This document shows positions 1 through 56,776 of a stretch of DNA of 56,776 bases, in pieces. Within the stretch, counting starts at the first letter, position 1. Every line of letters starts with the position of its first letter. Below the pieces are notes generated by a model. That model ran no database searches and was not told the origin of the DNA. It saw nothing but the letters and a program-made list of their open reading frames with translations. The stretch lies in the sequence record NC_027378.1. The stretch is one strand, 5' to 3'. The position numbers were made by a program, and so were the translations under genes. The DNA comes from Escherichia phage Seurat.

Positions 1-1
1 T

Positions 2-163
2 AAATATCCTTTGGTTTATACAAGGGACATTATCCAACGTTTGCAGGATACAGAAACAGCTCTGACTGAATGTAAACTGAGGGTTAAGGAAATCATACGC
101 TATGAAGCTGAAAATGTTTCGCTTGATTTTGTAGGATCAAGCAATTATATTCAGCCTAAATAG
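2..163 (+). CDS. 5'-truncated ORF entering from the window start; candidate C-terminal part of the o-spanin if the genome is circular/permuted
   Basis: Open frame 2-160 with TAG at 161-163; frame is continuous with the ORF starting at 56634 across the junction 56776->1. Confidence 0.3.
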   Translation, partial: KYPLVYTRDIIQRLQDTETALTECKLRVKEIIRYEAENVSLDFVGSSNYIQPK

Positions 164-183
164 CAATAAGAAAGGGGGCTTCC

Positions 184-741
184 ATGAACGGGGCAAGTCA
201 AGAGCAATATGATCGTGACTGGACGAATTACATCCAGTATGCAAATAGCTTGTCCGCTGAAGAGATGGCAATACGTGACAAAGTTGTTGCTGAGTACATG
301 TTCGACTACAATTGGACTAACGCTTGCATGAGATGCGGGTTCAATGCTATGTTTGCACAGGAGCTTGGCCAACGCTTTGCCACGGACTGTTATGTTCGAT
401 GGAAGCTCAAGGAGATTGAAAGATCCCGTGTTCAACGTACTTCTGAGCAAGCTAACATTGAAGCAGACCTTGAGCGTCAGCATATCATTGAAGCATTAAA
501 ACGTGAAGCTCATTATACAGGACCGGGATCTTCTCAAGCTGCTAGAGTCGCCGCATTGGGCAAGCTTGCACAAATTTATGATTTGGATGCTCCCAAGAAG
601 GCTAAGATTGATGTTACTAACAGAGGTGGCGTAATGATAGTCCCTGCTGTAGCAAATATTGACGAATGGGAAAAAACTGCATCCGAGTCTCAACAACGAC
701 TAGTTAAAGAGACTGAAGATGGAGCTAAACCGACAACCTGA
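184..741 (+). CDS. terminase small subunit (putative)
   Basis: 185-aa ORF immediately upstream of and overlapping the large terminase; RBS AAGGGGG before the ATG; call is positional. Confidence 0.45.
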   Translation: MNGASQEQYDRDWTNYIQYANSLSAEEMAIRDKVVAEYMFDYNWTNACMRCGFNAMFAQELGQRFATDCYVRWKLKEIERSRVQRTSEQANIEADLERQHIIEALKREAHYTGPGSSQAARVAALGKLAQIYDLDAPKKAKIDVTNRGGVMIVPAVANIDEWEKTASESQQRLVKETEDGAKPTT

Positions 742-2278
742 TAACATGCCGCGAGTCGTCTGGAAACCACATCCAGGTTCACAGACACTCGCTCTATCCT
801 GCCCCGCTGATATTATCCTATACCACGGAACTCGCGGTCCTGGAAAAACGGACTGCCAGCTTATGCGTTTCCGTAAGAATGTTGGTGTAGGGTACGGTAA
901 ATTTTGGAAGGGTATTATATTCGACCGTGAATATAAAAACCTTGATGACCTTGTAACTAAATCCCAGCGTTGGTTTCCTGAATTTAAAGACGGGGCTAAA
1001 TTCCTTAGTTCTAAGTCTGATTATAAATGGGTTTGGCCTACTGGTGAAGAGCTACTGTTCCGCGTTGCTTGTAAAGAAAAGGATTACTGGTCTTATCACG
1101 GTCACGAATACCCATTTATCGGATGGAACGAATTGACAAAATATCCGGACGGGCGTTTGTTTGAAGCTATGATGTCCTGTAACCGTTCATCTTTCCTACC
1201 AGAAGATAACCCAATTATCAATCCAGATGGTACGGTTACATATTTACCGGATATCCCTCTTGAAGTGTTTGCTACCAGTAACCCGTTCGGTGCGGGGCAT
1301 AACTGGGTTAAGAAACGCTTCATTGACGCTGCACCGATGGGTAAAATACTCAGGAAGACTACGCGAGTGTTTAACCCGAGGACGCAGAAAGACGAAGATG
1401 TGGTTACGACGCAATGCCATATCTTTGGTTCGTACCGTGAAAACAAAAACCTAAGTCCAAAATATATTGCAGAACTTATGTCTATCACAGACCCGAACAA
1501 GCGTGCTGCATGGTTGGGCGGGAGCTGGGATATTACATCCGGTGGTATGTTCGATGATCTGTGGCGTAGCACTGTTCACAAAGTACGACCATTCCCGATT
1601 CCAGCGAGTTGGAAGATTACACGTTCTTTCGACTGGGGTTCTTCAAAACCGTTCTCTGTCGGTTGGTGGGCTATTAGTGATGGTTCGGATGTTGTGCGTG
1701 AAGATGGCACTACATTCTCCACGGTCCGCGGTGACCTGTTTAGGATTAACGAATGGTATGGGACCAACGGTAAAACAAACGAAGGTCTACATTTGCTGGA
1801 CTCAGAAATTGCAAGCGGTATACTGGAGCGGGAATTGGCCTGGGGTATACACGATCGTGTAGTTCCTGGTCCTGCGGATAACTCCATTTGGGATCTGGAG
1901 AACAATAACTCCACCGCTGCAACAATGGCGAAGAAAATTCGTCTTAACGGGAAGTTATACAACGGTATACATTGGAAGCGCAGTGATAAGTCTGCTGGGT
2001 CACGTAAACGAGGCTGGCAGAAAATGCGTGAGTTCCTTAAAGCTGCACTGCGGGAAGATGCGAACGGTAAACCTTTGCCCGGTCCGCGCGAGAATCCGGC
2101 AATGTACATTTTTGATAACTGCAACTATTTCTTTGAGCTGGTTCCAAGTCTACCTCGCGATGAAGTAGATCAGGACGACGTTGATACGGAATGTGAAGAC
2201 CATATGGGTGATGAAGTTCGTTATATGGTTCTGGATCAAGCTGTTTATACAGGTGTTGGCAAAACTATCGGTATTTAA
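719..2278 (+). CDS. terminase large subunit
   Basis: 519 aa; Walker A-like HGTRGPGKTD near the N-terminus; acidic nuclease-like C-terminal half; followed by the portal gene. Confidence 0.8.
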   Translation: MELNRQPDNMPRVVWKPHPGSQTLALSCPADIILYHGTRGPGKTDCQLMRFRKNVGVGYGKFWKGIIFDREYKNLDDLVTKSQRWFPEFKDGAKFLSSKSDYKWVWPTGEELLFRVACKEKDYWSYHGHEYPFIGWNELTKYPDGRLFEAMMSCNRSSFLPEDNPIINPDGTVTYLPDIPLEVFATSNPFGAGHNWVKKRFIDAAPMGKILRKTTRVFNPRTQKDEDVVTTQCHIFGSYRENKNLSPKYIAELMSITDPNKRAAWLGGSWDITSGGMFDDLWRSTVHKVRPFPIPASWKITRSFDWGSSKPFSVGWWAISDGSDVVREDGTTFSTVRGDLFRINEWYGTNGKTNEGLHLLDSEIASGILERELAWGIHDRVVPGPADNSIWDLENNNSTAATMAKKIRLNGKLYNGIHWKRSDKSAGSRKRGWQKMREFLKAALREDANGKPLPGPRENPAMYIFDNCNYFFELVPSLPRDEVDQDDVDTECEDHMGDEVRYMVLDQAVYTGVGKTIGI

Positions 2279-2289
2279 CTGGAGGGTAT

Positions 2290-3786
2290 ATGGGTATTGA
2301 TGCAACTCACCCGCTATACGACAAGTGGAAGAATGCATGGATTAAGTGCAACGACTGCTATGAGGGTGAAGATAAAATTAAGGAAGAAGGTGTTAAATAT
2401 CTACCGCCTTTAGCTTCCATGATTATTGATGGGATGAATAATCCTAATGATTTGGGCTTTCAACGTTGGCTCGCTTATCGTCTGCGTGCTAACTTCCCTG
2501 ACGATTATTCAAGTGCTGTTACAAACAATTTAGGTCTGCTGCACCAGAAGCCGCCTACAATCCAGCTTCCTCCTGAAATGGAGTACATGCGGGATCTGTG
2601 TACTGCGGACGGTGAAGACATTATTGCTCTGCTACGTCGCATCAACGAAATGCAGTTAAAAAATGGGCGTCTGGGCCTGCTACTGGACTTGCCTAAAGGT
2701 GAGGATGTAAATAACAGACCTTATATTAGCGTTTATGACGCTTTATCCATTATCAACTGGGATGATGGTAAAGATGAATTGGGCAATATCAACTTGAACA
2801 TGGTTGTTCTGGATGAAAGTGGTCCTGTACGTGTCAATCAGTTTGACTGGAAAGAAGAGAAGCGTTACCGCGTTCTACAATTAGGTCCAATGGACACAGA
2901 TGAAGTTGCAGGTGGGGCGATCTACTCCCAACATCTGTTTATTAACAATACCAATTATGATGAAGGGCAAATGATTGCTCCTTATTATAAAGGTAACACG
3001 CTGGACGAAATACCTTTCCAGTTTGTCAATACAACAGATATTACCCCAGCACCGGAAGCGCCGCCATTGTTGGGTCTTGCTAACATTTGTCTAAGCATGT
3101 ACCGAAGTGACGCGGATTACCGCCAAAGCTTGCATATGCAGGGTCAGGACACTTTAGTCGTTGTTGGTGGTACTGGGGAGAATGGGGATAAAGCCCCTCA
3201 ACGCATCGGCCCTGGCGCTGTCATTAACGTTGCTATTGGTGGTGACGCTAAATATGTAGGTGTTAGCGGTGACGGTTTGTCCGAGCAACGTCTCGCACTG
3301 GCAGCGGATAAGCAGGAAGCCCAAATTAAAGCCGGGCAAATGGTAAACAATACCAAGAGTACGCAGGAATCGGGCGAAGCCATGAAAACGCGTATTGCTG
3401 CGCGTACAGCTAGTCTGATTCGAATTGCGTATACTGGTGCGGCTGGTCTGGAAAACTTGCTGAAGGTTTGCGCTAAGTGGATGGGCGCTGATCCCGAGAA
3501 AGTTGTGGTTAAGCCTAATCTTGAATTCACCAAGAGCATGTTTAACGGTCAGGACTTTGTTCAAATTATTACTGCACGCAACCTTAAGGCTCCGATTAGC
3601 TTGCAGTCTATTCATGGTTGGCTTGTTGATCAGGGCTTAACCACACTAAGCTTTGAAGAAGAAATGGCAATTCTTGAAGAAGAGCTTAAGAAGTGGCCTT
3701 TGCCCGATGATGCTAAAGCTGATTTAAACGCAGAGCAGCAAGTAAGCAAAGATCCTAAGGAAGACGACGCTTCCGATAAAGAATAG
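2290..3786 (+). CDS. portal protein (putative)
   Basis: 498 aa directly after terminase; RBS GGAGGG; acidic C-terminus; size and position typical of portal. Confidence 0.65.
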   Translation: MGIDATHPLYDKWKNAWIKCNDCYEGEDKIKEEGVKYLPPLASMIIDGMNNPNDLGFQRWLAYRLRANFPDDYSSAVTNNLGLLHQKPPTIQLPPEMEYMRDLCTADGEDIIALLRRINEMQLKNGRLGLLLDLPKGEDVNNRPYISVYDALSIINWDDGKDELGNINLNMVVLDESGPVRVNQFDWKEEKRYRVLQLGPMDTDEVAGGAIYSQHLFINNTNYDEGQMIAPYYKGNTLDEIPFQFVNTTDITPAPEAPPLLGLANICLSMYRSDADYRQSLHMQGQDTLVVVGGTGENGDKAPQRIGPGAVINVAIGGDAKYVGVSGDGLSEQRLALAADKQEAQIKAGQMVNNTKSTQESGEAMKTRIAARTASLIRIAYTGAAGLENLLKVCAKWMGADPEKVVVKPNLEFTKSMFNGQDFVQIITARNLKAPISLQSIHGWLVDQGLTTLSFEEEMAILEEELKKWPLPDDAKADLNAEQQVSKDPKEDDASDKE

Positions 3787-3881
3787 TTGCAACTTCCAAG
3801 TTGATTGGTTTATATTAACGAACACGGGGCTGGGACGGCTCAGCCCCAAAAACGTCACACGGGTGACAACGGAGATAAGAA

Positions 3882-4754
3882 ATGAAAAAGAGTTCTGTAG
3901 CTATTAGTGTTGGTATGGCTTTAATTAATCCACGCGCTCGCGGTGAAGGTGATGTGGAACTGGAATACGAATATGCATCTGCGGAAGAGATCCCGGCAGA
4001 GTTTGCAACTCTTTACGCAGAGCAGGGCGGTAAATACGTTCTTGCAAAAGTTAAAGGTGTAGCCCCTGCTGATAGCGTTCGTCGTCTGGAAAGTGCATTG
4101 GCAAAAGAACGTAACGACCATCGTCAGGTGAAGCAACAGATTAGCGCACTTGGGCGTCCGGTTGAAGAAGTCCTTGCGGACCTTGATCGTATCCCTCAAC
4201 TAGAAGCTGCCGCTAACGGTAAAGGTACTCCAGAAGACATCGAAAAGATGGTTAAAGCCCGTCTTGCTCCGCTTGAGCGTCAATTGCAAACTGTAGCAGC
4301 TGAACGCGATTCCGTTAAGCAGGAAATTGAAGGCTACCGCACTCGCGAAACTAAAGCGAAGATTAAAGACGCAGTTATTGCTGCTGCATCCGGCGCTAAG
4401 CTGCGTCCGTCTGCTATCGAAGATGCGGTGACTTATGCACAGTTGCAAATGACCGTCGACGAGAACGGCAATGTGGTTACGAAAGATGGGGCGGGTGTAA
4501 CTCCATACCTAACCCCGGCGGATTGGCTTAACGAGATTCTCCCGAAACGTCCTCACTGGGTTGAGGGTTCTGCTGGTGGCGGTGCATCTGGTCCGGGCGC
4601 TGGCGGTCATCACGGTGAAGACCCATACAGTCACGACGGTTGGAACATCTCTAAGCAGATGAATCTCTGGAAAACTAATCAATCTTTAGCTAAACGCTTA
4701 GCTGAAAAGAATGGCGTAGATCCGCTGAAGCCTGTACGTCCTGCTAAGAAATAA
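3882..4754 (+). CDS. scaffolding protein (putative)
   Basis: 290 aa, charged helical coiled-coil-like sequence between portal and capsid genes. Confidence 0.5.
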   Translation: MKKSSVAISVGMALINPRARGEGDVELEYEYASAEEIPAEFATLYAEQGGKYVLAKVKGVAPADSVRRLESALAKERNDHRQVKQQISALGRPVEEVLADLDRIPQLEAAANGKGTPEDIEKMVKARLAPLERQLQTVAAERDSVKQEIEGYRTRETKAKIKDAVIAAASGAKLRPSAIEDAVTYAQLQMTVDENGNVVTKDGAGVTPYLTPADWLNEILPKRPHWVEGSAGGGASGPGAGGHHGEDPYSHDGWNISKQMNLWKTNQSLAKRLAEKNGVDPLKPVRPAKK

Positions 4755-4876
4755 GTTGACATCCCGACGTCCCTGATGTTAAGTTTCAACACATCAGGGA
4801 CACGGGTTCCTAAACAGCCTTCCACGGGGAAAGGCTACCAACAGTAAACAAATCAATCCTTTTCCTGGAGACAAGT

Positions 4877-5938
4877 ATGTCTAAATCTAAAATTATTCTG
4901 CCATTTGGTCGTGGTGAAACTGACCTGACTCGTTTGACGGATGTCATTGTCCCTGAGATCTTCACTGGTTATGTGCAGACGCAGACCGCTGAACTTTCTG
5001 CCCTGATCCAATCCGGTGCGGTTGTGATGGACGAGCGTTTATCAGCTAACCTTGCTGGTGCAGGTCTGACTTTTAACGAGCCGTTCTATAACGACCTGAA
5101 AGATGAAGACGAAGATATCGCGGTTGATAAAGGTAATCCGTCAAAACCGTCTAATATCACTACCGGATCTGAAGTTCAGGTTCGTATGAGTCGTTCAAAA
5201 TCCTGGGGTTCTGCGGATCTGGTATCAGCTTTGATCGGTAACGACCCAATGACCGCTATCGGTAATCGCGTGTCTGCGTGGTGGGTTCGCCGTCTGCAAG
5301 CTGCATACATCGCAACCTGGAAAGGTGTATTTGCTAATGCGAAGAAATCTCATAACGACGATTTGACTTTCGACATTTCTGGCGAGTCCTTTACGAATAA
5401 CCAGACCAACTTTACCGCGTCTAACTTCATCAACGCAACTGCAACGATGGGTGATGCTGCTCGCGGTCTGACCATGATTATGGTACACTCTACCGTTCGT
5501 AACCGTATGCGTCAGTTGAACCTGATCGACTTCATTCCGGATGCTCGCGGTGAAACTCAGTTTGAGTATTATCAGGGTCTGCGTATTATTGAAGACGACT
5601 CCATGCCGCACGATCCGTCTACTGGTGTGTTTGAAAGCTGGCTGTTCGGCCCGGGCGCGACTGCAATGGGTGCTGGATCACCGAAAGTTCCGACCGCTGT
5701 GGTGCGTGACGAAGCCGCTAACCAAGGCGCTGGTGAAGAAGTTCTTCACAACCGTGTTGAATGGATTCTGCATCCGGTTGGCCATGCTTGGGCTGCTGCT
5801 CAAACTGCTAAAGGTGGTCCGTCTAACGCTGCTACCACTAACAACCTGGCCCATGAAGATTCCTGGCGTCGTGCGTTCCCTGAGCGCAAGCAGCTTAAAG
5901 TTGCACGCCTGATTACTCGTGAGTATCAGGGTTCCTAA
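4877..5938 (+). CDS. major capsid protein (putative)
   Basis: 353 aa, position after scaffold, followed by a strong intrinsic terminator. Confidence 0.65.
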   Translation: MSKSKIILPFGRGETDLTRLTDVIVPEIFTGYVQTQTAELSALIQSGAVVMDERLSANLAGAGLTFNEPFYNDLKDEDEDIAVDKGNPSKPSNITTGSEVQVRMSRSKSWGSADLVSALIGNDPMTAIGNRVSAWWVRRLQAAYIATWKGVFANAKKSHNDDLTFDISGESFTNNQTNFTASNFINATATMGDAARGLTMIMVHSTVRNRMRQLNLIDFIPDARGETQFEYYQGLRIIEDDSMPHDPSTGVFESWLFGPGATAMGAGSPKVPTAVVRDEAANQGAGEEVLHNRVEWILHPVGHAWAAAQTAKGGPSNAATTNNLAHEDSWRRAFPERKQLKVARLITREYQGS

Positions 5939-5969
5939 GGCTTCACTCAACGCCGCGCTGTAGTATTTT

Positions 5970-5996
5970 GGGGACATCTTATGTCCCCTCTTTTTT
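5970..5996 (+). terminator. rho-independent terminator after the capsid gene
   Basis: GGGGACAT-ctt-ATGTCCCC hairpin followed by TCTTTTTT. Confidence 0.7.
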
Positions 5997-6008
5997 AGGA
6001 GAACAACC

Positions 6009-6332
6009 ATGCGTTATCAACGTTATGAGCGACATGACTTGATGGAAAAATCGTTGCAGGTGGAGCCAATTTCGATTACTCTCGATCCTGCTACGATTGA
6101 CACCACAACTTCAGAAGTAAAAACGGTTACTGTTAAAATAAACTTTGTCCCAGGCGGAACTACAAACAAAGCGTATAGCGCGTCAGTTGACGGTTCCTCT
6201 GCTACAATTAAAGACAACGGGGACGGTACAATTACTGTGACCACAACCGAAAGCAGTGGTACTTCAAACTTGACAGTAACGTCCAAGGCAAAGGATAGTG
6301 TTACTGGTACATGTGTTATTAATGTGACCTAA
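6009..6332 (+). CDS. Ig-like (Big_2-type) domain protein, candidate head decoration protein
   Basis: Thr/Ser/Val-rich beta-strand pattern (TVTVKINF...TITVTTTE...LTVTSKAKD...TCVINVT); RBS AGGAGAA. Confidence 0.55.
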   Translation: MRYQRYERHDLMEKSLQVEPISITLDPATIDTTTSEVKTVTVKINFVPGGTTNKAYSASVDGSSATIKDNGDGTITVTTTESSGTSNLTVTSKAKDSVTGTCVINVT

Positions 6333-6348
6333 AAATAAGGATTAAACA

Positions 6349-7002
6349 ATGAAGACATTAATTGAAGCATTGTTAGAACTTGATCCGGATAACCCGAATC
6401 ATTGGACTAGCGACGGTCTACCTAAAGTTGACGCTCTGCGTTTCGCTACCGCTAACCCGTCTTTAACTCGCGACGATATTACAACTGCTGCTCCGCTGTT
6501 TACCCGCGATAACCGCGTGCTGGAAGAGCCCGAGTCAGTGGAACCTGTTAAATCTGCTGACCCAGTTTTACATGAAGCAGTTAAACAGGAGAAAGCTCAT
6601 GAAGAACAAAAGAAAGTCGCGGTTGCAACGATGCAAATCGAAGTTAAGATTAGCGAAGCACTGCGTGCTCTTCTGGAGCCGGAAAAAATCGGTGACACTT
6701 CCAGCCTAAGCGATGAAGAGCTGAAAGCGAAGAGCGAAAAGCTTAGCAATGTGGTCAAAGAGATTGCTGACACTAAGCACGCGCTGGAGCTTGCTATTGC
6801 CGACGTTCAAGCGGATCTGGATAAGATTATCGTTGAGCAGGAAAGTCGTCGTCCTAAGTCCGGTCTTACTGCAACTCAGATGTATCTTGAGGCGCAGAAA
6901 AAACGTAAACCGGAAGACATGCTTTCTGACCATCGCTTCCAGAACCCTATTGACGATCCGGTCGCCCGTATGGTTGCACGTAATATGATGCGTCGAGGTT
7001 AA
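6349..7002 (+). CDS. hypothetical protein in the head/neck module
   Basis: 217 aa, charged helical; positional only. Confidence 0.4.
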   Translation: MKTLIEALLELDPDNPNHWTSDGLPKVDALRFATANPSLTRDDITTAAPLFTRDNRVLEEPESVEPVKSADPVLHEAVKQEKAHEEQKKVAVATMQIEVKISEALRALLEPEKIGDTSSLSDEELKAKSEKLSNVVKEIADTKHALELAIADVQADLDKIIVEQESRRPKSGLTATQMYLEAQKKRKPEDMLSDHRFQNPIDDPVARMVARNMMRRG

Positions 7003-7056
7003 TTATGGAAATGAGCCATAGACAATATGTGTTGTGGCTCCTCCGACGTAATAGAA

Positions 7057-7085
7057 AACGGCGTCAAGAAGACGCCGTTTCTGTT
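7057..7085 (+). terminator. hairpin, terminator-like
   Basis: AACGGCGTC-aagaa-GACGCCGTT followed by a T-containing tract. Confidence 0.35.
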
Positions 7086-7140
7086 CCTGAAGAAGAGCTC
7101 CAGCCACTTATCCCTACAACCATCGCAATGAGGAAGAAAG

Positions 7141-7647
7141 ATGGAGATTCCACTAATAGTTGAAGATGGTACTGGTGTACCGGATGCCAATAGCTATATT
7201 ACAATTGAACAAGCTCGAACGTATGCAGCAATGCGAGGTATTGTTCTTCCAAGTGATGATGAAGATTTAAAGACAAAGATCTTCGACGCTATGGATTTTG
7301 TGGAAGGATACGGTCAACGGTTTAAGGGTTACAAAATGGACCCACAGCAACCGCTAAATTGGCCACGCTACGGGGTGTTTGTGGATGGGTTCGAGCTACC
7401 CCAAAGCCCTTTGCCAAAGGCGCTTATAAACGCGGTTTGCCAGCTTACAGCGGACTCTGCATCTGGCGGTCCTCTTAACGGTAAAACTACAGCATATGCA
7501 GTCAAAAGAACTAAAGTGGAAGGGCTTGAGATTGAATATGCAACTGGTAGTACCGCGCAATCCGGACCAGCAAAGACTTACGATAAAGCAATGACGTTTT
7601 TATCACCTTTGCTGGGTTATCAAATGGGTAACAGATTAATACGGTGA
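7141..7647 (+). CDS. head-tail connector/adaptor protein (putative)
   Basis: 168 aa; position between head and tail genes. Confidence 0.4.
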   Translation: MEIPLIVEDGTGVPDANSYITIEQARTYAAMRGIVLPSDDEDLKTKIFDAMDFVEGYGQRFKGYKMDPQQPLNWPRYGVFVDGFELPQSPLPKALINAVCQLTADSASGGPLNGKTTAYAVKRTKVEGLEIEYATGSTAQSGPAKTYDKAMTFLSPLLGYQMGNRLIR

Positions 7648-7650
7648 TTT

Positions 7651-8031
7651 ATGAGCTTTCCTTATGAGCAGTTAGTTGAAGCTGCAAAGCAAATGATCAA
7701 CGACGCTGGCGTGAACTGTACCCTTGTGGTTATGGAAAAAGGAGAAGGTCAAGATGAGTGGGACGATCCTAGTGTTGAAAAACGCTACCCATTTATCGGA
7801 GCTTTTCTTTCTCCGAAGGAAAAAATGATCGGTGGGAGCCTTGTTGCTACTGGCGAATTGAAAGTCTTAACCTATCCAATGACACCTCCGTTGACTCGCG
7901 ATAAGGCAATGACTGCACGCATTGAGCGCATGTCTCCGGATGGTGAGTTGGAAGTATGGACAATTAACGAGTTCGTCGATACAAGACCTGCTAATGTTTC
8001 TGTTCTTTATACTTTCAAGGTGACGCGATAA
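7651..8031 (+). CDS. head closure/neck protein (putative)
   Basis: 126 aa; tightly packed with neighbours (stop and next start overlap). Confidence 0.4.
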   Translation: MSFPYEQLVEAAKQMINDAGVNCTLVVMEKGEGQDEWDDPSVEKRYPFIGAFLSPKEKMIGGSLVATGELKVLTYPMTPPLTRDKAMTARIERMSPDGELEVWTINEFVDTRPANVSVLYTFKVTR

Positions 8032-8438
8032 TGGGATTCGGGGCGGATATACGGCGTGCAAGTCAAAAGGTACTTGTTCAGACAAGCGAGCAGGCCAAAA
8101 AAGTCGTTGTCAAGTTCACAGAGAACGTGATACAGGATACTCCTGTTAAGACCGGACGCACAAAAGGTGGTTGGCGGTCATCCATTGGTGCGCCGTATGC
8201 AACGGAAACTATCCGCCTCGATCCTACTGGAGAGATGGCTAAAGCTGAAGCCCGAGTTGTTGCACGCCAACTACCTAATGATAAAGACTGGACTTTCTAT
8301 TTTAGCAACCTGACACCATATGCTGGCAAACTGGAGTTCTTAGGTTGGTCACAGCAAGCCCCGAACGGTATGGTTCGTATTAACGTAGCGAAGCTTCCAA
8401 TGTTGATACGTCAAGCTATAGCAGAAGGAAAACTATAA
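8031..8438 (+). CDS. neck/tail completion protein (putative)
   Basis: 135 aa; ATG overlaps the preceding stop (TAATG). Confidence 0.4.
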   Translation: MGFGADIRRASQKVLVQTSEQAKKVVVKFTENVIQDTPVKTGRTKGGWRSSIGAPYATETIRLDPTGEMAKAEARVVARQLPNDKDWTFYFSNLTPYAGKLEFLGWSQQAPNGMVRINVAKLPMLIRQAIAEGKL

Positions 8439-8887
8439 TGCTTGGATACGATTTCATTAATGATGCATTTAATAAGATGCTACGCGAAGCAGTTGGACCG
8501 GATATTGGTATAGCGTGGAAGAATAAGAAGTTTACACCTAAAGCTAACCAGATGTGGTTAAAGGCAATCAATGCTCCCGCTTCCACTTACGCTGCAACGC
8601 TAGGTGATAACGGTCTGAATGAAATCCCAGGCTTCTACCAAATCACAGTATATAGTCCTTTAAACACTGGAACGTCTAAGCAGAATCAAATCTTGGATTC
8701 TATTCGGAAAAAGTTTAAACTGGGCTTGCGTATCCCGTGCCCGGATGACCACACGTTACGGATTGTCAGTTTAGACTTTTCGCAAGGTGGACAAACTTCG
8801 CTGAACGATTTTACCAAAGGCGGGGTTGAAGATAACTGGGACGTTAACTTTATCACAATCTATTGGTCGGCTCGTGAGCCGAGGTAA
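8438..8887 (+). CDS. tail terminator/completion protein (putative)
   Basis: 149 aa; precedes the major tail protein. Confidence 0.4.
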   Translation: MLGYDFINDAFNKMLREAVGPDIGIAWKNKKFTPKANQMWLKAINAPASTYAATLGDNGLNEIPGFYQITVYSPLNTGTSKQNQILDSIRKKFKLGLRIPCPDDHTLRIVSLDFSQGGQTSLNDFTKGGVEDNWDVNFITIYWSAREPR

Positions 8888-8901
8888 GAGAGGATCTAAA
8901 T

Positions 8902-9825
8902 ATGGCTACAGGTTCACGTTATTCGTGTTACTACGTCAAAGAAGATGTAAGCAACACAACTCCAGCGAACGCAAAGTTTACCCCGTTTCGTGTAACGAGT
9001 TCCGGTCTGGATATTAACATCGCGACGCTGGAGTCTGAAGAGCTGCGCGATGACGCAGAAACCGCAGACTTCCGTCTTGGCGCTCGAAGCGTTGAAGGTA
9101 CGGTAACAGGCGAAATGTCCTTCGGTACATTTGACGACCTCATTGCGGCAGCACTGCGCGGTGAATGGCAAGACAACGTCCTTAAAGGCGGTATTGTCCG
9201 TCAGTCATTTACTTTTGTAGACTATAACGCAGATCTGCCGTCAGGTAAATATACAATCTATCGTGGTTGTGAAGTTAATAGCATGACTTTCTCATTGTCT
9301 GCTGAAAACATGACAACAGTAGAGTTCGGTATTGTTGGTCGCTCGATGGAAATTGCGGAATCGCTCCCATCTGGTGCAACTATCAACGCGCGTACAACTA
9401 CTTCTCCGATGGACGGCTTCTCTGGTCGCTTGCTGGAAAACGACGAAGAGATCAGCGTTATTACGGAAATCGGTCTTACCGTTGAAAACGATATCGCTCC
9501 GCGCTTCGTTGTTGGCTCAAAGTTCTCCATTGAACCGTCTGCTGGTCGCCGTGCTGTAACTGGTACAGCTAACGTTTACTTCCTGGATAACAAGCTGCGT
9601 ATGAAGTATCTGGATGAAGTGGAAACTTCAATCAAGTTTGATCTGATTGACCCAAGCAATCCGGAACAAAAATACACTGTGGAAATCCCTCGCGTGAAAT
9701 TCACTGAAGCTCCACGTCCTATTGACGGTGAAGGGGATATCATGCTTAATATGGGCTACCGCGGATTGCTGGACCCAACAACCGCAAGTTCCATCAAAAT
9801 TACCCGCGTTTTAGCGGCAGAATAA
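8902..9825 (+). CDS. major tail (tube) protein (putative)
   Basis: 307 aa; immediately upstream of the G/GT chaperone and tape measure genes. Confidence 0.6.
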   Translation: MATGSRYSCYYVKEDVSNTTPANAKFTPFRVTSSGLDINIATLESEELRDDAETADFRLGARSVEGTVTGEMSFGTFDDLIAAALRGEWQDNVLKGGIVRQSFTFVDYNADLPSGKYTIYRGCEVNSMTFSLSAENMTTVEFGIVGRSMEIAESLPSGATINARTTTSPMDGFSGRLLENDEEISVITEIGLTVENDIAPRFVVGSKFSIEPSAGRRAVTGTANVYFLDNKLRMKYLDEVETSIKFDLIDPSNPEQKYTVEIPRVKFTEAPRPIDGEGDIMLNMGYRGLLDPTTASSIKITRVLAAE

Positions 9826-9834
9826 GGATAAGAG

Positions 9835-10242
9835 ATGACCGACACCAAAAAAGCCAAAGTTGCAGTAGCTAAAAGCTTTCGTGATTTTAAAACTGTGAGC
9901 CGGGCAAACGACCCGGCAAACACTAAGCCTATGAATGTGGTTATTCCTGGTGTAGGCGACACTGGCGAAAAACTCTACATTCGTAGCCGCTACTGCACTG
10001 AGTACCGTGAAGCTGAACTGAAAGCACAACGTCAATTGTTGGCACTTATGCAGGGTAAAGACGGGGAAGTAACGGATGCTATGAAGGAAGACATCCTTAC
10101 CCGTTCACTGTGTAACCTTGTAGCAGGTTGGACCTTTGATGAGCCGCCGACAGTTGACAACGTGTTTGAGTTCTTAACGGAGAACCCAACTGTTCGAGAA
10201 GACCTTAACGTATTTGCCGCTAAAGATAGTAATTTTTTCTAA
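9835..10242 (+). CDS. tail assembly chaperone G
   Basis: 135 aa between major tail and tape measure; ends ...AAT TTT TTC TAA with a slippery heptamer. Confidence 0.65.
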   Translation: MTDTKKAKVAVAKSFRDFKTVSRANDPANTKPMNVVIPGVGDTGEKLYIRSRYCTEYREAELKAQRQLLALMQGKDGEVTDAMKEDILTRSLCNLVAGWTFDEPPTVDNVFEFLTENPTVREDLNVFAAKDSNFF

Positions 10243-10640
10243 AAGCGCGCAGACAGTTAATTGATAAGAAGATCCTCCAATGGGAACTAAATAGTAAAGT
10301 CCCCGGCGGGGGATCTTCTTTATTATCGCAACTGCAAAAGGTTGAGGAACAGTCTGGTAAGACGCCACCTAAGCTTAAGGAATATCGGGAAAAGGAAATA
10401 CCGCTTTGCTTCGAATATCTATCTACTTTATTTGATGATATCTACACTGGAGGGGATTTTAGTTATACAGAATTGCACAGCTATCAAGTGACAATGGGCT
10501 TACATCTTCAACCGTACGAATGCGAAATACTGCGGCAGCTATGGCTTGAAAAGCGCGTGTCAGAAGCTGAACAAAATGCTAAACTCATGGAAAGTCAAAT
10601 GCAAAATCAAAATAAAGGTAGAAGAAAAAGGAGAAGATAA
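9835..10640 (+). CDS. tail assembly chaperone GT (frameshift fusion product)
   Basis: -1 frame after 10239 encodes LKARRQLIDKK...KGRRKRRR with no stop until the TAA that overlaps the tape measure ATG. Confidence 0.55.
10233..10239 (+). other. programmed -1 ribosomal frameshift site (slippery heptamer T_TTT_TTC)
   Basis: X_XXY_YYZ heptamer in the zero frame at the end of G; the -1 frame stays open for 133 codons to the TAA at 10638-10640. Confidence 0.6.
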
Positions 10641-13600
10641 TGGCCGAAACCGCTTCGCTAGTAATCAGAGTTGACGCGAGAGGGATTAGTACCGCGGACT
10701 CTATGTTGCGGAACTTAGCGCGTACAGGTGACACAGCGGAGCGCTCTGCTCAACGTGTTACCTCCAGCTATAAAACATTGTCTAACACATCTAACGAACT
10801 TGCAACTGTCACAAGTCGTTTGGATGCTGCAATTGTAGGAATGATTAGCGTTGACACTATTAGCCGTGTTATATCGCTGTCTGACTCCTGGACCATCCTT
10901 ACCAACAAACTTGAACTAGCTCGTATGGGTAATGAAACCGTTGCGGATTCCCAGCAACGTGTATTTGATATTGCTCAGCGGTCACGTACAAGCTTGGAAG
11001 CAACTGCAACTCTATATTCCCGTCTCCAGCGTGCAATGAAGAATACTGGTATGACGGGTATGGAGCTTGGACGTATCACGGAAACAATCAACAAAGCGAT
11101 GATTGTTTCCGGTGCAACGTCACATGAAGCAAGCGCTGCCCTTATTCAGTTTTCGCAAGCAATGGCGTCCGGTGTTCTGCGCGGGGACGAATTCCGATCT
11201 GTTGCAGAACAAGCACCACGCTTAACCCAAATCATGTCCGATGCGTTAGGTGTTACCATTGGACAATTGCGTGAAATGGCTTACAGCGGCAAGTTGAGCG
11301 CCGATGTGGTTATCAAATCGTTGTCTGGTGCTGCGGATACAATTGATAAAGAATTTAGCCGCACTATGCCAACGTTTAACCAGCAATGGACGGTTGCAAC
11401 AAACAACTTGACTAAGTTCATGGGCGAATCCCAAAAGACTCAAGGTGCGGTTGCTGCATTGGGACAGACGTTTGTTGCGTTATCCGAAAACTTAGGAACG
11501 GTTGTAACAGTTGGTTCAGCTTTAGCCACAGTAATTACCGCCCGTATCATTACGGCAATGCTTGCTAAGACTAAAGCGTCTATAGCTGCTGCAAAAGCAT
11601 CACAAATGGAAGCTGCACAAACTGCGGCAACTACGGCGGTGATGCAAAGCTCTATTGGCGTTACCGCACAGAAAGCGGCTGCGGATCGTGCTGCTTCGCT
11701 TGCCGCGTTACAGGTTGCTCGCGGGTCATTAGCGGTTGCTAAGGGTACGGCAGCGGAAGCGGGCGCACGTCTTGCCCTTATTAACGCTACCCGTGCGCAT
11801 TCTGCGGCAATTATGGCGGACGTACAAGCGCGGCAAGCGCTCAATGCTGCTCTTAATGCAACTGTACCAGCCGCAAGCCGGGCGGCTACAGCAATGAGCG
11901 TGCTGCGCGGTGCTATGGGGTTAATTGGTGGTCCTGTTGGTGTAGCAATGCTGGCAGCGGGTGCAATTTACTCCTATAAAGCGTCGCTGGAAGCAGGTCG
12001 TGCGGAAAACAATCAGTTTGCGGATAGTGTTGACAGTGTACGCGATAAATTGATGCAAATGACGGAAGCTCAGCTGGCAGCTAACGCGGTCAAAGCTAGA
12101 GCAATCCTTCCGGAACTTGAAGAGCAACTGAAGCGGGAGCAGAACGCTCTAAAATCTGCAACAGAAACACAGAAGTTCTATGAAGCACAATTAAAACGCC
12201 GTGCCGCGTCCGGTCGTGATACAGCTAGTGCTGAGAAGAACTTACAAATTGCAACGGATAACGTCAAGCTTGCTGCCGAGCGTGCTGAAGAAGCTCAACG
12301 CCGTTACAACAATGTCTTAGAAATGACAAGCCCTGCTATCGAGAAGATAATTCCGTTAGCTCGTCAGCTTGCAGCTGATATGAAAGCAGTGCTTAATATC
12401 AAATCCGGTCCGCTTATTGACGAGAAAGTGCTTGATCGTTTTAAAGGTCAGTTAGGTGATGTCAACCGTGAGATTGATGTTAACACGGTTAAGGGTGCTG
12501 GCAATGCTCGCCAAGCTGCAATCCTTAGTGGACTGTATCAGACGCTGGGCAAGGATGCGGATACATACGGAAGTCTTATTCGCAAAGTAGCTATGGGTCA
12601 GGACGTTAGCTCAGAGGCAACAAGCGAATCCGCTAAAGAGCTTGTTAAATATGCTCAAGATTTAGCGCAAGCTCTTGGCAAAAACTACGATCTTGAAGAA
12701 GCAGAGAGAAACCGGACTAAAGCTACAAAAGACGGTATTAAAGCAGAACAACAGAACGCCAAAGTTATTGACGATTTACGCAACAAGCTTAACGAAGTAA
12801 CCACAGGAGTTAAGGAAAACGCCAAAGCAAAAGCTCAAGCTGTGGCTTTAAACAAGCTCAATACGTCTGCAACTGCCGCGGAAAAAGCAGAAGTTATGAG
12901 TCTTGCTGCTGCGATTTATGAAGCGGAAGAAGCTCAAAAGAAACTGGACGAGCGTAAAAAGAATCGTAAAGTTGCTCAAGGTCTGTTAGATGAAGGTATG
13001 ACGGACTATGAAAAAATCGCGTATGAGCAAAATACTAAGATTGCGGATCTTAATGCAAAACAACGGGCGGATGATCTAGCTCACTATCAGCTTTACGAAG
13101 ACGCTAAGACGCAAGTCCTGAAGAAAGCGAGCATGGAAAGGGAAAATCTGGATAAAGTTCTTATGAACCGAATGATATCCTTTTCTCAGGAATCCTTAGG
13201 TATTATAATGGATGGGCTGTCACAGGCTGTAAGCCAGCAGAACTTCTTTTATAAAGCTATGTTTGCAGCACAGAAAGCAATGCAAATCCCATCAATCCTT
13301 GCCAACACGGAAACGGCAGCATCTGCGGCGCTTGCATGGGGTACACAGCAAGGAGGTGCTACGATGGGTGCAACAATGGCAGCTATAGTGAAAACTATGG
13401 GTTATGCGTCCGCTGCTACTGTGGGTGGCTTAGCGATCGCTGGTATGGCTCACGACGGTATTGATAACGTTCCGCGTGAAGGTACATGGCTGCTGGATAA
13501 GGGTGAACGTGTACTTAATGCTCCGTCTAATGACAAGTTAAATCGCTTCCTGGATAGCCAAGCTTCACAACAAGGTGGCGTGAATATGTCCGGTGGTGTT

Positions 13601-13756
13601 AGCATTGTTCAGTATATCACGGTGCAAGGAAATGGCGATGCAGCACTCACACAAGCCATGCAAAAAGCGGCCCGTGATGGCGCTGAGCAGGGATATAATA
13701 AAGTTCTTAATGACTTTGCATCCCGAGGAACAATTCGTAGAACTGCAATGGGGTAA
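10640..13756 (+). CDS. tail tape measure protein
   Basis: 1038 aa, Ala/Gln-rich coiled-coil sequence, follows G/GT. Confidence 0.9.
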   Translation: MAETASLVIRVDARGISTADSMLRNLARTGDTAERSAQRVTSSYKTLSNTSNELATVTSRLDAAIVGMISVDTISRVISLSDSWTILTNKLELARMGNETVADSQQRVFDIAQRSRTSLEATATLYSRLQRAMKNTGMTGMELGRITETINKAMIVSGATSHEASAALIQFSQAMASGVLRGDEFRSVAEQAPRLTQIMSDALGVTIGQLREMAYSGKLSADVVIKSLSGAADTIDKEFSRTMPTFNQQWTVATNNLTKFMGESQKTQGAVAALGQTFVALSENLGTVVTVGSALATVITARIITAMLAKTKASIAAAKASQMEAAQTAATTAVMQSSIGVTAQKAAADRAASLAALQVARGSLAVAKGTAAEAGARLALINATRAHSAAIMADVQARQALNAALNATVPAASRAATAMSVLRGAMGLIGGPVGVAMLAAGAIYSYKASLEAGRAENNQFADSVDSVRDKLMQMTEAQLAANAVKARAILPELEEQLKREQNALKSATETQKFYEAQLKRRAASGRDTASAEKNLQIATDNVKLAAERAEEAQRRYNNVLEMTSPAIEKIIPLARQLAADMKAVLNIKSGPLIDEKVLDRFKGQLGDVNREIDVNTVKGAGNARQAAILSGLYQTLGKDADTYGSLIRKVAMGQDVSSEATSESAKELVKYAQDLAQALGKNYDLEEAERNRTKATKDGIKAEQQNAKVIDDLRNKLNEVTTGVKENAKAKAQAVALNKLNTSATAAEKAEVMSLAAAIYEAEEAQKKLDERKKNRKVAQGLLDEGMTDYEKIAYEQNTKIADLNAKQRADDLAHYQLYEDAKTQVLKKASMERENLDKVLMNRMISFSQESLGIIMDGLSQAVSQQNFFYKAMFAAQKAMQIPSILANTETAASAALAWGTQQGGATMGATMAAIVKTMGYASAATVGGLAIAGMAHDGIDNVPREGTWLLDKGERVLNAPSNDKLNRFLDSQASQQGGVNMSGGVSIVQYITVQGNGDAALTQAMQKAARDGAEQGYNKVLNDFASRGTIRRTAMG

Positions 13757-13759
13757 TAT

Positions 13760-14344
13760 ATGCTCACTTGGCCCGAAGAAATTAGACCGTCTGAGATGGA
13801 ATGGTATCTAGTTTCAAACTCTGTAGAATTTACAAGCCCCTTCAATGGGGCTTCCCAAACTGTGTCCTATCCTGGATCACGATGGGAAGCAACGTTGACA
13901 TTTAGTAATTTAAATGACTGGCAATCCAGAAAGCTCGAATCGACATTAGCTAAGCTTGATGGTAAAGCTGGTCGAATTATGCTTCAAGATTTTGGTCGTT
14001 GGGGACGCGCACCGATTGGATCACCTGTGGTTAACGGTGCAAACAATACAGGGACAACTTTATCAACTAAAGGTTGGACACCTAATAGAAAGGTTTTATG
14101 GGAAGGGGATTACATCGCAGTAAACAATGAATTAAAATTAATAACCGAGGATGCTTGGAGCGATTCTTCTGGCAACGTGATATTAAATATCGCCCCGATG
14201 CTAAGGACTATTCCACCGAATGGGGCTAAAATCGAAACTCAAAAGCCACAAGGGGCTTTCCGGTTAGCGGAAAATACTAACGGGGTTAAGCGTCAGCCAG
14301 CTTTTAATAATTCATTCACTCTAAAATTCTCGGAGGCGTTCTAA
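13760..14344 (+). CDS. minor tail protein (lambda gpM-like position)
   Basis: 194 aa directly after the tape measure. Confidence 0.5.
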   Translation: MLTWPEEIRPSEMEWYLVSNSVEFTSPFNGASQTVSYPGSRWEATLTFSNLNDWQSRKLESTLAKLDGKAGRIMLQDFGRWGRAPIGSPVVNGANNTGTTLSTKGWTPNRKVLWEGDYIAVNNELKLITEDAWSDSSGNVILNIAPMLRTIPPNGAKIETQKPQGAFRLAENTNGVKRQPAFNNSFTLKFSEAF

Positions 14345-14928
14345 TGCTATTCAGTCCTTTCAGCGATACGCTTCTCAACGCAATGGAGCAGCCGAACGTT
14401 AGTCTGGTGCTTGCTGCGGAAATTGACTTTCCTTCTGGTGTAACGCGTGTGCATACTGGGACAGGGGTTGTTGTTATTAATGGTCAGACTTTCCTTGGCG
14501 TTGGTACTCTTGGGGACGTTGGGTCCGTGACTGAGGAAAACAGCACTAGCTCCAGCACAATGTCCATGGCGCTTAGCGGTCTGGACATGAGTCTTGTTGG
14601 GGAGACATTAAACGAAGAAGTTATCGGGCGTAATGTTGTTTGCTATATTGCAGTGATGAACGATCAAGGTAATGTCATTGCTGCTAATATTTTATTTGAA
14701 GGTTTTATTACAGACACCGCATTACAAGCAGGTCAACAGAATGCCTTGAGTTATGTTATTTCCAACGTGTTTGAGCGTTGGTCACAAGGTTTACCGGATC
14801 GCTATACAGATGAAAGTCAACAGCGTTTATATCCAGGCGACCGTTTCTTTAGATACATTGCACAAATGGCTGAACGTTCAATCTTTTGGGGGAGTAAGAA
14901 AGATGCGCCAGGGTTTTCCTATGAGTAA
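14344..14928 (+). CDS. minor tail protein (lambda gpL-like position)
   Basis: 194 aa; start overlaps the previous stop. Confidence 0.5.
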   Translation: MLFSPFSDTLLNAMEQPNVSLVLAAEIDFPSGVTRVHTGTGVVVINGQTFLGVGTLGDVGSVTEENSTSSSTMSMALSGLDMSLVGETLNEEVIGRNVVCYIAVMNDQGNVIAANILFEGFITDTALQAGQQNALSYVISNVFERWSQGLPDRYTDESQQRLYPGDRFFRYIAQMAERSIFWGSKKDAPGFSYE

Positions 14929-15337
14929 GTTGCCGGGCTGGCAGACACGTTTATTAACCACAGTAAAGGAGTTGTCATCGACTCCTTTTTCTTGGGGTGA
15001 AAATGATTGCTGCACCTTCGCGGCTAAATGTGTTGATGCGCAATACGGCACAAATATCTACGAACAAGTTGCTGGAAAATATAGTACCGAGCTTGGAAGT
15101 AAAAAGTTCACTATTGAAAGAGTTGGAACCGCTTACCTTCCATTGTTATTGGATACTTACCTCAGCGAACGAGTTGACAAGAACTATGCGCAAAGAGGCG
15201 ATGTGGTTACATTTGAGGGAGCATTGGGCTTAACTGCTGGCATATTATGGACTGGATATGTATGGGCTATGGGTCCGAACGGTGTGGAAACATTCCCGCT
15301 TAATAAGATCAAAATTACGGATATTTGGAGGGTCTAA
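14903..15337 (+). CDS. tail assembly protein, gpK-like (possible NlpC/P60-type Cys peptidase)
   Basis: Reset to the ATG at 14903 with RBS GGGGGAG; WGENDCCTFAAKC Cys motif. Confidence 0.45.
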   Translation: MRQGFPMSKLPGWQTRLLTTVKELSSTPFSWGENDCCTFAAKCVDAQYGTNIYEQVAGKYSTELGSKKFTIERVGTAYLPLLLDTYLSERVDKNYAQRGDVVTFEGALGLTAGILWTGYVWAMGPNGVETFPLNKIKITDIWRV

Positions 15338-18300
15338 TGCCACCAGCAATAATTGGAGCAGCGATAGCTTTAGGTGCGTCAGCTGCTGCCGCGGCTAGTA
15401 TTATTTCGGCTACTACCGCTCTCGTTATCGGTATTGCTGCAACCGCGGCAGGTGCTCTTTTAACTAAGACACCAAATATGAACTTTGATGCTTACAAGGG
15501 GCAGCAAGAGCGTAAACAGGTTCTGCGTGCAGCTACAGCGTCACGTTCTGTTGTATATGGCACGACTGTAGCGTCCGGACTATTAGCATTTGCGGAGGAA
15601 GAAGCTGGAGATCAAGATGAAGGTGAATGGATGCATCTTGTTGTCGTTCTTGCCAGTCATAAATTGGAAGGTATTGAAACGATTTGGTTGGGTGATGACG
15701 GAATTGATTGGTTTGGTGAAAACGCTACTTGGGAGTTTCATAACGACCGTCAGACTGTTGACCCATTCATGTTAAAACATTGTCCTTCCTGGAAGGAGGA
15801 TATGATTGGCAAGGGTATTGCATGGCTACGTTTAAGCTTAAAGTTTGATGCTGAAAAATTCCCATCCGGTTTGCCAAACGTCAAGGTGTTGAAAAAGGGA
15901 CGTAGAATTTATGACCCACGTTCCGGTCAAACTGTCTTTAGCGATAACGCCGCTCTTGTTATTCTTGATTATTTCCGCACGTATTTAAAGCGCAAGGACG
16001 AGAATATTAACTGGGACCAATTCAAGGAAGCTGCTAACATCTGCGATGAGTTTGTTACTAACGCAGATAACACTACGGAAAGACGCTATCGCATTAACGG
16101 TGAGTTTGAAGTGGATGAAGCACCTGCCAAAATCCTTGATGCTATGCTTGAAGCTTGCGGCGGGGAGCTTACCTATATTGGCGGCAAGCATGGTCTGTTA
16201 GTTGGTGCTTATTACGGCCCAGCTACCATGACTTTGGATGAAAGCTGCATTGCTGGGGATATTAAAATAATCCCTGAGACGTCTTATAAAGAGCGTACCA
16301 ATACCATTACAGGTACATTCGTCGACCCGAAGCAAACATACGCTGAAGCAGATTTCCCTCCAGTTGTGGTTAAGGAATGGGTGGAAAAAGATGGCGGTGA
16401 AATAACGCAAGACATGGATTTCCGCTTTGTTACAAGTGAATATCAAGCTCAACGTCTTGCTAATATTATTTTACGTCGTAAGCGTGTTGGTCGAACAATT
16501 GAAGTTCCGTGTAACATGAAGGGGTATAAATTCCGCCCAGGCATGTATGTCAACGTAACCATTTCAAACATCGAAATGAAAAACGTTGAGATGCGCGTTA
16601 CTAAATGGTCATTCGATCTTAAAGGTGGGATTAATCTTGTCCTTCGTCAAGACTTCCTGGAAATGTGGGACGACGCTATTGGTAAACCAATGGAGCGCCC
16701 GGATCTGGTAGACCTTCCGTCTGGTGCTATTGCTCAACCGCAAAACCTTCAGTATCAGGTATTGCAGATTAGCGATGTTGTGCAGGGTGTTTTAACGTGG
16801 AGCAATATTGGGCAGGTAGCATATAACCGCGTAGCCGTGCGACAGGGAGGTACAACGGTTTGGACCGCACAAGTCCCTGGCCAAAACGTTCGCGTTACTG
16901 GGTTGCTGCGGGGCGCGTATACAGCGCATGTTCAAGCGGTAGCTTATAGCGGGGCAATATCGCCTGAAGCATATCTGGAATTTAATATTCAGGCTCCGCC
17001 GCCACCAACATCTATTGAAGTACAACAGGGTTACTTTGCTATAAGCCTAATCCCTAAATCTGCGGACCTTGCAAACGTTAGCACGCAGTATGATTTCTGG
17101 ACTTCCGGTGAAACAAGATTGTCATCTGTGTCTACAGACGTTGTTGAGCGTGAAGCAACTCGTAAAGGTATAGGCACAACCTGGACTTCGGAAGGTTTGA
17201 AGAATGACCACACTTATTACTGGTATGTCCGCACCATTAACGCTTTCGGATCATCTGCATTTGTAGAAGTAGCTGCATTGTGCTTTACAACAGCTACAGA
17301 TTTGATGCCACAAATTGATTCTGAATTCAAGAAGACGGAGACTTACAAAGAGCTTACTACTGAGATCACAGGTGTTAAAGACGGTGTTACTCAGCTTAGC
17401 CAAACTGTAGTGGAAACTGAACAGCGTTTAAGTCAAAGCGTTAGCAATGTTCAACAAAGCGTTATTACTTTGGACGGTGTTGTTCAGGATCAGGGCGTTA
17501 CCATTAACGAACAAGGACAGCTTATCGACGCACAGGGTAAGTTGATTGACACTCAAGGTAAGACTATTGAAACGGTTAGCGCGACCGTGCAGGAGACAAG
17601 TAAAGCAGTTGTAGATCTGGAAGGTAATGTTAACGCTCAATGGGGCGCTAAGGTACAGGTTGATAGTAAAGGACAAAAATACGTCGCTGGTATCCAGCTA
17701 GGTATGGAGGGTTCCGGTGGCGCTGTTCAGTCTTACTTTATGGTAAGTGCTAACAACTTTGCTATCTATAACCCGACAAACAGCGCCGCTGAATTAGCAT
17801 TTGCCGTTAAAAACGGTCAAGTGTTTATGAAGGCTACATTTATTGAAAATGGTACTATCGACAGTGCTAAGATAGCAAACCAAATTCAGTCAACAAACTA
17901 CGCTAACAATAGCGCGGGTTGGATGATTAACAAGAATGGTAGCGCTCAGTTTAACAACGTAACGATAAGAGGTACTGTATACGCTAACAACGGATCTTTC
18001 ACAGGCACAGTGAACGCAACAAGCGGTAAATTCAAGGGTACTGTGGAAGCTACCAGTTTTGTGGGTGATGTTGCGAATATGTGTGTCATTGCTGAGTCTG
18101 CAATACCAAACACACAAACTACAAGTTCAAGAACCTGGACAAAAACTTTCAAAGACTCATCTGGTTCAACATTATCTAAAGACTTTGTGTTGCTATTAAG
18201 TTATAGTTTAACTGCATATACATCAAAACAGGCGAGTCGTATAATTGTGACTGCTAACATAGGGGGGACATCAATTACAAGGAGGATTGAGCGAGCTGCT

Positions 18301-18459
18301 AATGGACCTGCGATGGATGTAACCATACCTTTAGCAGTGAAAGGAAAGACAGCGTCGCGCGTAACAATAAGCGTTAAGGAGGAGTATACGAACGTCTATG
18401 GGAGCTACTTGCGCCCGTCTGTAATATTAATGACTCGCGGAACTGGTAGTTGGTCGTAA
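15337..18459 (+). CDS. tail tip/host specificity protein, lambda gpJ-like
   Basis: Clear similarity to lambda J (YYWYVRTINAFGSSAFVEV vs lambda YYFYIRSVNTVGKSAFVEA; KYVAGIQLGMEG vs HYVAGIGLSMED); track start is TTG at 15325, reset to the ATG at 15337 with RBS GGAGGG. Confidence 0.85.
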   Translation: MPPAIIGAAIALGASAAAAASIISATTALVIGIAATAAGALLTKTPNMNFDAYKGQQERKQVLRAATASRSVVYGTTVASGLLAFAEEEAGDQDEGEWMHLVVVLASHKLEGIETIWLGDDGIDWFGENATWEFHNDRQTVDPFMLKHCPSWKEDMIGKGIAWLRLSLKFDAEKFPSGLPNVKVLKKGRRIYDPRSGQTVFSDNAALVILDYFRTYLKRKDENINWDQFKEAANICDEFVTNADNTTERRYRINGEFEVDEAPAKILDAMLEACGGELTYIGGKHGLLVGAYYGPATMTLDESCIAGDIKIIPETSYKERTNTITGTFVDPKQTYAEADFPPVVVKEWVEKDGGEITQDMDFRFVTSEYQAQRLANIILRRKRVGRTIEVPCNMKGYKFRPGMYVNVTISNIEMKNVEMRVTKWSFDLKGGINLVLRQDFLEMWDDAIGKPMERPDLVDLPSGAIAQPQNLQYQVLQISDVVQGVLTWSNIGQVAYNRVAVRQGGTTVWTAQVPGQNVRVTGLLRGAYTAHVQAVAYSGAISPEAYLEFNIQAPPPPTSIEVQQGYFAISLIPKSADLANVSTQYDFWTSGETRLSSVSTDVVEREATRKGIGTTWTSEGLKNDHTYYWYVRTINAFGSSAFVEVAALCFTTATDLMPQIDSEFKKTETYKELTTEITGVKDGVTQLSQTVVETEQRLSQSVSNVQQSVITLDGVVQDQGVTINEQGQLIDAQGKLIDTQGKTIETVSATVQETSKAVVDLEGNVNAQWGAKVQVDSKGQKYVAGIQLGMEGSGGAVQSYFMVSANNFAIYNPTNSAAELAFAVKNGQVFMKATFIENGTIDSAKIANQIQSTNYANNSAGWMINKNGSAQFNNVTIRGTVYANNGSFTGTVNATSGKFKGTVEATSFVGDVANMCVIAESAIPNTQTTSSRTWTKTFKDSSGSTLSKDFVLLLSYSLTAYTSKQASRIIVTANIGGTSITRRIERAANGPAMDVTIPLAVKGKTASRVTISVKEEYTNVYGSYLRPSVILMTRGTGSWS

Positions 18460-18466
18460 TAAATAA

Positions 18467-18494
18467 TTAACCCCTCAAACGAGGGGTTAATTTT
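18467..18494. terminator. bidirectional intrinsic terminator between J and the convergent lipoprotein gene
   Basis: TTAACCCCTC-aaac-GAGGGGTTAA perfect 10-bp stem with T-rich flanks on both strands. Confidence 0.6.
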
Positions 18495-18727
18495 CAATAA
18501 TCAATCACACAGTTTGAAGGTGAGCCAATTCGTCGGTATTCGTGATCAATTTCATGGCACCATTGCCCAGTCATTGGAAGCTTTTCGGTATTATAAATTA
18601 AAGAACCGTTACCATCGCGATCCAAAGGTTTTGGAATAACGCCGGAATTTGGTTTACCAGTATTTAAACCATTACCACATGCAGTGAGGGACAAACATAA
18701 TGCCAGCATAATTAGAGCGTGTTTCAT
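18494..18727 (-). CDS. small outer-membrane lipoprotein, candidate receptor-blocking superinfection exclusion protein (Cor/Llp-like)
   Basis: 77 aa; signal peptide MKHALIMLALCLSLTAC with lipobox LTAC; opposite strand between J and the side fibre; RBS AAAGGAG. Confidence 0.6.
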   Translation of the reverse strand: MKHALIMLALCLSLTACGNGLNTGKPNSGVIPKPLDRDGNGSLIYNTEKLPMTGQWCHEIDHEYRRIGSPSNCVIDY

Positions 18728-18763
18728 CGGGACTCCTTTGTGTTGTTGTCAAGGTTCAATTTT

Positions 18764-18791
18764 AATATACTTGTTGTGTTGAGTAAGTCAA
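18764..18791 (-). promoter_or_regulatory. sigma70-like promoter for the lipoprotein gene
   Basis: TTGACT-N16-TATATT on the minus strand about 40 nt upstream of the lipoprotein ATG. Confidence 0.45.
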
Positions 18792-18809
18792 ATAAATGTG
18801 GGAGATATT

Positions 18810-20618
18810 ATGGCAACTCGTTTACGTGGTACTTTAGTTGATGGTTTGAACAAGCCTATTATCAACGCTACAGTTGCGCTTTTAGCTAAAGGAAACAGTC
18901 TTACCGTATTATCCGGCAGCGAAGCTATCTTTAAAACAAGTGCAACCGGAACTTATGATATTACAGTCCAGACAGGTTATTACAAGGTTATTATCGGTCC
19001 ACAGGGCGTAGAGCCATATAAAGCTGGTGAAATTGCTATTTACGCGGATAGTAAAGAAGGTACGCTGAATAACTATTTAACTACATGGGCACCGGAAGAA
19101 TTAACTCCGGAAGTTATTGCTCAGGTAAAAGATTTGGTTGCACAAGCAGAGACGGCTAAGAATGCTTCAGCTTCGTCTGCTACTAAATCCGAGCAAGAAC
19201 GCGTTAAAGCAGAAGCTGCTGCTAGAAAGGCAGAAGACACTGCTAATGGTATGAAGGCGTCTATTGGTCTTAGCAATGTTCCAAGACATGTAGCAGATAT
19301 TAGTGGAAACCCTTCTGAGTTCTTAGGGTTTATACGCATATTAAGGACAACTACTGTCGGTTATCCTTCAATTGCTTCTGGTGAAACAGTATTAGCTGGT
19401 TTTGTGTCACCGATGGATGGAACTCCAGGATATACTGGTGTATTTGTTGGAGATGTGACTGGGACTTTATATACTTACCGTTGGACTTCAGTTACTGGCG
19501 CTATATGGTGGAAACATGTAAAATCAGAAACAATAGACAGATATACACAATTATCCGATTCCACTACTATTTATAATGCGTCAAAGAGCGCTACCCTTGT
19601 CATAAAAGATACTAAAACTTGGGGAGCTTGGGACAATCAAAGCTCCAAATACATACCTCTGGCAATAGCACAGGGTGGCACTGGAGGGGTTACTGACGCG
19701 GACGCTCGTACAAACTTAAAGCTTGGCGCTAACGATACCCCGCAATTCAGAAACCTTAATCTTGTTACCGTAGCGGACACGGCGCAAGCCCCTTCCGGTA
19801 TTGTAAGCGGTTATTTAAATAATAGCTCTGGAGTTCAAAGATGCCGCTACCGCATATATTCTGAAATACGCGGTGACAATAAAGCGTGGTTAACCTTACA
19901 CCTTCAATCAGACACAGCAACAAATAAATATGCTGGTCTAAGCGTTGATGGTAATTTTCAAATCAATGGAAGTTTTATCGGTAACGCTTTAAGTCTTAGT
20001 GATGTCCCTACTTCTAAAGTAAATCTTCAAATTAATAGATTTGTTCAGAACACTGGTGAAACTGATGTGGTTAACCATGCAGGGACAGCTCAAATTTTTA
20101 TCACTGATAATAAAAATTGGGGAGCTTACGATAAAGAATCAAAGCGCCATATTCCTTTGCCCATTTCACAAGGAGGTACTGGAGCGGTTACTATTGCTGA
20201 TGCTAAAACCAATCTTCAAATTCCATCTGTAGGTGGGGGTGATTGGTTAACTTATAACGCCCCTCCTGGCGTGGAAGCTGGAAAGTATTATCCCGTTATT
20301 ATTGATATGGCGTATAGTTCTTTATATGCTTCCGGCGCTTTTATAGATATAAAAACAAAATCCGCCTCTGGCGATGATCCAATGAACTGCTGCACTTTTA
20401 ACGGTTTTATCCGATGTGGTGGTTGGAGCGATCGTAAAGACTTCGCAGGGGATTTTATTAGTAAGTTTCTTGGTATGCAACCAGAGCAGCCTGTAGAAGC
20501 ACGCGAGCATATTAGCCCGTGGCCACCCATGATTGATCAGGAAGTGCTGCAACCAAAGACCGCTCAAACGGTCCCTCAGAAACCGGAGCAGAAGGTGAAA
20601 CCAAATGACGAAGAATGA
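18810..20618 (+). CDS. side tail fibre / receptor-binding protein
   Basis: Track start is GTG at 18798, reset to the ATG at 18810 (RBS GGGAGA); two internal repeats (KTWGAWDNQSSKYIPLAIAQGGTGGVT... and NKNWGAYDKESKRHIPLPISQGGTGAVT...). Confidence 0.7.
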   Translation: MATRLRGTLVDGLNKPIINATVALLAKGNSLTVLSGSEAIFKTSATGTYDITVQTGYYKVIIGPQGVEPYKAGEIAIYADSKEGTLNNYLTTWAPEELTPEVIAQVKDLVAQAETAKNASASSATKSEQERVKAEAAARKAEDTANGMKASIGLSNVPRHVADISGNPSEFLGFIRILRTTTVGYPSIASGETVLAGFVSPMDGTPGYTGVFVGDVTGTLYTYRWTSVTGAIWWKHVKSETIDRYTQLSDSTTIYNASKSATLVIKDTKTWGAWDNQSSKYIPLAIAQGGTGGVTDADARTNLKLGANDTPQFRNLNLVTVADTAQAPSGIVSGYLNNSSGVQRCRYRIYSEIRGDNKAWLTLHLQSDTATNKYAGLSVDGNFQINGSFIGNALSLSDVPTSKVNLQINRFVQNTGETDVVNHAGTAQIFITDNKNWGAYDKESKRHIPLPISQGGTGAVTIADAKTNLQIPSVGGGDWLTYNAPPGVEAGKYYPVIIDMAYSSLYASGAFIDIKTKSASGDDPMNCCTFNGFIRCGGWSDRKDFAGDFISKFLGMQPEQPVEAREHISPWPPMIDQEVLQPKTAQTVPQKPEQKVKPNDEE

Positions 20619-20889
20619 AGGTATTGATAAAGTCGTTGAAGGGCTTTCTATTCGTGCTCATGTTATAGCAGACGAAGGTCATGATCAACTCACAATTATG
20701 AAATCTGCATTTAGTGATTTTAAGTCTCTTGGAAACTTAAGCGGGTTAATGACTGTGGTGTCGACCGGAAAATTAACCCAGCAGCAAATCAGTCTGGCTC
20801 AGCGTATTGCTGTTAAAGTTATTGCGGTACTTGGGATGATTGAAGCTGAAAAGCCCAGTTCCAAGCAGGATAACGAAAGCGACCTTTAA
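20605..20889 (+). CDS. hypothetical protein (possible fibre assembly factor)
   Basis: 94 aa; overlaps the fibre gene end. Confidence 0.35.
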   Translation: MTKNEGIDKVVEGLSIRAHVIADEGHDQLTIMKSAFSDFKSLGNLSGLMTVVSTGKLTQQQISLAQRIAVKVIAVLGMIEAEKPSSKQDNESDL

Positions 20890-20900
20890 GGAGGTCTACT

Positions 20901-21104
20901 ATGTGTGGTAATACTAACCGTTGCTGTCTAGGCAGTCCTGCAACACAAGCAGGTATACTTCAGGGGCAATTAGCTCAAGCGGCGTGTAATTGCAAAACTT
21001 TTCAACCAGTAGCTCCAACTCCTGTGTTTGTGAATGCTTTTGCACCGCCTGTTTTCAATACTTTTGGCGTATACCCATACGGTGCTTTCTTTCGTATATT
21101 CTAA
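20901..21104 (+). CDS. small Cys-rich protein of unknown function
   Basis: 67 aa; strong RBS AAGGAGG; MCGNTNRCCLGSP...CNCK then hydrophobic C-terminus; followed by a terminator. Confidence 0.45.
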   Translation: MCGNTNRCCLGSPATQAGILQGQLAQAACNCKTFQPVAPTPVFVNAFAPPVFNTFGVYPYGAFFRIF

Positions 21105-21111
21105 GAAGAGA

Positions 21112-21136
21112 AAAGGGGCAAACGCCCCTTTCTTTA
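21112..21136. terminator. bidirectional intrinsic terminator between convergent blocks
   Basis: AAAGGGGC-aaac-GCCCCTTT hairpin with T-rich flanks on both strands. Confidence 0.65.
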
Positions 21137-21415
21137 ACGCTTATGAAAAGCTGACAGGATTGCAAGTGTTACAGCACCCAATCCGACGACGGTAGCATAA
21201 GTGAGTTGGTGTTGAACTTTAACAAAGCCATAATAGGTGCTAGGGATGTCTACAATCCCAAACGCCATAGCAAAGCTGGTCCCAAGCAGTGCTACAGCAA
21301 GGGCGCGTAATAACGCCCTGCTCATTGCTGTAAAGCCCTTCTCATTACTATCTCCGGTCATTATAACAACAATGATTAGAAATAGCGAAACGACAACTAA
21401 TAGATATTCCATCAT
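21134..21415 (-). CDS. small membrane protein
   Basis: 93 aa with about three hydrophobic segments. Confidence 0.45.
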   Translation of the reverse strand: MMEYLLVVVSLFLIIVVIMTGDSNEKGFTAMSRALLRALAVALLGTSFAMAFGIVDIPSTYYGFVKVQHQLTYATVVGLGAVTLAILSAFHKR

Positions 21416-21618
21416 TTGCGTCTCCTGTACATGTATTGATCATACGCAGTCGCAATAATAGTGACTGGCCAGCAAACAAGTATACATAGAAGACTCACAA
21501 TCTTCTCCCAACGTTTCTTATGAGCTAATGCATAATCATAATTATTCCAACAAAAGAAATAAGTCATTGCCGCAATGATTGCACCAATTACAAAATACAT
21601 AACCACATATTCATTCAT
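21412..21618 (-). CDS. small membrane protein (2 TM)
   Basis: 68 aa, two hydrophobic helices, basic C-terminus RRRK. Confidence 0.45.
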   Translation of the reverse strand: MNEYVVMYFVIGAIIAAMTYFFCWNNYDYALAHKKRWEKIVSLLCILVCWPVTIIATAYDQYMYRRRK

Positions 21619-21806
21619 TTAGCAAACTCCCAAATTAGATTATAATTATTGCCCGCGGGTACATAGCGCCCTGGACGTGAGTTGAAGCTTTTCACTGAAA
21701 ATTCCAGCGTTCCAGCGCTATATAGTTGTACTTTTTGCCCGTCCCACGGTCCACCAATTAGCTTAAAAGTCTGTCTGTAACCTTTTGCTGCTCTAGCCAT
21801 ATTCAC
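21615..21806 (-). CDS. hypothetical protein
   Basis: 63 aa; overlapping start/stop with neighbours. Confidence 0.4.
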   Translation of the reverse strand: MNMARAAKGYRQTFKLIGGPWDGQKVQLYSAGTLEFSVKSFNSRPGRYVPAGNNYNLIWEFAK

Positions 21807-21842
21807 TCCTTAAAATACCCGCGCGAACGCGGGTATTATTTA

Positions 21843-22049
21843 TTACGCTTCCGGTGATTCCGGAGTTGGCTCATCTGGAACAACAATAACGTCAGCTAAA
21901 ACCTTCAACGCTTCTTGCTGCTCAGCGGTCATATTATTCCAGTAATAGACGTGAATGTAAACTACTGGTTTGTCACCATGTTGCCACGGTTCGCGACTTA
22001 CTGCATCCACACCTAAATCGCTTGCTACGCTCTTTTCTTTACCAGCCAT
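21843..22049 (-). CDS. hypothetical protein
   Basis: 68 aa, acidic C-terminus. Confidence 0.4.
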   Translation of the reverse strand: MAGKEKSVASDLGVDAVSREPWQHGDKPVVYIHVYYWNNMTAEQQEALKVLADVIVVPDEPTPESPEA

Positions 22050-22081
22050 GCTAATATACCCCTTTAAGGTTTTACACGCGG

Positions 22082-22375
22082 CTAGCCCCCAAAAGTACCC
22101 CTATGATCAAGGGTTCTAATGCGCTGCTCCAGCCAACGTGCGTTCTTTTCAAAATGTTTATTGGTACGCGCTGCTTTGCACGCATCAATAATACCTAACT
22201 CACATCCAAGCTGCGTTTGTCCCATCACGTAAGAATGAGTTAACATGCTGGATACAAGGTCTTCACATTGTAACTTAATAGGATGGTCTTGGCATAGTTT
22301 CTTTGCTGCATCTTTTAAATCCACAGCTTGGACACCAGGCGCTATCAGCAAAGTTACGAGTAATAAACGTTTCAT
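22082..22375 (-). CDS. secreted (periplasmic) Cys-containing protein
   Basis: 97 aa; signal peptide MKRLLLVTLLIAPGVQA with AxA cleavage motif; four Cys in the mature part. Confidence 0.5.
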   Translation of the reverse strand: MKRLLLVTLLIAPGVQAVDLKDAAKKLCQDHPIKLQCEDLVSSMLTHSYVMGQTQLGCELGIIDACKAARTNKHFEKNARWLEQRIRTLDHRGTFGG

Positions 22376-22659
22376 TATGCTTTCCCTTTACGACATAAGG
22401 CTTGAAGTTCAAGAAGCGCATCAATGTCTTCCTGTGGAGTTACACCAACGTGAATTGGATATTTAGCGCGACATTCGTAGCCAACTTCAACAGTGTGGTT
22501 AATGTAGCCGTAAACACATCCACCAATAACAGTGAAGATAAGCGCAACAATCATTGCAAGGTACTTACCTTGTTTGCGTTCTTCATTTTGTTTATTAAGC
22601 TGACGGTTAAGTTCCACCGCGTCGATTTTACCTTTATTGTAATCGTCTACTAAGCTCAT
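22375..22659 (-). CDS. single-pass membrane protein
   Basis: Reset to the ATG at 22659 (RBS GAGGAG); central TM helix YLAMIVALIFTVIGGCVYGYI. Confidence 0.45.
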   Translation of the reverse strand: MSLVDDYNKGKIDAVELNRQLNKQNEERKQGKYLAMIVALIFTVIGGCVYGYINHTVEVGYECRAKYPIHVGVTPQEDIDALLELQALCRKGKA

Positions 22660-22684
22660 TTTGTATCTCCTCTTGTTGTATGCA

Positions 22685-22713
22685 TATATTAAAACAGACC
22701 CGCGAAGGGTCTG
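22685..22713 (-). terminator. intrinsic terminator after the DNA polymerase gene
   Basis: CAGACCC-ttcgc-GGGTCTG followed by TTTTAATAT on the minus strand. Confidence 0.55.
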
Positions 22714-22723
22714 CAAGTAGAAT

Positions 22724-24709
22724 TTAGGCGTATCCCATGTCTTCGAGATACTTCTCTGCTTTAGCTATATAAGCATCATAATCTATGTCGTCCGGCACTT
22801 TATCCGGTAGCGTCATGATCGGAACACCTCCCGCGCTACCAGCTACACGGTTGCCCGTGTTAGCATAGATTATTTCAGGTGTTTCTTCATTAGTGCTTAA
22901 GTACCAGCGTACAACCTTACCCAAAAATTCGCCATTCCATACCGCGCCGCCTTTTACCGCACGTAGGATAATGAATTTTCTAATATCGTTGCAATTGCGT
23001 ATAGTACGAGAAACAGGCGTACCGTGGGCCAAACATTCACATACAGCTTCCATAATGATCTCACCAGTACAGTTCTTTTGAAGACCTGTCTTTGCGAACC
23101 ACCCTTTACGTTTAATTTCAACATTTCCTTCCTCGTCAGGTTCTTTTACTGCAACATAGTTATTGACGTTAGCGCTGTACAGCTTGTCATAGTAGTTGGA
23201 CTCCATTTCAAAGCCTGTCACGGATTCCCACCACTTGATCATATTATCAACGAAGTCCTGCATATGGTCCGGATACTTAACCACAATACCATCCGTGTTC
23301 GCTGAAATTACTTTAACACCATTTAACTCAAATGCTTCAATAAGCATCAACAGTGATAGCTGCCCTGTTAATGTAACTTGTATCAATAATTGCGGCGCGT
23401 AAAGGACAGACCACATAGACCCCAGCTTACCAAACGATCCGTTAATAACGATCTTCAGCGTGTTGGCTGTGTTCTTGTCTCCGCTGTGCTTAGCTGCAAT
23501 ACGGCGGTCTACAATACTTTTATAAACACGAAGGAACGCTGGTCCCAACTGTTCTGGATATAAGCCCTGATTAAGAATGATTGAAGGATAATAAGACGTT
23601 ACGTCAATGTCCCGCTTTTTGATACCAGGCTCTTTACCGTGGCCAGCACACTCTTCGGAGCTATGTAAACCACCAATACCCATACGGTAGACACCGTCTG
23701 CAATCTTGATCTCAAGACCTGTTAATGCTGGAGGTAAGCTGACACCACCGTTATCGCTAACAATAAAGCGACAGTCCCGAACAATATCAAGAACACTATT
23801 CATCAAAGGTGTTTGAAAACGAATAAAGTCCGGTATGTTGTATGCATACTTTGTTCCAGGATAAACTTGCGGACGCTGTGGGCGCACGCCCGTTAACGCT
23901 TGGATTTCGTGCTTAATTACGTCTTCTGCAATCTGTGCATCGGAGCGTGAACGTAGATCCACACCGTATTCTTGCGACATAATTTCACGCAAGTGAATAG
24001 GCTCTTGCAATGCAATAAAACATTCTTCTGTTTGTACAAGGTCGTTAATACAGTACCAGCGTACAATTAACATCTGGTCCTGCGTTAACATGGTATTGGG
24101 TTTGAACGGTAAATCCTGCATACGTCGAGTATGTACACGTCCGCCGTATTGTTTCAAACCGCCGGACCCAGGCAGCACTTCCATGATATCAATGTGGTTA
24201 ACGTTCTGCATACGCTTGAGACGGTAACTTTTCAATACATCCGAAGGACGCCAGTCTTCAACGATTATCTTATCGGTCGCGTCTTTAAGCTGCGCATTAG
24301 AACAGCCGTTAAGCGCAAGCGTAGCAATGGGCATATCGTACCCGTTACCGTTAAAGCTTACGATAAGGAAGTTTGTCATTACCCAGTTAAGTAATAAGCA
24401 ATTCAAACTACAACCGTGATACATCTCGAAGTAGACAACTTTCTTAGTTCGCACTCCGCGAAATGCAATTAAAAAATAATTTGGATAACATTCTATATCA
24501 TATACAAGCGGTTCGCGGTTAATCCATGCTTGAATAAGTTCGTCCTGTGTGTACAGGTTGTATTGGAAGTTCCGCGCTTCCTCAAGATTAGGCAAATAAT
24601 CCGGGCGCTCCCAAGTGCGCTCCGGCGGTAAACGTTTAACCTTTTCTTTTTTTGCTTTTGGCTCAGGCGGTAAGTCCTGCCAAAAGAAACCAATAGCATC
24701 TGTCCGCAT
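22724..24709 (-). CDS. family B DNA polymerase with 3'-5' exonuclease domain
   Basis: Exo motifs YDIECYPNYF, FNGNGYDMP, WYCINDL; polymerase motifs DVTSYYPSII, KIVINGSFGKLG, SANTDGIV; track start is TTG at 24763, reset to the ATG at 24709. Confidence 0.8.
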   Translation of the reverse strand: MRTDAIGFFWQDLPPEPKAKKEKVKRLPPERTWERPDYLPNLEEARNFQYNLYTQDELIQAWINREPLVYDIECYPNYFLIAFRGVRTKKVVYFEMYHGCSLNCLLLNWVMTNFLIVSFNGNGYDMPIATLALNGCSNAQLKDATDKIIVEDWRPSDVLKSYRLKRMQNVNHIDIMEVLPGSGGLKQYGGRVHTRRMQDLPFKPNTMLTQDQMLIVRWYCINDLVQTEECFIALQEPIHLREIMSQEYGVDLRSRSDAQIAEDVIKHEIQALTGVRPQRPQVYPGTKYAYNIPDFIRFQTPLMNSVLDIVRDCRFIVSDNGGVSLPPALTGLEIKIADGVYRMGIGGLHSSEECAGHGKEPGIKKRDIDVTSYYPSIILNQGLYPEQLGPAFLRVYKSIVDRRIAAKHSGDKNTANTLKIVINGSFGKLGSMWSVLYAPQLLIQVTLTGQLSLLMLIEAFELNGVKVISANTDGIVVKYPDHMQDFVDNMIKWWESVTGFEMESNYYDKLYSANVNNYVAVKEPDEEGNVEIKRKGWFAKTGLQKNCTGEIIMEAVCECLAHGTPVSRTIRNCNDIRKFIILRAVKGGAVWNGEFLGKVVRWYLSTNEETPEIIYANTGNRVAGSAGGVPIMTLPDKVPDDIDYDAYIAKAEKYLEDMGYA

Positions 24710-25449
24710 TAGACACGTTCTCCAATTAATACACCGCGAAGATTTTCCCCAAAGAATGCGCAAGGTTGCGGATATAAACTAAAGTCCGCAGTCTTAACCA
24801 CATTTTCGAGTAATAACAGGATGTCGATATTGTAAACTCCCGTTATTGATCTGTCCTGCAATACGAAGCTTGCACCTTCTGCATCATCATAATGAGTACG
24901 CGCTAGACCGTTTTCAATATATACGCGAGGACGATCTTCCGCAAAAGGTTTGATTTTATGCAAGCCCTCAAAAAGACCTGGATCAACAGGATGTGCATTG
25001 CATTGAACATTTAAAATACGACGTATATCAGGCCACTCCGCATCAATAAGCTGTGTTCGCAACCAGCGACCTTCCGGATAATGAAACGTCACATTGTTCT
25101 TGCTGACCTGAATATGTGTCGGGTTAGCTTTAATGCGCAGTATTTCTTTAATAGCAACAGACGGTATTATGCAGTCAATAGGGAATTGATTACCGAACCA
25201 ATATTCCGCAATGGTGACGTTATTTGTAGCAAACAGGCTACCGTTATTGATCAGAATACCGCAAGCCCACGGGCGGGATGCATCTGAGCCTACGAACGGA
25301 GCAACGGACTTCACACCGTGTACGAAGCGAGCACCGTCTATTTCGTATAAATTGCCTTCAGGGAATACGTGAGGTGTTTCCTTGTCAATACAGCGTATAG
25401 CAACACGAAACGGTCCGGACTTGATATTAAGTTTACCGTTAGCCATCAT
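24709..25449 (-). CDS. hypothetical protein between DpdA and the DNA polymerase
   Basis: About 247 aa; start set at ATGATG preceded by AAGGAAAA; stop overlaps the polymerase ATG (TAATG). Confidence 0.45.
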   Translation of the reverse strand: MMANGKLNIKSGPFRVAIRCIDKETPHVFPEGNLYEIDGARFVHGVKSVAPFVGSDASRPWACGILINNGSLFATNNVTIAEYWFGNQFPIDCIIPSVAIKEILRIKANPTHIQVSKNNVTFHYPEGRWLRTQLIDAEWPDIRRILNVQCNAHPVDPGLFEGLHKIKPFAEDRPRVYIENGLARTHYDDAEGASFVLQDRSITGVYNIDILLLLENVVKTADFSLYPQPCAFFGENLRGVLIGERV

Positions 25450-25609
25450 TGTTTTGTTTTCCTTGTGCATTAAACCATGTACCTGACGGATCCTGCCATT
25501 GCTTAGGTGTCTTGTGGAGAAATACTACTCTGTTTTCACCGTAATAATTAATTCTTACGCCTGTGTGAGTATATTTACGTTTACCTTTTGGTCTTCTTAA
25601 GTTAGCCAT
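25439..25609 (-). CDS. small basic protein (56 aa), not in the ORF track
   Basis: ATG overlaps the DpdA stop (TGATG); MANLRRPKGKRKYTHTG...; no internal stops. Confidence 0.3.
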   Translation of the reverse strand: MANLRRPKGKRKYTHTGVRINYYGENRVVFLHKTPKQWQDPSGTWFNAQGKQNNDG

Positions 25610-26529
25610 CAGAACAACTCCATTACACGATCACGGAATGTGCCGTCATGGGTGGCGTTAATGTTTGCAGCAATTACACCATACGCCCATAAGTTGAAGG
25701 CAGCACGTGATTCATAGATTGTTGATAAACGTTCGTAAGTGAAACCGTTTTGCTCAAGGTATTTAAGGACAGCGTCTTGTTCAATTTCAGTTAATGTTGA
25801 AACATGCTTACCAAAATGATGGCGGTCCGGTGACTTATCTGAAACGCGCATTGGTCCCCACGGAGGGGTAACCACACTTCCAAACGCTGCCGCTTGTATC
25901 CAGGAGGATGAGTCGCAGCTATACCACGGGTAACGTTCCATAATGGTTGTGGACGTAATACCAAACGCATGAAGTTTAATCTTAGCACGTCCGCTACCGT
26001 CGCAAATGTATTTGTCCCACATGCGGTCAAGCCAAGTCTTAAGCGTGTCCGTGGAACGCCCTACCATGCCCCCGATGGTGATATATTCGTAGTTCTTCAT
26101 GTAGTATTCAAGATAGCGGAAGTCCTCCCCAAAGTGAAAGCAAGGTAACGGTTTAGCACCGCGTGCTTCCATTTCAAGCTGGTTACGGTAGGTTTGTAGC
26201 GGATCACCGATACCATCGAGCACCGATGCCATCACCGCACCATCTTCTACGCGAAGGATGTCTTTGTTACGCTTAATGTATTCGCAGTATTCAACAATAT
26301 CAATGTGAGCACCCAAAGAGTGCGCGGAGAATGCACCGGAGTCGAGAAACACTTTAGCCCCGTCCGCACGCATCTGATCAACATACTTTTGACGTCCAAC
26401 GTAGTGGTATGATTCCAAAATATGGGGCAGATTGCGCGTGATATTTTTCTCATGCTCCGACAGCTTTTCATAACGCTGCTGCCCGGGCATATATCCGTTT
26501 GTGTAAACTGCTGCCATAAAAACGTTCAT
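25609..26529 (-). CDS. dpdA: DpdA-like DNA-guanine transglycosylase (TGT family)
   Basis: FLDSGAFS motif matching the catalytic DSGGFQ region of tRNA-guanine transglycosylases; sits in the preQ0 gene cluster. Confidence 0.7.
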   Translation of the reverse strand: MNVFMAAVYTNGYMPGQQRYEKLSEHEKNITRNLPHILESYHYVGRQKYVDQMRADGAKVFLDSGAFSAHSLGAHIDIVEYCEYIKRNKDILRVEDGAVMASVLDGIGDPLQTYRNQLEMEARGAKPLPCFHFGEDFRYLEYYMKNYEYITIGGMVGRSTDTLKTWLDRMWDKYICDGSGRAKIKLHAFGITSTTIMERYPWYSCDSSSWIQAAAFGSVVTPPWGPMRVSDKSPDRHHFGKHVSTLTEIEQDAVLKYLEQNGFTYERLSTIYESRAAFNLWAYGVIAANINATHDGTFRDRVMELF

Positions 26530-26732
26530 TTTTGGAATGGTCCTCCAAACTGATCAATTAGTTCTAAGGTACGCCATGCATTATTAAATGCTTCGTCCGC
26601 TTGATGTTTAGCGTCAATAAGCTGCTGCTTTAAGACATTTGTAGGAGCATCATTCTGTATTGCAGAGCAAGCATCCGCAGTACCTGCTTTAAGCTTGTAG
26701 AATGCAGCTTCTAAAATTAATTGTCTTGACAT
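26526..26732 (-). CDS. hypothetical protein
   Basis: Start reset to MSRQLILEAAF... with RBS GGGGGA. Confidence 0.35.
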   Translation of the reverse strand: MSRQLILEAAFYKLKAGTADACSAIQNDAPTNVLKQQLIDAKHQADEAFNNAWRTLELIDQFGGPFQK

Positions 26733-26803
26733 ATTTCCCCCAATGACTAAAAAGCCCATACCAGTATTATGACCGATATGGGCTTGATCTGTAAAGCTAT
26801 CTA

Positions 26804-27412
26804 TTATTTACAAGCTTCAAGGAACTCCCGGCGCCATTCTTTACCAATATCGCTACCATGCTCCAGTTCTGTAGCGCCCCGGAACGCTTTGGTAATAGTA
26901 GAGCTTCCGCATACCTGCTTGACGCCACGACTTTCCATGCACATATGCTTGGCGTCAATATAAACACATACCGCTTTCGGATTCAGGTGTTCCTGGATAG
27001 CGTCAGCAATCTGGTTAGTTAGTCTTTCCTGAACTTGTAAGCGGCGTGCAAAAGCGTCAACCACACGAGACAGTTTGCTAAGCCCCACAATGCGACCGTT
27101 CGGGACATACCCCACAACAGCACGACCAATAATGGGAGCCATATGGTGCTCGCAATGACTGTAAACAGGAATATCCCGTACAATAACCATTTCATTAGTA
27201 TTTTCCGCCCCATCCTCAAAGGTCTTAAACAGCCCAGCAATATCTACATCGTAACCGCTAAACCATGTAGCATAGGCTTTAGCGACACGATCTGGAGTCT
27301 CTGCTAATCCTGGACGTAACTTAATGCAATCTTCAATCTGAGTTAGTAAAGTATGCACCGCGCGAGCAATACGGAATTGAGTACCTTCGTTATCAATAGT
27401 AAATTTTGGCAT
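26804..27412 (-). CDS. folE: GTP cyclohydrolase I
   Basis: 202 aa with the FolE signature YSHCEHHMAPIIG. Confidence 0.9.
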   Translation of the reverse strand: MPKFTIDNEGTQFRIARAVHTLLTQIEDCIKLRPGLAETPDRVAKAYATWFSGYDVDIAGLFKTFEDGAENTNEMVIVRDIPVYSHCEHHMAPIIGRAVVGYVPNGRIVGLSKLSRVVDAFARRLQVQERLTNQIADAIQEHLNPKAVCVYIDAKHMCMESRGVKQVCGSSTITKAFRGATELEHGSDIGKEWRREFLEACK

Positions 27413-27448
27413 GGTTTGCAGTTTCCTTGTTTGTTAATGTGGTCATAC

Positions 27449-27982
27449 TTACAGACTATAGTTTACGTGACATTTCGAAGTTTCTTCGATGGTGCATTCT
27501 ACAAGTTGAACACCATGTTCGTCAAGCAGTTGCGACCCAATTACTTCAACCATGTACGCAGCCAGGTTTTCTGCGGTCGGGTTGAAAGGCAGCGCTACCA
27601 GCGAGTCAAAGAAATGGTATCCGTCCTCTTGCTCTACCACGTCATACCCTATAGCAGCGTCGTGACGTAAAAGAGCATCGAGCCCTTTAATGAGAGGATC
27701 ATTTTCCCAATGCAGGAATTTATGATCCCAGTTATCTTCCAGCCATTGGCAGAGCGTAGTTTTGACCACACTAAAATCAATAACGCGCCCAACATCGTCC
27801 AGTTTACCTTCAACGGAGAAACCTTTCGCACCCGGGATGTAGTTTTCGCTTTCTACGCGCTTCGGCGCAACCTTAAAATGAAACTTATAGTTATGACCGT
27901 GAAGGTGGCGACACTTGCTTTCATGTCCTACAACACGATGTCCAGCACAAATTTCATGTGAACGAATTACTGTATAGCTCAT
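27449..27982 (-). CDS. queD: 6-carboxy-5,6,7,8-tetrahydropterin synthase
   Basis: CAGHRVVGHESKCRHLHGHNYKF zinc/catalytic motif. Confidence 0.85.
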   Translation of the reverse strand: MSYTVIRSHEICAGHRVVGHESKCRHLHGHNYKFHFKVAPKRVESENYIPGAKGFSVEGKLDDVGRVIDFSVVKTTLCQWLEDNWDHKFLHWENDPLIKGLDALLRHDAAIGYDVVEQEDGYHFFDSLVALPFNPTAENLAAYMVEVIGSQLLDEHGVQLVECTIEETSKCHVNYSL

Positions 27983-28524
27983 TTTAATACCTCTTTAGAT
28001 TGTTCGATTTCTAACGCACGCTGTGCAGACGCAATAATGTCTTTCAAATCTTCTACCAGACCTTTATGACCGCGTTCGCCCGGCTGTAATGCCTTTTTAA
28101 TTAAATGCTGTAAAGCTGGGTTAGTTGTTTTCCAAGCTTCCAAGACATCATACACGTCCACGATGCATTTTACAACATTGCCGTTTTGATCTTTACCATA
28201 AATAACTTTCTGATATTTATTCATGGGAATTTTAGACGGTTCGTATTTCGTAAAAATTGCGGTTTTATCAGTTCTCCAATAGGGTAGATTTGCTTCAATA
28301 GATTGTTTGACGTAATCCTCCGCAACGATATACCGCCAGGCTACTACATCCGACATCTTGAGTGGTAATGGTTTGGGATTGTCTGTATACCAATCCCAAC
28401 CAGTTCTATAATTCTTAACAATATTACCGCTAGCTAATTGAACTTCAAACTGCTCGTTTTGTAGAAAGATAGGCATCCCTTTGCCATCATGCTTGTGCCA
28501 AATTTTATTCAAATTATCTTTCAT
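27979..28524 (-). CDS. hypothetical protein embedded in the 7-deazaguanine cluster
   Basis: About 181 aa from MKDNLNKIWHKH...; no recognisable motif. Confidence 0.45.
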   Translation of the reverse strand: MKDNLNKIWHKHDGKGMPIFLQNEQFEVQLASGNIVKNYRTGWDWYTDNPKPLPLKMSDVVAWRYIVAEDYVKQSIEANLPYWRTDKTAIFTKYEPSKIPMNKYQKVIYGKDQNGNVVKCIVDVYDVLEAWKTTNPALQHLIKKALQPGERGHKGLVEDLKDIIASAQRALEIEQSKEVLK

Positions 28525-28526
28525 TT

Positions 28527-29006
28527 TTACGCTCTCGCTGTACGTGAATGAACTTCGTAAACAACCCAAAGGATAGCGGATGCTGTGAACTTACTTAAGC
28601 TCATTGCTACCATTGATCCCGGATTAACAATACCTATAATACTTAAGAACACAATGGAGTCAATTGGTACAGCTACCAAAGAGCTGATAAATACGCGTTG
28701 ATGGAAAGGCTTCTTCGTAATCGTGTATACCGCATAGTCCGCGAACTCACTGAGGGCAAAAGACGCAACTGATGCAACTACAACAGCAGGATCCCCAAAT
28801 ACCCAGCTAAGGATGCAACCGACAATCATTGCAGGGATAACACCTTTGCCTGCGTTACGCTGTGCATAGTCGCGCAACACAAAGATAATACCTACAAAGA
28901 AAGCCATCATCGGGACTACGCCAAGCGGCGTGTTAAGCATTGGAAGGTAGGAAAAGCCCAGGTTTACGAATGTAATTGCAGCCAAATAAGCGACGATAAA
29001 TTTCAT
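28527..29006 (-). CDS. integral membrane protein, candidate queuosine-precursor transporter (YhhQ/DUF165-like)
   Basis: About 159 aa, several TM helices; loose resemblance to YhhQ (SEFADYAVY, FGD); RBS TGGAGAA. Confidence 0.45.
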   Translation of the reverse strand: MKFIVAYLAAITFVNLGFSYLPMLNTPLGVVPMMAFFVGIIFVLRDYAQRNAGKGVIPAMIVGCILSWVFGDPAVVVASVASFALSEFADYAVYTITKKPFHQRVFISSLVAVPIDSIVFLSIIGIVNPGSMVAMSLSKFTASAILWVVYEVHSRTARA

Positions 29007-29126
29007 ACTTTTGTTCTCCAGTTTTAACAGCGGTATTCGCTGGTTGTTGGGTTTAAAAGCTTTAGTAGTATAGTTGGGTTCCCGCACCCTAAACAATGCG
29101 CTAGCGGTGCGGTTTTCGCGGTAAGA

Positions 29127-29834
29127 TCAAGCTTTGCTAATAAATTCGCTGTACCCTTTAGCACGAAGTTTGCACGCAGGACATTCACCGCAGCCATATC
29201 CCCAGTCATGCAGAGTGCGACGGACGCCGTTATAACACGTATGGGACTGCTCAATTACTGTGGTTAAGAAGCCAACCTTATCCGCCAGCTCAAACGTTTC
29301 TGCTTTATTTAAACGCATAAGCGGGGTAACGAAATGAATATCTGTTTCATATCCAACGTTTAACGTAGCTTCAAGCAAATCTACAAACTGCTGACGGCAA
29401 TCCGGATAACCGCTATAGTCCGTTTCGCAAACGCCCGTAACCACATATCGGGCGCCAACTTTCTGCGCGTAGGCGTGCGCGGTAGTCAGAAAAAGAGCAT
29501 TACGGTTTGGCACAAAGCTAGCCGGAAGGTTGTTGTGCTGTTCGTGATGTTCGTTAACATCACCTTCGTTCCCGATTAAAGCGCTATTGCCAATCTGTTT
29601 CAAAGCAGGTAATTCAAAGACAACAAATTGGACATCGTGCTCTTTACAAATCTGATTAGCACAAGCCAGCTCAATGTTATGACGTTGACCGTATGCAAAA
29701 CCAATAGCGTAAACCTTATCATAGTTATTAAGTGCAAGACCTAAACAGGTCACGCTGTCCTGGCCGCCAGACAGGACGACAACGGCGGAGTTATGATTTT
29801 TTACAGGGAATACCAGTTTATCTAATTTATTCAT
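29127..29834 (-). CDS. queC: 7-cyano-7-deazaguanine synthase
   Basis: PP-loop VVLSGGQDSVTC; C-terminal Cys cluster CYNG...GYGCGECPACKLR; stand-alone, no amidotransferase domain. Confidence 0.85.
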   Translation of the reverse strand: MNKLDKLVFPVKNHNSAVVVLSGGQDSVTCLGLALNNYDKVYAIGFAYGQRHNIELACANQICKEHDVQFVVFELPALKQIGNSALIGNEGDVNEHHEQHNNLPASFVPNRNALFLTTAHAYAQKVGARYVVTGVCETDYSGYPDCRQQFVDLLEATLNVGYETDIHFVTPLMRLNKAETFELADKVGFLTTVIEQSHTCYNGVRRTLHDWGYGCGECPACKLRAKGYSEFISKA

Positions 29835-29835
29835 C

Positions 29836-30024
29836 TTAGAACCCTTTAAGGCTAATATTAAGATTAACGACCACTTGTTCAACTACATCATCAGATGTCA
29901 TCTGACGCTTATGAATTTCAAGCTCCGAATGTATGTTCTTGGATGCAGCACGACAGATAGCGTCATTCAGCTCGTCTTGTAAACGTTGCATCTTCTGCAT
30001 AAGAATCACAGTCTCTTCATTCAT
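29836..30024 (-). CDS. hypothetical small protein
   Basis: 62 aa, helical, charged. Confidence 0.4.
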   Translation of the reverse strand: MNEETVILMQKMQRLQDELNDAICRAASKNIHSELEIHKRQMTSDDVVEQVVVNLNISLKGF

Positions 30025-30229
30025 CTTCTACACCTTTAATATCACAAGGATTGATTGTTACATTTGACATCACAATTGGATGATTGCGTGCTCCGATTGT
30101 ACTAACGTGATTAATATCTAATTCTACATGCACGCCCTGCATAGTAGCGTGAGCAATTGAAGAATTAAGTTTTTCTACCAGCTCAGTGATCATTTCCTGA
30201 TGCTGTTTCGCTTCTTCCAAAGTGATCAT
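30017..30229 (-). CDS. hypothetical small protein
   Basis: 70 aa. Confidence 0.4.
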   Translation of the reverse strand: MITLEEAKQHQEMITELVEKLNSSIAHATMQGVHVELDINHVSTIGARNHPIVMSNVTINPCDIKGVEDE

Positions 30230-30484
30230 TTAAACCTCCGTTAATGTTTGAGTCCAGTCTAAGCCTTCAAGGTCTACATCAGCTATTTCATCGTACTCGT
30301 AAGCTCCCGGATCTGCTGGCAGCCATCTATCAAATCGATGGCTGAGTTCTGGAGGAATTGCTTCATACCCCCAAACCTTCCCATCCTTGTCGGCTGCCAG
30401 ATAATCAACTCGACTTGGAACGGTTAAAGCGACACCACAAAAATTAACATCTTTAGTATGCACAACCTGACTTAATACACGCAT
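30230..30484 (-). CDS. small acidic protein, member of a three-copy paralogous family
   Basis: VPSRVDYLAADKDGKVWGYEAIPP...GLDWTQTLTEV shares motifs with the 51099 and 51682 proteins. Confidence 0.5.
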   Translation of the reverse strand: MRVLSQVVHTKDVNFCGVALTVPSRVDYLAADKDGKVWGYEAIPPELSHRFDRWLPADPGAYEYDEIADVDLEGLDWTQTLTEV

Positions 30485-31191
30485 TATTCCACCCCGATAT
30501 ATTTGTGGACCTGAAGCTGCAACGTGTACCCGTGTTTCATACAGCTTTGGACAACCGCTTGGATATTACTGTGGTTAAGGTCTTCATCCTGCTCGTCCAT
30601 TGGCTGTAAATATATCTTACCCTTGAAACCCTTCGGAGGTCTAGCGATAAATGGCGTAGCTTGATGATCTAATGCCTGAAGCGGCAAACCATCTTCCACG
30701 TTTACACAGCACGCTTTAAGTACATATTTAAATGCATTAGCGCGGCGCAGCACAGAAGGATGAATCTTTGAGGTCTTGGGACTACATACAATTACAGGTA
30801 ACTGGGAAAAGTTCTTAGGTAAAGGCATAGACCCATTAGTTTCAATTTGCACCAAATAGCCGCGCGATAACAGTTGTTCAATAAACGGGTTAATTTGCTG
30901 ACGGAACGGTTCACCCCCAGTGATAACCACAAGTGAGGTGCTATTACCTGATTCCAGCTTACGGCTTTCGATTAAACGCATAATATCAACAATATGATAA
31001 AGACTACGACCAACAGTATAATCGGTATCACAGCCAGGGCATTGCAGATTACACCCAGCAAGACGCACAAATACAGCAGGTTGGCCGCAGAATGGACCTT
31101 CACCCTGAATGGTAGAGAATACCGAATGCACGTCTAAATACATATCGTTTTCTTTAGAACGGGACTCGGGAGCTTGTTGATTAATATTCAT
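30484..31191 (-). CDS. queE: 7-carboxy-7-deazaguanine synthase (radical SAM)
   Basis: CNLQCPGCDTDY cluster-binding motif near the N-terminus; 235 aa. Confidence 0.85.
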   Translation of the reverse strand: MNINQQAPESRSKENDMYLDVHSVFSTIQGEGPFCGQPAVFVRLAGCNLQCPGCDTDYTVGRSLYHIVDIMRLIESRKLESGNSTSLVVITGGEPFRQQINPFIEQLLSRGYLVQIETNGSMPLPKNFSQLPVIVCSPKTSKIHPSVLRRANAFKYVLKACCVNVEDGLPLQALDHQATPFIARPPKGFKGKIYLQPMDEQDEDLNHSNIQAVVQSCMKHGYTLQLQVHKYIGVE

Positions 31192-31202
31192 CTTAAATCC
31201 TC

Positions 31203-31235
31203 TAGTGAAAAAGAAAGCGCCTCATTGGGCGCTTT
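31203..31235 (-). terminator. intrinsic terminator
   Basis: AAAGCGCC-caatga-GGCGCTTT followed by CTTTTTC on the minus strand. Confidence 0.55.
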
Positions 31236-31260
31236 CATTATAACGTGATATGTTTTGATA

Positions 31261-32073
31261 TTACAAGCCGTTCAGGGCTTCCGGTACTGGCATAGGTACG
31301 CGACCAGTTACACCATTAAACTTCTTCCAACGTGCATACTGAGTTTTAACGGTATCTTCGTTCAGACCGTGGCGACCTGCCAGATTCAGAACATAAGAGA
31401 TCGGAGCAGGCTGACCCAGCGTAGCGCTAATCTGATCCATCAGAGCCCAGGCACGACCGCAGGAAGTTTCAGGTTGCGGACGACGAACACCATTCTGTTC
31501 GGGCATACGGTTCGCTTCTTTCGCTTTTTCACGTTCAGCTTTTTCGCGGGCTTTTTCAGCAGCCTTTTCAGCCTGTTTAGCAGCGCGGATCTTGTCTTTG
31601 AAGCCTTTGATAGACGAATCCAGTTCGTCAACCATGCTCTGAGCAGCAGTTACTGCACCGGACAGATCTTCACCTTTGGATTTTTTAACAACTGCTTTCA
31701 GATCTTTCAGAGCATTCTTTAAATGCTTCAGCTGTTCGGAACCCTTAGATTCTGCTTCCGTAATCTGTTCAACAGTGCTTTCATCGGTAATACCGGATAA
31801 AGCAAGCTTCACGGTTTCAACTGCCTGGGAAAGAGTGGTAAATTTATTTTCCGCTTCAGTACGAATTTCAGCTTGTTTCTTTTCAGCGGCAGCTTTTTTC
31901 TCTGCTTCTTTTTTCTCTTTTGCTACGCGTGCAGCTTCAGCAGCAGCGGCTTTTTTAGCTTCTGCGTCGTTAGCAGTAGCTTCTTTCTTTGCAGGCTTAG
32001 CAGATTTTGCAGCGGCAGCAGCGGCTGCGGCAGCAGCGGCTTTCTTATCTTCAATATTACTCATTTTCTTCAC
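31261..32073 (-). CDS. Lys/Ala-rich histone H1-like protein with a C-terminal globular, possibly DNA-binding, domain
   Basis: N-terminal KKAAAAAAAAAAAKSAKPAKKE... low-complexity tract; C-terminal WALMDQISATLGQPAPISYVLNLAGRHGL. Confidence 0.5.
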   Translation of the reverse strand: MKKMSNIEDKKAAAAAAAAAAAKSAKPAKKEATANDAEAKKAAAAEAARVAKEKKEAEKKAAAEKKQAEIRTEAENKFTTLSQAVETVKLALSGITDESTVEQITEAESKGSEQLKHLKNALKDLKAVVKKSKGEDLSGAVTAAQSMVDELDSSIKGFKDKIRAAKQAEKAAEKAREKAEREKAKEANRMPEQNGVRRPQPETSCGRAWALMDQISATLGQPAPISYVLNLAGRHGLNEDTVKTQYARWKKFNGVTGRVPMPVPEALNGL

Positions 32074-32192
32074 TCCGAATTATTATGGGTTCGTTTGTTA
32101 CCAACGGGGTTAAATGTACCAAAGGATTTTGTGACACGCAACCCCTTACATAAACATTTTTTAAAAATATTTTTGATCAGGGTTAGAACTTA

Positions 32193-32687
32193 TTAGCTCT
32201 TCGCACCTCTGCCCGGTGTCCATGCGGCTTGCAATGCGGGTCGCTCACAAATGACCCTGGCACCGGAAATAATACCACCCTCCCGTTCAGCATCGTATTT
32301 GACACGGGCAGGTTTCCAAAGTCCTTCATCCATTGACGGTACGTATTGTCCAAGTTGAGGCGAGCAAAAGCCCTGGATATCATATTCCACACAGAATTCG
32401 GCTTGTGCGCTAATTTGGGCGTGATCCAGGATTGTTTCTGGAAGTTGCGTAAAGTAATCAGACAAAATGCGCTCAACGATTTCCCGTTCATATGGTGCAG
32501 CTCCTAAGTTTTCTGTCAGGTTAATATAAAGCATTTGAAGATCAACATCTTCAAGATCTTTTAAATCGTTTACCGGTGTTACCAGTGTTGACTCTGGACA
32601 ACAGATAATTCCAAGTTGGTGTAGTGTCAACCAATTGGGATGTTTTGCCAAGAGTTCAAATTTATCTGTATCAATTAGGACGTACAT
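32193..32687 (-). CDS. hypothetical protein
   Basis: 164 aa. Confidence 0.4.
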   Translation of the reverse strand: MYVLIDTDKFELLAKHPNWLTLHQLGIICCPESTLVTPVNDLKDLEDVDLQMLYINLTENLGAAPYEREIVERILSDYFTQLPETILDHAQISAQAEFCVEYDIQGFCSPQLGQYVPSMDEGLWKPARVKYDAEREGGIISGARVICERPALQAAWTPGRGAKS

Positions 32688-32696
32688 TGCAATCCC

Positions 32697-32731
32697 CTAT
32701 AAATAAGTAATGCCCCAATAGTAGGGGCATT
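32697..32731 (-). terminator. hairpin, terminator-like, after the helicase gene
   Basis: AATGCCCC-tactatt-GGGGCATT followed by ACTTATTTATA on the minus strand. Confidence 0.4.
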
Positions 32732-32746
32732 AGATGTTGAAGTCAA

Positions 32747-34723
32747 TTAGAACGGAACGTAATCCGGATCATCTGCTTGCACAGGATTAACCACATTGTT
32801 CACTGTTATACCTTGCGTATTCTGCGAAACAATATCGTCCCAGCTTACATCATCGTTATAGCTCGGACCTTCGGTTGTTCCATCCTGCCCGTATACTTTA
32901 ACCTGAATAGCTTGGTCGTCCTGCGGAGCTTCAAACTTACCGAAACACGTACCATCATAATCATAGTTCAATATCTCAGGCCATTTCTTATTGGTATGAA
33001 CTTTGATGTATTTTGGTGTTTTAAGCATTGCAGCAACATCAAGAGCTTCTTCAATAGTTTGTGGTAAAGGTAAATGTGTCCTTTTCTTCCACCATGCGAC
33101 AGCTTTACGACCTGCCCAGTCCCCATGAAGCAGAGCTACCCATTCACTGAATATTTTACTACCGCAATAATAAGTCACCTTCATTGTTGGAGGTTTAGAG
33201 CTGTCATTGCGTTTAGTATGCTTTGCATAAGTAACATGCGTAACTTTGAAGTCTTCAACTACTGGAATATCCTGCTTGATCAGGGCTTCCGTACTTGCAG
33301 CTTTCTTGAGTTTGGTCTGGAACTTAAACTCATGACCGCAAAAGCCTTCTTTAACGTAATCCGTCCCGCGTAGCCTAAATCCTTTCAGATATAATTGTTG
33401 AACTTGTTCCTGTGTGACGCTGTCCATTGGGATTGGTGCGAAGCCACCGCAATAGCGAGCAGATGCATGATTATACGACCCACATACATCGCATTCTTTA
33501 ACCGGAGCAGTACCAGCACCTTTTTCGCCAGGTCGCTTGGGTTTAACAGGGTCGTTAATAGGGCCCAAACGGCGCGTATTACCGCTGAAATCCAGTACAA
33601 GGCAGTTCTGCTTGGGGCTTGCTGCAATAGCTTGTAAGCGCCCCTCCTGCGTGGAAAGATCAAACCCCTCCGCGTACACCGGACGCGTACCGCGACCCAG
33701 CATCTGGACCCATAGCACCGCCGATGCAGTGGGGCGGAGCATGATAATTAAGTCCAGCATTGGATGATCAAAACCTGTGGTTAAGACGTTATTGTTAGTT
33801 AATGCTCGAAATTCACCGCGCTTAAACTTCTCAATAATCTCGTCACGTTCTTTTGCATCAAGCTTAGAGTGAATACATCCACAGCTAATACCCATATCGT
33901 TCAGCATATCACACGCGTCTTTAGCGTGTTCAATACCAGAACAAAATATAAGCCAGCTTTGACGGTCTTCACCACATTCAATCGCTTCCTCAAGTGCGCG
34001 GAGTGTTGCGTCATCGCGGTTTACCGCACTTTGCAGCTCACTCTGGATAAACTCACCGCCGCGTTTACCTACCCCGTTGAGGTCCAGCTCCATCTTAGTA
34101 CGCTTTGGCACAACCGGAAGAAGATAACCTTGCTCCAGGAACCAGTTGAAGGCTTCCGGAGTAGTTGCATCAAACGTCACCTTATCAAATAACGCATCAT
34201 CGTCTTCGTTTTCCTTAACAATTGAACCATACCCCAGTCGATAAGGTGTAGCAGTAAGGCCGATGATTTTTAAGTAAGGGTTAACTTCACGCAAAGCTGC
34301 AAAGAACTTCTTATACATTGTTGCATCACGTGGACTAATAAGATGCGCTTCGTCCACAAAAATAAGATCAACTTTGCCGAACTTTTTCGGATGCTTAGCA
34401 ACGGACGCAACTCCTGCAAAGGTAATAAGATTGTAGACTTCTTTACGCTTCAAACCCGCGCTGTAAATACCTGCTGGCGCTTCGGGCCAGACTTTCATTA
34501 ATTTATCATAGTTTTGTGCAATTAACTCTTTGACGTGAGTTAACATCATTACGCGCTGGTTTGGATACCATTTGTAAAGCAGATCGAGGAACCCCGCGAT
34601 AACGAGCGATTTTCCTGTCCCTGTTGGTAACAGGATCAAAGGGTTCCCCGCGTTACCCTTTTCAGCATCAAAATAGCGGAATACGCTATAAACTGCTTCC
34701 TGTTGATAATCGCGGAGTTGCAT
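32747..34723 (-). CDS. SF2 DEAD/DEAH-box DNA helicase with C-terminal zinc-ribbon region
   Basis: LRDYQ; Walker A LLPTGTGKSLV; DEAH box IFVDEAHLIS; motif VI GRGTRP; CDVCGSYNHASARYCGG. Confidence 0.8.
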   Translation of the reverse strand: MQLRDYQQEAVYSVFRYFDAEKGNAGNPLILLPTGTGKSLVIAGFLDLLYKWYPNQRVMMLTHVKELIAQNYDKLMKVWPEAPAGIYSAGLKRKEVYNLITFAGVASVAKHPKKFGKVDLIFVDEAHLISPRDATMYKKFFAALREVNPYLKIIGLTATPYRLGYGSIVKENEDDDALFDKVTFDATTPEAFNWFLEQGYLLPVVPKRTKMELDLNGVGKRGGEFIQSELQSAVNRDDATLRALEEAIECGEDRQSWLIFCSGIEHAKDACDMLNDMGISCGCIHSKLDAKERDEIIEKFKRGEFRALTNNNVLTTGFDHPMLDLIIMLRPTASAVLWVQMLGRGTRPVYAEGFDLSTQEGRLQAIAASPKQNCLVLDFSGNTRRLGPINDPVKPKRPGEKGAGTAPVKECDVCGSYNHASARYCGGFAPIPMDSVTQEQVQQLYLKGFRLRGTDYVKEGFCGHEFKFQTKLKKAASTEALIKQDIPVVEDFKVTHVTYAKHTKRNDSSKPPTMKVTYYCGSKIFSEWVALLHGDWAGRKAVAWWKKRTHLPLPQTIEEALDVAAMLKTPKYIKVHTNKKWPEILNYDYDGTCFGKFEAPQDDQAIQVKVYGQDGTTEGPSYNDDVSWDDIVSQNTQGITVNNVVNPVQADDPDYVPF

Positions 34724-34724
34724 A

Positions 34725-35633
34725 TCAATCTTTCCCGTAATAATTAGCTACTTGATAGTTTTGACAACCAACTTTCTGTCCTTGCGTATCCACTGAGGCG
34801 GAATGGAAATTGCAATACCATGTTCCATCTTCTTTTGGCTCAAGGAATTGACATGTGCGGCAGTTTACTTCCGGCATAGTTTTACGCCAGCATAGTGAGG
34901 AGTGATCGCACCATTTACATTCGAAGAAAGTGGAATCTTTAAATGCGCGGTCCGGAATATCTGTAGCAATAGCAATCTGCACACCACGATCAATATACAT
35001 GTCCGCGGTAACAGGATCAAACGGAATAATTTCTGCGTAAACTTCATCGTCATTCTTGTTTACTGCAAGATATAACGCTGCGCCAAGACCTAGTTTTCGC
35101 ATGTACACGTTCATCTGTACATAGTGCTCAGGTTTAGCTTCTTTGACACCTTTAGCTTTCAGCTTTTTAAAAGACTTATCGTTATGCGTCTTCATTTCGG
35201 TAAGCACAGGCATCCCAGGCTGCACGTCCGGACAACCTATAACCACACCATCACAGGAACCGCCAAAGTGTCCGCCAGCTTCGCTGATACGGAACTGGTG
35301 TCCATTTTCGTCCTGCTGATAGACCTGCATACCTGCCGCAAGAAGCATAGCAATGAAACGCGCTTCTTCCAGATGTCCACGGTTAAACAGTCGAAGCTGG
35401 CGTCCGTCAAACTCTTTGCGTGTAGCCCAGCGATATCCATAGAAAAGCTTGCGTGCGCACTGTTGCCCAATAAGGGAAGCGCCTAAGTGACTGCGGTTAC
35501 CGCTTTCAGGGCGATAAGCGTCTTCAATTGTGGGAATGACTACGCCAAGATACTTACGGTAAGTCCCACCCTGATCTTTTTGCACACCGTCATTGATCGC
35601 TTGAAGTGTTTTTTCTGCAATATAAATAGCCAT
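34725..35633 (-). CDS. PD-(D/E)xK nuclease (Cas4/RecB-like exonuclease) with C-terminal Cys cluster
   Basis: D...EMK signature (SCDGVVIG...LTEMKTH); C-terminal CKWCDHSSLCW...CRTC...C. Confidence 0.55.
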   Translation of the reverse strand: MAIYIAEKTLQAINDGVQKDQGGTYRKYLGVVIPTIEDAYRPESGNRSHLGASLIGQQCARKLFYGYRWATRKEFDGRQLRLFNRGHLEEARFIAMLLAAGMQVYQQDENGHQFRISEAGGHFGGSCDGVVIGCPDVQPGMPVLTEMKTHNDKSFKKLKAKGVKEAKPEHYVQMNVYMRKLGLGAALYLAVNKNDDEVYAEIIPFDPVTADMYIDRGVQIAIATDIPDRAFKDSTFFECKWCDHSSLCWRKTMPEVNCRTCQFLEPKEDGTWYCNFHSASVDTQGQKVGCQNYQVANYYGKD

Positions 35634-35641
35634 TGGAATAC

Positions 35642-35672
35642 CTTAGAAAAATAAGCCGTCTTTCGACGGCTT
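35642..35672 (-). terminator. intrinsic terminator
   Basis: AAGCCGTC-gaaa-GACGGCTT followed by ATTTTTCT on the minus strand. Confidence 0.55.
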
Positions 35673-35698
35673 ATGGACACTACAGAGGGAGGGTTATC

Positions 35699-36580
35699 TT
35701 ACTGCTGCCACGGCGGGACTGCTGCTTGTGCTGGATGCGGTTCAGCTTGCTGCTGCGGCTGAGCTTGCTGCTGAGGCGCTGCTGCCTGACCCGGCTGTGC
35801 TACCTGCTGCGCCCACGGCTGCTGAGCTGCTTCCGGTGCTACTGGCTGTTGTACCGGAGCTTGCTGCACTGGCTGCTGTGGTGCTGCGTTTTGAGCAGGA
35901 TTATCCCACGGCTGCGGTGCTGCGTTCTGCCACGGTTGAGCTGCTGCGCCCTGCTGCGGTGCTGGTTGCTGCACAGGTTGCTGAACAGGCTGCTGTTGCT
36001 GTACCGGAGCTTGCTGCTGTACAGGTGCTTGCTGTTGCTGAGCAAACGGGTTAGCTGCTGGCTGCTGTGGCGCTGCGCCCGGGAAAGTTGGCTGCTGTGC
36101 TGGCGCACCTGCACCAAACGGGTTAGCTACTGCTGGAGCACCCATTGATGGAGCCTCTGCTGCTTTTTCTGCATATTTAACCGGATCGTTGATGTTAGCG
36201 TAACCGTTAGGCTCGTTGCTGTCTTCATAACCTTCCTGAGAACGAACTTTCAGACGCAGGTTCAGCGGAATGTTATGCAGCTGAGCAGGGGTATCCCAGC
36301 GAATTACACCAACCGCATGGGACAGAGCACCCAGTTGCTCGTAAGCGATGCGTACAGTATCTTCGTTGTCGTTAATGACGTTATAACGAGCAAAGATTTT
36401 ACGCCCTTTAGCAAAACCGTCAATGATGCTAAACGTTACCTGGATCGCCATACCGCCATTTTTGGTCGGTTTAAATTCAGATGCTTCAATTACTGCTTTA
36501 TACCAACCTTTCGGCAATGCGCCGTAAGAAGGTGCTTGATAGCTGCTCGCGTCAAAGTGGAAATTAGTTGGCATAGTCAT
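35699..36580 (-). CDS. putative ssDNA-binding protein with a Gln/Pro/Ala-rich disordered C-terminal tail
   Basis: Globular N-terminal about 150 aa, then about 140 aa of QQPVQQ/APQQ repeats; adjacent to the Sak4-like ATPase. Confidence 0.45.
   Translation of the reverse strand: MTMPTNFHFDASSYQAPSYGALPKGWYKAVIEASEFKPTKNGGMAIQVTFSIIDGFAKGRKIFARYNVINDNEDTVRIAYEQLGALSHAVGVIRWDTPAQLHNIPLNLRLKVRSQEGYEDSNEPNGYANINDPVKYAEKAAEAPSMGAPAVANPFGAGAPAQQPTFPGAAPQQPAANPFAQQQQAPVQQQAPVQQQQPVQQPVQQPAPQQGAAAQPWQNAAPQPWDNPAQNAAPQQPVQQAPVQQPVAPEAAQQPWAQQVAQPGQAAAPQQQAQPQQQAEPHPAQAAVPPWQQ
35700..36130. repeat. CAG/CTG-rich low-complexity coding repeat tract
   Basis: Repeated GCTGCTG/CTGCTGC units encoding the Q/P/A-rich tail; generates spurious ORFs in several frames. 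Confidence 0.7.
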
Positions 36581-37308
36581 TAGTTGATACCTTTCATTTT
36601 GTTGATAACAGAACCTAAGTGTGGGACTTCAACCGCATCTAAACGTCCCGAACGATCCTTAGCGATTGTATTAAAGTCCGGTTGAGTTTGCAAGTAACGA
36701 TATGAGTTACCTTGCTGATCTTTATTTACATTCAGACGAAATACCTCGTCGAAGAAATAAGGGAGCATTTGTCCCAATTTGGACCCAGGCATAGATGGAG
36801 CATACGCGGTAACACCGGAGACTTCATCTTTGTCTTTGCCCATTTTAGCAGACATATAAACATGTTTGCCAGGAATATCGCGAAATTTACGGATCAGATC
36901 TTGCATCTTTTCAAGCAAAGTACCATAAGCTTGACGAGGATCTTTTGTTCCTTTTTTCGCATTGTTTAAACATTGTTCAGCAATTTCGCTCAAGCTGTCA
37001 AGCGCAATAGAATCGAAATACTGCTGGTTAGCTGGAGTTACACACCACTGATAAGCAGCTTCAACGTCCTCCAGACATTTAACTTCGATAACAGGAATGT
37101 CATAAACGATCGGCAATCCCATGTTACCATAAACACGATTAAGGTTTTCCGCTGCAATAGATAACAGACCGGACTCTGCGCTGATCAAAATTGGTTTAGG
37201 TAGTGTGGCTACAAGGCTGGTTTTACCCATACCCGCTTCACCGTAAACCAGAATTTTAACGCCTGTGTCTTGCACTACTTGTGAAGACATTTTAATTTCA
37301 ATGGCCAT
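36580..37308 (-). CDS. RecA-like core ATPase (Sak4-like recombination protein)
   Basis: Walker A VYGEAGMGKTSL; about 240 aa; adjacent to SSB-like and nuclease genes. Confidence 0.6.
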   Translation of the reverse strand: MAIEIKMSSQVVQDTGVKILVYGEAGMGKTSLVATLPKPILISAESGLLSIAAENLNRVYGNMGLPIVYDIPVIEVKCLEDVEAAYQWCVTPANQQYFDSIALDSLSEIAEQCLNNAKKGTKDPRQAYGTLLEKMQDLIRKFRDIPGKHVYMSAKMGKDKDEVSGVTAYAPSMPGSKLGQMLPYFFDEVFRLNVNKDQQGNSYRYLQTQPDFNTIAKDRSGRLDAVEVPHLGSVINKMKGIN

Positions 37309-37373
37309 TTAACGCCTCTCTTTTAAGTTCGTGCTCATTGTAACGTAATATACTTTGAACCCTCAATTACTTT

Positions 37374-38294
37374 TTAATCTAAAGCCTGATCAGTTTCATC
37401 GCGGAAATGCATAAAGTTAGCAAAACGCGGTTTATCTTTAACGCCATGAGGAAAGTGTTTATATGAAATAGTCCGACCTTTAATCTTGTCAGGGTTATTC
37501 CAATAATAAATCTTATCCTCTTGCGTTAATTTACCAGGACTAACGTTGATTGTATTGCCCGTCTTAACGTCTTTACAAACAAGCGTCCCGATCATACCGT
37601 TAGGAACTTTATTTTCCTGATGTGAAGATCGTGTAGTCCTTCCCAGCTCGTTAACAGTAGCTTCATTAAGATTAGTTTCACCCTCAATAATATCGAGGAC
37701 AATAGCGTCTTCCTGAATAAAGCGTTTAATACGAAGATATCCACCTTCTCGAACTGTACCGCGCCCATGCTTGTAAGGCTTGTTTGGATCACGGATAATA
37801 ATACCTTCATAACCCATATCAAGCCAGATGTTTTCCCAGTAGAGCAACTCTTCTAAAGACTTAACCACATACATCGGCACAACTTGCAGGTCGAGCAGTT
37901 CGCCTTTCGCGTGCTGTGTGGTTATAAAATCTTTCATCATGTTGTAGCGTGCTTCATAGCCCAGCTCTGCAACACTTTCCGCGCACAGATCAAAGATGTG
38001 CCATTTCAGGAACGGTTCGCCTTCAATTGTGTTTACCGCACTGGTTGTTTTACGGCACAGATCCGGGTCCGTTTCAACTCCTGCCGCAAGCTCACCATCA
38101 TAGCCCATGTACTGGGGACCGCTGAAAATTGCGCTTGTATGGCGGTTTTTAAACAGCTTTAAGCTGCGCCCTACTATTTGCCCATCCGGATTTAAACCGC
38201 GTACACCGTCGATTTTAGGCAGTATGCAGCACGGAAACTTAATCTTTTCTTCAACCGCGTCAGTTGCTAAATGTGGTTTAAATGCCATTTGCAC
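37374..38294 (-). CDS. ATP-dependent DNA ligase (minimal type)
   Basis: Nucleotidyltransferase motif I LPKIDGVRG, motif IV EGIIIR; 306 aa. Confidence 0.75.
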   Translation of the reverse strand: MQMAFKPHLATDAVEEKIKFPCCILPKIDGVRGLNPDGQIVGRSLKLFKNRHTSAIFSGPQYMGYDGELAAGVETDPDLCRKTTSAVNTIEGEPFLKWHIFDLCAESVAELGYEARYNMMKDFITTQHAKGELLDLQVVPMYVVKSLEELLYWENIWLDMGYEGIIIRDPNKPYKHGRGTVREGGYLRIKRFIQEDAIVLDIIEGETNLNEATVNELGRTTRSSHQENKVPNGMIGTLVCKDVKTGNTINVSPGKLTQEDKIYYWNNPDKIKGRTISYKHFPHGVKDKPRFANFMHFRDETDQALD

Positions 38295-38940
38295 CTCTAT
38301 TCATAAAAGAATGTACGAATTTTAATTTACGAATACGCTCATCGCGTTCTGCAACAGCTTTATCGTCTTCTGAACGAGCAGCCGAACAAACTTTCTCTTT
38401 CATACGAATATTACGACGTAAATGTCCGCTACCCTTTTTAGGTCTGTTTTCCTTTTTCTTTGCTTCGGAAATAAGCTCTTTGCATTCCTGCAAACGGATC
38501 TTGCTTCTTTCCAATCGCATAGCAGAACGCGCACGTTCATCACAAAATCTTTGAGCTTTGCTACGCTGGTCCTGATTACTTGTATGACCTTTAACGTGGC
38601 GAAACTCAATAGTAAGGTTATATTTACGAAGTTGATCGTTCAACCATTTGAAAGCTGTACCTTCCTGTTCGCTTTTCCAGCTTGCCTCTTTATAAACTTT
38701 AATAGCAGTTGAACAATCTGTTTGGACGATTAGATGATCACCCGATTGAATTAAATTAGCTTTTAACCCTTCCCAAATAACATTACAAATCGCCATTGTT
38801 TCGGCGGCATTGTTATCCGGAGCACCGCGTAATGGACCACCGTTAGCATTATTTCCACGGTTACAAACTACCCATCCGCCATAGCCTGCGGCTTTTGTAT
38901 TTGGGCAAAAACTTGCATCAGAAATAATTGTTACTCTCAT
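38278..38940 (-). CDS. rnhA: ribonuclease H (RNase HI-like) with a basic C-terminal extension
   Basis: VTIISDASF...GYGGWVV; NNAAETMAI; LIVQTDCS; RHVKGHTSNQDQRSKAQRFCDERARSA; colinear with E. coli RNase HI motifs. Confidence 0.8.
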   Translation of the reverse strand: MRVTIISDASFCPNTKAAGYGGWVVCNRGNNANGGPLRGAPDNNAAETMAICNVIWEGLKANLIQSGDHLIVQTDCSTAIKVYKEASWKSEQEGTAFKWLNDQLRKYNLTIEFRHVKGHTSNQDQRSKAQRFCDERARSAMRLERSKIRLQECKELISEAKKKENRPKKGSGHLRRNIRMKEKVCSAARSEDDKAVAERDERIRKLKFVHSFMNRGANGI

Positions 38941-38945
38941 TGTTT

Positions 38946-38978
38946 TTCCTTAATAAAAAGGGGTCGAAAGACCCCCTT
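38946..38978 (-). terminator. intrinsic terminator
   Basis: GGGGGTC-tttc-GACCCC followed by TTTTTATTAAGG on the minus strand. Confidence 0.5.
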
Positions 38979-38983
38979 GTAAG

Positions 38984-39214
38984 TTATGCAGGAATAGATT
39001 CTTCCGGTTCTTCAGGGATCACGATTTCAATCTCTTCTTCATTTTGGAAGGTTAGACGGAAACCATCTCCCGGGCGCCCAAAAGCAAAGGTAAGGGCTAT
39101 CGTATTATCCTGCTCGTAATGACAGATACTTTCTACTTTCATTTCGTTACCGTAAAAGTCACGGTAAATCATTCCAGGAAGCGCATCGGTCGCTTTGATC
39201 TTTCTTACAGCCAT
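38984..39214 (-). CDS. hypothetical small acidic protein
   Basis: 76 aa. Confidence 0.4.
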   Translation of the reverse strand: MAVRKIKATDALPGMIYRDFYGNEMKVESICHYEQDNTIALTFAFGRPGDGFRLTFQNEEEIEIVIPEEPEESIPA

Positions 39215-39225
39215 TATTCCCCCGT

Positions 39226-40017
39226 TTACAGTTTGTCTTTGAACTCTTCGATATATTGCTCGATCGGATACTGCTTACGCTTGAAACGATCAAACAAGAT
39301 TTTAGCAGATTCTACGTCTTCGTCGCTCTCTTTACTTGCGCCCGGTGCCATAAAATCACGCCATGTAAAACCGTTCAGATTATGCATCTTAGCGATGTGC
39401 TTGTTGTAACGGCTTTCCCAGTCCACACGCGGACCTTCCATCGTGCGTAAACCGCGCCCAAGCACCTGTACATATAGATCTTTCTGACGTTGTACAGCTT
39501 CACCATTATAAGGTCCGGTTTTAAACTCAACAACACTACCGTTAAGATCTGCACCATCCGCAAAGTTGTGTAGCATAGTTTCAATAACGTCATTCAATGT
39601 TGGAACCGTCACTTTTCCCTGGGCAATACCTGCCAAATAACCGACGTTTTCTTCACCGTACAACTCGATCAGTTCTTTCTTGGTCGCTTCTGCTTCTTTG
39701 TTTGCGGACAAAGCCAACATCTGTTGTTCGAACATGTGTTCCTGTTCCAGGAAGTGAGCATAGCGCTCTTCGTCTACTTTGCACACAATCCATTTATATT
39801 CAACATCCTTGCTGAAGTCCGGATACTGATCTACTTCTACTACTTCCGTAGTAAAGAACTTGCCGTTATATTGAATAACAACTGTATCGCCCGGCTGCAA
39901 TTCGTCACTTTCCAGAGCACGGTATGTATAAAGACGACCACCCGCTTCAAACTTAACTTTGACAGTTACAACGCCTTTTAACAGAGCATGATAAGCTTTC
40001 TGAAATTCTTTACGCAT
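39226..40017 (-). CDS. hypothetical protein
   Basis: 263 aa. Confidence 0.45.
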   Translation of the reverse strand: MRKEFQKAYHALLKGVVTVKVKFEAGGRLYTYRALESDELQPGDTVVIQYNGKFFTTEVVEVDQYPDFSKDVEYKWIVCKVDEERYAHFLEQEHMFEQQMLALSANKEAEATKKELIELYGEENVGYLAGIAQGKVTVPTLNDVIETMLHNFADGADLNGSVVEFKTGPYNGEAVQRQKDLYVQVLGRGLRTMEGPRVDWESRYNKHIAKMHNLNGFTWRDFMAPGASKESDEDVESAKILFDRFKRKQYPIEQYIEEFKDKL

Positions 40018-40058
40018 TTTAGTTTCCTCTTGGGCGGATTGACCGCCCGTTAATGTGG

Positions 40059-40469
40059 TTAGGCTTTATTCGGCACAATTTCCAGAGACGCGGAACCAAC
40101 TTTCGATTCAACGCACTGGTTAAAGACTGCGGCTTGCTCCGCTGTAAGTTTACGCCAAGCCGCAACTTTCAACACAGGTTTATTTTCCACAAGCTGATCA
40201 ACGTTAACACCAACTTTAATCAGATCGCCCAGGATTCCGTTAAGGCTTGGAAGATCAATCTTGCGATCAATCTTGTGTGTCATTTTCATAACCCCGCCAG
40301 TAATTTCAACTTTATTAGTCCCTTCTGATGGAGCAGGGAAATAGGACTTAATAATCTTTTCGCGTAGTGCTCGCTCGCGAGCTTGAAGCTTTTGTAATTC
40401 TGCTTTGGTTTTATACCACTCAATGACATCTGCTTCGGTTGCTTGTACTGCTTTATCTGCGTCGAACAT
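40059..40469 (-). CDS. hypothetical protein
   Basis: Start reset to MFDADKAV... with RBS AGAGGA; about 136 aa. Confidence 0.45.
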   Translation of the reverse strand: MFDADKAVQATEADVIEWYKTKAELQKLQARERALREKIIKSYFPAPSEGTNKVEITGGVMKMTHKIDRKIDLPSLNGILGDLIKVGVNVDQLVENKPVLKVAAWRKLTAEQAAVFNQCVESKVGSASLEIVPNKA

Positions 40470-40493
40470 TTTTCTATCCTCTGTTGTGTTTCG

Positions 40494-40530
40494 ATGTATG
40501 TATAATAGCACATCCATGTGACAGGGCAAG
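40494..40530 (-). promoter_or_regulatory. sigma70-like promoter
   Basis: TTGCCC-N16-TATTAT on the minus strand about 30 nt upstream of the 40469 start. Confidence 0.35.
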
Positions 40531-40710
40531 ACTCAATCTGTATCAATTAATCTTTTTAAACGGATTAGTAATCTAGCAACCTTCCTCCATTCAGCATCCT
40601 CCATTAATGGTGAAGGCTTATATGCTTCAGGTATCGGACAAGGTATATATGGCTCCATGTCAGATATTACTTGCTTTGATAACTTTTTCTTCCGTTTACC
40701 CATAAATAGC

Positions 40711-41298
40711 CTATTTCAAATAGCGGGAAGTCATAATTGGCTGCAAAGACACTTCTTCCTCAGATGTAACCACATTAGCAGACGATCCAGTGGACCCGAA
40801 GCCGTTAGCACCGCGCTCAGTGGTCTTAAGCTCGTCCACTTCTACCAGTTGCACGCTGGGCAGCTTAATAAGCATAGCTTGCGCAATGCGATCACCATGA
40901 TTGACAGTAAAACTACCATCGTTATCAATAGTAATCTTAACCTTAACTTCTCCAGTGTAGTCGCTATCAATGACGCCCACGCAGTTTGCTAGACGCACGT
41001 CGTTTTTGAATCCGTGTCCGCTACGGGAATAGACCATAAGCGCGTAACCTTCAGGAATATCAAACGCTAACCCTGTGCGGAATATGTGCTCGTAAGAGAA
41101 AATAATTTGTTCACATCCATCTTCACTCTTAAGGTCCGCGTGCAGGTCAAAGCAAGCTGCCCCAGCACTGGCAAACGATGGCAGGATTGCGGTGTCTGTT
41201 AAGCGTTTTACCCCGAGAAGAGTTGGCGCAAAGGATGCAGCAGTTACGCTAGAATTAGTTATAGAAATAGTGTGCATATTATTTAATACGTCCGTCAT
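40711..41298 (-). CDS. dut: dUTP diphosphatase
   Basis: Motifs AGAACFDLHA, YSRSGHG, GVIDSDYTGE, GDRIAQ, RGANGFGSTG. Confidence 0.85.
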   Translation of the reverse strand: MTDVLNNMHTISITNSSVTAASFAPTLLGVKRLTDTAILPSFASAGAACFDLHADLKSEDGCEQIIFSYEHIFRTGLAFDIPEGYALMVYSRSGHGFKNDVRLANCVGVIDSDYTGEVKVKITIDNDGSFTVNHGDRIAQAMLIKLPSVQLVEVDELKTTERGANGFGSTGSSANVVTSEEEVSLQPIMTSRYLK

Positions 41299-41307
41299 AA
41301 TTTCACC

Positions 41308-41805
41308 TTATTGGATTGAACCGCGATCAATTAGCCATTGTTTCGCGTGCGCTTTAAAAATAATGCGGTAGTCATCAAGACTAATTTCCGCGCGGATGGA
41401 ATCTTTAACTTCATACCACTGCCATTCACCATTACTGAAGACAACCGGATTAAGTGGTAGAACAACCTTCCATCCTTTACGTTCTATTTTATACATCAGA
41501 ACTGGATATCTGCCAAGCTCTTTAGCAGATTGAACAGTCTGCTTCCACCATGTGTTTACTTGTGGTGTAGCATGGTTTTTTACTTCAACTGCATGGTGAC
41601 ATGTATTGCTAATGTCGCAACCACCGACCGCACTTTGATTCTGGTTACGCTGAGCAATAGGTTTTTCCGGTAACTGCATCCCCAGCTCTGCGTAGATTTC
41701 GGCATAAATTGCATTAAAGAAATCACATACTTCCCGCTCACCGCGTTGACCTTTAGCGCGAATATTTACTGCCATGTTTGTCTCCATAACTTTAATGTAA
41801 AACAC
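41308..41805 (-). CDS. PD-(D/E)xK endonuclease, Hjc-like Holliday junction resolvase (putative)
   Basis: KGQRGEREV...GGCDISN...HAVEVKN pattern. Confidence 0.5.
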   Translation of the reverse strand: MFYIKVMETNMAVNIRAKGQRGEREVCDFFNAIYAEIYAELGMQLPEKPIAQRNQNQSAVGGCDISNTCHHAVEVKNHATPQVNTWWKQTVQSAKELGRYPVLMYKIERKGWKVVLPLNPVVFSNGEWQWYEVKDSIRAEISLDDYRIIFKAHAKQWLIDRGSIQ

Positions 41806-41847
41806 TTCATAAAGAATTTTATATTGAAGTTATGTTGATCGCAAGGA

Positions 41848-41880
41848 ACAAAAAAGCCCAGGCATAAGGATTCCTGGGCT
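41848..41880 (-). terminator. intrinsic terminator
   Basis: AGCCCAGG-aatccttatg-CCTGGGCT followed by TTTTTT on the minus strand. Confidence 0.6.
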
Positions 41881-42192
41881 CTCTTGATTGTCGGATAGCT
41901 TACTTTGACTGCCGTCTTCGTCTACCCTGGCCTACTTGTACAGCCTCGCCAAAGGCTGGTGACGGTTTGGTACATCTGGCGCCGTCTCGTTAAACATCGT
42001 TTACATCGTTCAGTAAGTTGCGGGTTTACCCTGTCCGCTCCAGGAAGCCCAGCGAAAGTAGTTGCTGTAAGGAGGTACAGCTACCGCTTTCAAGGGCTTG
42101 AGTTAAGCATCGTTCACTAAGTTAATGTTGTTAAATTGTTAAACCTCGTTAACTGTGGTTATCTTAAAGGATGCAGTCTTGAATGGCAAGCT

Positions 42193-42510
42193 TCAATTTT
42201 GCGCGGTTCCCTTTGCCGCTTTTGGTGCTAAAGTACCGTCGTCTAACATCAACTCAAAACCTGTTACTTGATCGGTTGGAACAATAGGGTAATTCATAAT
42301 AGCCATGTGGATACGATTCCCTCCGTCACATTCATCGATGTATTCATTACCCCAATAGTATAAATGCCCATCTCTTCGAATATCCATTGCTGTTGGGAAA
42401 TCTACAAGAATTCTTTTGATTTCTTTTCGTCCTTCTTTATGTAGATTAGTTTCAATACGGATAAGCTCCGCATAAATTGCTTCACAGATAGTGTTTACAA
42501 TACTCATCAT
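42193..42510 (-). CDS. hypothetical protein
   Basis: 105 aa. Confidence 0.4.
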   Translation of the reverse strand: MMSIVNTICEAIYAELIRIETNLHKEGRKEIKRILVDFPTAMDIRRDGHLYYWGNEYIDECDGGNRIHMAIMNYPIVPTDQVTGFELMLDDGTLAPKAAKGTAQN

Positions 42511-42704
42511 TTACCCCTTAAGTTTTGAATCATTCTATCACAGGCAGCTTTTACAGAAGAGTTTTGCCAGTCTTCCTCAATTTGTGAAGGTTCTTCAGGT
42601 GAATAAGCAGCACTAATCAAGCACTGATTATAACCTTCAATATAAGCCTGTTTTGCGGTATCTACTATTGATTGTAAAGCGATATTGAATAATTGTTCAG
42701 ACAT
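42507..42704 (-). CDS. hypothetical small protein
   Basis: Start reset to MSEQLFNIALQ... with RBS GAGGTG; the upstream extension in the track is unlikely. Confidence 0.4.
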   Translation of the reverse strand: MSEQLFNIALQSIVDTAKQAYIEGYNQCLISAAYSPEEPSQIEEDWQNSSVKAACDRMIQNLRGK

Positions 42705-42712
42705 TTTACACC

Positions 42713-42787
42713 TCACAAAATATACATAAACCAGAAATAACCAGCTACGAAAATAGCACCCGCAAATAATTTTAAAATCTCGAACAT
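42713..42787 (-). CDS. hydrophobic micro-protein (24 aa), not in the ORF track
   Basis: MFEILKLFAGAIFVAGYFWFMYIL preceded by RBS GGAGGG at 6 nt spacing. Confidence 0.4.
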   Translation of the reverse strand: MFEILKLFAGAIFVAGYFWFMYIL

Positions 42788-42945
42788 TGTTCCCTCCGTT
42801 AACTTTATGCTGTAAGTATAGCAGGACTTGCGATGTATACAACAACTTTAGACTTGAAATACATCTATAAAATAGCACGATTTGCCTTTACCTCTGATCC
42901 GTCTAGCTGTACTATTAACCCATAAACAGAGCGGAGGATTACAAA

Positions 42946-43170
42946 ATGGTCATGCTGAATAAAGTATATAGCACAATGAGCGCGGATTATAAAGTTGTAC
43001 GTCACCCGCGTACTGGTAAATTTGAAGCATATATCCGTCCAATGGGTGAAGGTTGGATGTATTACGGTACTTATGACGACGCTGAGCAAGCTTATGAAGA
43101 AGCGGAAAGTGCGGCGGAAGCATCCGAAATTATGGCAAGGTACGACATCGATGATTACTATCTTAACTAA
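42946..43170 (+). CDS. small acidic protein on the opposite strand within the leftward block
   Basis: 74 aa; RBS GGAGG; own terminator downstream. Confidence 0.5.
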   Translation: MVMLNKVYSTMSADYKVVRHPRTGKFEAYIRPMGEGWMYYGTYDDAEQAYEEAESAAEASEIMARYDIDDYYLN

Positions 43171-43174
43171 TAAT

Positions 43175-43199
43175 AAAGGGCCGAAAGGCCCTTTATTTA
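43175..43199. terminator. bidirectional intrinsic terminator
   Basis: AAAGGGCC-gaaa-GGCCCTTT followed by TTTATTTAT on plus, T-rich on minus. Confidence 0.6.
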
Positions 43200-45539
43200 T
43201 TCCTCTTCACCTAAGTTTGCCATAATTCCTTCAACATCTTGCGTAATGCGCCAAGCTGCCCCAGTAAATCCCAGTTTAATAGTCTCCTCCCGTGTTACCG
43301 GAACAAGTGCACCCATAGCAACCATTTCCTTGATTGTAGACTCGATTGCAGCGGACAATCCGTGATGATAGTTTTTAAACGCGGACTTACTTGCAAGACG
43401 CGTAGTAATATCACCCCGCGTGATAATACCTTCTTTGCGCAAATCTACACGTTTAACTTTGACCCAGTCTTTAGTTAGATAATTCACACAGACCTGACAC
43501 ATAGTACGGATACGAGCTTCATCGTTAGTCCCGATACCGCCGCTATGCCATTCCTTCATAATAATGTCCTGTCCATGTCGCACAAAGTCCAAAGCCCATT
43601 GCACATGATATGTCTGTACCACCGGATTGATCCAGTTTTCCCCAACTGCTAACAGGGCGGATAGACGTAACACCTTCAGGTGAGCACGGTTCCAGGGCTG
43701 ACGGATTGCTTCGTCTTTGGTTGCGTTAATATTACGGTCACATTCGTCGTTAAACTGATCACATAATGCTTCCGCTTCTGGACTAAACTGCACTTCAATA
43801 CTTTGATGCTTTGCCATTGCGACTAAGGTGTGGTTAACAAGATGGCACACCATATCACGCAAATGCTGATCCATTGTAGTCTGCTGGTTCTTGTTTAAAG
43901 GTGGTCGATCACCTTCATAGCGGACAACATGGAAACGGGATAAGAATCCATCCTCCATCATTTCACGGGTTAACGCTTCAAAAAACGTGTCCGGTGTTGT
44001 TTCGCCCATGATGCTATAGGCCACACCTTGTTGAGCTTCCGTATTATTAGCCTTATCAGAATAAGACATACCACCAACAATAGACATCTGACCGGACTTT
44101 TGATAAACATCGGTAAGATCATTCTTGAAGCTTTGCATCGGTGAACCTGCTGGCGCCGTAGCCATTGCTTTAATAATCTTACCAAACTCACCGTTCAAGT
44201 TGATAAAAGATTGTTTGTCTGCAAAAGATTTACGCAGTGCGGAGCCGGAAGCGCATCGGTCAAATGATACAAAGCTATGAATCTGCGGAAACGGTTCCTG
44301 AAGCTGGCTAACTATATTAGATAGACCACTGTTCAACGTTTCTTTACCAACACCAGAACGAGCAATAAGGACAAAATATCCATTAAGACCGGATTGAGGA
44401 ATCTGCCAAACCTTCCCGCATACGCCAGCCATAAATCCTAGTGCTGTCACAATAGAAATTTCTTTCACTGGTCGGACGGATGCCTTGTAGATGTACTTCG
44501 CAAGCTCCCCAGCAAGTCCCGGCGGCCAGTCAATGGCGGTTGCATCAATAGACGTACTTTCTGCAACTACGGTCTGCCCCTGTGTTGTTTCAACAGTTAC
44601 GGGCATTTCCGCTACCTGTTGCATTGCACTGTGTGCCGCTTGCATACGGGCAGCATAATCCCGCGCCAGCGCCGCTACGTTTTCCTGGGCAATGCGCTCA
44701 CGCTCCATGCGACCGCGACACATACGCAAGCAACGGTCAATATGAACATTGTTCTTATTAGCCTTCTCACGTTTGCCCAGTGCGCTATAACGGAACAGAC
44801 GACGACATTGCTCATTACTTTCCGTGTAAAATGCATACATAGAAATAAGGGCAAGGTCTGCTTCAGACTGGGAAGGGAATCCCATTTCAACCCATTCACC
44901 ATTGAATAGGCGTGCATACTTATCTCCGTTGTCCGCTTCAAGTGCACGCTGGTGAATAGTTGCATCGTCTTCTACCGGATCTTTTTCTACCAGTTCAATT
45001 TCATATGTCTTGCGCTGAAGATCAATTTCATTCACAAGCATAGTAAGATAATGATCGCGTTCGGCAACTGGTTTGTTATAGACAGGATTACCCGTGCAGA
45101 TAATAAAACGCTCCTGACTATAAACTTCGACACCATCACGTCGGCGACCTTTACCGATGTTTCCTCTTAACCACAGGTGAACGCCCAAGCCTGAGCGACT
45201 TACTTCGGTGTAAGTGTCGAACGCAGTCATGATCTGTTCGAAGCGACGCAATTGCTCCGGCGTAGTGTGCTTCTTGGGGTCCGGTTCATTGGTTGCGTTC
45301 TTCACATCCAGGTCGATGCAGGTGAACGGGTCTTGTGCAGTAAGCACGAAGCCAATATAAGGTTTATTGAAATGAGCGGCGCAACCTTTGGCAGCTTCAA
45401 ACGTCATAAGCATATCCGGATCGGTAACGTCCGCCGCCATCAAACGTCCAATATCGTTATCCCATACGAGCGGCTTTTTGTCCGTATCGGCGACAGCCCA
45501 TTGTGGGAAAGCTTTAATTTCAGCGGGAAACAGTTCCAT
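43197..45539 (-). CDS. DNA primase-polymerase (AEP-type) fused to a C-terminal helicase/NTPase
   Basis: N-terminal FTCIDLDV and SGLGVHLW primase motifs; PriCT-like SEADLALISMYAFYTE; Walker A LIARSGVGKET. Confidence 0.75.
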   Translation of the reverse strand: MELFPAEIKAFPQWAVADTDKKPLVWDNDIGRLMAADVTDPDMLMTFEAAKGCAAHFNKPYIGFVLTAQDPFTCIDLDVKNATNEPDPKKHTTPEQLRRFEQIMTAFDTYTEVSRSGLGVHLWLRGNIGKGRRRDGVEVYSQERFIICTGNPVYNKPVAERDHYLTMLVNEIDLQRKTYEIELVEKDPVEDDATIHQRALEADNGDKYARLFNGEWVEMGFPSQSEADLALISMYAFYTESNEQCRRLFRYSALGKREKANKNNVHIDRCLRMCRGRMERERIAQENVAALARDYAARMQAAHSAMQQVAEMPVTVETTQGQTVVAESTSIDATAIDWPPGLAGELAKYIYKASVRPVKEISIVTALGFMAGVCGKVWQIPQSGLNGYFVLIARSGVGKETLNSGLSNIVSQLQEPFPQIHSFVSFDRCASGSALRKSFADKQSFINLNGEFGKIIKAMATAPAGSPMQSFKNDLTDVYQKSGQMSIVGGMSYSDKANNTEAQQGVAYSIMGETTPDTFFEALTREMMEDGFLSRFHVVRYEGDRPPLNKNQQTTMDQHLRDMVCHLVNHTLVAMAKHQSIEVQFSPEAEALCDQFNDECDRNINATKDEAIRQPWNRAHLKVLRLSALLAVGENWINPVVQTYHVQWALDFVRHGQDIIMKEWHSGGIGTNDEARIRTMCQVCVNYLTKDWVKVKRVDLRKEGIITRGDITTRLASKSAFKNYHHGLSAAIESTIKEMVAMGALVPVTREETIKLGFTGAAWRITQDVEGIMANLGEEE

Positions 45540-45545
45540 ATTAAA

Positions 45546-45749
45546 TTAAGACCTCCGACGCTTATCGCCTTGCATTGCTATAAGTGCTGGCTCAGCAATT
45601 TCGCGCACGTATACAAATACGTTAGCGATACGAACAGCTCCAGGAAGTATATCTCGATTGCGGCACAACTTATAACGACTAACCCCGAAACGGGCTTCAA
45701 TCTCTGATGTGGTTATATATTTAGCATCAAACTCGTCTTGTGCAGTCAT
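45546..45749 (-). CDS. small helix-turn-helix DNA-binding protein (excisionase/AlpA-like)
   Basis: YITTSEIEARFGVSRYKLCRNRD HTH pattern; RBS AGGAGGAG. Confidence 0.55.
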   Translation of the reverse strand: MTAQDEFDAKYITTSEIEARFGVSRYKLCRNRDILPGAVRIANVFVYVREIAEPALIAMQGDKRRRS

Positions 45750-45810
45750 AGCTCCTCCTTTGTCCGCACACTATACACAGATAAGAGGAGCCATTGCAAC
45801 CAAATTTGCA

Positions 45811-46593
45811 TTATTGGGCAGCAAAGTTTGCGTACTCCATAACGCATTCATATACCTCTTCAGGAGTGCGACCTTCCCGTAGATTTATCATCCATTCGTC
45901 CAATTGTCCAAGGCGTTGCTGAGCCTTCGTGATGTCATGAAATGCTTGCCATGGAAAAAAGTTTCCCCCAGCTAGTGCAACCTCTATGCCCGTAGCGGCG
46001 TTGCCATATGCCTTGAGCTTGCAAACAGGCCAACGTCCACGATTATCCCAAATTGCTGGTTCCACATTTTTATCCGGCCGCGAATACCATCTATTTTTAA
46101 GAGATGTGATTTCTTTTTCCGTTAACTGCTCACCCTTCGCACGCTCATTCTTGGCAAGCCAAACTTTAAACGCAGACTCATTATTTTTATCCTTTGTTTG
46201 GCAAACCTTAAAAGCATTCTCATATGGTGCTTCCGGTCCAAACCGTTTGTAGTAGTCAAACTTGCCGCGGAACTTTGCAACTTCTTTAGTTGTAAGTTCA
46301 CGGTTTTCTTTTTCCTTTATTTGTTCGCGCACCCATACCATAAACTTATCACGCTCAGGGTTTTCTTTTTTTGCAGCAGCTTTTCCGTGTTTAACTTTAG
46401 ACTTCACATCTTGTGCGCTATCAAAATAATCCTCAACCATCTTAAGAGCCTGCTCTTTAGTTACCTTTCCGCGGATACGGGAACACGCTTGCACGACCCA
46501 GGCTGCGAAGCACAAATCCTTAACCACATTGGGGTGAGTGCTGGTCGGCTGTTCCTCCACCACCGCGTTATTGTTAGTCAGCTCTGTATTCAT
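45811..46593 (-). CDS. hypothetical protein adjacent to the iteron region
   Basis: Track start is TTG at 46653; reset to the ATG at 46593 (RBS GGAGG); Lys-rich middle region. Confidence 0.5.
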   Translation of the reverse strand: MNTELTNNNAVVEEQPTSTHPNVVKDLCFAAWVVQACSRIRGKVTKEQALKMVEDYFDSAQDVKSKVKHGKAAAKKENPERDKFMVWVREQIKEKENRELTTKEVAKFRGKFDYYKRFGPEAPYENAFKVCQTKDKNNESAFKVWLAKNERAKGEQLTEKEITSLKNRWYSRPDKNVEPAIWDNRGRWPVCKLKAYGNAATGIEVALAGGNFFPWQAFHDITKAQQRLGQLDEWMINLREGRTPEEVYECVMEYANFAAQ

Positions 46594-46603
46594 ATAGCCT
46601 CCG

Positions 46604-46885
46604 ATAGGGTATTGCCTTAACCCTATGGTAAGACCCTCCCTATTAAATTGCAAGAGTTATTGTAAAACAATAGGTATAGGGTGCAATACAGGGTTCATAT
46701 AGGGTAACCCTATAAACACCCTATAAAATACCCTCCCTATGCAGCTTTCTAAATTTATAGTTTTAGTTTACCCCTTGCGCCCCCGCAGAAAAACTAAAGA
46801 TAGGGGTACTAGGGTAAACATTGGCAAATACCCTATACCCTACTCCCTATACTATGATTCTAAAAAATTTGGAGTATACCCCTAT
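46604..46885. repeat. iteron-like array of CCCTAT/ATAGGG hexamers (at least 12 copies, both orientations)
   Basis: Includes the palindrome TATAGGGTAACCCTATA near 46698-46714; about 0.14 copies expected by chance in 280 bp. Confidence 0.7.
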
Positions 46886-47060
46886 AAACTTATAAACTTT
46901 CAGTCAACTAACTAAAATAAAACTAATTAAACTAATATTAATAATAACTATAAATATATATAAAATAAGGATTTATTATTAATGTATATAGTACCTATTG
47001 GTATTATTTGACGAGTTTATGGTCATTATATAAACTCTATAAATTTTCATAAACCTGAAC
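46886..47060. other. AT-rich tract (candidate DNA unwinding element)
   Basis: About 175 bp almost devoid of G/C immediately after the iteron array; no ORF. Confidence 0.55.
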
Positions 47061-47224
47061 GGATGCAGATCAAAAACGAGAAGTCAAGTGCTTTTGAGAG
47101 AAATTTATTGAACTATTGTGATCGGAAGGTATATCAAGCTATAATGCGCTTAATCGCGGGATATTGGAGGAGGACTTTATTGCGCGGTTAACCGGACCAG
47201 TAGGAGGGCTGGCCCGGAAGTAGT

Positions 47225-47551
47225 TTAGAGCTGTACAGGTGTGAAGTGGGCTAGCGTATCGTCGGACATAATACCCGACAGTTTTTCGTTTACCCAGTCG
47301 GACCAAATGCTATCCGGTTCCTGGCGGTGTACGAACCAGATCTCGGATGTGCCTTCTTTGCGCATTGGTTGCACTTCTGCAAGGAACTTGTCCTGCATAA
47401 GGCGGGTGAAGCATACGCTGGTCATTGGAACCGGCTTTTCGTCTTTATTGTAATAAGGGACCAATATTTTATTTCCGAAGTCGGCAACTTCATAAACTGT
47501 TCCTTTGCGTAGACCCCGGATGTCAGTGTAAGAGCGAATGAACGTTTTCAT
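47225..47551 (-). CDS. hypothetical protein
   Basis: 108 aa. Confidence 0.45.
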   Translation of the reverse strand: MKTFIRSYTDIRGLRKGTVYEVADFGNKILVPYYNKDEKPVPMTSVCFTRLMQDKFLAEVQPMRKEGTSEIWFVHRQEPDSIWSDWVNEKLSGIMSDDTLAHFTPVQL

Positions 47552-47553
47552 AT

Positions 47554-47730
47554 TTATTTCCTTACGAACACAGAGCCGACGAATAATGTTGATTGAGTAG
47601 CAGCTTGCTCGATTAATTCGCCAACAAGCTGGGACTGCGTCAGAGGCTTAAGGCCTACTTTGGCGCGAGCTTCATTTACACGACGTTGAAGGTCTTTTAG
47701 GTATTGAGTTGCGAAACTATCTAATTGCAT
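47554..47730 (-). CDS. small protein (58 aa), not in the ORF track
   Basis: MQLDSFATQYLKDLQRRVNEARAKVGL...; stop abuts the next start. Confidence 0.4.
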   Translation of the reverse strand: MQLDSFATQYLKDLQRRVNEARAKVGLKPLTQSQLVGELIEQAATQSTLFVGSVFVRK

Positions 47731-47785
47731 CTTCTTATCCTTAGGGCTCCCGCAGAAGCCCGTCAGTGAACAGTGTGGTTATAGA

Positions 47786-47899
47786 TTATGCCAGTGAGTA
47801 CCTTGCTTTTAATTTTTGGTTTGCTGCGATAATTTTACATACAGGTATAACAACCAGAAGATCATTATAGTCCAGCCAGAATTGAATGAGCGCCTGCAT
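47786..47899 (-). CDS. micro-protein (37 aa), not in the ORF track
   Basis: ATG preceded by GGAGGG; start overlaps the stop of the 47904 gene. Confidence 0.3.
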   Translation of the reverse strand: MQALIQFWLDYNDLLVVIPVCKIIAANQKLKARYSLA

Positions 47900-47903
47900 T
47901 TAA

Positions 47904-48518
47904 TTAACCCTCCAAGCCGTTATATTTGCGCCAGGCGTAGAACTGAATGGCTACCGTCGTCCCGTTGTAAGAAGGCATTGCAGCTTTCATTTCTTTCAGC
48001 TCCGGCGTGCGGCCCAGTTCCTTCAGAAGCTTGTCGCCCATTGCCCACACTTCGGCAGTTTTTCCTTTCAGGGGCTTGCGAGCGCCATTTTTGAAATCAC
48101 AGCGAGCAGCTTTTACATCCTGTTTTGGCGCGGCAGCTTTTGGCTCTTCAATTTTGATTTCAGAAACCTGCGTGGCAGCTTTTGCGTGTTTCATATCTTT
48201 CTCTTCCTCCTGCTCCAGAGCTTCGAGGCAGCTTTTGACGATTTCCGGATTTACCATCGGGCGCAGTACCGAGACGCTGGCAGCTGGCGCGGCGGTCGGT
48301 GCCGGGACTTTCTGCTCCGGCTGTTGCGCTTTTTCGTGATCGCGAAGCACCTGAAGCACTTCCTTTTCGACAATGTAAAAACCGATGTCGTCCTGATGAA
48401 TTAACTGTTCGTGTGCGTCGCGTGCAACCTGACCCCAACGGTTCTTCAGGGCGCGGCGTGCATTCGTTTTCATGGTGTAACGCATTTTGTCCTGTTCGCG
48501 GTGAGTTACTTTAGACAT
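47904..48518 (-). CDS. hypothetical early protein
   Basis: 204 aa. Confidence 0.45.
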   Translation of the reverse strand: MSKVTHREQDKMRYTMKTNARRALKNRWGQVARDAHEQLIHQDDIGFYIVEKEVLQVLRDHEKAQQPEQKVPAPTAAPAASVSVLRPMVNPEIVKSCLEALEQEEEKDMKHAKAATQVSEIKIEEPKAAAPKQDVKAARCDFKNGARKPLKGKTAEVWAMGDKLLKELGRTPELKEMKAAMPSYNGTTVAIQFYAWRKYNGLEG

Positions 48519-48604
48519 GGTATATTCCTTCTGTTAGATTGTTTAGTAGTCTTGCTAAGTTGTACTTATTATTGCCCACTAAGTTGAAGTAGGCAAGATA
48601 TAAA

Positions 48605-49108
48605 TCAGCTATTTCTGATATTCTTTAGAGCTTGTGTACAAAAGAAAACATCCAGCAAAACAAGTTTTCCGTCTTTTACCGCCACATTGCGGGGACTGAT
48701 TTCAAACCACATTTGCGGACCAATATTAGCGCAAGCATCCAAAGCTTCCAGGAGCACATCTTTAATGTCTTGAGCCAGGTCGCTATTACTGAAAGCATCA
48801 TATAGATAGCTATAGTTGTCATATGTGTTACGCGGCATCTCTAACCCTGCGCACAAGCTGCGGAGTTGTTTATAGAGTGCGTATTGCTCAGGTTGTAAAG
48901 AGCTTTTTAAGCTGCGGACACGAGGGTAATAATCCATTTCGTAGACACCTGTGTCTATCATTGTGACATGGGGAAATAATTCATGCTCAGGAAACCATCC
49001 CCACGCCATGCATTCTTTAATAGGGTCGCAAGATTTTAGAAGTACGCGACCTGAGTCTAGAAGGTATGCCTTGGTGAAAGCGCCCTTGCCAATTAGTTTA
49101 GTAGCCAT
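48605..49108 (-). CDS. small protein kinase-like protein (atypical)
   Basis: Start reset to MATKL... with RBS AAGGAG; Gly-rich loop IGKGAFTKAY, VLLK, EISPRNV catalytic-loop-like, LLDVF DFG-like. Confidence 0.4.
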   Translation of the reverse strand: MATKLIGKGAFTKAYLLDSGRVLLKSCDPIKECMAWGWFPEHELFPHVTMIDTGVYEMDYYPRVRSLKSSLQPEQYALYKQLRSLCAGLEMPRNTYDNYSYLYDAFSNSDLAQDIKDVLLEALDACANIGPQMWFEISPRNVAVKDGKLVLLDVFFCTQALKNIRNS

Positions 49109-49441
49109 GTTGTGCTCCTTAATGTGGTTAAGTAGTATTGCTTTGTTGAAGTAATAATAGCCTTGCATCGTGATATTGAATAGGCCAAAAGTGCTATTTT
49201 AGATCACTATTACATCTACAGCTTTGCAGTAACGCTACGCTAAAAATGCAAAGTCTTACGTTTGCTAAACATGTAGATTTTGTGCACATCACTCTTAGTA
49301 CGTATAACGTCTATTATGTTAAATAGCTAACCTATTGATTTATGGTATGCCCTACGTGCGGTTGGATGAATGTCGTGTCTAAGTCTTTGTTTTAAAAGGT
49401 GCTAAAAATTTGATGGTGGAAAACTGTAAAAGTACATGTCA

Positions 49442-49471
49442 TTAACTGACATAAAATGTTGTCAGTATAAA
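49442..49471 (+). promoter_or_regulatory. candidate rightward promoter with a palindromic operator in the spacer
   Basis: TTAACT-N18-TATAAA; spacer holds CTGACAT-aaa-ATGTTGTCAG. Confidence 0.3.
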
Positions 49472-49556
49472 TGCCACGTTTGGCCTAGACATAGATCAAG
49501 TCATGTCGTACTATATAGTCAAAGGAAAGATAAAGCCGAAAGGCGGAGGAAATAAA

Positions 49557-49706
49557 ATGAGAAAGTTTAAAGTCATGTGCTATGGTAACTACATTGGAGA
49601 CGTTAAAGCGCCGAACCGTGCGGATGCAGAAGGTTTCGTCCGCGCAGAGATGCAACTTGGAATTGCTGATTTTGCAGCTATTATTGAACTGGTAGAGGTA
49701 TTTTAA
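49557..49706 (+). CDS. hypothetical small protein
   Basis: Start reset to the ATG at 49557 with RBS GGAGG. Confidence 0.4.
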   Translation: MRKFKVMCYGNYIGDVKAPNRADAEGFVRAEMQLGIADFAAIIELVEVF

Positions 49707-49707
49707 T

Positions 49708-49851
49708 ATGACACGCAAATACAGGCTTACACGTGCACAGCACGCGTTATTATTGCAGGTTATGCGCATGGAGTACGAAGAGACTACATGGGCGCAAGCT
49801 ATGCAGACAGGGCGCGAGTTCTACGCGCAACTAATAGCACAAAATGCCTAG
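49708..49851 (+). CDS. small protein (47 aa), not in the ORF track
   Basis: TAATATG arrangement with the previous gene; RBS GAGG. Confidence 0.35.
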   Translation: MTRKYRLTRAQHALLLQVMRMEYEETTWAQAMQTGREFYAQLIAQNA

Positions 49852-49908
49852 ACAACATGATCGGTCTGGTGGATACTACACACATCAACCAAATAGTGGA
49901 GGTACAAA

Positions 49909-50094
49909 ATGTTAATCTTAATCATGATGGTCGTTGCGGTAGTGGGCCCACTGGTGGCACTGATTGTAACCGAAGTATGTGATGCTAAATGGGATCGCAA
50001 ATACAACGAAGTAATGGAACAGCGGTATGCAGAGCGCCGCGTAAGGAAATGGGAACAGCGCTATAACGCACACAGCGACACGCTAGCGAGCTAA
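49909..50094 (+). CDS. small membrane protein
   Basis: 61 aa; N-terminal TM helix; RBS GGAGG. Confidence 0.45.
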   Translation: MLILIMMVVAVVGPLVALIVTEVCDAKWDRKYNEVMEQRYAERRVRKWEQRYNAHSDTLAS

Positions 50095-50135
50095 TGTACA
50101 TAGGTAATGGTAATGCATTAGCTTGGGCGAAACAG

Positions 50136-50175
50136 GCGCACAGCGTCGCGCACAGCTCGCACAGCGCACACAGAC
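50136..50175. repeat. short tandem GC-rich repeat (GCGCACAGC units)
   Basis: GCGCACAGCGTC / GCGCACAGCTC / GCACAGCGCACACAG in a roughly 400-bp non-coding stretch. Confidence 0.55.
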
Positions 50176-50492
50176 CCACGCAGGCCCAGCCGCGCAACCC
50201 GACCCATCCTTTTCCAGGTACTTGGAGCGCTGGGGCGTGCCCTGTCCATCCTGATAGTAAGTCCACGCCTAAATCTCACCAATCACTTTACTATCCACCT
50301 ACATCCATGACCCCACCTACCTTCTTTTTGAATATATTGCGCTCATCCTTTCTAAATATATGGATTTTGGTAGTAAATTCTGAGTCGTCAACGTATAATT
50401 CGTCTTGTAGCTGCTCCATAGCTACCATCTTTAAGCGGATGCAACCAATTTCTATCAATTCTTACCAGTTTTAGAGCATCAAGGAGGTATTT

Positions 50493-50750
50493 ATGTGCGA
50501 CTCCAGTGCAAGCGCTACACCCAGCACCTCCAGCAATGTGGTTACAGAGGTAAATGCAATGCGATTAGGTCCATATCGCGGCTATTATGGTCGGGCAGCA
50601 TGGAATGACGCTACTCAACGTTTTGAAGGCTGGATTATCTGCCCGGAACGTGTTAAATTTCACTCCGTAAAAGAGAAAAATATCGTTCTTAATTTTCAAA
50701 AATGTGTCACTAAATATGTAGAGGAGCAAGAAGAATGTCTTATCAATTAG
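50493..50750 (+). CDS. hypothetical protein
   Basis: 85 aa; RBS AAGGAGG. Confidence 0.5.
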   Translation: MCDSSASATPSTSSNVVTEVNAMRLGPYRGYYGRAAWNDATQRFEGWIICPERVKFHSVKEKNIVLNFQKCVTKYVEEQEECLIN

Positions 50751-51097
50751 CTTTAGAAGCTGCCGGATGCGAAGTATTAGATTATGTTGAATACGGCTGC
50801 TATCAAGGTGAGTGGCTTGCATTGATCCGCAAGGACGGCGCTTTGGGAGTTTGCGAAGGGTCTTATGGTTCCTGCTCAGTTTGCGATGCATTTGAGGCTG
50901 AATTTGGTTATTTAGATGATGAGGAAGCGGATTACCAGAAACGTCTTGCAGATTTTGGAGAAGGTTACTTACCCGCAAATACTTTTGAAGAGATGATTGC
51001 TAAGCTTCAGAAGGATGTTGAAAACTATTCATACGATGACGATTATAAGTCAATGTTGAATACAGTTATTAACTGGCAAAAGCAATACGGGGTTTAA
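50735..51097 (+). CDS. highly acidic protein
   Basis: 120 aa rich in D/E/Y; RBS GAGGAG. Confidence 0.5.
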   Translation: MSYQLALEAAGCEVLDYVEYGCYQGEWLALIRKDGALGVCEGSYGSCSVCDAFEAEFGYLDDEEADYQKRLADFGEGYLPANTFEEMIAKLQKDVENYSYDDDYKSMLNTVINWQKQYGV

Positions 51098-51098
51098 G

Positions 51099-51338
51099 AT
51101 GCGTTTAAAGTATAAGCAAAAGATTGTAGAATACTTCGGGATGCAACTTGTTGTCCCTGAATGGGTTAAATGGCTTGCTGTCGATGGTGATGGGGAGCTG
51201 TACGGTTACGAATGCGAGCCTGATAACTTAGTTGATGAACCGTGGGACGAATGGTACACAGAAGAAGGTAAATGTTACCGCATTACAGAAGTAGTTCTTG
51301 AAGAACATTGGTCTGAAACCTTAGTGGAGCTTTTCTAA
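51099..51338 (+). CDS. small acidic protein, paralogous family member
   Basis: VPEWVKWLAVDGDGELYGYECEPD...EEHWSETLVEL. Confidence 0.5.
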   Translation: MRLKYKQKIVEYFGMQLVVPEWVKWLAVDGDGELYGYECEPDNLVDEPWDEWYTEEGKCYRITEVVLEEHWSETLVELF

Positions 51339-51339
51339 A

Positions 51340-51630
51340 ATGCACATAGAAGAACTTGTTGAAGGCAAAGAGTATCGTTTACTGACCGATATTGGTGGTG
51401 TTGGGTATACTCCGGATGATGCGGCTTGTTTTAACGTCCTTCCGCAAGGTGCTATCGTGACAGTTAACAAGGTCGTTACCGATTTATACAGTGTTCATGA
51501 CGGCAGATGGCCATATGCAGTTATTGTCACCTTCGGTAAAGATGGTTATGTGGACCTTGATGGCGAAGACGATACTTACGAAGTTGCGTATACAGGTCTG
51601 GTAAGTCCCAATTTCCTGGAAGAAGTATAA
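51340..51630 (+). CDS. hypothetical acidic protein
   Basis: 96 aa. Confidence 0.45.
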   Translation: MHIEELVEGKEYRLLTDIGGVGYTPDDAACFNVLPQGAIVTVNKVVTDLYSVHDGRWPYAVIVTFGKDGYVDLDGEDDTYEVAYTGLVSPNFLEEV

Positions 51631-51681
51631 TTATCAATCTATAATGGGCTCTACGGAGCCCTTAATTATCTGGAGGTTGTT

Positions 51682-51978
51682 ATGCTGTATTTAGGAATGG
51701 ACGAAACTGGACACGCGATTCCTTCCGTTAACAAGGAGACGCAAGTATTTACCGACTATTACGGGTCTGCTGTCCCTGTTGAGCCCTGGGCTAACTTTAT
51801 CGCTGTAGACGCAGACGGTAAAGTACATTGTTATGACGCCAAACCTTCTTGCTATGAATCTGGTAAGCAATGGATGCTTGGCGTATACGGTTTGCATGTT
51901 CGCTACTGCGGCGAAGTTGACATTGAAGGTGTGGACTGGCGCGATACGTTGAAGGAGATTAAAGATGTCCGCGGCTGA
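51682..51978 (+). CDS. small acidic protein, paralogous family member
   Basis: VEPWANFIAVDADGKVHCYDAKPS...GVDWRDTLKEI; RBS GGAGG. Confidence 0.5.
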   Translation: MLYLGMDETGHAIPSVNKETQVFTDYYGSAVPVEPWANFIAVDADGKVHCYDAKPSCYESGKQWMLGVYGLHVRYCGEVDIEGVDWRDTLKEIKDVRG

Positions 51979-52051
51979 AGTTACGACATTTATAATAGCT
52001 TTTGCTGTTGCTTTATTCCTTATAGCTAAGTTAGATTTAATGATGGGATAG
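51965..52051 (+). CDS. hydrophobic micro-protein (28 aa), not in the ORF track
   Basis: MSAAEVTTFIIAFAVALFLIAKLDLMMG; RBS AGGAG; overlaps the stop of the previous gene. Confidence 0.4.
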   Translation: MSAAEVTTFIIAFAVALFLIAKLDLMMG

Positions 52052-52054
52052 TTT

Positions 52055-52279
52055 ATGCGCTTACTCATGGTGTTAGGCGTTATACTTGCCGCTTTCGTTG
52101 TATTTGCAATTGTAGACTCTAAAGAAATGGAGCGGCAAAACTGCCAACGTACTGGTAACAGCCGGGATGATATTATTTGGCAATATATTTACGATGCAAA
52201 AGGTAATGTTATGTCAATGTATCCTCAGGTTATTACTGAGTATGAATATAAATGCAATGACCGTAACAGGTGGAGATAA
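52055..52279 (+). CDS. small membrane protein
   Basis: 74 aa; N-terminal TM helix. Confidence 0.45.
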   Translation: MRLLMVLGVILAAFVVFAIVDSKEMERQNCQRTGNSRDDIIWQYIYDAKGNVMSMYPQVITEYEYKCNDRNRWR

Positions 52280-52281
52280 TA

Positions 52282-52821
52282 ATGAGCTGTCAAAAATGTA
52301 ACGGAACGGGAATGGTTGATAGTGGTGGAGTTCAACCGTGGGGTGATCCTATTCTGGTGGAGTGCGATTGTTTATATCGTGAGCGCGATGCTTGGGAGCT
52401 GGATCAAGCTGGAGGTTATTACTCCCGCCATGTTATGGCAATGACATCCGAAGGTTTGCACAGCAAAGGTGATATTGCTGCGGAGCTGGGCTATCGTGAC
52501 ATGCGCATTGACCAGATAGAAGCTGAATGGCGTGCTCAGGAAGAACGTGCAGAAAATGCTGAGACGGATCTTGTCGACATGCGTGCTGCTGAGCACGCTC
52601 TATCCGATTCTTATATTCGTTTGCGTCAAATTGTTGGTGCAATGAATCCGCCTGGTGTGAGCAGCGAAGAGGTGTGGGCGCATACCGAGAAGAAGGCTCA
52701 AGAGTTGCGTGATCGCTGCGAAGCTCTGGAAGCTGTAGCAAAGGACTTCCTGCGTCGTAACGCTAACGGTCCTTTGTTCTATCGTGATTTGTATAACCGT
52801 TTTAAGGAGATTGTGAAATGA
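52282..52821 (+). CDS. zinc-finger protein (DnaJ-like CxxCxGxG motif)
   Basis: Track start is GTG at 52270; reset to the ATG at 52282; CQKCNGTG...ECDC. Confidence 0.5.
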   Translation: MSCQKCNGTGMVDSGGVQPWGDPILVECDCLYRERDAWELDQAGGYYSRHVMAMTSEGLHSKGDIAAELGYRDMRIDQIEAEWRAQEERAENAETDLVDMRAAEHALSDSYIRLRQIVGAMNPPGVSSEEVWAHTEKKAQELRDRCEALEAVAKDFLRRNANGPLFYRDLYNRFKEIVK

Positions 52822-53087
52822 TTACTGCTCAAGAAGCTCGTGAATTAAGCGATAAGCTGGATATTAGCGAAGATATTGAATTTATCAGTGACAGCATTCG
52901 TGTAGCTGCTACAAAGGGATACAATAAAGTATCACTGGTGACCAAATACGGCGCTGTTGGCAATCCTGACACTCAAGACCCAACCACTATGAAGATCGCT
53001 AAATGGTTAGCCGATTCTGGTTTTACGGTGCTATATTATCCTTCCATGGACCAACGTGATAACGAGCGTACTGAGGTAGCATGGTGA
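52818..53087 (+). CDS. hypothetical protein
   Basis: 89 aa. Confidence 0.45.
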   Translation: MITAQEARELSDKLDISEDIEFISDSIRVAATKGYNKVSLVTKYGAVGNPDTQDPTTMKIAKWLADSGFTVLYYPSMDQRDNERTEVAW

Positions 53088-53155
53088 TTGAAGAAAATAT
53101 CAAATATTGGAAAGGCTTTATTGACGAAATGTTGAAACCATTGGAGAAGAAATAA
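53081..53155 (+). CDS. translationally coupled micro-ORF (24 aa), not in the ORF track
   Basis: ATG overlaps the upstream stop (ATGGTGA) and its TAA overlaps the downstream ATG (TAATG). Confidence 0.35.
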   Translation: MVIEENIKYWKGFIDEMLKPLEKK

Positions 53156-53547
53156 TGCTATTAGTCGTCACCGGAGGTCGAGATTTTAAGCATGTGGAGT
53201 ATATTTACGCTCAATTGGATAAGCTGCATATGCAAAGAAGGATAACCACACTTCGCCACGGTGACGCTGACGGTGTTGACCGGATTTGCGCACATTGGGC
53301 GGAGCGCAACGGTATTAAAACAGAAGCATTCCCTGCCCCGTGGGACAATCTTTCCTTACCAAATACCAAGATACGGTATAATGCCAAAGGTGCTTATAAT
53401 GCACAAGCAGGCGCTTACCGCAACCAATTAATGCTGGATACTGATCCTAAACCAGATCACGCTATTGTGTTTCCTGGCGGAGCTGGTACTATGGATATGT
53501 ACAGACGGATTAAAGCATCCGGTATTCCTTACACTTTAGCGGAGTAA
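53155..53547 (+). CDS. SLOG/LOG-like Rossmann-fold protein (DUF2493-like)
   Basis: VVTGGRDF, GDADGVDR and VFPGGAGTMDM glycine-rich motifs. Confidence 0.45.
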   Translation: MLLVVTGGRDFKHVEYIYAQLDKLHMQRRITTLRHGDADGVDRICAHWAERNGIKTEAFPAPWDNLSLPNTKIRYNAKGAYNAQAGAYRNQLMLDTDPKPDHAIVFPGGAGTMDMYRRIKASGIPYTLAE

Positions 53548-53550
53548 ATA

Positions 53551-54021
53551 ATGGCTGACGTTAAAACTATTGTTGATGCAATGGACGAGTCCAAAGACTG
53601 CCAACTGAAGAAGTCGTTTGAAGTAAAACAGGTTACAGAGACTCAGTTAGTCTGTAATTTTGCGCGTTATTGTGGACTGGGCCGTGGGAAAGACTGGAAC
53701 GGGCTTATTGTTATGCCCACATCACAGATCCTCGTTTACGTCCGCAATATTGTAGAAGATCTTTTGCGTCTTCAAATAGATATTGGTGACGTAGAAATTA
53801 ACATGACCGCGAGCTCTACCATTGTGGTTAAATGGCAGTCGGGCGAGACACTGCGTTTGGAAGCGTGCCATTGTGCTAAGAGCCTACACCACCTGCGCGG
53901 TTGTCATTACCAGTTCGTTGGGTTTGTACATCCGCAAGGGTTAAGCGAGCGTACGGCGCTGGTAGCGCGTTTGCTGCTGCGTCCTTATAATAACGAGCCG
54001 GAAGTTATATACGAGGCATAA
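53551..54021 (+). CDS. hypothetical Cys/His-containing protein
   Basis: 156 aa. Confidence 0.45.
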   Translation: MADVKTIVDAMDESKDCQLKKSFEVKQVTETQLVCNFARYCGLGRGKDWNGLIVMPTSQILVYVRNIVEDLLRLQIDIGDVEINMTASSTIVVKWQSGETLRLEACHCAKSLHHLRGCHYQFVGFVHPQGLSERTALVARLLLRPYNNEPEVIYEA

Positions 54022-54022
54022 A

Positions 54023-54448
54023 ATGTCAGTAAATTTTGTCAAACAGCCAACTTTAAATACATGCGTTTCTGCGTGTTTGGCAATGATCCTTAATAAACCT
54101 GTTGAGGATGTTATTGAGGAATTTCACAATCGATATTATAACAATTGGGAAATTACTATTAGTGAATATTTGACCAAGAATGGAGTTAAACATCACTGTT
54201 GTGAAGGTGGTGGGCGTGAAACTTTGCATATGGGAGGTTTGTTCCTGTGCACGGTGCCAAGTCTTAATATTCCTGGCGCATTGCACCAGATTGTGATTGA
54301 TATGACGGATCACAAGTTTATTGTGCATGATCCAATTAAAGGATGGGAAGGTAAAAAGTTCTATGTTGGTCCGGATCAAGATCCTGAAGAGCTTGGAGCT
54401 TTTATCATTCATACTTGGGTCAAAGACGTTGAAATCCTGCCTTATTAA
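54023..54448 (+). CDS. papain-like cysteine peptidase, C39-like
   Basis: QPTLNTCVSACLAMIL matches the Gln/Cys active-site region of C39 peptidases; downstream His and Asp (HQIVI, IVHDP). Confidence 0.55.
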   Translation: MSVNFVKQPTLNTCVSACLAMILNKPVEDVIEEFHNRYYNNWEITISEYLTKNGVKHHCCEGGGRETLHMGGLFLCTVPSLNIPGALHQIVIDMTDHKFIVHDPIKGWEGKKFYVGPDQDPEELGAFIIHTWVKDVEILPY

Positions 54449-54510
54449 TTTTCTTGCTATCACATAACCCTTCATTGTATTGTGTACCCATCGAATAAGA
54501 GGGGTACACA

Positions 54511-54696
54511 ATGACCAAACTATACGCCGGATTGTTTTTATTTGCGACGTTAATGTTCGCTGGGCTTTATACCTATACAGTAGTCGAACAACCTTCCACG
54601 GTTATCCGAATCTTTGCAAGTACAGGGCTTTGCATCTGTCTTATTCTATTTGTTTTATGCATTGTTATTATCCAAGACCAAAGGAAAGTTAAATGA
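54511..54696 (+). CDS. holin-like small membrane protein (2 TM)
   Basis: 61 aa, two TM helices, basic C-terminus QDQRKVK; RBS AAGAGGGG. Confidence 0.5.
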   Translation: MTKLYAGLFLFATLMFAGLYTYTVVEQPSTVIRIFASTGLCICLILFVLCIVIIQDQRKVK

Positions 54697-55157
54697 CCAC
54701 AATTGCGTTTGATGGAAAAGTATTAGCTGCGGACCGTGGCGTTATGCGCGGGGAAGCTGTGACTGCTTATAAGAAAGTTCATAGCGTGAATGGACATCGT
54801 GGACGGTTTTTACTGGGCTTGTGCGGTTTGACGGCATTTACCGATCAGGTGTTGCGTTATTTTAATAGCGCGGAACCTGTTAAGTTCCCTGATATTAAAC
54901 TTTACAGCAAAGATGATGATTACGGGCAAACTTGCGGTCTTGCTGTCACTCCGGAAGGTACTTGCCATTTTATTTATAATGATGGTACTTTGAGCGAGCC
55001 CATGCTGGATGGATGGGGATCTGAGGGTAGCGGTTGTGTGTTTGCTGCTGGCGCATTAGCTGCTGGTGCAAGTGCAAGCGAAGCTATTGAGCTGGCAATT
55101 AAACACACCACATGCGCATTCCTGGGAGTTGATACAATATCATTTGAGGGTTTTTAA
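54693..55157 (+). CDS. HslV/proteasome-like Ntn-hydrolase (putative Thr peptidase)
   Basis: N-terminal MTTIAFDGKVLAADRG (Thr after Met), YKKV, GSEGSGCVFAAGALAAG...SASEAIELAIK colinear with HslV. Confidence 0.55.
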   Translation: MTTIAFDGKVLAADRGVMRGEAVTAYKKVHSVNGHRGRFLLGLCGLTAFTDQVLRYFNSAEPVKFPDIKLYSKDDDYGQTCGLAVTPEGTCHFIYNDGTLSEPMLDGWGSEGSGCVFAAGALAAGASASEAIELAIKHTTCAFLGVDTISFEGF

Positions 55158-55418
55158 ATGACTACATTCAGTCACCTGATCCCACCTGCTTATCATAGTA
55201 AGGTAGTTGACCACGGGACGCATGTTGTAATTGGTGGCGAAATCTTTATCACAGATAACGAGGAAATCGCCATTGCAATTATTGACAGCACTCAGCATGA
55301 CTTTATGGTTATCCTGCAACACGAACCAGATAACTTCACTTTTTACTCCAGCTACGGGGTCGATAAAGGTGGAAAAAGCCTTGTTAGCTGGTACATTAGC
55401 GAGTGGTTTGACGGGTAA
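55158..55418 (+). CDS. hypothetical protein
   Basis: 86 aa; RBS GAGGG. Confidence 0.45.
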   Translation: MTTFSHLIPPAYHSKVVDHGTHVVIGGEIFITDNEEIAIAIIDSTQHDFMVILQHEPDNFTFYSSYGVDKGGKSLVSWYISEWFDG

Positions 55419-55500
55419 TCTCCTTAGATCAATTCTCCTTGCGCCGTATCAAGTTTCTCTGTTACCCTTGAGTGGTTCATGTCAAGCGGAGGAACTCGAT

Positions 55501-55938
55501 ATGGCACTTCAACCTCGTGGTATTCGTAATAACAATCCAGGCAATATTCGCTGGGGTGATAATTGGCAGGGCTTAGTTCCTGCTGATAAGCGAACCGATA
55601 AATCTTTTGCTCAATTCACGCAACCGATTTACGGCATTCGTGCGCTAGCGAAAATCCTGACAAACTACACCAAACGTGAAGGCTTACCCAATGTGGGTAA
55701 GAAAAACATCGACACTGTACGTGAAATTATCGCTCGCTGGGCACCGCCTAACGAAAACGATACGGAAGCGTATATTCGCTCTGTTGCCAAAGCAATTGGT
55801 GTTCAACCTAACGATCCAATTAATGTCTTCGACAAGGCAATTATGTCAGGATTGGTGAAAGCAATCATTCGTCATGAAAATGGCATGATGCCCTATACCG
55901 ACGACGTAATTAACCGCGCTATTGCAATGGTACTTTAA
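55501..55938 (+). CDS. hypothetical protein, positional candidate endolysin
   Basis: Start reset to the ATG at 55501 (RBS GGAGG); lies between holin-like and spanin genes; no catalytic motif recognised. Confidence 0.35.
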   Translation: MALQPRGIRNNNPGNIRWGDNWQGLVPADKRTDKSFAQFTQPIYGIRALAKILTNYTKREGLPNVGKKNIDTVREIIARWAPPNENDTEAYIRSVAKAIGVQPNDPINVFDKAIMSGLVKAIIRHENGMMPYTDDVINRAIAMVL

Positions 55939-55974
55939 CTGACGGGGCGTTAGCCCCTTTTATTTGGAGGGAAC

Positions 55975-56319
55975 ATGTTCAATTCACCCAACGAACATTG
56001 GGCAGTTCTAGCGGGGTTTGCGTTTATCTCCCTCATTGGGGGAGCTCTCGGTTATGTCATGCGTACAATAGACGCTGGTAAGAAAGTACGGGCAAGCATT
56101 GCATTTCTTGAAGGCTTATCCGCCGCTTTCTTTGGCGTTATAATGTATGCGATCTACAGGGAGTTTAACATCAGCCTTTGGTTCGCTTTTGGCCTTGCTG
56201 GCCTATTTGCTTGGGCAGGTTCACGTGCTACGCTAAAAGCCCTAACGTCGCTTATAGCTTCACGGACAGGGATCAAACTCGATTCAGGGGACTGCAAACA
56301 TGAAAACGATTCTAAATAA
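55975..56319 (+). CDS. membrane protein (3 TM), holin-like
   Basis: 114 aa; three hydrophobic helices; RBS GGAGGG; just upstream of the spanins. Confidence 0.45.
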   Translation: MFNSPNEHWAVLAGFAFISLIGGALGYVMRTIDAGKKVRASIAFLEGLSAAFFGVIMYAIYREFNISLWFAFGLAGLFAWAGSRATLKALTSLIASRTGIKLDSGDCKHENDSK

Positions 56320-56776
56320 CTTCTTCGGTTTTATAAAAACTAAACCGCGTCTGTTTATCGAGTATTTGATGATCGGCGCGGTTGTGTTTTTATGCGGGGT
56401 GGCTGCATACTTGTGGTCACAGAACGAGCTTAGCAAAACTAATTTAAATCATGCTGAGCAAAGACTAACTGTTGTAGAACAGGACAATGCAAAGCTGGGC
56501 GAAGCTGTTGTATTTCTTGCATCCCAACGGGAGAAGGATACTGAATCCTATCGAAAATTGGCTTCAGCAATTGAAAGTGAGCAACATAACCACAGGTTGC
56601 TTCAGGACAAATTAAAAGCACTGGAGAAAAGCAATGCCGACGTCAAAGCTTATCTTAATGAGCGTGTTCCTGATGATTTGCGCAGGCTGCTCGACGGAGA
56701 TACAACCTCCACCACCGCCGCAGATAGTGAAGATAAAACTTCCGGCTCATCTGTTGGTAGAATGTCGGGAAGTTGA
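56300..56776 (+). CDS. i-spanin (Rz-like)
   Basis: N-terminal TM helix then charged coiled-coil periplasmic domain; embedded +1 frame lipoprotein ORF. Confidence 0.65.
   Translation: MKTILNNFFGFIKTKPRLFIEYLMIGAVVFLCGVAAYLWSQNELSKTNLNHAEQRLTVVEQDNAKLGEAVVFLASQREKDTESYRKLASAIESEQHNHRLLQDKLKALEKSNADVKAYLNERVPDDLRRLLDGDTTSTTAADSEDKTSGSSVGRMSGS
56634..56776 (+). CDS. o-spanin (Rz1-like lipoprotein), 3'-truncated at the window end
   Basis: +1 frame inside the i-spanin gene; MPTSKLILMSVFLMICAGCST signal/lipobox-like start then PPPPPQ; no stop before the window end. Confidence 0.55.
   Translation, partial: MPTSKLILMSVFLMICAGCSTEIQPPPPPQIVKIKLPAHLLVECREV

Follow-up and report, generated by a model that had tools for sequence, protein, structure and literature searches.

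Introduction

RNase III sites between genes are known from phage T7. In sib retroregulation of phage lambda, a hairpin is complete in only one transcript isoform. On the bacterial side, the hairpin in the 5' UTR of ompA is said, in work of Emory, Bouvet and Belasco dating from 1992, to act as a 5'-terminal stem-loop stabiliser. In P22, the synthesis of scaffolding protein is autoregulated, as Wyckoff and Casjens reportedly found in 1985; we know of no RNA target that has been defined for this control. How the large and fixed ratio of scaffold and capsid to the other virion proteins is set is poorly understood outside a few model phages.

Here, we describe the leader between the scaffold and capsid genes of Escherichia phage Seurat. 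The window is the whole stretch of DNA that was analysed, 56,776 nt of record NC_027378.1. The genome is a Seuratvirus (Queuovirinae). Over positions 3600-5100 it shares 99% identity with Escherichia phage slur01, and 94-99% with some 30 further Seuratvirus genomes. The 122-nt leader is compact and invariant among Seuratviruses, and appears to combine a host-type promoter, a hairpin that would form in read-through RNA only, and a loop-conserved motif. The motif is common to Queuovirinae and many uncultured relatives and is absent from Rfam.

Results

Organization and conservation of the scaffold-capsid region

According to PHROGs, the gene order is small terminase, large terminase, portal, head scaffolding protein and major head protein. 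The structural genes are tightly packed save for three gaps, of 95 nt between portal and scaffold, 122 nt between scaffold and capsid, and 70 nt after capsid. The features discussed below are collected in Table 1.

Table 1. Genes, predicted promoters, RNA hairpins and terminator of the Seurat scaffold-capsid region (numbering from the first nucleotide of the window)
Feature	Position	Strand	Details
Portal gene	2290-3786		phrog_145 (PHROGs)
Predicted sigma-70 promoter 5' of scaffold gene	3787..3816	+	promoter scan; TTGCAA 3787-3792, 18-nt spacer, TATATT 3811-3816
ACGG hairpin 1	3826..3847	+	GGGGCTGGG-ACGG-CTCAGCCCC; loop 3835-3838
ACGG hairpin 2	3854..3867	+	GTCAC-ACGG-GTGAC; loop 3859-3862
Head scaffolding protein gene	3882..4754	+	ORF, stop TAA 4752-4754; phrog_206, E = 2.2e-44
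-35 hexamer TTGACA of predicted capsid promoter	4756..4761	+	begins 2 nt past scaffold stop codon
Promoter-overlapping RNA hairpin (large hairpin)	4763..4806	+	-23.5 kcal/mol, z = -4.8
Large hairpin, outer stem	4763-4766/4803-4806		CCCG/CGGG
Large hairpin, inner stem	4769-4779/4791-4801
Large hairpin, loop	4780-4790		holds the -10
Extended -10 of predicted capsid promoter	4777..4785	+	TGtTAAGTT: TG 4777-4778, T, TAAGTT 4780-4785; 18-nt spacer; alignment A2
Predicted transcription start	4791..4793	+	A4791 or A4793; placed by the usual 6-8 nt from the -10
ACGG hairpin 3 (distal)	4796..4811	+	AGGGAC-ACGG-GTTCCT; loop 4802-4805
ACGG hairpin 4 (proximal)	4816..4836	+	AGCCTTCC-ACGG-GG-A-AAGGCT; loop 4824-4827, bulged A 4830
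Pyrimidine tract CCTTTTCCT, Shine-Dalgarno GGAG and capsid ATG	4858..4879	+	tract 4858-4866, GGAG 4867-4870, ATG 4877-4879
Major head (capsid) protein gene	4877..5938	+	ORF, ATG 4877-4879; phrog_247, E = 1.4e-104
Intrinsic terminator after capsid gene	5970..5996	+	terminator scan; GGGGACAT-CTT-ATGTCCCC then TCTTTTTT

Scaffold-capsid gaps were taken from relatives with capsid proteins 48-95% identical to that of the window. They comprise Salmonella phage STP-SP5, Hafnia phage yong3, Providencia phage PSTCR4 and the Nonagvirus ChristophMerian, together with Pseudomonas phage NP1, two Vibrio phages and 80 IMG/VR loci. The stretch of 128 nt that runs from the scaffold stop codon through the capsid ATG shows 100% identity in six other Seuratviruses, and SeppeHuegi (locus tag prefix bas24) likewise has the identical gap. 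In four of the six, the flanks were measured, and their scaffold and capsid genes match those of the window at 91.5-95.7% identity; the portal-scaffold gap differs by one to three changes among the Seuratviruses compared. Judged by these identities, the entire scaffold-capsid leader, beyond its boxes and stems, is under strong purifying selection. In the more distant capsid relatives K1G, SETP3, XAJ2 and Eta (representing Guernseyvirinae, XAJ2 and Eta), scaffold and capsid genes are only 2-15 nt apart and AYGG hairpins (AYGG being an ATGG or ACGG tetraloop) are absent. The leader is thus specific to the phage clade of Seurat.

A conserved predicted promoter inside the scaffold-capsid gap

A reading of the sequence without database searches (the sequence-only reading) had placed a consensus -35 box, TTGACA, at about 4756-4761 between the scaffold and capsid genes, and its position is exact. 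The weak -10 that it paired with this box, TTAAGT, is present at 4779-4784, 17 nt downstream, but it is the overlapping register TAAGTT that relatives conserve, preceded by the TG of an extended -10. In alignment A2 (8 sequences from at least 5 distinct lineages), the -35 reads TTGAC[AC] in seven of the eight aligned lineages and TTGCAA in the eighth. The columns of G4778, T4780, A4781 and T4784-T4786 are invariant, and G-14, T-12, A-11, T-8 and T-7 are thus the same in all eight. Spacer length is 17-18 nt throughout, with a spacer sequence that is unrelated between genera. These promoter elements are common to Seuratvirus, Nonagvirus, Providencia phage PSTCR4 and metagenomic relatives, and the capsid proteins of this set are 48-54% identical outside Seuratvirus.

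Because elements and spacing are conserved despite complete divergence of the spacer sequence, we take the internal promoter to be real. The combination TTGACA/TGtTAAGTT indicates a host-type sigma-70 promoter of the extended -10 class, with -35, A-11, T-7, TGn and 17±1 nt spacing all present, and it is predicted to be active. The earlier suggestion of an internal, regulated promoter boosting capsid relative to scaffold expression has thereby gained ground in its promoter part, since the -35, G-14, TA..TT and the 17-18 nt spacing persist in lineages with capsids only about 50% identical. As for its boost part, in the Vibrio phages and in loci L028 and L029 a canonical terminator lies directly 3' of the promoter-like site, which a simple boost model leaves unexplained.

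Within the window alone, the promoter stands out only modestly. The pattern TTGACA-N14-16-TGnTAnnnT has one match against 0.15 expected, at least one match is found in 12% of shuffles, and the full pattern is not significant on its own. TTGACA by itself is not enriched (33 matches in the window, 37 expected). The promoter scan did not list the site at 4756-4785, because TAAGTT agrees with the -10 consensus TATAAT at only three of six positions.

A possible cassette formed with the flanking promoter and terminator

The scan did list a promoter 5' of the scaffold gene, the TTGCAA of which starts immediately past the portal stop codon. STP-SP5, yong3, PSTCR4 and ChristophMerian have the same promoter-like layout straight after the portal stop, and the promoter is probably active. 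On the other side, equivalents of the strong intrinsic terminator are found 3' of the capsid gene in all seven relatives examined. Scaffold promoter, capsid promoter and post-capsid terminator would fit a cassette that raises the output of scaffold and capsid, lifting their mRNA above the level of the remaining late operon.

A hairpin that encloses the capsid -10

The perfect 10-bp hairpin that had been noted across the promoter is found exactly as described, with TCCCTGATGT at 4770-4779, an 11-nt loop at 4780-4790 and ACATCAGGGA at 4791-4800. The structure extends further than that. A G4769-C4801 pair lengthens the stem to 11 bp, and an outer stem of 4 bp is joined to it across a 2x1 internal loop. 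The gap as a whole folds with z = -3.28, and one of 200 shuffles was as good. The window contains 46 inverted repeats of at least 10 nt, and within it hairpin and promoter features are only mildly unusual; the comparative evidence is decisive.

The arms of the large hairpin cannot be aligned by sequence, which made MAFFT with RNAalifold unusable, and each lineage was folded separately instead. In 17 lineages, the -10 is part of such a hairpin, either enclosed by it or located in its 5' arm, with z between -2.8 and -6.7. The stem sequences are unrelated between these lineages: both arms have changed and pairing is kept. G·U pairs are found 31 times when the hairpins are read in the sense strand and 4 times in the antisense strand; in all but one of the 17 lineages (16 of 17), the sense fold has the higher stability. 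STP-SP5 has only two stem substitutions relative to the window, each yielding a G·U pair. Whole gaps, too, are structured (mean z = -3.2), with the sense fold better in 43 of 66 (p = 7e-4). An operator or cruciform acting in DNA should show no difference between the strands, and the G·U bias therefore argues that the large hairpin is selected as a sense-strand RNA structure. The bias is also compatible, much less plausibly, with a hairpin in single-stranded sense DNA. The proposal that the hairpins are RNA processing or stability elements stands as far as RNA structure goes, with pairing kept by compensatory change in 17 lineages and the G·U bias towards the sense strand; what the structure does is taken up in the Discussion.

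Since the predicted transcription start falls within the large hairpin, in its loop or 3' arm, the structure would form only in RNA that reads through from the scaffold gene. RNA initiated at the capsid promoter, given a start at about 4791-4793, would be unable to form it.

Four ACGG-loop hairpins in the window

The second hairpin of the sequence-only reading, between portal and scaffold, likewise lies exactly where it had been placed; it has 9 bp, including one G·U. This is ACGG hairpin 1. Its stem is GGGGTTAGG/CCTAACCCC in yong3, with two compensatory changes, and the hairpin reads GCGGTAGA-ACGG-TCTATCGC in ChristophMerian. Hairpin 2 ends 4 nt 5' of the scaffold Shine-Dalgarno sequence GGAG (3871-3874), and its stem covaries to GCCAC/GTGGC in yong3 and GTGGA/TCCAC in ChristophMerian. 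Hairpins 3 and 4 lie in the scaffold-capsid gap. For the distal one (hairpin 3), 93.5% of cells in the comparison are paired and both sides have changed in three of six pairs; the loop of the proximal one (hairpin 4) starts 53 nt upstream of the capsid ATG. When a C-G closing pair is required, these four are the only ACGG hairpins on that strand of the window. The string CAYGGG is not enriched genome-wide (36 matches, 37 expected); four copies fall within the 217 nt of the two gaps.

The 3' half of the large hairpin contains the 5' arm and the loop of hairpin 3, and the two structures are therefore mutually exclusive. The predicted probability that the ACGG loops are unpaired is 0.25 and 0.27 in read-through RNA, compared with 0.87 and 0.91 in RNA starting at 4791.

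The sequence-only reading had passed over the better -10 register with its extended -10, the restriction of the large hairpin to read-through RNA, the overlap at its 3' arm and the ACGG loops shared by the hairpins.

The AYGG motif across relatives

A census was made of 69 non-redundant scaffold-capsid gaps. AYGG hairpins number 58 in 10.5 kb of gaps and 17 in 124 kb of flanking coding sequence, an enrichment of about 40-fold. Of all 142 stable tetraloop hairpins in the gaps, these 58 form a share for which equal loop frequencies would lead one to expect 0.8%; ATGT, ATGC and ATGA are the next commonest tetraloops. At least one AYGG hairpin is present in 43 of the 69 gaps. The closing pair is C-G in 33 of 38 hairpins of the ungapped census and in 15 of 15 in A4.

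The architecture is also shared. In most relatives, a proximal AYGG hairpin lies 43-64 nt 5' of the capsid ATG, often with a 1-nt 3' bulge after two pairs. In most of the 17 lineages, GCAYGG or a sequence close to it terminates the 3' arm of the large hairpin. The distance from the -10 to the hairpin, counted by eye, is 7-12 nt in 11 lineages, placing the hairpin at about +1 to +5 of the predicted start; the corresponding distance to the first hairpin of the portal-scaffold gap is less regular, at 3-14 nt. In 24 of 65 loci, the motif is found just 5' of the site where ribosomes bind the scaffold mRNA; among these are the portal-scaffold gaps of Vibrio phages, which at 25-30 nt are too short for a promoter.

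Stems of the bulged type have changed on both sides in seven of eight pairs, a set selected by its fold in which only the diversity of pair types is informative. A census of G·U against A·C around ungapped AYGG loops gave 25 and 19, which is not clearly asymmetric; bulges shift the register. Stems that vary around a fixed loop point to the loop being recognised at the RNA level.

Rfam has no relevant match to region 3600-5100 of the window at E <= 10, and none to 10 related loci at E <= 1. Papers on phage 9g, on Vid5 and on the comparative genomics of Seuratvirus contain no description of these elements or of the motif. Upstream of candidate regulator genes, neither the window nor ChristophMerian has a further AYGG hairpin. 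On this comparative evidence, the AYGG hairpins are a leader RNA motif that matches no described RNA family, is found clade-wide, and is confined to scaffold and capsid leaders.

Other candidate elements

Several other elements were considered and rejected. In RNAalifold and minimum free energy folds, the pyrimidine tract CCTTTTCCT pairs with the proximal hairpin's 3' arm (GGGGAAAGG; 4827-4836), and TTCCA with TGGAG, as in a switch that sequesters the Shine-Dalgarno sequence. Over 50 lineages, the z-scores of this duplex show a mild shift (mean -0.82, 28% below -1.64), and covariation of the helix on A2 is 0.214, compared with 0.25-0.26 for one-column slides. The switch is thus predicted thermodynamically without support from covariation, and we read the pairing as slippage between purine and pyrimidine tracts. 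The CTGATG in the stem resembles a hammerhead core, but relatives differ there (GGTGATG, TTGGTG) and Rfam gives no match. CsrA/RsmA hairpins are not indicated, the loops being ACGG or AUGG followed by a closing G (or C or U), with no GGA core. An RfaH ops-like GGCGGTAGAGTT in the ChristophMerian leader is missing from L052 and from the window and is taken as a coincidence. For a nut site of the lambda type, the AYGG loop has 4 nt, and inspection by eye found no boxA-like CGCTCTTA in either gap.

Discussion

The reading that we favour, and consider on balance somewhat probable, is a composite of internal promoter, read-through-only hairpin and exposed ACGG hairpins, with the main doubt in its inferred steps. 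The extended -10 promoter would start capsid transcripts at about 4791-4793, adding to read-through from upstream, and together the promoters and the terminator would provide extra mRNA for scaffold and capsid, which are the most abundant proteins of the head. When RNA reads through from the scaffold gene, the large hairpin is expected to pair with, and hide, the 5' arm and ACGG loop of hairpin 3. RNA from the internal promoter would instead begin 3-5 nt 5' of the hairpin at 4796-4811 and also carry the one at 4816-4836, both exposing C(ACGG)G. The predicted outcome is two leader isoforms that are differently folded. The AYGG hairpins would then act post-transcriptionally. The 5'-terminal stem-loop would be expected to protect the mRNA from 5'-end-dependent decay, by analogy with the 5' stem-loop of ompA, and a putative loop-specific factor, of phage or host, may bind the AYGG loops and determine how much scaffold and capsid is made. 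On read-through transcripts, the large hairpin could either keep the element off or be cleaved, RNase III being the obvious candidate, to free a 5' end capped by a hairpin.

One more specific possibility, which we put forward tentatively, is that the C(AYGG)G hairpins serve as operators to which a putative dedicated RNA-binding factor attaches. Such a factor could come from the phage, with unassembled (free) scaffold or capsid protein as examples, or from the host, and would link the production of both proteins to the assembly of heads throughout the large clade. The large hairpin would in that case serve as a switch responding to transcript origin, with the operator exposed only in capsid mRNAs that were started internally or cleaved.

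Other readings of the same structures have to be weighed. If the large hairpin were a rho-independent terminator or a partial attenuator, it would end scaffold transcripts, and capsid transcription would restart at the embedded promoter. Both this hairpin and the one at 3826-3847 are annotated as rho-independent terminators in OL960573.1 and OL960575.1 (WebGeSTer, TransTermHP), and the equivalent hairpin is followed by a U-tract in L015, L038 and the Vibrio phages CA8 and VhaS-tm. The window and all enterobacterial relatives, however, are without one, as are most of the 17 lineages. In the window, the stem is followed by CACGGGTTCCTAAAC, which bears out the early remark that a U-tract is absent, and the extended stem by TTCCTAAAC; ACGGGTTCCTAAAC lies 3' of the stem at the place of the U-tract of an intrinsic terminator, and AAAAACG follows the 3826-3847 hairpin. 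The stem of 11 bp has 6 G-C pairs. Its loop measures 11 nt, outside the limit of 3-8 nt in the terminator scan, which listed neither hairpin on the + strand. We consider termination here unlikely. An action of the inverted repeat in DNA, either as the operator of a dimeric repressor that closes the capsid promoter early or as a cruciform that hides the -10, is very unlikely. A perfect inverted repeat of 10-11 bp does bracket the -10, and for phage 9g, a Nonagvirus of the same subfamily, repressible promoters and two putative regulators have been proposed (PMC4276943). Yet symmetry predicts no strand bias, whereas G·U pairs stand at 31 against 4 and stability favours the sense strand in 16 of 17 lineages. 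Relatives have unrelated arms, the same repeat is missing from the scaffold promoter, and the combination of conserved loops and free arms in the wider motif is the reverse of what an operator would show; strand asymmetry and unrelated arms thus place the element outside the class of operator palindromes and cruciforms.

It could also be that nothing reads the motif specifically, and that the gap is merely kept folded against Rho loading and RNase E attack, next to a promoter that is incidental or weak. Highly structured gaps (mean z = -3.2) and stems that are free to vary would both follow from general folding. It leaves unexplained the invariant AYGG loop (58 of 142, against 0.8% expected), the C-G pair that regularly closes it, its constant spacing from the ATG, the 128 nt of 100% identity, and the conserved -35 and -10, and we regard this explanation as unlikely. 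Closer to the composite reading is the idea that the large hairpin is mainly a processing site for RNase III or another double-strand-specific nuclease, where a cut would separate scaffold and capsid mRNAs and the ACGG hairpin would re-form at the new 5' end. The hairpin is under selection at the level of RNA, and would exist in read-through RNA only; its stems reach 13-19 pairs with internal loops in relatives, and its 3' arm overlaps the ACGG hairpin. The T7 sites and lambda sib retroregulation offer precedents. Against this, the stem in the window has only 11 + 4 bp, whereas substrates of E. coli RNase III typically extend over about two helical turns, and the hosts of the relatives are diverse. 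We see such processing as a possible main role, short of a probable one; it is compatible with the composite reading and partly contained in it.

If a factor does read the AYGG loop, it would define a new phage translational or stability operator. The motif would then also give a means of adjusting how strongly capsid is expressed in engineered coliphages, among them phages of the BASEL collection. A practical correction concerns the GenBank annotations of these hairpins as rho-independent terminators, as they have no U-tract.

Compared with known systems, the predicted capsid promoter resembles the extended -10 sigma-70 promoters of phage late operons in its -35, its 17-18 nt spacer, the TG at -15/-14, A-11 and T-7. 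Like them, it immediately precedes a gene of very high expression that ends in front of a terminator. Unlike such promoters, that of Seurat, whose activity is predicted, sits inside a conserved RNA hairpin, its spacer and -10 forming the 5' arm and loop. Lambda sib offers a parallel, as in Seurat, too, one DNA would give two RNAs with both hairpin arms in only one of them, depending on the place at which transcription starts or ends. The Seurat isoforms would differ at the 5' end, through the start site, rather than at the 3' end; the stem is shorter and cleavage hypothetical. A resemblance to stabilisers of the ompA type is seen in the predicted placement of a hairpin that would start 3-5 nt into the promoter-initiated capsid mRNA and about 2-4 nt into the scaffold mRNA. 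Stabilisers of that type need no particular loop, whereas the AYGG loop and C-G closing pair are conserved in the clade of Seurat, and the motif is also found away from predicted 5' ends, in the proximal hairpin and in the promoterless gaps of the Vibrio phages. In being short, with a conserved loop, variable stems and copies in more than one leader, the AYGG hairpins are reminiscent of boxB in the nut sites of lambda and P22 and of the coat-protein hairpin of MS2. Their 4-nt loop differs from the GNRA-like pentaloop of boxB and from ANYA, and a binder resembling N or coat protein is hypothetical. With scaffold autoregulation in P22, finally, the proposed mechanism would share control at the post-transcriptional level and a scaffold gene located just upstream of the coat gene.

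Conservation of the scaffold-capsid gap and its organization in relatives

On sequence comparison, the gap between the scaffold and capsid genes is an ultra-conserved non-coding block. Its 128 nt, stop and start codons included, are 100% identical to the corresponding stretch in six other Seuratviruses, and the two flanking genes show only 91.5–95.7% identity in the four of these viruses for which flanks were measured. Both the hairpin that overlaps the predicted internal promoter of this gap and the hairpin in the portal-scaffold gap have equivalents annotated as rho-independent terminators in two GenBank records (see table); neither hairpin is followed by a U-tract in either record. A strong intrinsic terminator within the late operon follows the capsid gene, and its position is kept in all seven relatives examined.

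The scaffold-capsid gap is laid out differently in Vibrio phages and similar IMG/VR contigs (L006, L009, L028, L029, L031 and L037). Here, a canonical terminator hairpin with U-tract lies no more than a few nt downstream of a promoter-like site. The terminator hairpin has an AUGG loop in two of these relatives, and the proximal AYGG hairpin comes 3´ of it. This promoter-then-terminator order is not accounted for by the proposed leader model, in which an internal sigma-70 promoter boosts capsid mRNA.

Features by sequence record
Record	Position	Feature	Sequence or location
Window	2285–2298	Small hairpin	GGTAT-ATGG-GTATT
Window	4752–4879	Conserved gap	Scaffold stop to capsid start
Window	5970–5996	Strong intrinsic terminator	GGGGACAT-CTT-ATGTCCCC then TCTTTTTT; directly 3´ of capsid gene
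Window	11079–11111	Perfect 12-bp inverted repeat	CGGAAACAATCA / 9 nt / TGATTGTTTCCG
Window	18465–18492	Perfect 12-bp inverted repeat	AATTAACCCCTC / 4 nt / GAGGGGTTAATT; just 3´ of central tail fibre gene
Window	46620–46740	Cluster of short CCCTAT / ATAGGG(T) repeats, both orientations	e.g. ATAGGGTAACCCTATAAACACCCTATAAAATACCCTCCCTAT (listed as inverted repeat I1)
OL960573.1	3651–3682; 4594–4636	Annotated terminators	
OL960575.1	3654–3683; 4596–4638	Annotated terminators	
L008 (ChristophMerian)	about 1372–1383	ops-like sequence	GGCGGTAGAGTT; capsid leader
L027 (IMG/VR viral contig)	1036–1412	Two-piece (permuted) alphaproteobacterial tmRNA	About 1 kb upstream of capsid gene

Other elements and resemblance to known motifs

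The tmRNA on L027 scores 91–94 bits, far over the gathering score, and is either phage-borne or part of a host flank. Within the window, the CCCTAT / ATAGGG(T) cluster could be a set of regulator-binding or origin-binding sites, and the inverted repeat next to the tail fibre gene may be a terminator.

The ops element bound up with RfaH in E. coli has the consensus GGCGGTAGCGTG. A 10/12 match to it overlaps the proximal ACGG hairpin of the ChristophMerian leader. The match is probably a coincidence, since the sequence is present neither in the related locus L052 nor in the window. The hairpin at the start of the portal gene, which carries the start codon (ATG at 2290) inside its ATGG loop, may be due to chance; its closing pair is U·G, whereas that of the leader motif is C-G.

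What the first reader, a model, noticed from the sequence alone, without database searches (positions are those of the whole stretch)
10233..10640. Programmed -1 frameshift producing the G/GT tail assembly chaperone
Seen: gene G ends ...AAT TTT TTC TAA. The heptamer T_TTT_TTC (10233-10239) is a canonical X_XXY_YYZ slippery site, and the -1 frame stays open for 133 codons exactly to the TAA overlapping the tape measure ATG. A 10-bp perfect inverted repeat (AAGAAGATCC ... GGATCTTCTT, about 10266-10320) lies downstream. Established: lambda-like siphoviruses make G and GT this way. The ORF track misses the T extension because it has no ATG.
Basis: partly seen in the sequence, partly recalled or inferred. 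Interest (0 to 1): 0.45.

Follow-up and report, generated by a model that had tools for sequence, protein, structure and literature searches.

The report
Known tail-chaperone frameshift in phage Seurat
This is the ordinary ribosomal frameshift that tailed phages use to make a short and a long form of their tail assembly chaperone, and it is already annotated in the public record of this very phage, Escherichia phage Seurat.

Summary
G (9835-10242) ends AAT TTT TTC TAA. The heptamer T_TTT_TTC (10233-10239) is in the right phase. The -1 frame is closed by TAA at 10230-10232, then open to TAA 10638-10640, which overlaps the tape measure ATG at 10640. It has no ATG, GTG or TTG before 10473.

The extension matches Pfam Phage_TAC_18. 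An in-phase slippery heptamer sits in the G/T overlap in 13/13 GenBank relatives analysed and 51/63 metagenomic loci, changing between T_TTT_TTC/A, A_AAT_TTT and A_AAA_AAG. Substitutions in the start-less part fall on third codon positions of the T frame.

It is not new. The window is phage Seurat (56,776 bp, 44.6% GC), and my 268-aa fusion is an exact match to YP_009151957.1.

The inverted repeat is the core of a larger hairpin (10262-10325). That hairpin is more stable than synonymous-codon controls in all 10 enteric lineages tested. Its stable stem begins 22 nt after the heptamer, too far for a classical stimulator. Distant clades place their structure at +7. Clades with the displaced hairpin have the G stop, or a second overlapping heptamer, directly at the slip site. 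The hairpin's role here is unresolved.

The parts
8902..9825 (+). Major tail (tube) gene, upstream neighbour of G
   Evidence: 307-aa ORF. The homologous gene is annotated as tail tube, tail subunit or major tail protein in relatives.
9835..10242 (+). Gene G, the short tail assembly (tape measure) chaperone, 135 aa
10230..10232 (+). TAA in the -1 frame, immediately 5' of the heptamer; closes the T frame upstream
   Evidence: Translation and frame analysis. It limits the G/T overlap to 10233-10242.
10233..10239 (+). Slippery heptamer T_TTT_TTC (the two tRNA-Phe can re-pair on UUU UUU in the -1 frame)
   Evidence: It is in phase in 13/13 GenBank relatives analysed. A canonical in-phase heptamer is present in 51/63 IMG/VR loci. 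UUN codons and homogeneous motifs are the shift-prone class in E. coli (PMC4066793).
10240..10242 (+). 0-frame stop TAA of G, directly abutting the heptamer (candidate 'shifty stop')
   Evidence: An adjacent stop is also found in yong3, Nonagvirus and the Kpn2-P2 clade, but not in clades whose hairpin starts at +7.
10239..10640 (+). T extension read in the -1 frame (133 codons plus stop). GT = join(9835..10239, 10239..10640), 268 aa
   Evidence: Pfam PF23812 Phage_TAC_18 scores 38.8 bits against a cut-off of 27. Fused GT matches phrog_569 positions 11-256 of 256, E 4e-78. It is an exact match to YP_009151957.1 / AIW03876.1. In Skure, 21 of 25 substitutions in the start-less first 80 codons are at T-frame position 3.
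10258..10260 (+). Second 0-frame TAA, embedded in the conserved Leu-Ile codons of T; probable ancestral G stop
   Evidence: It is present at +19..+21 in every enteric-clade relative shown except Providencia PSTCR4, and is the actual G stop in K4PH164 and EC151. It lines up with the UGA/UAA stop inside the 5' strand of the stem in the A_AAT_TTT clade.
10262..10325 (+). Stem-loop.
   Evidence: MFE is -33.6 kcal/mol, z -5.3 against dinucleotide shuffles and z -4.0 against synonymous-codon permutations (0 of 300 as stable). No Rfam family matches.
10254..10334 (+). Whole rod-like domain, including weak outer pairs CAGUU 10254-10258 / AACUG 10330-10334
   Evidence: The centroid structures and the pairing-probability profile show the first 5-nt paired run at +15 in the window. 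The outer pair is broken in Skure.
10195..10335 (+). Zone of suppressed synonymous variation among 9 Seuratviruses, covering the slip site, its 5' flank and the hairpin
   Evidence: Variable third positions are 2/36 in 10233-10340, against 33/99 in the rest of T (p 7e-4) and 69/132 in G (p 9e-8).
10628..10633 (+). AAGGAG Shine-Dalgarno sequence of the tape measure gene, 6 nt before its ATG
   Evidence: Read directly.
10640..13756 (+). Tape measure protein gene (1038 aa); its ATG overlaps the T stop (TAATG)
   Evidence: It is annotated as tape measure in all relatives.

Best explanation
Most ribosomes translating G decode AAU UUU UUC and terminate at UAA 10240-10242, releasing the 135-aa chaperone G.

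A minority slip back one nucleotide on U_UUU_UUC (10233-10239). This happens either by tandem re-pairing of the P- and A-site tRNA-Phe, or by P-site slippage while the adjacent UAA waits in the A site. Both routes give the same protein. These ribosomes read CUA at 10239 and continue for 133 codons to UAA 10638-10640. The product is the 268-aa fusion GT, with junction ...AAKDSNFF-LKARRQ...

By analogy with lambda gpG/gpGT, the G part of both proteins coats the tape measure protein, and the T part recruits the tail tube protein. The slip frequency therefore sets the G:GT ratio.

Shown here:
- the sequence layout;
- coding selection on the start-less T frame;
- family membership of T;
- conservation of an in-phase slip site across the family;
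- identity to the annotated Seurat GT protein.

Inferred:
- that slippage occurs and at what frequency;
- the chaperone roles;
- any contribution of the adjacent stop and of the hairpin 22 nt downstream.
For: - Layout and frames. The G/T overlap is only 10 nt, bounded by TAA in each frame.
- Only this in-phase heptamer in the window opens a long -1 ORF past the stop.
- T matches PF23812 Phage_TAC_18 above the curated cut-off.
- G plus T match the single profile phrog_569 end to end, E 4e-78.
- tblastn hits and the T alignment start at the invariant FF of the heptamer, down to 23-30% identity.
- The heptamer is in phase in 13/13 GenBank relatives analysed, while the position of the G stop varies from +1 to about +100.
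- All 63 IMG/VR loci keep the G-then-T(-1) layout. 51 have a canonical in-phase heptamer, with turnover between T_TTT_TTC/A, A_AAT_TTT and A_AAA_AAG.
- Purifying selection acts in the T frame on the start-less 80 codons.
- Synonymous variation is suppressed around the site.
- A joined CDS exists in SA126VB. My fusion is an exact match to Seurat YP_009151957.1, held on a 56,776-bp contig.
- The window has the Seurat length and GC content.
- Literature: lambda G/GT in PMC5009743; shiftiness of UUY codons and homogeneous motifs in PMC4066793.
Against: - There is no experimental evidence for this phage or genus. No paper I found reports a GT band or a junction peptide.
- There is no stimulator at the canonical distance. 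The stable stem starts 22 nt after the heptamer and the weak outer pairs start 14 nt after it. I saw no Shine-Dalgarno-like motif in the 20 nt upstream.
- Heptamers without stimulators gave only 2-10 times a 0.055% background in an E. coli reporter (PMC4066793). The efficiency here could therefore be very low.
- G's match to Pfam Phage_TAC_4 is below threshold, and its fold match to the HK97 chaperone is weak.
Confidence: 0.93

Rival explanations
1. Transcriptional slippage. RNA polymerase adds one extra U on the T6 run (10233-10238). A subset of mRNAs then encodes GT in a single frame, with no ribosomal slip.
For: A homopolymeric T run is present, with 6 T in the window and 7 in many relatives. 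Inserting one U would give the -1 frame. The review and the motif study both note that homopolymeric heptamers can undergo polymerase slippage (PMC5009743; PMC4066793).
Against: The phase of the run relative to the G frame is conserved in 13/13 relatives, which polymerase slippage does not require. A large clade replaces the run by A_AAT_TTT, with only 4 T and 3-5 A. That is too short for polymerase slippage but is a classical tandem-slip heptamer. From my own knowledge, not tested here, six T is below the run lengths at which E. coli RNA polymerase slippage has been documented.
Confidence: 0.03
2. T is made on its own by internal initiation, for example at TTG 10473 or ATG 10494 as several GenBank records annotate. 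No G-T fusion exists.
For: Several records annotate a 48-aa or 70-aa ORF at the 3' end of T. Records of more distant relatives annotate T-frame ORFs starting about 50 nt after G.
Against: The window has no start codon in the T frame for 80 codons. Those codons are nevertheless under purifying selection in that frame and are homologous across the family from the first FF. The Phage_TAC_18 match spans T residues 37-106 and would be cut by a start at residue 81 or 88. I saw no Shine-Dalgarno motif before 10473 or 10494. The codon used as a TTG start in Nonagvirus annotations is CTA in the window.
Confidence: 0.02
3. The hairpin 10262-10325 is not part of the frameshift signal. It would serve another mRNA-level role in the sparsely translated T region: a partial terminator, a processing or stability element, or protection against Rho or RNase. 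This concerns the hairpin only and is compatible with the frameshift itself.
For: The 22-nt spacer is far outside the 6-8 nt window in which stem-loops stimulate -1 frameshifting (PMC3458567). The terminator scan flags GTCCCCGGCGGGGGAT followed by CTTCTTTATT at 10299-10314. The structure is still under selection in every enteric lineage tested. It lies just after the point where most ribosomes leave the mRNA.
Against: Terminator-like hits in the region are not above the shuffle expectation (3 against 1.7 +/- 1.5). A U-tract is absent in the Nonagvirus, Kpn2-P2 and K4PH164 clades. In two other clades the corresponding structure starts at +7, the stimulator position. That argues the ancestral role was frameshift stimulation. 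The zone of suppressed synonymous change is continuous from the slip site to the end of the hairpin.
Confidence: 0.4

Closest known systems
Bacteriophage lambda gpG/gpGT tail assembly chaperones (Levin et al. 1993; Xu, Hendrix and Duda 2004, 2013, 2014, as summarised in PMC5009743)
   Same: Both have two overlapping ORFs between the major tail gene and the tape measure gene. The second ORF is in the -1 frame and has no start. A heptamer sits near the end of G. In both, a short product and a fusion product are expected, with the ratio set by the slip frequency.
   Different: The slip site is T_TTT_TTC rather than G_GGA_AAG. I detected no sequence similarity to lambda G or T; membership is through Pfam Phage_TAC_18 and PHROG 569/313. 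The 0-frame stop abuts the heptamer. A conserved hairpin lies 22 nt downstream.
Annotated GT of Escherichia phage Seurat (YP_009151957.1 / AIW03876.1) and of vB_EcoS_SA126VB (UIU26730.1)
   Same: The Seurat protein is identical in sequence, including the junction. The window is the Seurat genome.
   Different: Nothing differs. This is the same feature. Most other Seuratvirus and Nonagvirus records lack the joined CDS.
HK97 tail assembly chaperone structure (PDB 2OB9)
Canonical -1 frameshift cassettes with a stem-loop 6-8 nt downstream (HIV-1 gag-pol U_UUU_UUA, E. coli dnaX, IS3/IS911)
   Same: The heptamer is of the U6N type, and a stable downstream stem-loop is under selection. In the A_AAT_TTT and GC-rich clades of this same chaperone family, the structure starts at +7.
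   Different: In the window the stable stem starts at +23. I saw no upstream Shine-Dalgarno-like stimulator.
'Shifty stop' contexts, meaning a stop codon directly 3' of a slippery run (Weiss et al. 1987; recalled from memory, not retrieved)
   Same: UAA follows U_UUU_UUC with no spacer.
   Different: This is untested here. The adjacency is clade-specific rather than family-wide.

Membership tests
G/GT-type tail assembly chaperone expressed by programmed -1 frameshift (lambda paradigm) | Two overlapping ORFs located between the major tail (tube) gene and the tape measure gene | tested here: met
   Tube gene 8902-9825, G 9835-10242, T to 10640, tape measure gene 10640-13756.
G/GT-type tail assembly chaperone expressed by programmed -1 frameshift (lambda paradigm) | Second ORF in the -1 frame, without its own start, overlapping the end of G at a slippery sequence in phase | tested here: met
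   The overlap is 10 nt and contains only T_TTT_TTC. There is no start codon before 10473.
G/GT-type tail assembly chaperone expressed by programmed -1 frameshift (lambda paradigm) | Arrangement and slip site conserved in relatives | tested here: met
   13/13 GenBank relatives. All 63 IMG/VR loci keep the layout, and 51 have a canonical heptamer.
G/GT-type tail assembly chaperone expressed by programmed -1 frameshift (lambda paradigm) | Sequence membership in tail assembly chaperone families | tested here: met
   T matches PF23812 Phage_TAC_18 at 38.8 bits against a cut-off of 27. G matches phrog_313 'Tail assembly chaperone' at E 4.6e-11. G against Pfam Phage_TAC_4 reaches only 14.9 bits against 21.1, which is below the cut-off.
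G/GT-type tail assembly chaperone expressed by programmed -1 frameshift (lambda paradigm) | G adopts the fold of solved tail assembly chaperones | tested here: inconclusive
G/GT-type tail assembly chaperone expressed by programmed -1 frameshift (lambda paradigm) | Both G and GT are made, at a fixed ratio; both are needed for tail assembly and absent from virions | not testable with these tools
   This needs protein analysis of infected cells and genetics. I found no such data for Seuratvirus in the paper searches.
Canonical bipartite -1 frameshift signal (heptamer plus stimulator) | X_XXY_YYZ heptamer in the 0-frame phase | tested here: met
   T_TTT_TTC at 10233-10239.
Canonical bipartite -1 frameshift signal (heptamer plus stimulator) | Stable downstream structure starting about 5-9 nt after the heptamer | tested here: not met
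   In the window the stable stem starts at +23 and the weak outer pairs at +15. Mean pairing probability in the enteric clade is 0.07-0.56 up to +21. It is 0.99 and 0.78 at +7..+9 in the two other clades.
Canonical bipartite -1 frameshift signal (heptamer plus stimulator) | Upstream Shine-Dalgarno-like stimulator (dnaX / IS type) | tested here: not met
   There is no GGAG, GAGG or AGGA in 10210-10232 (read). Nothing of that kind is conserved in relatives.
Intrinsic (Rho-independent) terminator | G+C-rich stem followed by a U-tract, more than chance, and conserved | tested here: inconclusive
   The scan flags 10299-10314 followed by CTTCTTTATT, but 3 hits against 1.7 +/- 1.5 in shuffles. A U-tract is absent in the Nonagvirus, Kpn2-P2 and K4PH164 clades.
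Described RNA families (Rfam 15) | Match reaching a family's gathering score | tested here: not met
   Only generic hairpin-like hits appear, far below the gathering scores.

The most novel reading that the evidence does not exclude
The downstream stem-loop may be a family-wide frameshift stimulator that has moved in the enteric Queuovirinae, including Seurat. In other clades of this chaperone family it starts at +7. In the enteric clade it starts 15-25 nt further away, while the G stop, or a second overlapping heptamer, moved right up to the slip site. Yet the displaced hairpin is still kept by selection. Either it modulates -1 frameshifting from a non-canonical distance, or it has taken on a different role in the poorly translated T region. 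That would be a natural case of one stimulator type being exchanged for another.
Probability: 0.3. Interest if true: 0.4.

Novelty: already known. Interest (0 to 1): 0.15.

Why it matters
For the frameshift itself the value is small, because it confirms an existing annotation. Two things are practically useful.

- Most Seuratvirus and Nonagvirus GenBank and RefSeq records either miss the joined CDS or annotate truncated stubs. They also label G as 'tail length tape measure protein'. These annotations could be corrected.
- The family offers a natural series in which slip motif, stop position and hairpin distance co-vary: T_TTT_TTC, T_TTT_TTA_AAG or A_AAT_TTT; stop at +1, +10 or far; hairpin at +7 or +22 and beyond. 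That series could be used to test how stops and structures trade off in bacterial -1 frameshifting.

Tried and rejected
- **Seurat record:** fetching it by accession (KM236243, NC_027378) failed because it is not in the phage collection. I established identity through exact protein look-up and genome length and GC instead.
- **Papers:** a search for TTTTTTC plus frameshift plus tape measure found nothing. The Seurat, Vid5 and EC151 papers do not mention a frameshift.
- **PDB by sequence:** no relevant hit.
- **Foldseek against PDB:** the HK97 chaperone came top but was not significant.
- **Rfam:** no family matched.
- **Strand of the structure:** I tried to tell which strand carries it by comparing sense and antisense folding. 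The energies are about equal, so this was not informative.
- **RNAalifold on the 14 GC-rich and other T_TTT_TTC loci:** no consensus structure, because the helix partners differ between sequences. The +7 onset in that clade therefore rests on single-sequence partition functions only.
- **Covariation in the Nonagvirus/Kpn2-P2 stem:** two compensatory pairs, but effectively one event between two subclades, so the evidence is modest.
- **A helix bracketing the slip site** (10213-10221 / 10244-10253) appears in one fold. I rejected it as a stimulator because its 5' strand would be inside the ribosome at the moment of slippage. It may still contribute to the suppressed synonymous variation upstream of the site.
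- **Pseudoknot or long-range pairing of the spacer** (10245-10256) with the hairpin loop or with 10350-10356: I checked this by eye and found only 3-5 bp, so I did not pursue it.
- **Intrinsic terminator reading of the hairpin:** not above chance and not conserved.

Full report
**What is in the sequence**

The ORF at 9835-10242 (135 aa) ends AAT TTT TTC TAA. T_TTT_TTC occupies 10233-10239 in X_XXY_YYZ phase. Translating the -1 frame gives a TAA at 10230-10232, immediately before the heptamer. The frame is then open through 10637, with TAA at 10638-10640. That stop shares its last base with the ATG of the 1038-aa tape measure ORF at 10640.

The two frames therefore overlap for only 10 nt, so a shift into T can only happen on the heptamer. 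The T frame has no ATG, GTG or TTG until TTG 10473.

**Is it more than chance?**

In a crude gene set of the window there are 65 in-phase X_XXY_YYZ heptamers. Only the one at 10233 opens a -1 ORF that runs far (398 nt) beyond the 0-frame stop. The median -1 open run from any codon is 6 codons, and runs of 135 or more occur at 0.56% of positions.

**What the window is**

The 2-kb region is 93-97% identical to about 30 Seuratvirus genomes. An exact-sequence look-up gave the decisive result. G is identical to YP_009151958.1. The 268-aa fusion I derived by shifting at the heptamer (...AAKDSNFF-LKARRQ...) is identical to AIW03876.1 / YP_009151957.1 of Escherichia phage Seurat, which UniRef names 'Tape measure chaperone'. 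It is held on a contig of 56,776 bp.

The genome announcement gives Seurat 56,776 bp and 44.6% G+C (PMC4342423). The window has 56,776 bases and GC 0.446. The window is the Seurat genome, and the frameshift product is already annotated in it.

A joined CDS is also present in vB_EcoS_SA126VB. Most other records of the genus and of Nonagvirus lack it. They annotate a 48-aa stub starting at the ATG equivalent to window 10494, or TTG-started ORFs.

**Evidence that T is coding and fused to G**

- T matches Pfam PF23812 (Phage_TAC_18) at 38.8 bits against a curated cut-off of 27, over T residues 37-106.
- G matches positions 11-126 of the 256-position profile phrog_569. T matches positions 129-256. 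The fusion matches 11-256 at E 4e-78. G also hits phrog_313 'Tail assembly chaperone' at E 4.6e-11.
- tblastn with T finds 85 phage records, and for most of the relatives listed the alignment starts at query residue 1, the first Phe of the heptamer. In an alignment of 11 diverse T sequences (23-52% identity to the window), the first two columns are invariant FF.
- Among Seuratviruses, substitutions in the 80 start-less codons fall on T-frame third positions. In Skure, 21 of 25 do, giving 5 amino-acid changes in the T frame against 20-21 in the other two frames.

**Conservation of the slip site**

In 13 of 13 GenBank relatives analysed, an in-phase T_TTT_TTC or T_TTT_TTA lies in the G/T overlap. 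These range from Seuratvirus to Pseudomonas phages with 60% GC. Meanwhile the position of the G stop varies from directly adjacent to about 100 nt downstream.

A scan of IMG/VR gave 63 further loci, all with the G-then-T(-1) layout. Of these, 51 have a canonical in-phase heptamer: T_TTT_TTC/A in 32, A_AAT_TTT in 20 (two loci carry both), and A_AAA_AAG in 1. The other 12 have near-motifs such as C_AAT_TTT.

Turnover of the motif with the phase retained is the signature of ribosomal tandem slippage. It also argues against RNA polymerase slippage, since A_AAT_TTT has no long homopolymer run. UUN codons, and motifs in which X and Y are both pyrimidines, are among the more shift-prone classes in E. 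coli (PMC4066793).

**Fold of G**

**The inverted repeat: structure and selection**

The repeat is the core of a 17-bp bulged stem (10262-10278 / 10308-10325) with further inner pairs. The MFE of 10240-10335 is -33.6 kcal/mol, z -5.3. Weak outer pairs, 10254-10258 with 10330-10334, extend it.

It ranks 118th of 7085 96-nt windows of the genome by raw energy, despite only 42% GC. The genome has 11 perfect inverted repeats of 10 bp or more, against 2.6 expected.

In all 10 enteric lineages tested, the native sequence folds more stably than permutations that keep the protein and the codon composition. The z-scores run from -1.7 to -4.0, and 0-18 of 300 permutations were as stable.

The arms differ in sequence, and the helix register shifts by 1-5 nt between subclades. 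Between Nonagvirus and the Kpn2-P2 clade, two pairs changed on both sides (C-G to U-A, and A-U to G-C). Pairing holds in 96.9% of cells, against 30-62% when the partner strand is slid.

Among nine Seuratviruses, synonymous variation collapses from about 10195 to about 10335. Variable third positions are 2 of 36 in 10233-10340, against 33 of 99 in the rest of T (p 7e-4) and 69 of 132 in G (p 9e-8). A locally recent recombination event could mimic this, so it is supportive rather than conclusive.

**The inverted repeat: position relative to the slip site**

The stable stem starts 22 nt after the heptamer. Stem-loop stimulators work in a narrow window of about 6-8 nt (PMC3458567).

The family comparison is informative here. 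In the A_AAT_TTT clade, RNAalifold finds a 7-bp closing helix that starts at column 14, which is +7. It has no broken pairs in 77 cells, and G-C alternates with A-U (6 against 5 sequences) at one pair. The G stop, UGA or UAA, lies inside its 5' strand.

Partition-function profiles show the following:

| Clade | Mean pairing probability |
|---|---|
| A_AAT_TTT | rises from 0.23 at +4..+6 to 0.99 at +7..+9 |
| GC-rich and other T_TTT_TTC | rises from 0.25 at +4..+6 to 0.78 at +7..+9 |
| Enteric (includes the window) | 0.07-0.56 up to +21; above 0.9 only at +34..+39 |

The clades with the displaced hairpin are the ones in which the G stop sits at or within a few nucleotides of the heptamer: directly after it in Seuratvirus, yong3, Nonagvirus and Kpn2-P2, and one codon later in Vid5. 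In the K4PH164 clade a second heptamer overlaps the first instead (T_TTT_TTA_AAG).

A 0-frame TAA at 10258-10260 is embedded in conserved Leu-Ile codons. It is kept in every enteric-clade relative except Providencia PSTCR4, and looks like the ancestral G stop.

I read this as follows. The hairpin descends from a frameshift stimulator. Whether it still acts on frameshifting in Seurat, or now serves another mRNA-level purpose, cannot be decided from sequence.

An intrinsic-terminator reading is not supported. Hits are not above shuffles, and the U-tract is not conserved. No Rfam family matches.

**Rivals**

- Transcriptional slippage is made unlikely by the phase conservation and by the A_AAT_TTT clade.
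- Independent initiation of T is made unlikely by three things: the absence of start codons, selection on the start-less part, and truncation of the TAC_18 domain by the annotated stubs.
- P-site-only slippage at the adjacent UAA is a variant of the main mechanism and gives the same protein.

**Verdict**

The feature is an ordinary member of the G/GT class and is already annotated in the source record. The only part that goes beyond what is recorded is the comparative picture of the downstream structure and the adjacent stop. It is modestly interesting and untested.

Noticed in passing
window 1-56776: The window is the complete genome of Escherichia phage Seurat (KM236243). It has the same length (56,776 bp) and GC content (44.6%), and the G and GT proteins match exactly.
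   Followed up: yes
window 10258-10260: There is a second 0-frame TAA 18 nt after the G stop, inside conserved Leu-Ile codons of T. It is kept in every enteric-clade relative examined except Providencia PSTCR4, and is the real G stop in K4PH164 and EC151. In the A_AAT_TTT clade the homologous UGA/UAA lies inside the stem.
   Followed up: partly
window 10512-10640: A second zone of very low synonymous variation among Seuratviruses (1-3 variable third positions per 15 codons). It covers the 3' end of T and the tape measure ribosome-binding site (AAGGAG 10628-10633).
   Followed up: no
window 10213-10221 with 10244-10253: One fold predicts a 9-bp helix with one bulge that brackets the slippery heptamer in its loop. 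The upstream part of the zone of low synonymous variation (from about 10195) covers its 5' strand. A compatible change (C to U, giving G-U) is seen in yong3.
   Followed up: partly
L001, L002, L003, L006, L007, L008, L083, L084, L087 (GenBank/RefSeq relatives): Most Seuratvirus and Nonagvirus records lack the joined GT CDS. They annotate 48-70-aa stubs or TTG-started ORFs instead. RefSeq and phrog_569 label the chaperone G as 'tail length tape measure protein', which is a misnomer.
   Followed up: partly
window 4769, 7056, 11079, 18465, 21814, 35651, 43172, 46937, 52530, 54479: There are ten further perfect inverted repeats of 10-12 bp with short loops, making 11 in all against 2.6 in shuffles. 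The one at 18465-18492 lies just after the 1044-aa ORF that ends at 18459, so it looks like a terminator.
   Followed up: no
window 35705-35930 and about 56329-56424: These are the most stable 96-nt folding windows of the genome. One is a GC-rich (60-69%) stretch inside the minus-strand ORF 35699-36580 (MFE to -46). The other is a strong structure near the right end, at only 43% GC (-41.3).
   Followed up: no
window 31676-32113: This plus-strand ORF carries four in-phase T-rich heptamers, and its -1 frame stays open for about 80-118 codons. It is probably an off-frame shadow of another gene rather than a second recoding site.
   Followed up: no
L019 (Aeromonas phage AP1, MT713136, 240650-240919): A T-like tblastn hit (35% identity over 77% of T) occurs in a 254-kb Straboviridae genome. 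It lies antisense to an annotated hypothetical gene.
   Followed up: no
L010, L012, L020-L024 (K4PH164 / EC151 clade), heptamer region: The slip site here is two overlapping heptamers, T_TTT_TTA and T_TTA_AAG (or T_TTA_AAC). The G stop is 7-21 nt downstream rather than adjacent.
   Followed up: partly

What the first reader, a model, noticed from the sequence alone, without database searches (positions are those of the whole stretch)
18494..18791. Stand-alone lipoprotein gene with its own promoter, antisense between the J-like and side-fibre genes
Seen: a 77-aa ORF with signal peptide and lipobox (LTAC), flanked by a bidirectional terminator and a well-spaced TTGACT-N16-TATATT promoter. Established: T5 Llp and Cor of T1/phi80-type phages are small lipoproteins encoded beside receptor-binding genes that block the phage's own outer-membrane receptor. 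Inference: this is a receptor-masking superinfection exclusion gene, and its placement hints at which receptor the J-like protein uses.
Basis: partly seen in the sequence, partly recalled or inferred. Interest (0 to 1): 0.55.

Follow-up and report, generated by a model that had tools for sequence, protein, structure and literature searches.

The report
LamB-linked phage exclusion lipoprotein gene
A small phage gene next to the tail-tip gene encodes an outer-membrane lipoprotein, related to one shown experimentally to block phages that use the LamB porin, so it is an ordinary and largely anticipated receptor-blocking gene.

Summary
Window 18494-18727 (-) is a real, purifying-selected 77-aa gene with a classic lipoprotein signal peptide (LTA|C, Gly at +2). 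It has a strong Shine-Dalgarno, a sigma-70-like promoter in the 83-bp spacer, and a strong hairpin terminator shared with the convergent J gene.

The window is a Seuratvirus (98.8% to phage slur01).

The interpretation, a receptor-directed superinfection-exclusion lipoprotein, is supported and can be sharpened.
- The protein has no detectable sequence relation to T5 Llp, T1 Cor or Rtp45.
- It is a clear homologue (54% identity overall, 71% in the core) of Lpp010 (gp116) of temperate phage mEp010. Published work shows that plasmid-expressed Lpp010 excludes LamB-dependent phages, including lambda.
- Every carrier with an experimentally known receptor uses LamB (BASEL Bas21-24, mEp010/013/044/554).
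- The window's J C-terminal receptor-binding extension is 96% identical to that of LamB-dependent SeppeHuegi.

The receptor is therefore LamB, not FhuA or BtuB.

How the protein disables LamB is not shown. Adsorption block versus DNA-entry block is unresolved, and the AlphaFold2 model was unusable.

This is a new member of a recently characterised kind. Interest is modest.

The parts
17998..18459 (+). C-terminal extension of the J-like tail-tip protein (residues ~892-1044), the integrated receptor-binding domain
   Evidence: Pfam Phage_Tail_Tip ends at residue 891 and nothing is annotated beyond it. The T1 and Rtp J proteins align only up to window J residues ~897-904, 10-24 residues short of their own C-termini. 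The AF2 model has pLDDT ~94 for the beta-sandwich. Its best PDB fold matches are the lambda gpJ central fibre and the gpJ-LamB complex, 8xck/8xcj, E~4e-6, TM only 0.42. The last 160 aa are 96% identical to LamB-dependent SeppeHuegi.
18465..18492 (.). Hairpin terminator between the convergent J and lipoprotein genes
   Evidence: 12-bp stem; -17.6 and -18.2 kcal/mol, z -6.1 and -5.5 on the two strands. The stem is maintained with compensatory changes in KurtStettler, AS5 and mEp010. It is annotated as a terminator in mEp010 and as the 'H1 loop' in 9g.
18494..18727 (-). Lipoprotein CDS (77 aa precursor; signal peptide aa 1-16; lipidated Cys17 at 18677-18679; 61-aa mature protein with conserved Cys57 and Cys73)
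   Evidence: Homologue of Lpp010.
18733..18736 (-). Shine-Dalgarno GGAG, 5 nt upstream of the ATG
   Evidence: Read from the sequence; conserved in the six Queuovirinae rows of alignment A3.
18764..18791 (-). Sigma-70-like promoter TTGACT-N16-TATATT
   Evidence: 10/12. Position conserved in Seuratvirus phages including KurtStettler, weaker in 9g, and in the EcN and MS 115-1 prophages as TTTACT/TTAACT-16-TATATT. The consensus match alone is not statistically distinctive.
18811..20618 (+). Divergently transcribed lateral tail fibre gene (truncated here); its first ~58 nt belong to the exchanged cassette
   Evidence: Annotation of slur01 and KS_A3. Cassette boundary at 18868. Deletion relative to slur01.

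Best explanation
The gene encodes a Lol-sorted outer-membrane lipoprotein that the phage makes from its own host-type promoter, independently of the late tail operon in which it is embedded. After secretion, lipidation at Cys17 and probable Cys57-Cys73 disulfide formation, the 61-residue mature protein sits on the periplasmic face of the outer membrane. There it acts on maltoporin LamB, the terminal receptor recognised by the C-terminal domain of this phage's own J protein. LamB then no longer supports infection. This protects the infected cell from superinfection and spares progeny from being wasted on cell debris.

Shown: the gene, its signals, its homology to Lpp010, its linkage to LamB-using phages, and the published exclusion phenotype of the homologue.

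Inferred: early expression, outer-membrane location, the disulfide, direct binding to LamB, and which step is blocked (adsorption or DNA entry).
For: Homology and published phenotype:
- The protein is a homologue of the experimentally tested Lpp010 (phenotype in PMC11893012).
- Lpp010 also excludes lambda. The last ~105 residues of the window's J show no sequence match to lambda J, and mEp010's RBD is only 28% identical to the window's. This points to the shared receptor rather than the RBP as the target.

Receptor linkage:
- All carriers with known receptors use LamB. These are Bas21-24 and mEp010/013/044/554.
- The LptD-using Queuovirinae Bas19, 20 and 25 are absent from the 42 tblastn hits.
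- VogelGryff has a different allele at the same locus.

Synteny:
- The gene is always antisense, directly after J. This holds in Seuratvirus, Nonagvirus, Dhillonvirus, a Drexlerviridae phage, temperate mEp phages and E. coli prophages.

The lipoprotein tracks the receptor, not the RBD subtype:
- The mature protein is ~95% identical between the window and KurtStettler (my count from the sequences), while their RBDs are 30% identical. Both phages are LamB-dependent.

Localisation signals:
- The +2 residue is G/A/S/T in all members, never Asp. By the established E. coli Lol sorting rule, this predicts outer-membrane sorting.
- Two cysteines are conserved in the mature protein.

Selection and expression signals:
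- Strong purifying selection.
- Own promoter, SD and terminator.
- The gene has the orientation of the replication and early genes.
Against: - No experiment exists on this gene or on any Queuovirinae copy.
- Identity to the tested homologue is only 54%.
- The mEp study used spot assays, not adsorption assays, so 'masking' is not demonstrated. LamB-dependent mEp013 escaped Lpp010.
- E. coli Nissle 1917 carries an intact copy yet was reported to still bind lambda through LamB (PMC5987069). If that copy is expressed, this argues against a simple adsorption block.
- The AlphaFold2 model of the mature protein was poor (pLDDT 51.5), so there is no structural support.
- The promoter match alone is within chance expectation for the window.
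Confidence: 0.75

Rival explanations
1. The lipoprotein excludes LamB-dependent phages after adsorption. Phages still bind LamB, but triggering of ejection or passage of DNA across the periplasm and inner membrane is blocked, rather than the receptor being masked.
For: The mEp paper itself leaves open 'interfere with DNA ejection ... or block the host receptor'. Nissle 1917, which carries an intact copy, binds lambda via LamB but is not infected, and the authors postulated an unknown factor preventing DNA entry. mEp013 escapes exclusion although it uses LamB.
Against: The predicted outer-membrane sorting (+2 Gly) places the protein next to LamB, not the inner membrane. The analogous Llp and Rtp45 both act by changing extracellular loops of the receptor (PMC12685063). 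Expression of the Nissle copy is unknown.
Confidence: 0.17
2. It is an outer-membrane spanin (Rz1-like) or another lysis-related lipoprotein.
For: Small outer-membrane lipoprotein. A weak PHROG match to an Rz-like spanin family (E=0.042) covers residues 2-32, mainly the signal peptide.
Against: The gene lies in the tail module, not the lysis cassette. In the near-identical phage KS_A3, endolysin, holin and two overlapping downstream ORFs (typical of a spanin pair) lie about 39 kb away at 56.7-58.4 kb. There is no adjacent i-spanin. The mature region matches Lpp010, not any spanin family.
Confidence: 0.02
3. It is a moron with another envelope function (for example serum resistance like lambda Bor, or modulation of maltodextrin uptake), with exclusion only a side effect or absent in this lineage.
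For: Function is untested in virulent phages. The family also sits in prophages of commensal E. coli, in 34 of 5426 complete genomes. Lambda places Lom at the equivalent position.
Against: Strict linkage to LamB-specific J alleles across unrelated phage backbones, and co-transfer with the RBD as a 925-bp cassette. The homologue has a receptor-specific exclusion phenotype.
Confidence: 0.05

Closest known systems
Lpp010 (gp116) of temperate coliphage mEp010, the 'type-C' lipoprotein of the mEpimmI group (Front Microbiol 2025, PMC11893012)
   Same: True homologue: 54% identity over 95% of the length and 71% over the C-terminal 52 residues. It shares the motifs PNSGVxP, DTEKLP, GQWCHE and RRIGSPSNC, and both mature cysteines. 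It sits in the same antisense position between J and the side tail fibre gene, with a terminator after it. Its host phages use LamB.
   Different: The carrier is a temperate, non-lambdoid phage rather than a virulent Seuratvirus. The N-terminal tether of the mature protein differs (AVDKEAALHNL versus GNGLNTGK). No sigma-70-like site was found directly upstream, and an extra small ORF lies upstream. The accompanying J RBD is of the other subtype (28% identical).
Llp of phage T5 (FhuA-directed superinfection exclusion lipoprotein; PDB 7qjf, 8a60)
   Same: A ~60-residue mature outer-membrane lipoprotein with a cysteine pair, encoded beside the receptor-binding gene with its own promoter. It prevents infection through the phage's own receptor from the periplasmic side.
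   Different: No detectable sequence similarity. The receptor is the TonB-dependent transporter FhuA, not a trimeric porin. Structural comparison was not possible because the model was poor.
Cor of T1 / phi80 / N15 (FhuA-directed)
   Same: A small lipoprotein encoded antisense close downstream of the J/RBP genes in a small siphovirus (T1 gene 30), with a cysteine near the C-terminus.
   Different: No similarity beyond the signal peptide. Linked to FhuA, not LamB.
Rtp45 of phage Rtp (LptD-directed; Pfam PF24052; cryo-EM complex in PMC12685063)
   Same: Same locus logic in small siphoviruses. A ~6 kDa periplasmic lipoprotein with a disulfide that displaces an extracellular loop of a non-TonB-dependent outer-membrane protein by reaching up through the barrel. 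This is a plausible mechanistic template for LamB.
   Different: No sequence similarity, and the window protein does not match PF24052. Rtp45 accompanies a separate RBP gene (rtp44) rather than an RBD fused to J.

Membership tests
Lpp010-like LamB-associated exclusion lipoproteins (PHROG 12984) | Sequence homology to Lpp010 / PHROG 12984 over the mature domain | tested here: met
   PHROG 12984 E=1e-56, full length. tblastn to mEp010 gp116 E=8e-21. 71% identity over 52 mature residues. Shared invariant motifs.
Lpp010-like LamB-associated exclusion lipoproteins (PHROG 12984) | Type II signal peptide with lipobox; +2 residue compatible with outer-membrane sorting | tested here: met
   LTA|C at residues 14-17, K2, hydrophobic core. 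+2 is Gly, and no family member has Asp. Actual lipidation cannot be tested here.
Lpp010-like LamB-associated exclusion lipoproteins (PHROG 12984) | Encoded antisense immediately downstream of a J gene that carries a C-terminal RBD extension | tested here: met
Lpp010-like LamB-associated exclusion lipoproteins (PHROG 12984) | Carrier phage uses LamB as terminal receptor | tested here: met
   Met by homology only. The window's J C-terminus is 96% identical to SeppeHuegi. Bas21-24 are listed as LamB-dependent in BASEL S5 Table, and KurtStettler's dependence was complemented. The window phage itself has not been tested.
Lpp010-like LamB-associated exclusion lipoproteins (PHROG 12984) | Expression excludes LamB-dependent phages | not testable with these tools
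   Shown only for Lpp010 (PMC11893012).
T5 Llp family | Sequence or structural homology to Llp (7qjf / 8a60) | tested here: not met
   No blastp hit even at E<=1000. No PDB sequence hit at E<=10. Fold could not be assessed (pLDDT 51.5).
Cor (T1/phi80/N15) family | Sequence homology to Cor; association with FhuA-specific RBP genes | tested here: not met
   Only the signal peptide aligns (19 residues, E=0.018), and nothing aligns in the mature part. The carriers use LamB.
Rtp45 / Pfam PF24052 Phage_lipoprotein | Match to PF24052 | tested here: not met
   Rtp45 scores E=1e-37. The window protein has no PF24052 match at E<=1 and no blastp hit to Rtp45.
o-spanin (Rz1-like) | Located in or next to the lysis cassette, paired with an i-spanin gene | tested here: not met
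   The gene lies in the tail module. In KS_A3 the lysis cassette, with overlapping ORFs after the holin, is at 56.7-58.4 kb.

The most novel reading that the evidence does not exclude
The protein may disable a trimeric sugar porin (LamB) from the periplasmic side by a mechanism different from Llp-FhuA allostery. For example, it could reach into the maltoporin barrel as Rtp45 does in LptD. That would also shut maltodextrin uptake, and it might block infection after phage binding rather than before. The intact copy in an E. coli Nissle 1917 prophage could then be the unidentified factor behind that probiotic's complete resistance to lambda.
Probability: 0.3. Interest if true: 0.55.

Novelty: new member of a known kind. 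Interest (0 to 1): 0.3.

Why it matters
The finding assigns a concrete, testable function and target (LamB) to a gene that most database records call 'hypothetical protein' or just 'lipoprotein'. This applies across Seuratvirus, Nonagvirus and Dhillonvirus phages, a Drexlerviridae phage, and about 0.6% of complete E. coli genomes.

It links virulent Queuovirinae to the only tested member of the family. It also shows that the J receptor-binding domain and the exclusion gene move together as a ~0.9-kb cassette between virulent and temperate phages.

Practical consequences:
- Receptor and cross-exclusion can be predicted when designing phage cocktails.
- No structure of a LamB-exclusion-protein complex was found in the PDB sequence search or in my literature searches, so this family offers a candidate.
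- It provides a candidate explanation for phage resistance of a widely used probiotic strain.

Tried and rejected
- AlphaFold2 on the mature protein with a 21-sequence alignment gave pLDDT 51.5 and pTM 0.25. I therefore ran no fold search on it and make no structural claim.
- Pfam, NCBIfam and PADLOC gave only sub-threshold signal-peptide matches or nothing. A PDB sequence search found nothing at E<=10.
- A profile search of 1.84 billion representatives found only 4 proteins, so no wider family emerged. The one outlier, a 4467-aa repeat protein, matches a short DxNGNG...TE-like motif. I considered a Ca-binding loop, but the acidic positions are not conserved in the family, so I dropped it.
- Direct blastp against Llp, Cor and Rtp45 was negative.
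- The o-spanin idea is rejected on gene position.
- The promoter consensus by itself is not significant; I rely on position and conservation instead.
- I could not establish which assembly the Nissle paper's prophage coordinates refer to. Assigning the Nissle copy to their 'prophage 4' is therefore tentative.
- Literature searches for a LamB-exclusion-protein structure, or for any test of the Seuratvirus or 9g gene, found nothing.

Full report
**What is there.** Window 18494-18727 on the minus strand is an ATG-initiated 77-codon ORF, MKHALIMLALCLSLTACGNGLNTGKPNSGVIPKPLDRDGNGSLIYNTEKLPMTGQWCHEIDHEYRRIGSPSNCVIDY. It has a basic n-region, an uncharged hydrophobic core and the lipobox L-T-A-C, with Cys17 as the lipidation site. 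A PROSITE-style lipoprotein rule passes for 8 of 1500 start/ORF combinations in the window (6 ORFs). This is the only one with a canonical signal peptide. GGAG lies 5 nt before the ATG.

The gene lies tail-to-tail with the 1044-aa J-like gene (15325-18459, +). It lies head-to-head with the lateral tail fibre gene, which starts at 18811 (+).

**Flanking signals.** A 12-bp-stem hairpin at 18465-18492 fills the J/lipoprotein gap. It folds at -17.6 and -18.2 kcal/mol on the two strands, z -6.1 and -5.5, with 0 of 200 shuffles as good. Its stem is kept through compensatory substitutions in KurtStettler, AS5 and mEp010. The scanner called it a terminator only for the minus strand, so 'bidirectional' is likely but not established.

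The promoter TTGACT-N16-TATATT is at 18791-18764 as described. Such 10/12 matches are not rare: 19 in the window against 14.5+-3.7 in simulations. What supports it is position. By my arithmetic, only about 0.01 such sites would be expected by chance on that strand of the 83-bp spacer. The same element sits at the same distance from the ATG in KurtStettler, where the adjacent coding sequence has dS ~1.2. It is also present in two E. coli prophages, and is weaker in 9g.

**It is a real, constrained gene.** It matches PHROG 12984 ('lipoprotein') end to end at E=1e-56. Pairwise dN/dS against relatives is 0.10-0.16. The family is small: 22 clusters at 90% identity in 5.8 billion proteins, and 4 representatives at 50% identity in 1.84 billion. 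Invariant or near-invariant features are the lipobox Cys, PNSGVxP, TE(K)LP, GQWC(H)E and (S)NC near the C-terminus. These include two cysteines in the mature protein (Cys57, Cys73), which probably form a periplasmic disulfide. The residue after the lipidated Cys is G, A, S or T in all members, never Asp. By the established E. coli Lol rule, this predicts sorting to the inner leaflet of the outer membrane.

**Genomic setting.** The window is a Seuratvirus (Queuovirinae). The surveyed 2.5 kb (17500-20000) is 98.8% identical to phage slur01 and 98% to KS_A3, where the gene is annotated merely as 'lipoprotein'. It is the only minus-strand gene inside the plus-strand structural block. It shares its orientation with the replication genes. 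The lysis cassette of the near-identical KS_A3 is ~39 kb away and has its own pair of overlapping post-holin ORFs. That removes the o-spanin reading.

**What it is related to.** There is no detectable similarity to T5 Llp (sequence verified against PDB 8a60), to T1 Cor or to Rtp45, whether as precursor or mature protein. There is no PDB sequence match at E<=10. Pfam, NCBIfam and PADLOC returned nothing above their thresholds, only weak signal-peptide matches. Rtp45 defines Pfam PF24052 (E=1e-37), which the window protein does not match.

A tblastn against 50,697 phage records found 42 carriers:
- Seuratvirus phages;
- Nonagvirus 9g (90% identical);
- Dhillonvirus EP23, HH3 and PNS1 (73-75%);
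- the Drexlerviridae phage AS5 (55%);
- the temperate phages mEp010, mEp013, mEp044 and mEp554 (53-54%, E~1e-20).

The mEp010 hit is gene mEp010_116. This is the gp116 cloned as pLpp010 in PMC11893012. In that paper Lpp010 expression blocked plating of LamB-dependent mEp010, mEp044, mEp554 and, unexpectedly, lambda. A different lipoprotein, Lpp021, blocked the OmpA-using phages mEp021 and mEp515. LamB-dependent mEp013 escaped. The window protein is 71% identical to Lpp010 over the 52 C-terminal residues.

**Which receptor.** In BASEL S5 Table, the Seuratviruses GottfriedDienst, KurtStettler, WildeMaa and SeppeHuegi (Bas21-24) have LamB as terminal receptor. Complementation is shown for KurtStettler. 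All four carry this gene. The LptD-using Queuovirinae (Bas19, 20, 25) do not appear among the hits.

VogelGryff (Bas25) has a different allele at the same locus. Its J is short (879 aa as annotated), followed by an antisense 333-aa ORF (321 aa as annotated) at the position where Rtp encodes its RBP rtp44.

The window's J continues beyond the point where the T1 and Rtp J proteins stop aligning (window residues ~897-904) and beyond the last Pfam domain (residue 891). The last 160 residues are 96-98% identical to SeppeHuegi, CAjan and slur01. An AlphaFold2 model of this extension is confident (pLDDT ~94 over the beta-sandwich). Its best PDB matches are the lambda gpJ central fibre and the gpJ-LamB complex (8xck, 8xcj, E~4e-6). 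TM is only ~0.42 and the fold is a generic jelly-roll, so this is supportive rather than decisive.

I conclude that the phage uses LamB through an RBD fused to J, as the BASEL authors describe for this locus type.

**The lipoprotein tracks the receptor, not the RBD.** Carriers have two RBD subtypes: window/SeppeHuegi/EP23 versus KurtStettler/9g/mEp010. They are only ~30% identical to each other. Both subtypes include experimentally LamB-dependent phages. The mature lipoprotein is ~95% identical between the window and KurtStettler (my count from the sequences).

Nucleotide comparison defines the mobile unit. Window 17944-18868 covers the J RBD, the hairpin, the lipoprotein, the promoter and the first 58 nt of the fibre gene. 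It is 90% identical to a lambdoid prophage of E. coli MS 115-1. The Nissle 1917 prophage shares only 18460-18868, joined to the other RBD subtype.

Three observations fit a protein that recognises a conserved periplasmic or lumenal part of LamB:
- the lipoprotein is well conserved while the RBDs have diverged;
- Lpp010 also excludes lambda;
- the predicted location is the outer membrane.

That final step is inference.

**Mechanism and its limits.** The most likely sequence of events is as follows:
- early transcription by host RNA polymerase;
- Sec export;
- Lgt/Lsp/Lnt processing;
- Lol transfer to the outer membrane;
- binding to LamB, so that LamB no longer supports infection.

The solved analogues show two routes. 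Llp acts on FhuA by allostery. Rtp45 inserts a hairpin up the LptD lumen and displaces an extracellular loop (PMC12685063). No data say which route, if either, applies to LamB.

Whether adsorption or a later step is blocked is open, for three reasons:
- the mEp study used spot assays only;
- mEp013 escapes exclusion;
- Nissle 1917 has an intact copy and was reported to bind lambda via LamB without being infected (PMC5987069).

My AlphaFold2 model of the lipoprotein was unusable (pLDDT 51.5). [quoted passage not shown]

**Verdict.** The analogy to Llp and Cor is functional, not homologous. BASEL anticipates the general logic of exclusion genes at this locus, and a 2025 paper tests a homologue. 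This is therefore a new member of a known kind. The remaining interest lies in the unknown structural mechanism on a porin and in the prophage copies.

Noticed in passing
window 18811-20618 and junction near 20427-20441: The lateral tail fibre gene is truncated relative to slur01 and KS_A3. The window follows slur01 up to 20441 and resumes ~3.1 kb further on in slur01, with a 15-nt overlap at the junction. The deletion removes the distal half of gp60, gp61, gp62 and part of gp63. This phage may lack functional side fibres, like lambda PaPa, and rely on J-LamB alone.
   Followed up: partly
window 17944-18868; L015 8861-9784; L014 8861-9268: A ~925-bp cassette (J RBD, terminator, lipoprotein, promoter, start of the fibre gene) is 90% identical to a lambdoid prophage of E. 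coli MS 115-1. The Nissle 1917 prophage shares only the lipoprotein half, at 88%. This suggests recent exchange between virulent and temperate phages, with a breakpoint at the J stop codon.
   Followed up: yes
L014 9001-9234 (E. coli Nissle 1917, ECOLIN_RS28545): Nissle 1917 and its engineered derivatives carry an intact 77-aa homologue next to a prophage J gene. A 2018 study reported Nissle to be fully lambda-resistant, with an unidentified factor preventing DNA entry, while lambda still bound its LamB. Whether this gene is that factor is untested. Its assignment to their 'prophage 4' is tentative.
   Followed up: partly
L018 3290-4450 (VogelGryff, LptD allele of the same locus): The LptD-type allele in this Seuratvirus has a short J and an antisense 333-aa ORF at the position of Rtp's RBP rtp44. 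No lipobox ORF of >=30 aa lies beside it, unlike Rtp, which has rtp45.
   Followed up: partly
P0019 (E. coli chromosomal contigs): A frameshifted 74-aa variant of the lipoprotein, which loses GQWC...NC, occurs on 29 contigs including a 5.1-Mb chromosome. It is probably a decayed prophage copy.
   Followed up: no
window 18590-18640 (residues ~30-46 of the precursor); P0025: The profile's middle segment (DRDGNGSLIY(D/N)TE) matched nine repeats of a 4467-aa adhesin-like protein at E=1e-9. This is a DxNGNG-type motif resemblance. The acidic positions are not conserved within the family, so it is probably not meaningful.
   Followed up: partly
window 18465-18810, + strand: If the hairpin also terminates plus-strand transcription, the tail fibre gene needs its own promoter or readthrough. 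The only plus-strand candidate seen is a weak 9/12 site at 18672-18701, inside the lipoprotein gene.
   Followed up: no

Follow-up and report, generated by a model that had tools for sequence, protein, structure and literature searches.

A small two-module protein gene of Escherichia phage Seurat is an optional part of a mobile accessory block

The window, that is, the whole stretch of 56,776 nucleotides from Escherichia phage Seurat (NC_027378.1) that was analyzed here, derives from a Seuratvirus, a CAjan-like coliphage. A gene of the gp25 family (67 aa plus stop) is encoded on its plus strand at 20901..21104, as evidenced by profile match, synteny and dN/dS. The reading frame begins with ATG at 20901, ends with TAA at 21102-21104 and yields the product MCGNTNRCCLGSPATQAGILQGQLAQAACNCKTFQPVAPTPVFVNAFAPPVFNTFGVYPYGAFFRIF. 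Cysteines occupy positions 2, 8, 9, 29 and 31, thus five fall within the first 31 residues, while the tail (residues 33-67) contains 6 of the 7 Pro of the protein together with 8 Phe and has the C-terminal end FFRIF. A perfect Shine-Dalgarno sequence, AAGGAGG, can be read at 20888..20894 (plus strand), with a spacing of 6 nt to the ATG; homologous loci likewise have GGAGG or GGGGG at this position. Since the box adjoins the TAA of the upstream 94-aa ORF (gp24) and the intergenic gap is only 11 nt, translation of the two genes may be coupled. No upstream in-frame start is available to gp25 because of a stop at 20871-20873 in the same frame, and the protein starts with MCGNTNRCC and has no hydrophobic h-region. 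Directly 3′ of the gene lies a bidirectional intrinsic terminator hairpin (21107..21135), common to gp25 and the convergent gene, with the sequence GAGAAAAGGGGC-AAAC-GCCCCTTTCTT and a folding energy of −16.2 kcal/mol (z = −3.8 versus shuffles). A simple terminator scan scored this hairpin on the minus strand only; its homolog is annotated in both directions in the GenBank record of SA126VB. An earlier sequence-only reading of this DNA had described a 67-aa ORF with a strong ribosome binding site, five Cys, a Pro/Phe tail ending in FFRIF and a terminator immediately behind it, and every element of this description was borne out. A tryptic peptide of gp25 is CCLGSPATQAGILQGQLAQAACNCK.

The gene upstream (20605..20889, plus strand) belongs by homology to the gp24 family and is the last of a widespread four-gene cassette (gp21-gp24). 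AlphaFold2 predicts a four-helix bundle for gp24 with pLDDT of about 90 for residues 1-82, and a fold search with this model gave no significant match, including none to a PqqD-like fold. We considered gp24 as an acyl carrier protein that acylates the Cys cluster of gp25 and rejected this, as the PDB-sequence match had an E-value of 1.2, no conserved Ser was found at the expected position and no acyl carrier protein emerged from the fold search. A programmed gp24-gp25 frameshift was likewise rejected: the reading frame of gp25 does not open before 20874, a slippery heptamer is missing, and lineages differ in the spacing. On the minus strand, at 21134..21415, lies the convergent gene for a 93-aa protein (mem93), predicted to have three transmembrane helices, with the TMHMM note of the Solent annotators among the evidence. 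The order gp24-family gene, gp25, bidirectional terminator and convergent 3-TM protein gene is found in the window and in all homologous loci.

The length of the ORF alone is no evidence for a gene, as dozens of spurious ORFs of 30-90 aa lie nearby. It is the conservation of the protein and of its frame, together with low dN/dS, that settles its coding status: the frame at 20901-21104 is a true gene, it encodes a protein, and purifying selection maintains it. The protein matches PHROG 25697 over its full length (E = 3.2e-49, residues 1-67 on profile positions 1-67 of 67), hence it is a member of an already catalogued family without described function, also known as CAjan gp25 (YP_009196819), 9NA gene 15 and Solent_024 and annotated as "hypothetical protein". 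Conservation in relatives, one of the checks proposed by the sequence-only reading, was found: the protein is 100% identical in about 20-21 phage records, CAjan among them, although the DNA of the region is only 93-99% identical, and diverged homologs of 54-69 aa keep the frame and a similar length. The 9NA-like form of 54 aa was recovered by profile search, and identity between the two lineages is only about 42-45%. In unsaturated pairs the N-terminal half has dN/dS values of 0.02-0.07 and the C-terminal half values of 0.07-0.18; at dS of 0.6-1.9, both are thus strongly constrained by purifying selection. ORFs overlapping gp25 in other frames are not conserved among the homologous loci. The gp25 ORF was left unannotated in several GenBank records (yong3, ECP2304, Skure, PLYYY01, PJ16 and AVIO78A), and the gene is not mentioned in the Seuratvirus comparative paper, the BASEL papers, the 9NA announcement or the phiHS1 preprint. 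The earlier judgment that the protein could not be placed from its sequence stands, as it has no match in Pfam (E ≤ 1), NCBIfam, PADLOC or PDB sequences. Searches with phmmer against 1.84 billion representatives and further searches of 5.8 billion proteins found only phage ORFans as relatives, besides one spurious repeat protein (P0008), and an IMG/VR scan revealed no gp25 beyond the Seuratvirus and 9NA-like lineages. The weakest IMG/VR match (L026, E = 1e-4) looks like chance, as it is short, GC-rich and interrupted by a stop in frame.

Alignments divide the protein into two modules. The conserved N-terminal module (codons 1-28, 20901..20984, plus strand), defined by invariant alignment columns and the lower dN/dS, follows the pattern M-C-[GC]-x(0-4)-C-C-L-G-x-P-[AT]-T-Q-x-G-[ILV]-L-Q-x-x-[LIV]-A and consists of a Cys cluster and the start of a Gln-faced, Gln/Ala/Leu-rich amphipathic helix. 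The motif CCLGxP[AT]TQxG[ILV]LQ is conserved, L-G-x-P-[AT]-T-Q within it being invariant, and the alignment shows an invariant core motif of 13 residues. Of the five Cys noted before, all are present in the window protein but only C2, C8 and C9 are conserved in the family; C29 and C31 are lineage-specific and are lost in yong3, in two further homologs (P0006 and P0007) and in the 9NA type. Additional Cys recur near the N-terminus among homologs (MCC..CC, NCCC). The variant in two loci (L016/L017) begins with MCCLGSP and has only two Cys, and 9NA has CCLGIP.

The variable C-terminal module (codons 29-67, 20985..21101, plus strand), delimited by alignments, AlphaFold2 and the within-allele dN/dS of the C-terminal half, diverges in sequence but keeps its character: it is acid-free, rich in Phe, Pro, Ala and Val, has a net charge of +1 to +4 and ends with an aromatic residue or Leu. 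Asp and Glu are absent from 11 of 12 tabulated homologs, compared to 17 of 11,857 background windows of 67 aa in the proteins of the window phage. The identity of SA126VB to the window drops to 68-73% over 21000-21120, flanked by sequence of 92-100% identity, and this patch of ~120-150 bp coincides exactly with the tail-coding half of gp25. The C-terminal module is swapped between phages as a mosaic patch. AlphaFold2 modeling of gp25 alone gave a mean pLDDT of 52, with one low-confidence helix (residues 13-32) and the remainder disordered; the model shows no helix in the tail, no OB-fold and no supported metal site. The small Cys-containing protein with a hydrophobic Pro/Phe tail is real and conserved in frame. 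As to the suggestion that it is a membrane-active peptide, a transmembrane helix in the tail is contradicted by the 6 Pro there and by a maximal Kyte-Doolittle hydropathy over 19 residues of 0.98 in the window and 0.9-1.6 among homologs. For Wimley-White interfacial hydrophobicity, however, the tail is among the top 0.6-3.5% of the window phage's protein segments, hence it may bind membranes peripherally. With a net charge of only about +3 and a modest amphipathic moment of the helix, the case for membrane binding is not compelling.

The distribution of the gene differs from that of its neighbors. The gp21-gp24 cassette follows the lateral tail fiber gene in Seuratvirus, Nonagvirus, Drexlerviridae and Eiauvirus, but the latter three have fibers and cassette without gp25. 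In Drexlerviridae and Nonagvirus the next annotated gene follows gp24 after only 12-70 nt, and in Eiauvirus a tblastn match to mem93 begins about 20 nt after gp24. In Drexlerviridae and Eiauvirus the terminator stem already contains the gp24 stop codon, so that a gp25 would have no space. In 9NA-like phages, which are unrelated to Seuratvirus, the same gene block sits between terminase and portal, away from the tail genes, and mem93 was co-transferred with the cassette. Between the 9NA-like loci examined and the window, similarity is confined to 20427-21416, apart from an unrelated match to a dUTPase and two short, weak ones elsewhere in the window. The gene had been read as closing the virion module: in the window no gene of the rightward late operon follows it, but the location of the block in 9NA-like phages does not fit a virion module. 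The cassette neighbors have no significant match in Pfam, NCBIfam or PADLOC. A PRA-PH/MazG-like match of gp22 is weak and below threshold (E = 0.016, 16.0 bits versus a cut-off of 21.3). Of these neighbors, gp21 has CCC as well as GCC at its C-terminus, and the N-terminus of gp22 is rich in His; Cys triplets, Cys pairs at the termini and His-rich stretches are conserved in the two proteins in every lineage.

The block is also prone to deletion. Independent natural deletions affect the gp25 region in KS_A3/KS_S4 and phiG7, and one variant (P0004) carries a frameshift in gp25. As these viable isolates have deleted the gene, gp25 is dispensable for plaque formation. The phiG7 junction stems from a deletion at a microhomology, which fused gp21 at codon ~90 to gp25 at codon ~9. 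Paralogy of gp25 and gp21, considered because of a local "QLAQxA..CK..Q" likeness and the phiG7 junction, was rejected, as BLASTP gave E = 1.1 and the phiG7 similarity is a deletion junction. The window phage itself has undergone a ~3.1-kb deletion that truncates its lateral tail fiber: window positions 18600-20441 correspond to slur01 40321-42162 at 99.9% and 20427-21500 to slur01 45291-46365, with junction microhomology at 20427-20441. By alignment to slur01, the resulting ORF of 606 aa (18798..20618, plus strand) is a fusion of the truncated lateral tail fiber to the gp23 C-terminus. Both the window phage and 9NA keep gp25 without gp21 and gp22. Overall, gp25 sits as an optional extra gene at the 3′ end of an accessory block that is mobile, easily deleted and common to two unrelated phage groups.

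This genomic context bears on two readings of the gene. That the cassette follows the lateral tail fiber gene in four phage groups makes a virion or fiber link of the whole block possible, and gp25 could be a virion- or lateral-tail-fiber-associated factor that helps side-fiber assembly or decorates the side fibers. It lies directly downstream of the fiber locus with a strong ribosome binding site at the end of the late operon, annotators have sometimes put the putative labels "lateral tail fiber chaperone" or "sugar-binding protein" on cassette members, and loss of the region in laboratory isolates is consistent with fibers being dispensable on K-12. However, gp25 is 100% identical in CAjan, WildeMaa and SLUR75, whose lateral tail fibers are unrelated beyond the N-terminus and, in CAjan and WildeMaa, are accompanied by different accessory genes, and several of the fibers have their own Peptidase_S74 intramolecular chaperone domain. 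Together with the block between terminase and portal in 9NA-like phages and the three groups that have fibers and cassette but lack gp25, this argues against the fiber-associated factor of the sequence-only reading. By these comparisons gp25 is not tied to any particular tail fiber, and we regard a fiber role as unlikely. The same distribution could indicate a young, marginally functional ORF that arose between gp24 and its terminator, is kept mainly by linkage and is heading for loss. Such an origin would fit the restriction of gp25 to two phage groups versus 158 phage records for the gp24 family, the missing room in Drexlerviridae and Eiauvirus, the recurrent deletions and frameshift allele and the low-complexity, disordered tail. 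It is nevertheless improbable, given the strong purifying selection on both halves, the preservation across two lineages as divergent as those of Seuratvirus and 9NA, the perfect ribosome binding site and the invariant core motif.

Two further readings start from the composition of the protein. A metal- or redox-active thiol peptide would use the Cys cluster to bind Zn, Cu(I) or Fe-S, probably as an oligomer, or to form disulfide cross-links after lysis, and might act with the Cys/His-rich gp21 and gp22. The invariant Cys2 and CC pair, the extra Cys recurring nearby and the Cys and His tracts of gp21 and gp22 in every lineage are in line with this. A zinc ribbon or four-Cys site calls for four conserved Cys/His ligands, though, and with just three conserved Cys (two in the L016/L017 variant) and C29 and C31 free to vary, a fixed site of four or five Cys is weakened. 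As no metal-binding family is matched, the structural model supports no site and gp25 persists without gp21 and gp22 in the window and 9NA, we consider a thiol or metal function quite unlikely. The conserved N-terminus and hypervariable C-terminus also recall the leader and core of a RiPP-like or bacteriocin-like precursor, which would be processed or set free at lysis to target other cells, while the convergent membrane protein confers immunity. In pattern only, gp25 resembles such precursors: recombination swaps the core alone, the peptide is cationic, acid-free and hydrophobic, and a small membrane protein is adjacent and co-transferred. But the block contains no modifying enzyme, recognition element, protease or exporter recognizable by Pfam, NCBIfam or PADLOC, the Cys of gp25 are in the "leader" and not the "core", a cleavage motif is absent and mem93 occurs without gp25 in Eiauvirus, so that this reading is very improbable.

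We tentatively favor a different possibility, namely that gp25 is a late-made, non-virion peptide of two modules, the tail being the part that attaches to a membrane interface or fits into a hydrophobic groove. With its strong ribosome binding site and no signal peptide, the protein would be made late, in quantity and in the cytoplasm, and would act as a binding peptide outside the virion. The constant N-terminal module may supply self-association or a thiol- or metal-based anchor, while the disordered aromatic/Pro tail would dock on the cytoplasmic face of the inner membrane or in the hydrophobic groove of a partner, for which a host envelope protein and the co-transferred membrane protein are candidates. 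The outcome might be the modulation of a non-essential, envelope-related process. This proposal draws on composition and context. The confinement of allelic exchange to the tail suggests that specificity resides there. Two observations speak against mem93 as the partner: it occurs without gp25 in Eiauvirus, and it does not co-vary with the tail allele, as mem93 of SA126VB is 96.8% identical to that of the window although the gp25 tail differs. An AlphaFold2 run on a fused gp24-linker-gp25 chain (paired and unpaired rows) returned a confident gp24 four-helix bundle with gp25 at pLDDT 40-50 and predicted no complex, a negative result of limited weight.

In a more speculative form, which we consider a long shot, gp25 would be an effector in which the Cys cluster and helix serve as a handle and the swappable, acid-free aromatic/Pro tail recognizes a variable target, either a host envelope protein or neighboring cells after lysis. 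Its gene would have been acquired together with that of the small membrane protein, the two moving as a pair from one virulent siphophage to another, unrelated one. If true, gp25 would represent a new class of leaderless peptide effector in phages, with a specificity that depends on the allele. As it stands, gp25 is a modest curiosity that bears on no long-standing question. A known function would name a small protein with a strong ribosome binding site in many coliphages and Salmonella phages of collections (BASEL Bas21-24, Bas82, CAjan, 9NA) and would help to explain the gp21-gp24 block behind the side-fiber genes of at least five siphophage groups. In practical terms, gp25 is no structural requirement, its region is a deletion hot spot in laboratory propagation and its ORF is missed by several annotations.

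Several known systems share single traits with gp25. Calcitonin/amylin-like peptides have an N-terminal Cys loop followed by an ATQ-helix and an aromatic C-terminus, which we treat as a chance likeness, as there is no match to Pfam Calc_CGRP_IAPP (E ≤ 1) and the loop size varies among homologs. The hydrogenase chaperones HypC/HupF begin with M-C-[LIV]-[GA]-[LIV]-P and have an essential Cys1. The gp25 family similarly has C-L-G-[S/I/N]-P directly after an N-terminal Cys, as in MCCLGSP of L016/L017 and CCLGIP of 9NA, but in most members the motif is at residues 9-13 and no OB-fold is predicted. This identity was rejected, as Pfam HupF_HypC is not matched at E ≤ 1 and the model consists of one helix only. 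Like the fiber assembly proteins of the lambda Tfa and T4 gp38/gp57A type, gp25 is encoded by a small gene downstream of a tail fiber gene; a chaperone of the Tfa/gp38/gp57 type was rejected, as gp25 matches no PHROG, Pfam or NCBIfam entry besides its own family and does not co-vary with the fiber type.

Among lysis proteins, o-spanins of the lambda Rz1 type are small, Pro-rich, Cys-containing outer-membrane lipoproteins encoded in the lysis cassette. Similarly, gp25 is small, Pro-rich and late and has Cys near its N-terminus, which in o-spanins is that of the mature protein. It differs in its M-C-G-N start with neither signal peptide nor lipobox (L-[AS]-[GA]-C), and its gene is neither adjacent to nor embedded in an i-spanin gene. 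We therefore rejected gp25 as a spanin or lysis protein, the complete lysis cassette being elsewhere: Seuratvirus genomes have their annotated endolysin, holin, i-spanin and o-spanin genes at the opposite end. A transmembrane or holin-like protein was rejected for want of a hydrophobic helix of at least ~19 residues, as seen from the hydropathy values. Disruptin (coliphage phiKT gp28) is a small, cationic peptide with which the phage disrupts the outer membrane during lysis; it replaces spanins. Judged by description, gp25 resembles it in being small, late, leaderless, positively charged and acid-free, and it could act on membranes; it is, however, weakly cationic (+1 to +4), Pro/Phe-rich, predicted to be disordered and not strongly amphipathic-helical. 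Moreover, the phages that bear gp25 keep their spanins, whereas disruptin takes the place of spanins.

The phage belongs to Seuratvirus (CAjan-like coliphages, Queuovirinae), and its 67-codon ORF at 20901-21104 (+; TAA at 21102-21104) is CAjan gp25, with a full-length match to PHROG 25697 (E = 3e-49). The sequence-only reading had described the ORF, its ribosome binding site, cysteines, tail and hairpin correctly. The perfect AAGGAGG box (20888-20894, +) lies 6 nt before the ATG at 20901 and comes immediately after the TAA of gp24, the upstream 94-aa ORF. Five cysteines come early (residues 2, 8, 9, 29 and 31), the second half is rich in Pro and Phe, and FFRIF forms the end. A GC-rich terminator hairpin follows (21107-21135; -16.2 kcal/mol, z = -3.8 versus shuffles), common to the convergent gene at 21134-21415 (-) for mem93, a 93-aa predicted 3-TM protein; the SA126VB record marks the homologous hairpin as a terminator in both directions. 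The ORF listing shows numerous spurious ORFs of gp25-like length in this region, and an ORF of this size, alone, is no evidence of a gene.

Conservation in relatives, the check proposed earlier, was confirmed: the protein is 100% identical in ~21 phage records, with local DNA identity of 93-99%. Diverged homologs in Hafnia phage yong3 (67 aa, without GenBank annotation), SA126VB, Salmonella phage STP-SP5 (69 aa), several metagenomic contigs (63-67 aa) and, as a 54-aa form, 9NA-like phages keep the frame and a similar length. Whole-gene dN/dS is 0.08-0.25 (Nei-Gojobori); in unsaturated pairs it is 0.02-0.07 for codons 1-28 and 0.07-0.18 from codon 29 to the end, low values that place both halves under purifying selection. 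gp25 is a real gene under selection. The ORF is intact yet unannotated in GenBank in yong3 (L002:6001-6204) and ECP2304 (L004:3001-3204), and likewise in PJ16 and AVIO78A (L028, L029), Skure and PLYYY01. A 430-aa repeat protein (P0008), five stretches of which matched gp25 residues 6-42 in the representative search (E = 2e-7), has the look of a low-complexity repeat with no relation to phages and was taken as a false positive.

The homologs show gp25 to be a small protein of two modules. Invariant alignment columns are M1, C2, C8, C9, L10, G11, P13, T15, Q16, G18, L20, Q21 and A25, giving the N-terminal motif M-C-[GC]-x(0-4)-C-C-L-G-x-P-[AT]-T-Q-x-G-[ILV]-L-Q-x-x-[LIV]-A. C29 and C31 lack conservation among homologs, additional cysteines are gained or lost beside the cluster (MCC...CC, NCCC), and one variant is shortened to MCCLGSP. 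The C-terminal half is unrecognizable in sequence between homologs and retains its character. Asp and Glu are absent from 11 of the 12 tabulated homologs, against a background of 17 in 11,857 67-aa windows from the phage's own long ORFs; net charge is +1 to +4, Pro makes up ~10% and Phe ~12%, and the final residue is aromatic or Leu. Interfacial hydrophobicity of the tail ranks in the top 0.6-3.5% of the phage's protein segments; the tail is not TM-like, having a maximum 19-residue Kyte-Doolittle hydropathy of 0.98 and six Pro. AlphaFold2 with a nine-sequence alignment (mean pLDDT 52) predicted helix 13-32 as the sole element and a disordered tail. Between SA126VB and the window, DNA identity is 100% over 20460 to ~20940, 68-73% over 21000-21120 and 92-100% thereafter, and the low-identity patch (L003:4100-4220; ~120-150 bp) coincides exactly with the tail-coding half. 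Being confined to that half, the patch indicates that the tail alone has been exchanged between alleles as a module.

In CAjan-type genomes the order is lateral tail fibre, terminator and promoter, gp21, gp22, gp23, gp24, gp25, terminator and mem93. gp21 (235 aa) combines an N-terminal Gly-zipper, a Gln-rich helical region and a CCC triplet with a PTPPTPPTGCC C-terminus; gp22 (122 aa) has a His-rich N-terminus and a MazG-like C-terminus and is annotated in BASEL as 'putative pyrophosphatase'; gp23 and gp24 have 176 and 94 aa. The block including gp25 and mem93 also occurs in 9NA-like phages (Nonanavirus/Sashavirus: 9NA, Sasha, Sergei, Solent, KarinMuster Bas82, PJ16 and AVIO78A), where it sits between the large terminase and portal genes with its own terminator and promoter ahead. 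A tblastx comparison of ~7-12 kb at these loci, terminase and portal included, placed the similarity to the window at 20427-21416 only, bar one dUTPase match and two short weak ones; the block is thus horizontally mobile. The dUTPase match (window ~40800-41076, -, versus L023:11496-11699 and L024:11015-11290; ~40% amino-acid identity) is the only strong similarity beyond the cassette. mem93 moved with the cassette into 9NA-like phages (~52% identity).

gp24 is far commoner than gp25, with 158 phage records. gp21-gp24 follow the fibre gene in Drexlerviridae (DanielBernoulli, pSf-1), Nonagvirus (JenP1) and Eiauvirus (eiAU-183), and gp25 is missing from the cassette-bearing loci of these groups that we examined. 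The next annotated gene lies 12-70 nt past gp24 in Drexlerviridae and Nonagvirus; in Eiauvirus a mem93 match starts ~20 nt past gp24, mem93 thus occurring without gp25 (Edwardsiella phage eiAU). The gp24 stop codon of Drexlerviridae and Eiauvirus falls within a bidirectional terminator hairpin (AAAGGGGCG-TAA-GCCCCTTT; L031:3745-3775, L033:2914-2945, L034:4245-4275), and the terminator that follows gp25 in Seuratvirus has a stem resembling it (AAAGGGGC...GCCCCTTT), consistent with a putative insertion of gp25 between gp24 and its terminator. These comparisons show that gp25 is an optional extra at the 3' end of an accessory block that is mobile. The cassette itself (L001:4426-6390 in CAjan; L031, L032, L033, L034; L023:4117-5986) encodes a Gly-zipper/Gln-rich CCC protein with C-terminal GCC, a His-rich MazG-like protein, a ~170-aa protein and a ~85-94-aa four-helix bundle; it is conserved downstream of the lateral tail fibre gene in four groups (Seuratvirus, Nonagvirus, Drexlerviridae, Eiauvirus), and in 9NA-like phages it is flanked by terminase and portal. 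This cassette may be of more interest as a target than gp25.

Sequenced isolates carry multiple independent microhomology-mediated deletions from fibre to gp25, a region that is a deletion hot spot during propagation. Only the last 22 gp25 codons remain in KS_A3 (L007:2960-3070) and KS_S4, in which the post-fibre promoter region is joined to gp25 at an ATGCTTT microhomology. The phiG7 deletion (L006:2737-3180) runs out of frame from gp21 codon ~90 to gp25 codon ~9; a 1-nt deletion in a G-run cuts gp25 to 36 aa in a metagenomic 60-kb genome; 9NA (L024:5184-5749) has lost gp21C-gp22-gp23N; and contigs L016 and L017 lack the gp25 end, terminator and mem93. PDP46 is a further deletion locus. Given these natural deletions, gp25 is not essential for plaque formation, and is dispensable. 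The window phage is itself a deletion derivative of a slur01-like genome: 18600-20441 is 99.9% identical in DNA to slur01 over the first half of its fibre gene, and a ~3.1-kb jump across a 15-nt microhomology (20427-20441) leads into the gp23 end. In the resulting 606-aa fusion ORF (18798-20618), ~545 N-terminal residues from a slur01-type lateral tail fibre are followed in frame by the ~60 C-terminal residues of gp23. The genome has lost gp21, gp22, the C-terminal half of the fibre and the greater part of gp23, and the phage probably lacks functional side fibres. The fibre gene that precedes gp25 here is thus broken. A 77-aa lipoprotein gene (18494-18727, -; MKHALIMLALCLSLTACGNG..., lipobox) lies antisense immediately beyond the J-like tail tip gene, positioned as for a Llp/Cor-type superinfection-exclusion lipoprotein; its syntenic gene in CAjan and slur01 is annotated 'lipoprotein'.

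As the sequence-only reading held, gp25 is not placeable by sequence: Pfam, NCBIfam, PADLOC and PDB sequences gave no match. gp24 is a confidently predicted four-helix bundle (pLDDT ~90) for which a PDB fold search returned nothing significant; its weak sequence match to an acyl carrier protein (E = 1.2) lacked fold-search support and a conserved Ser and was rejected. AlphaFold2 of gp24-linker-gp25 with paired rows gave no complex (gp25 pLDDT 40-50), a weak negative because the pairing was shallow and a single-chain trick was used. Endolysin, holin, i-spanin and o-spanin genes lie at the opposite genome end, which removes the spanin idea. gp25 lacks the defining features of a spanin or lipoprotein, a TM or holin-like protein, HypC and a tail-fibre chaperone.

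Tentatively, we read gp25 as a non-virion binding peptide that would be made abundantly in the cytoplasm late in infection. Its constant Cys-cluster/helix module would serve self-association or a thiol/metal function, and its acid-free aromatic/Pro tail may bind at the membrane interface or in a hydrophobic groove on a partner from host or phage. That gp25 is a virion- or fibre-associated factor, as once proposed, is unlikely: it stands elsewhere in 9NA-like phages, cassette and fibre occur together without it, and its sequence does not vary with the type of fibre. CAjan, WildeMaa and the SLUR phages have 100% identical gp25 proteins, and their fibres and fibre-accessory genes differ past the N-terminal attachment region; this shows that gp25 is not fibre-specific. 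Several fibres have a Peptidase_S74 intramolecular chaperone of their own. Less likely again is a metal or redox peptide, metal binding having been suggested earlier; the Cys cluster is constant, and the defining features of a four-Cys metal site are lacking. A young, marginal ORF, with the selection on both halves against it, is slightly more doubtful still, and a RiPP- or bacteriocin-like precursor, of which gp25 has the leader/core pattern only, is very improbable. The remaining probability belongs to something else.

gp25 is genuine, and of an ordinary kind: a small accessory protein of the phage, its function unassigned. Of more note are how mobile and fragile the block around it is, and that the fibre of this genome is truncated. 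Likenesses to Rz1, disruptin, HypC and amylin have no statistical support, and by sequence match gp25 belongs to PHROG 25697, a catalogued but uncharacterized ORFan family.
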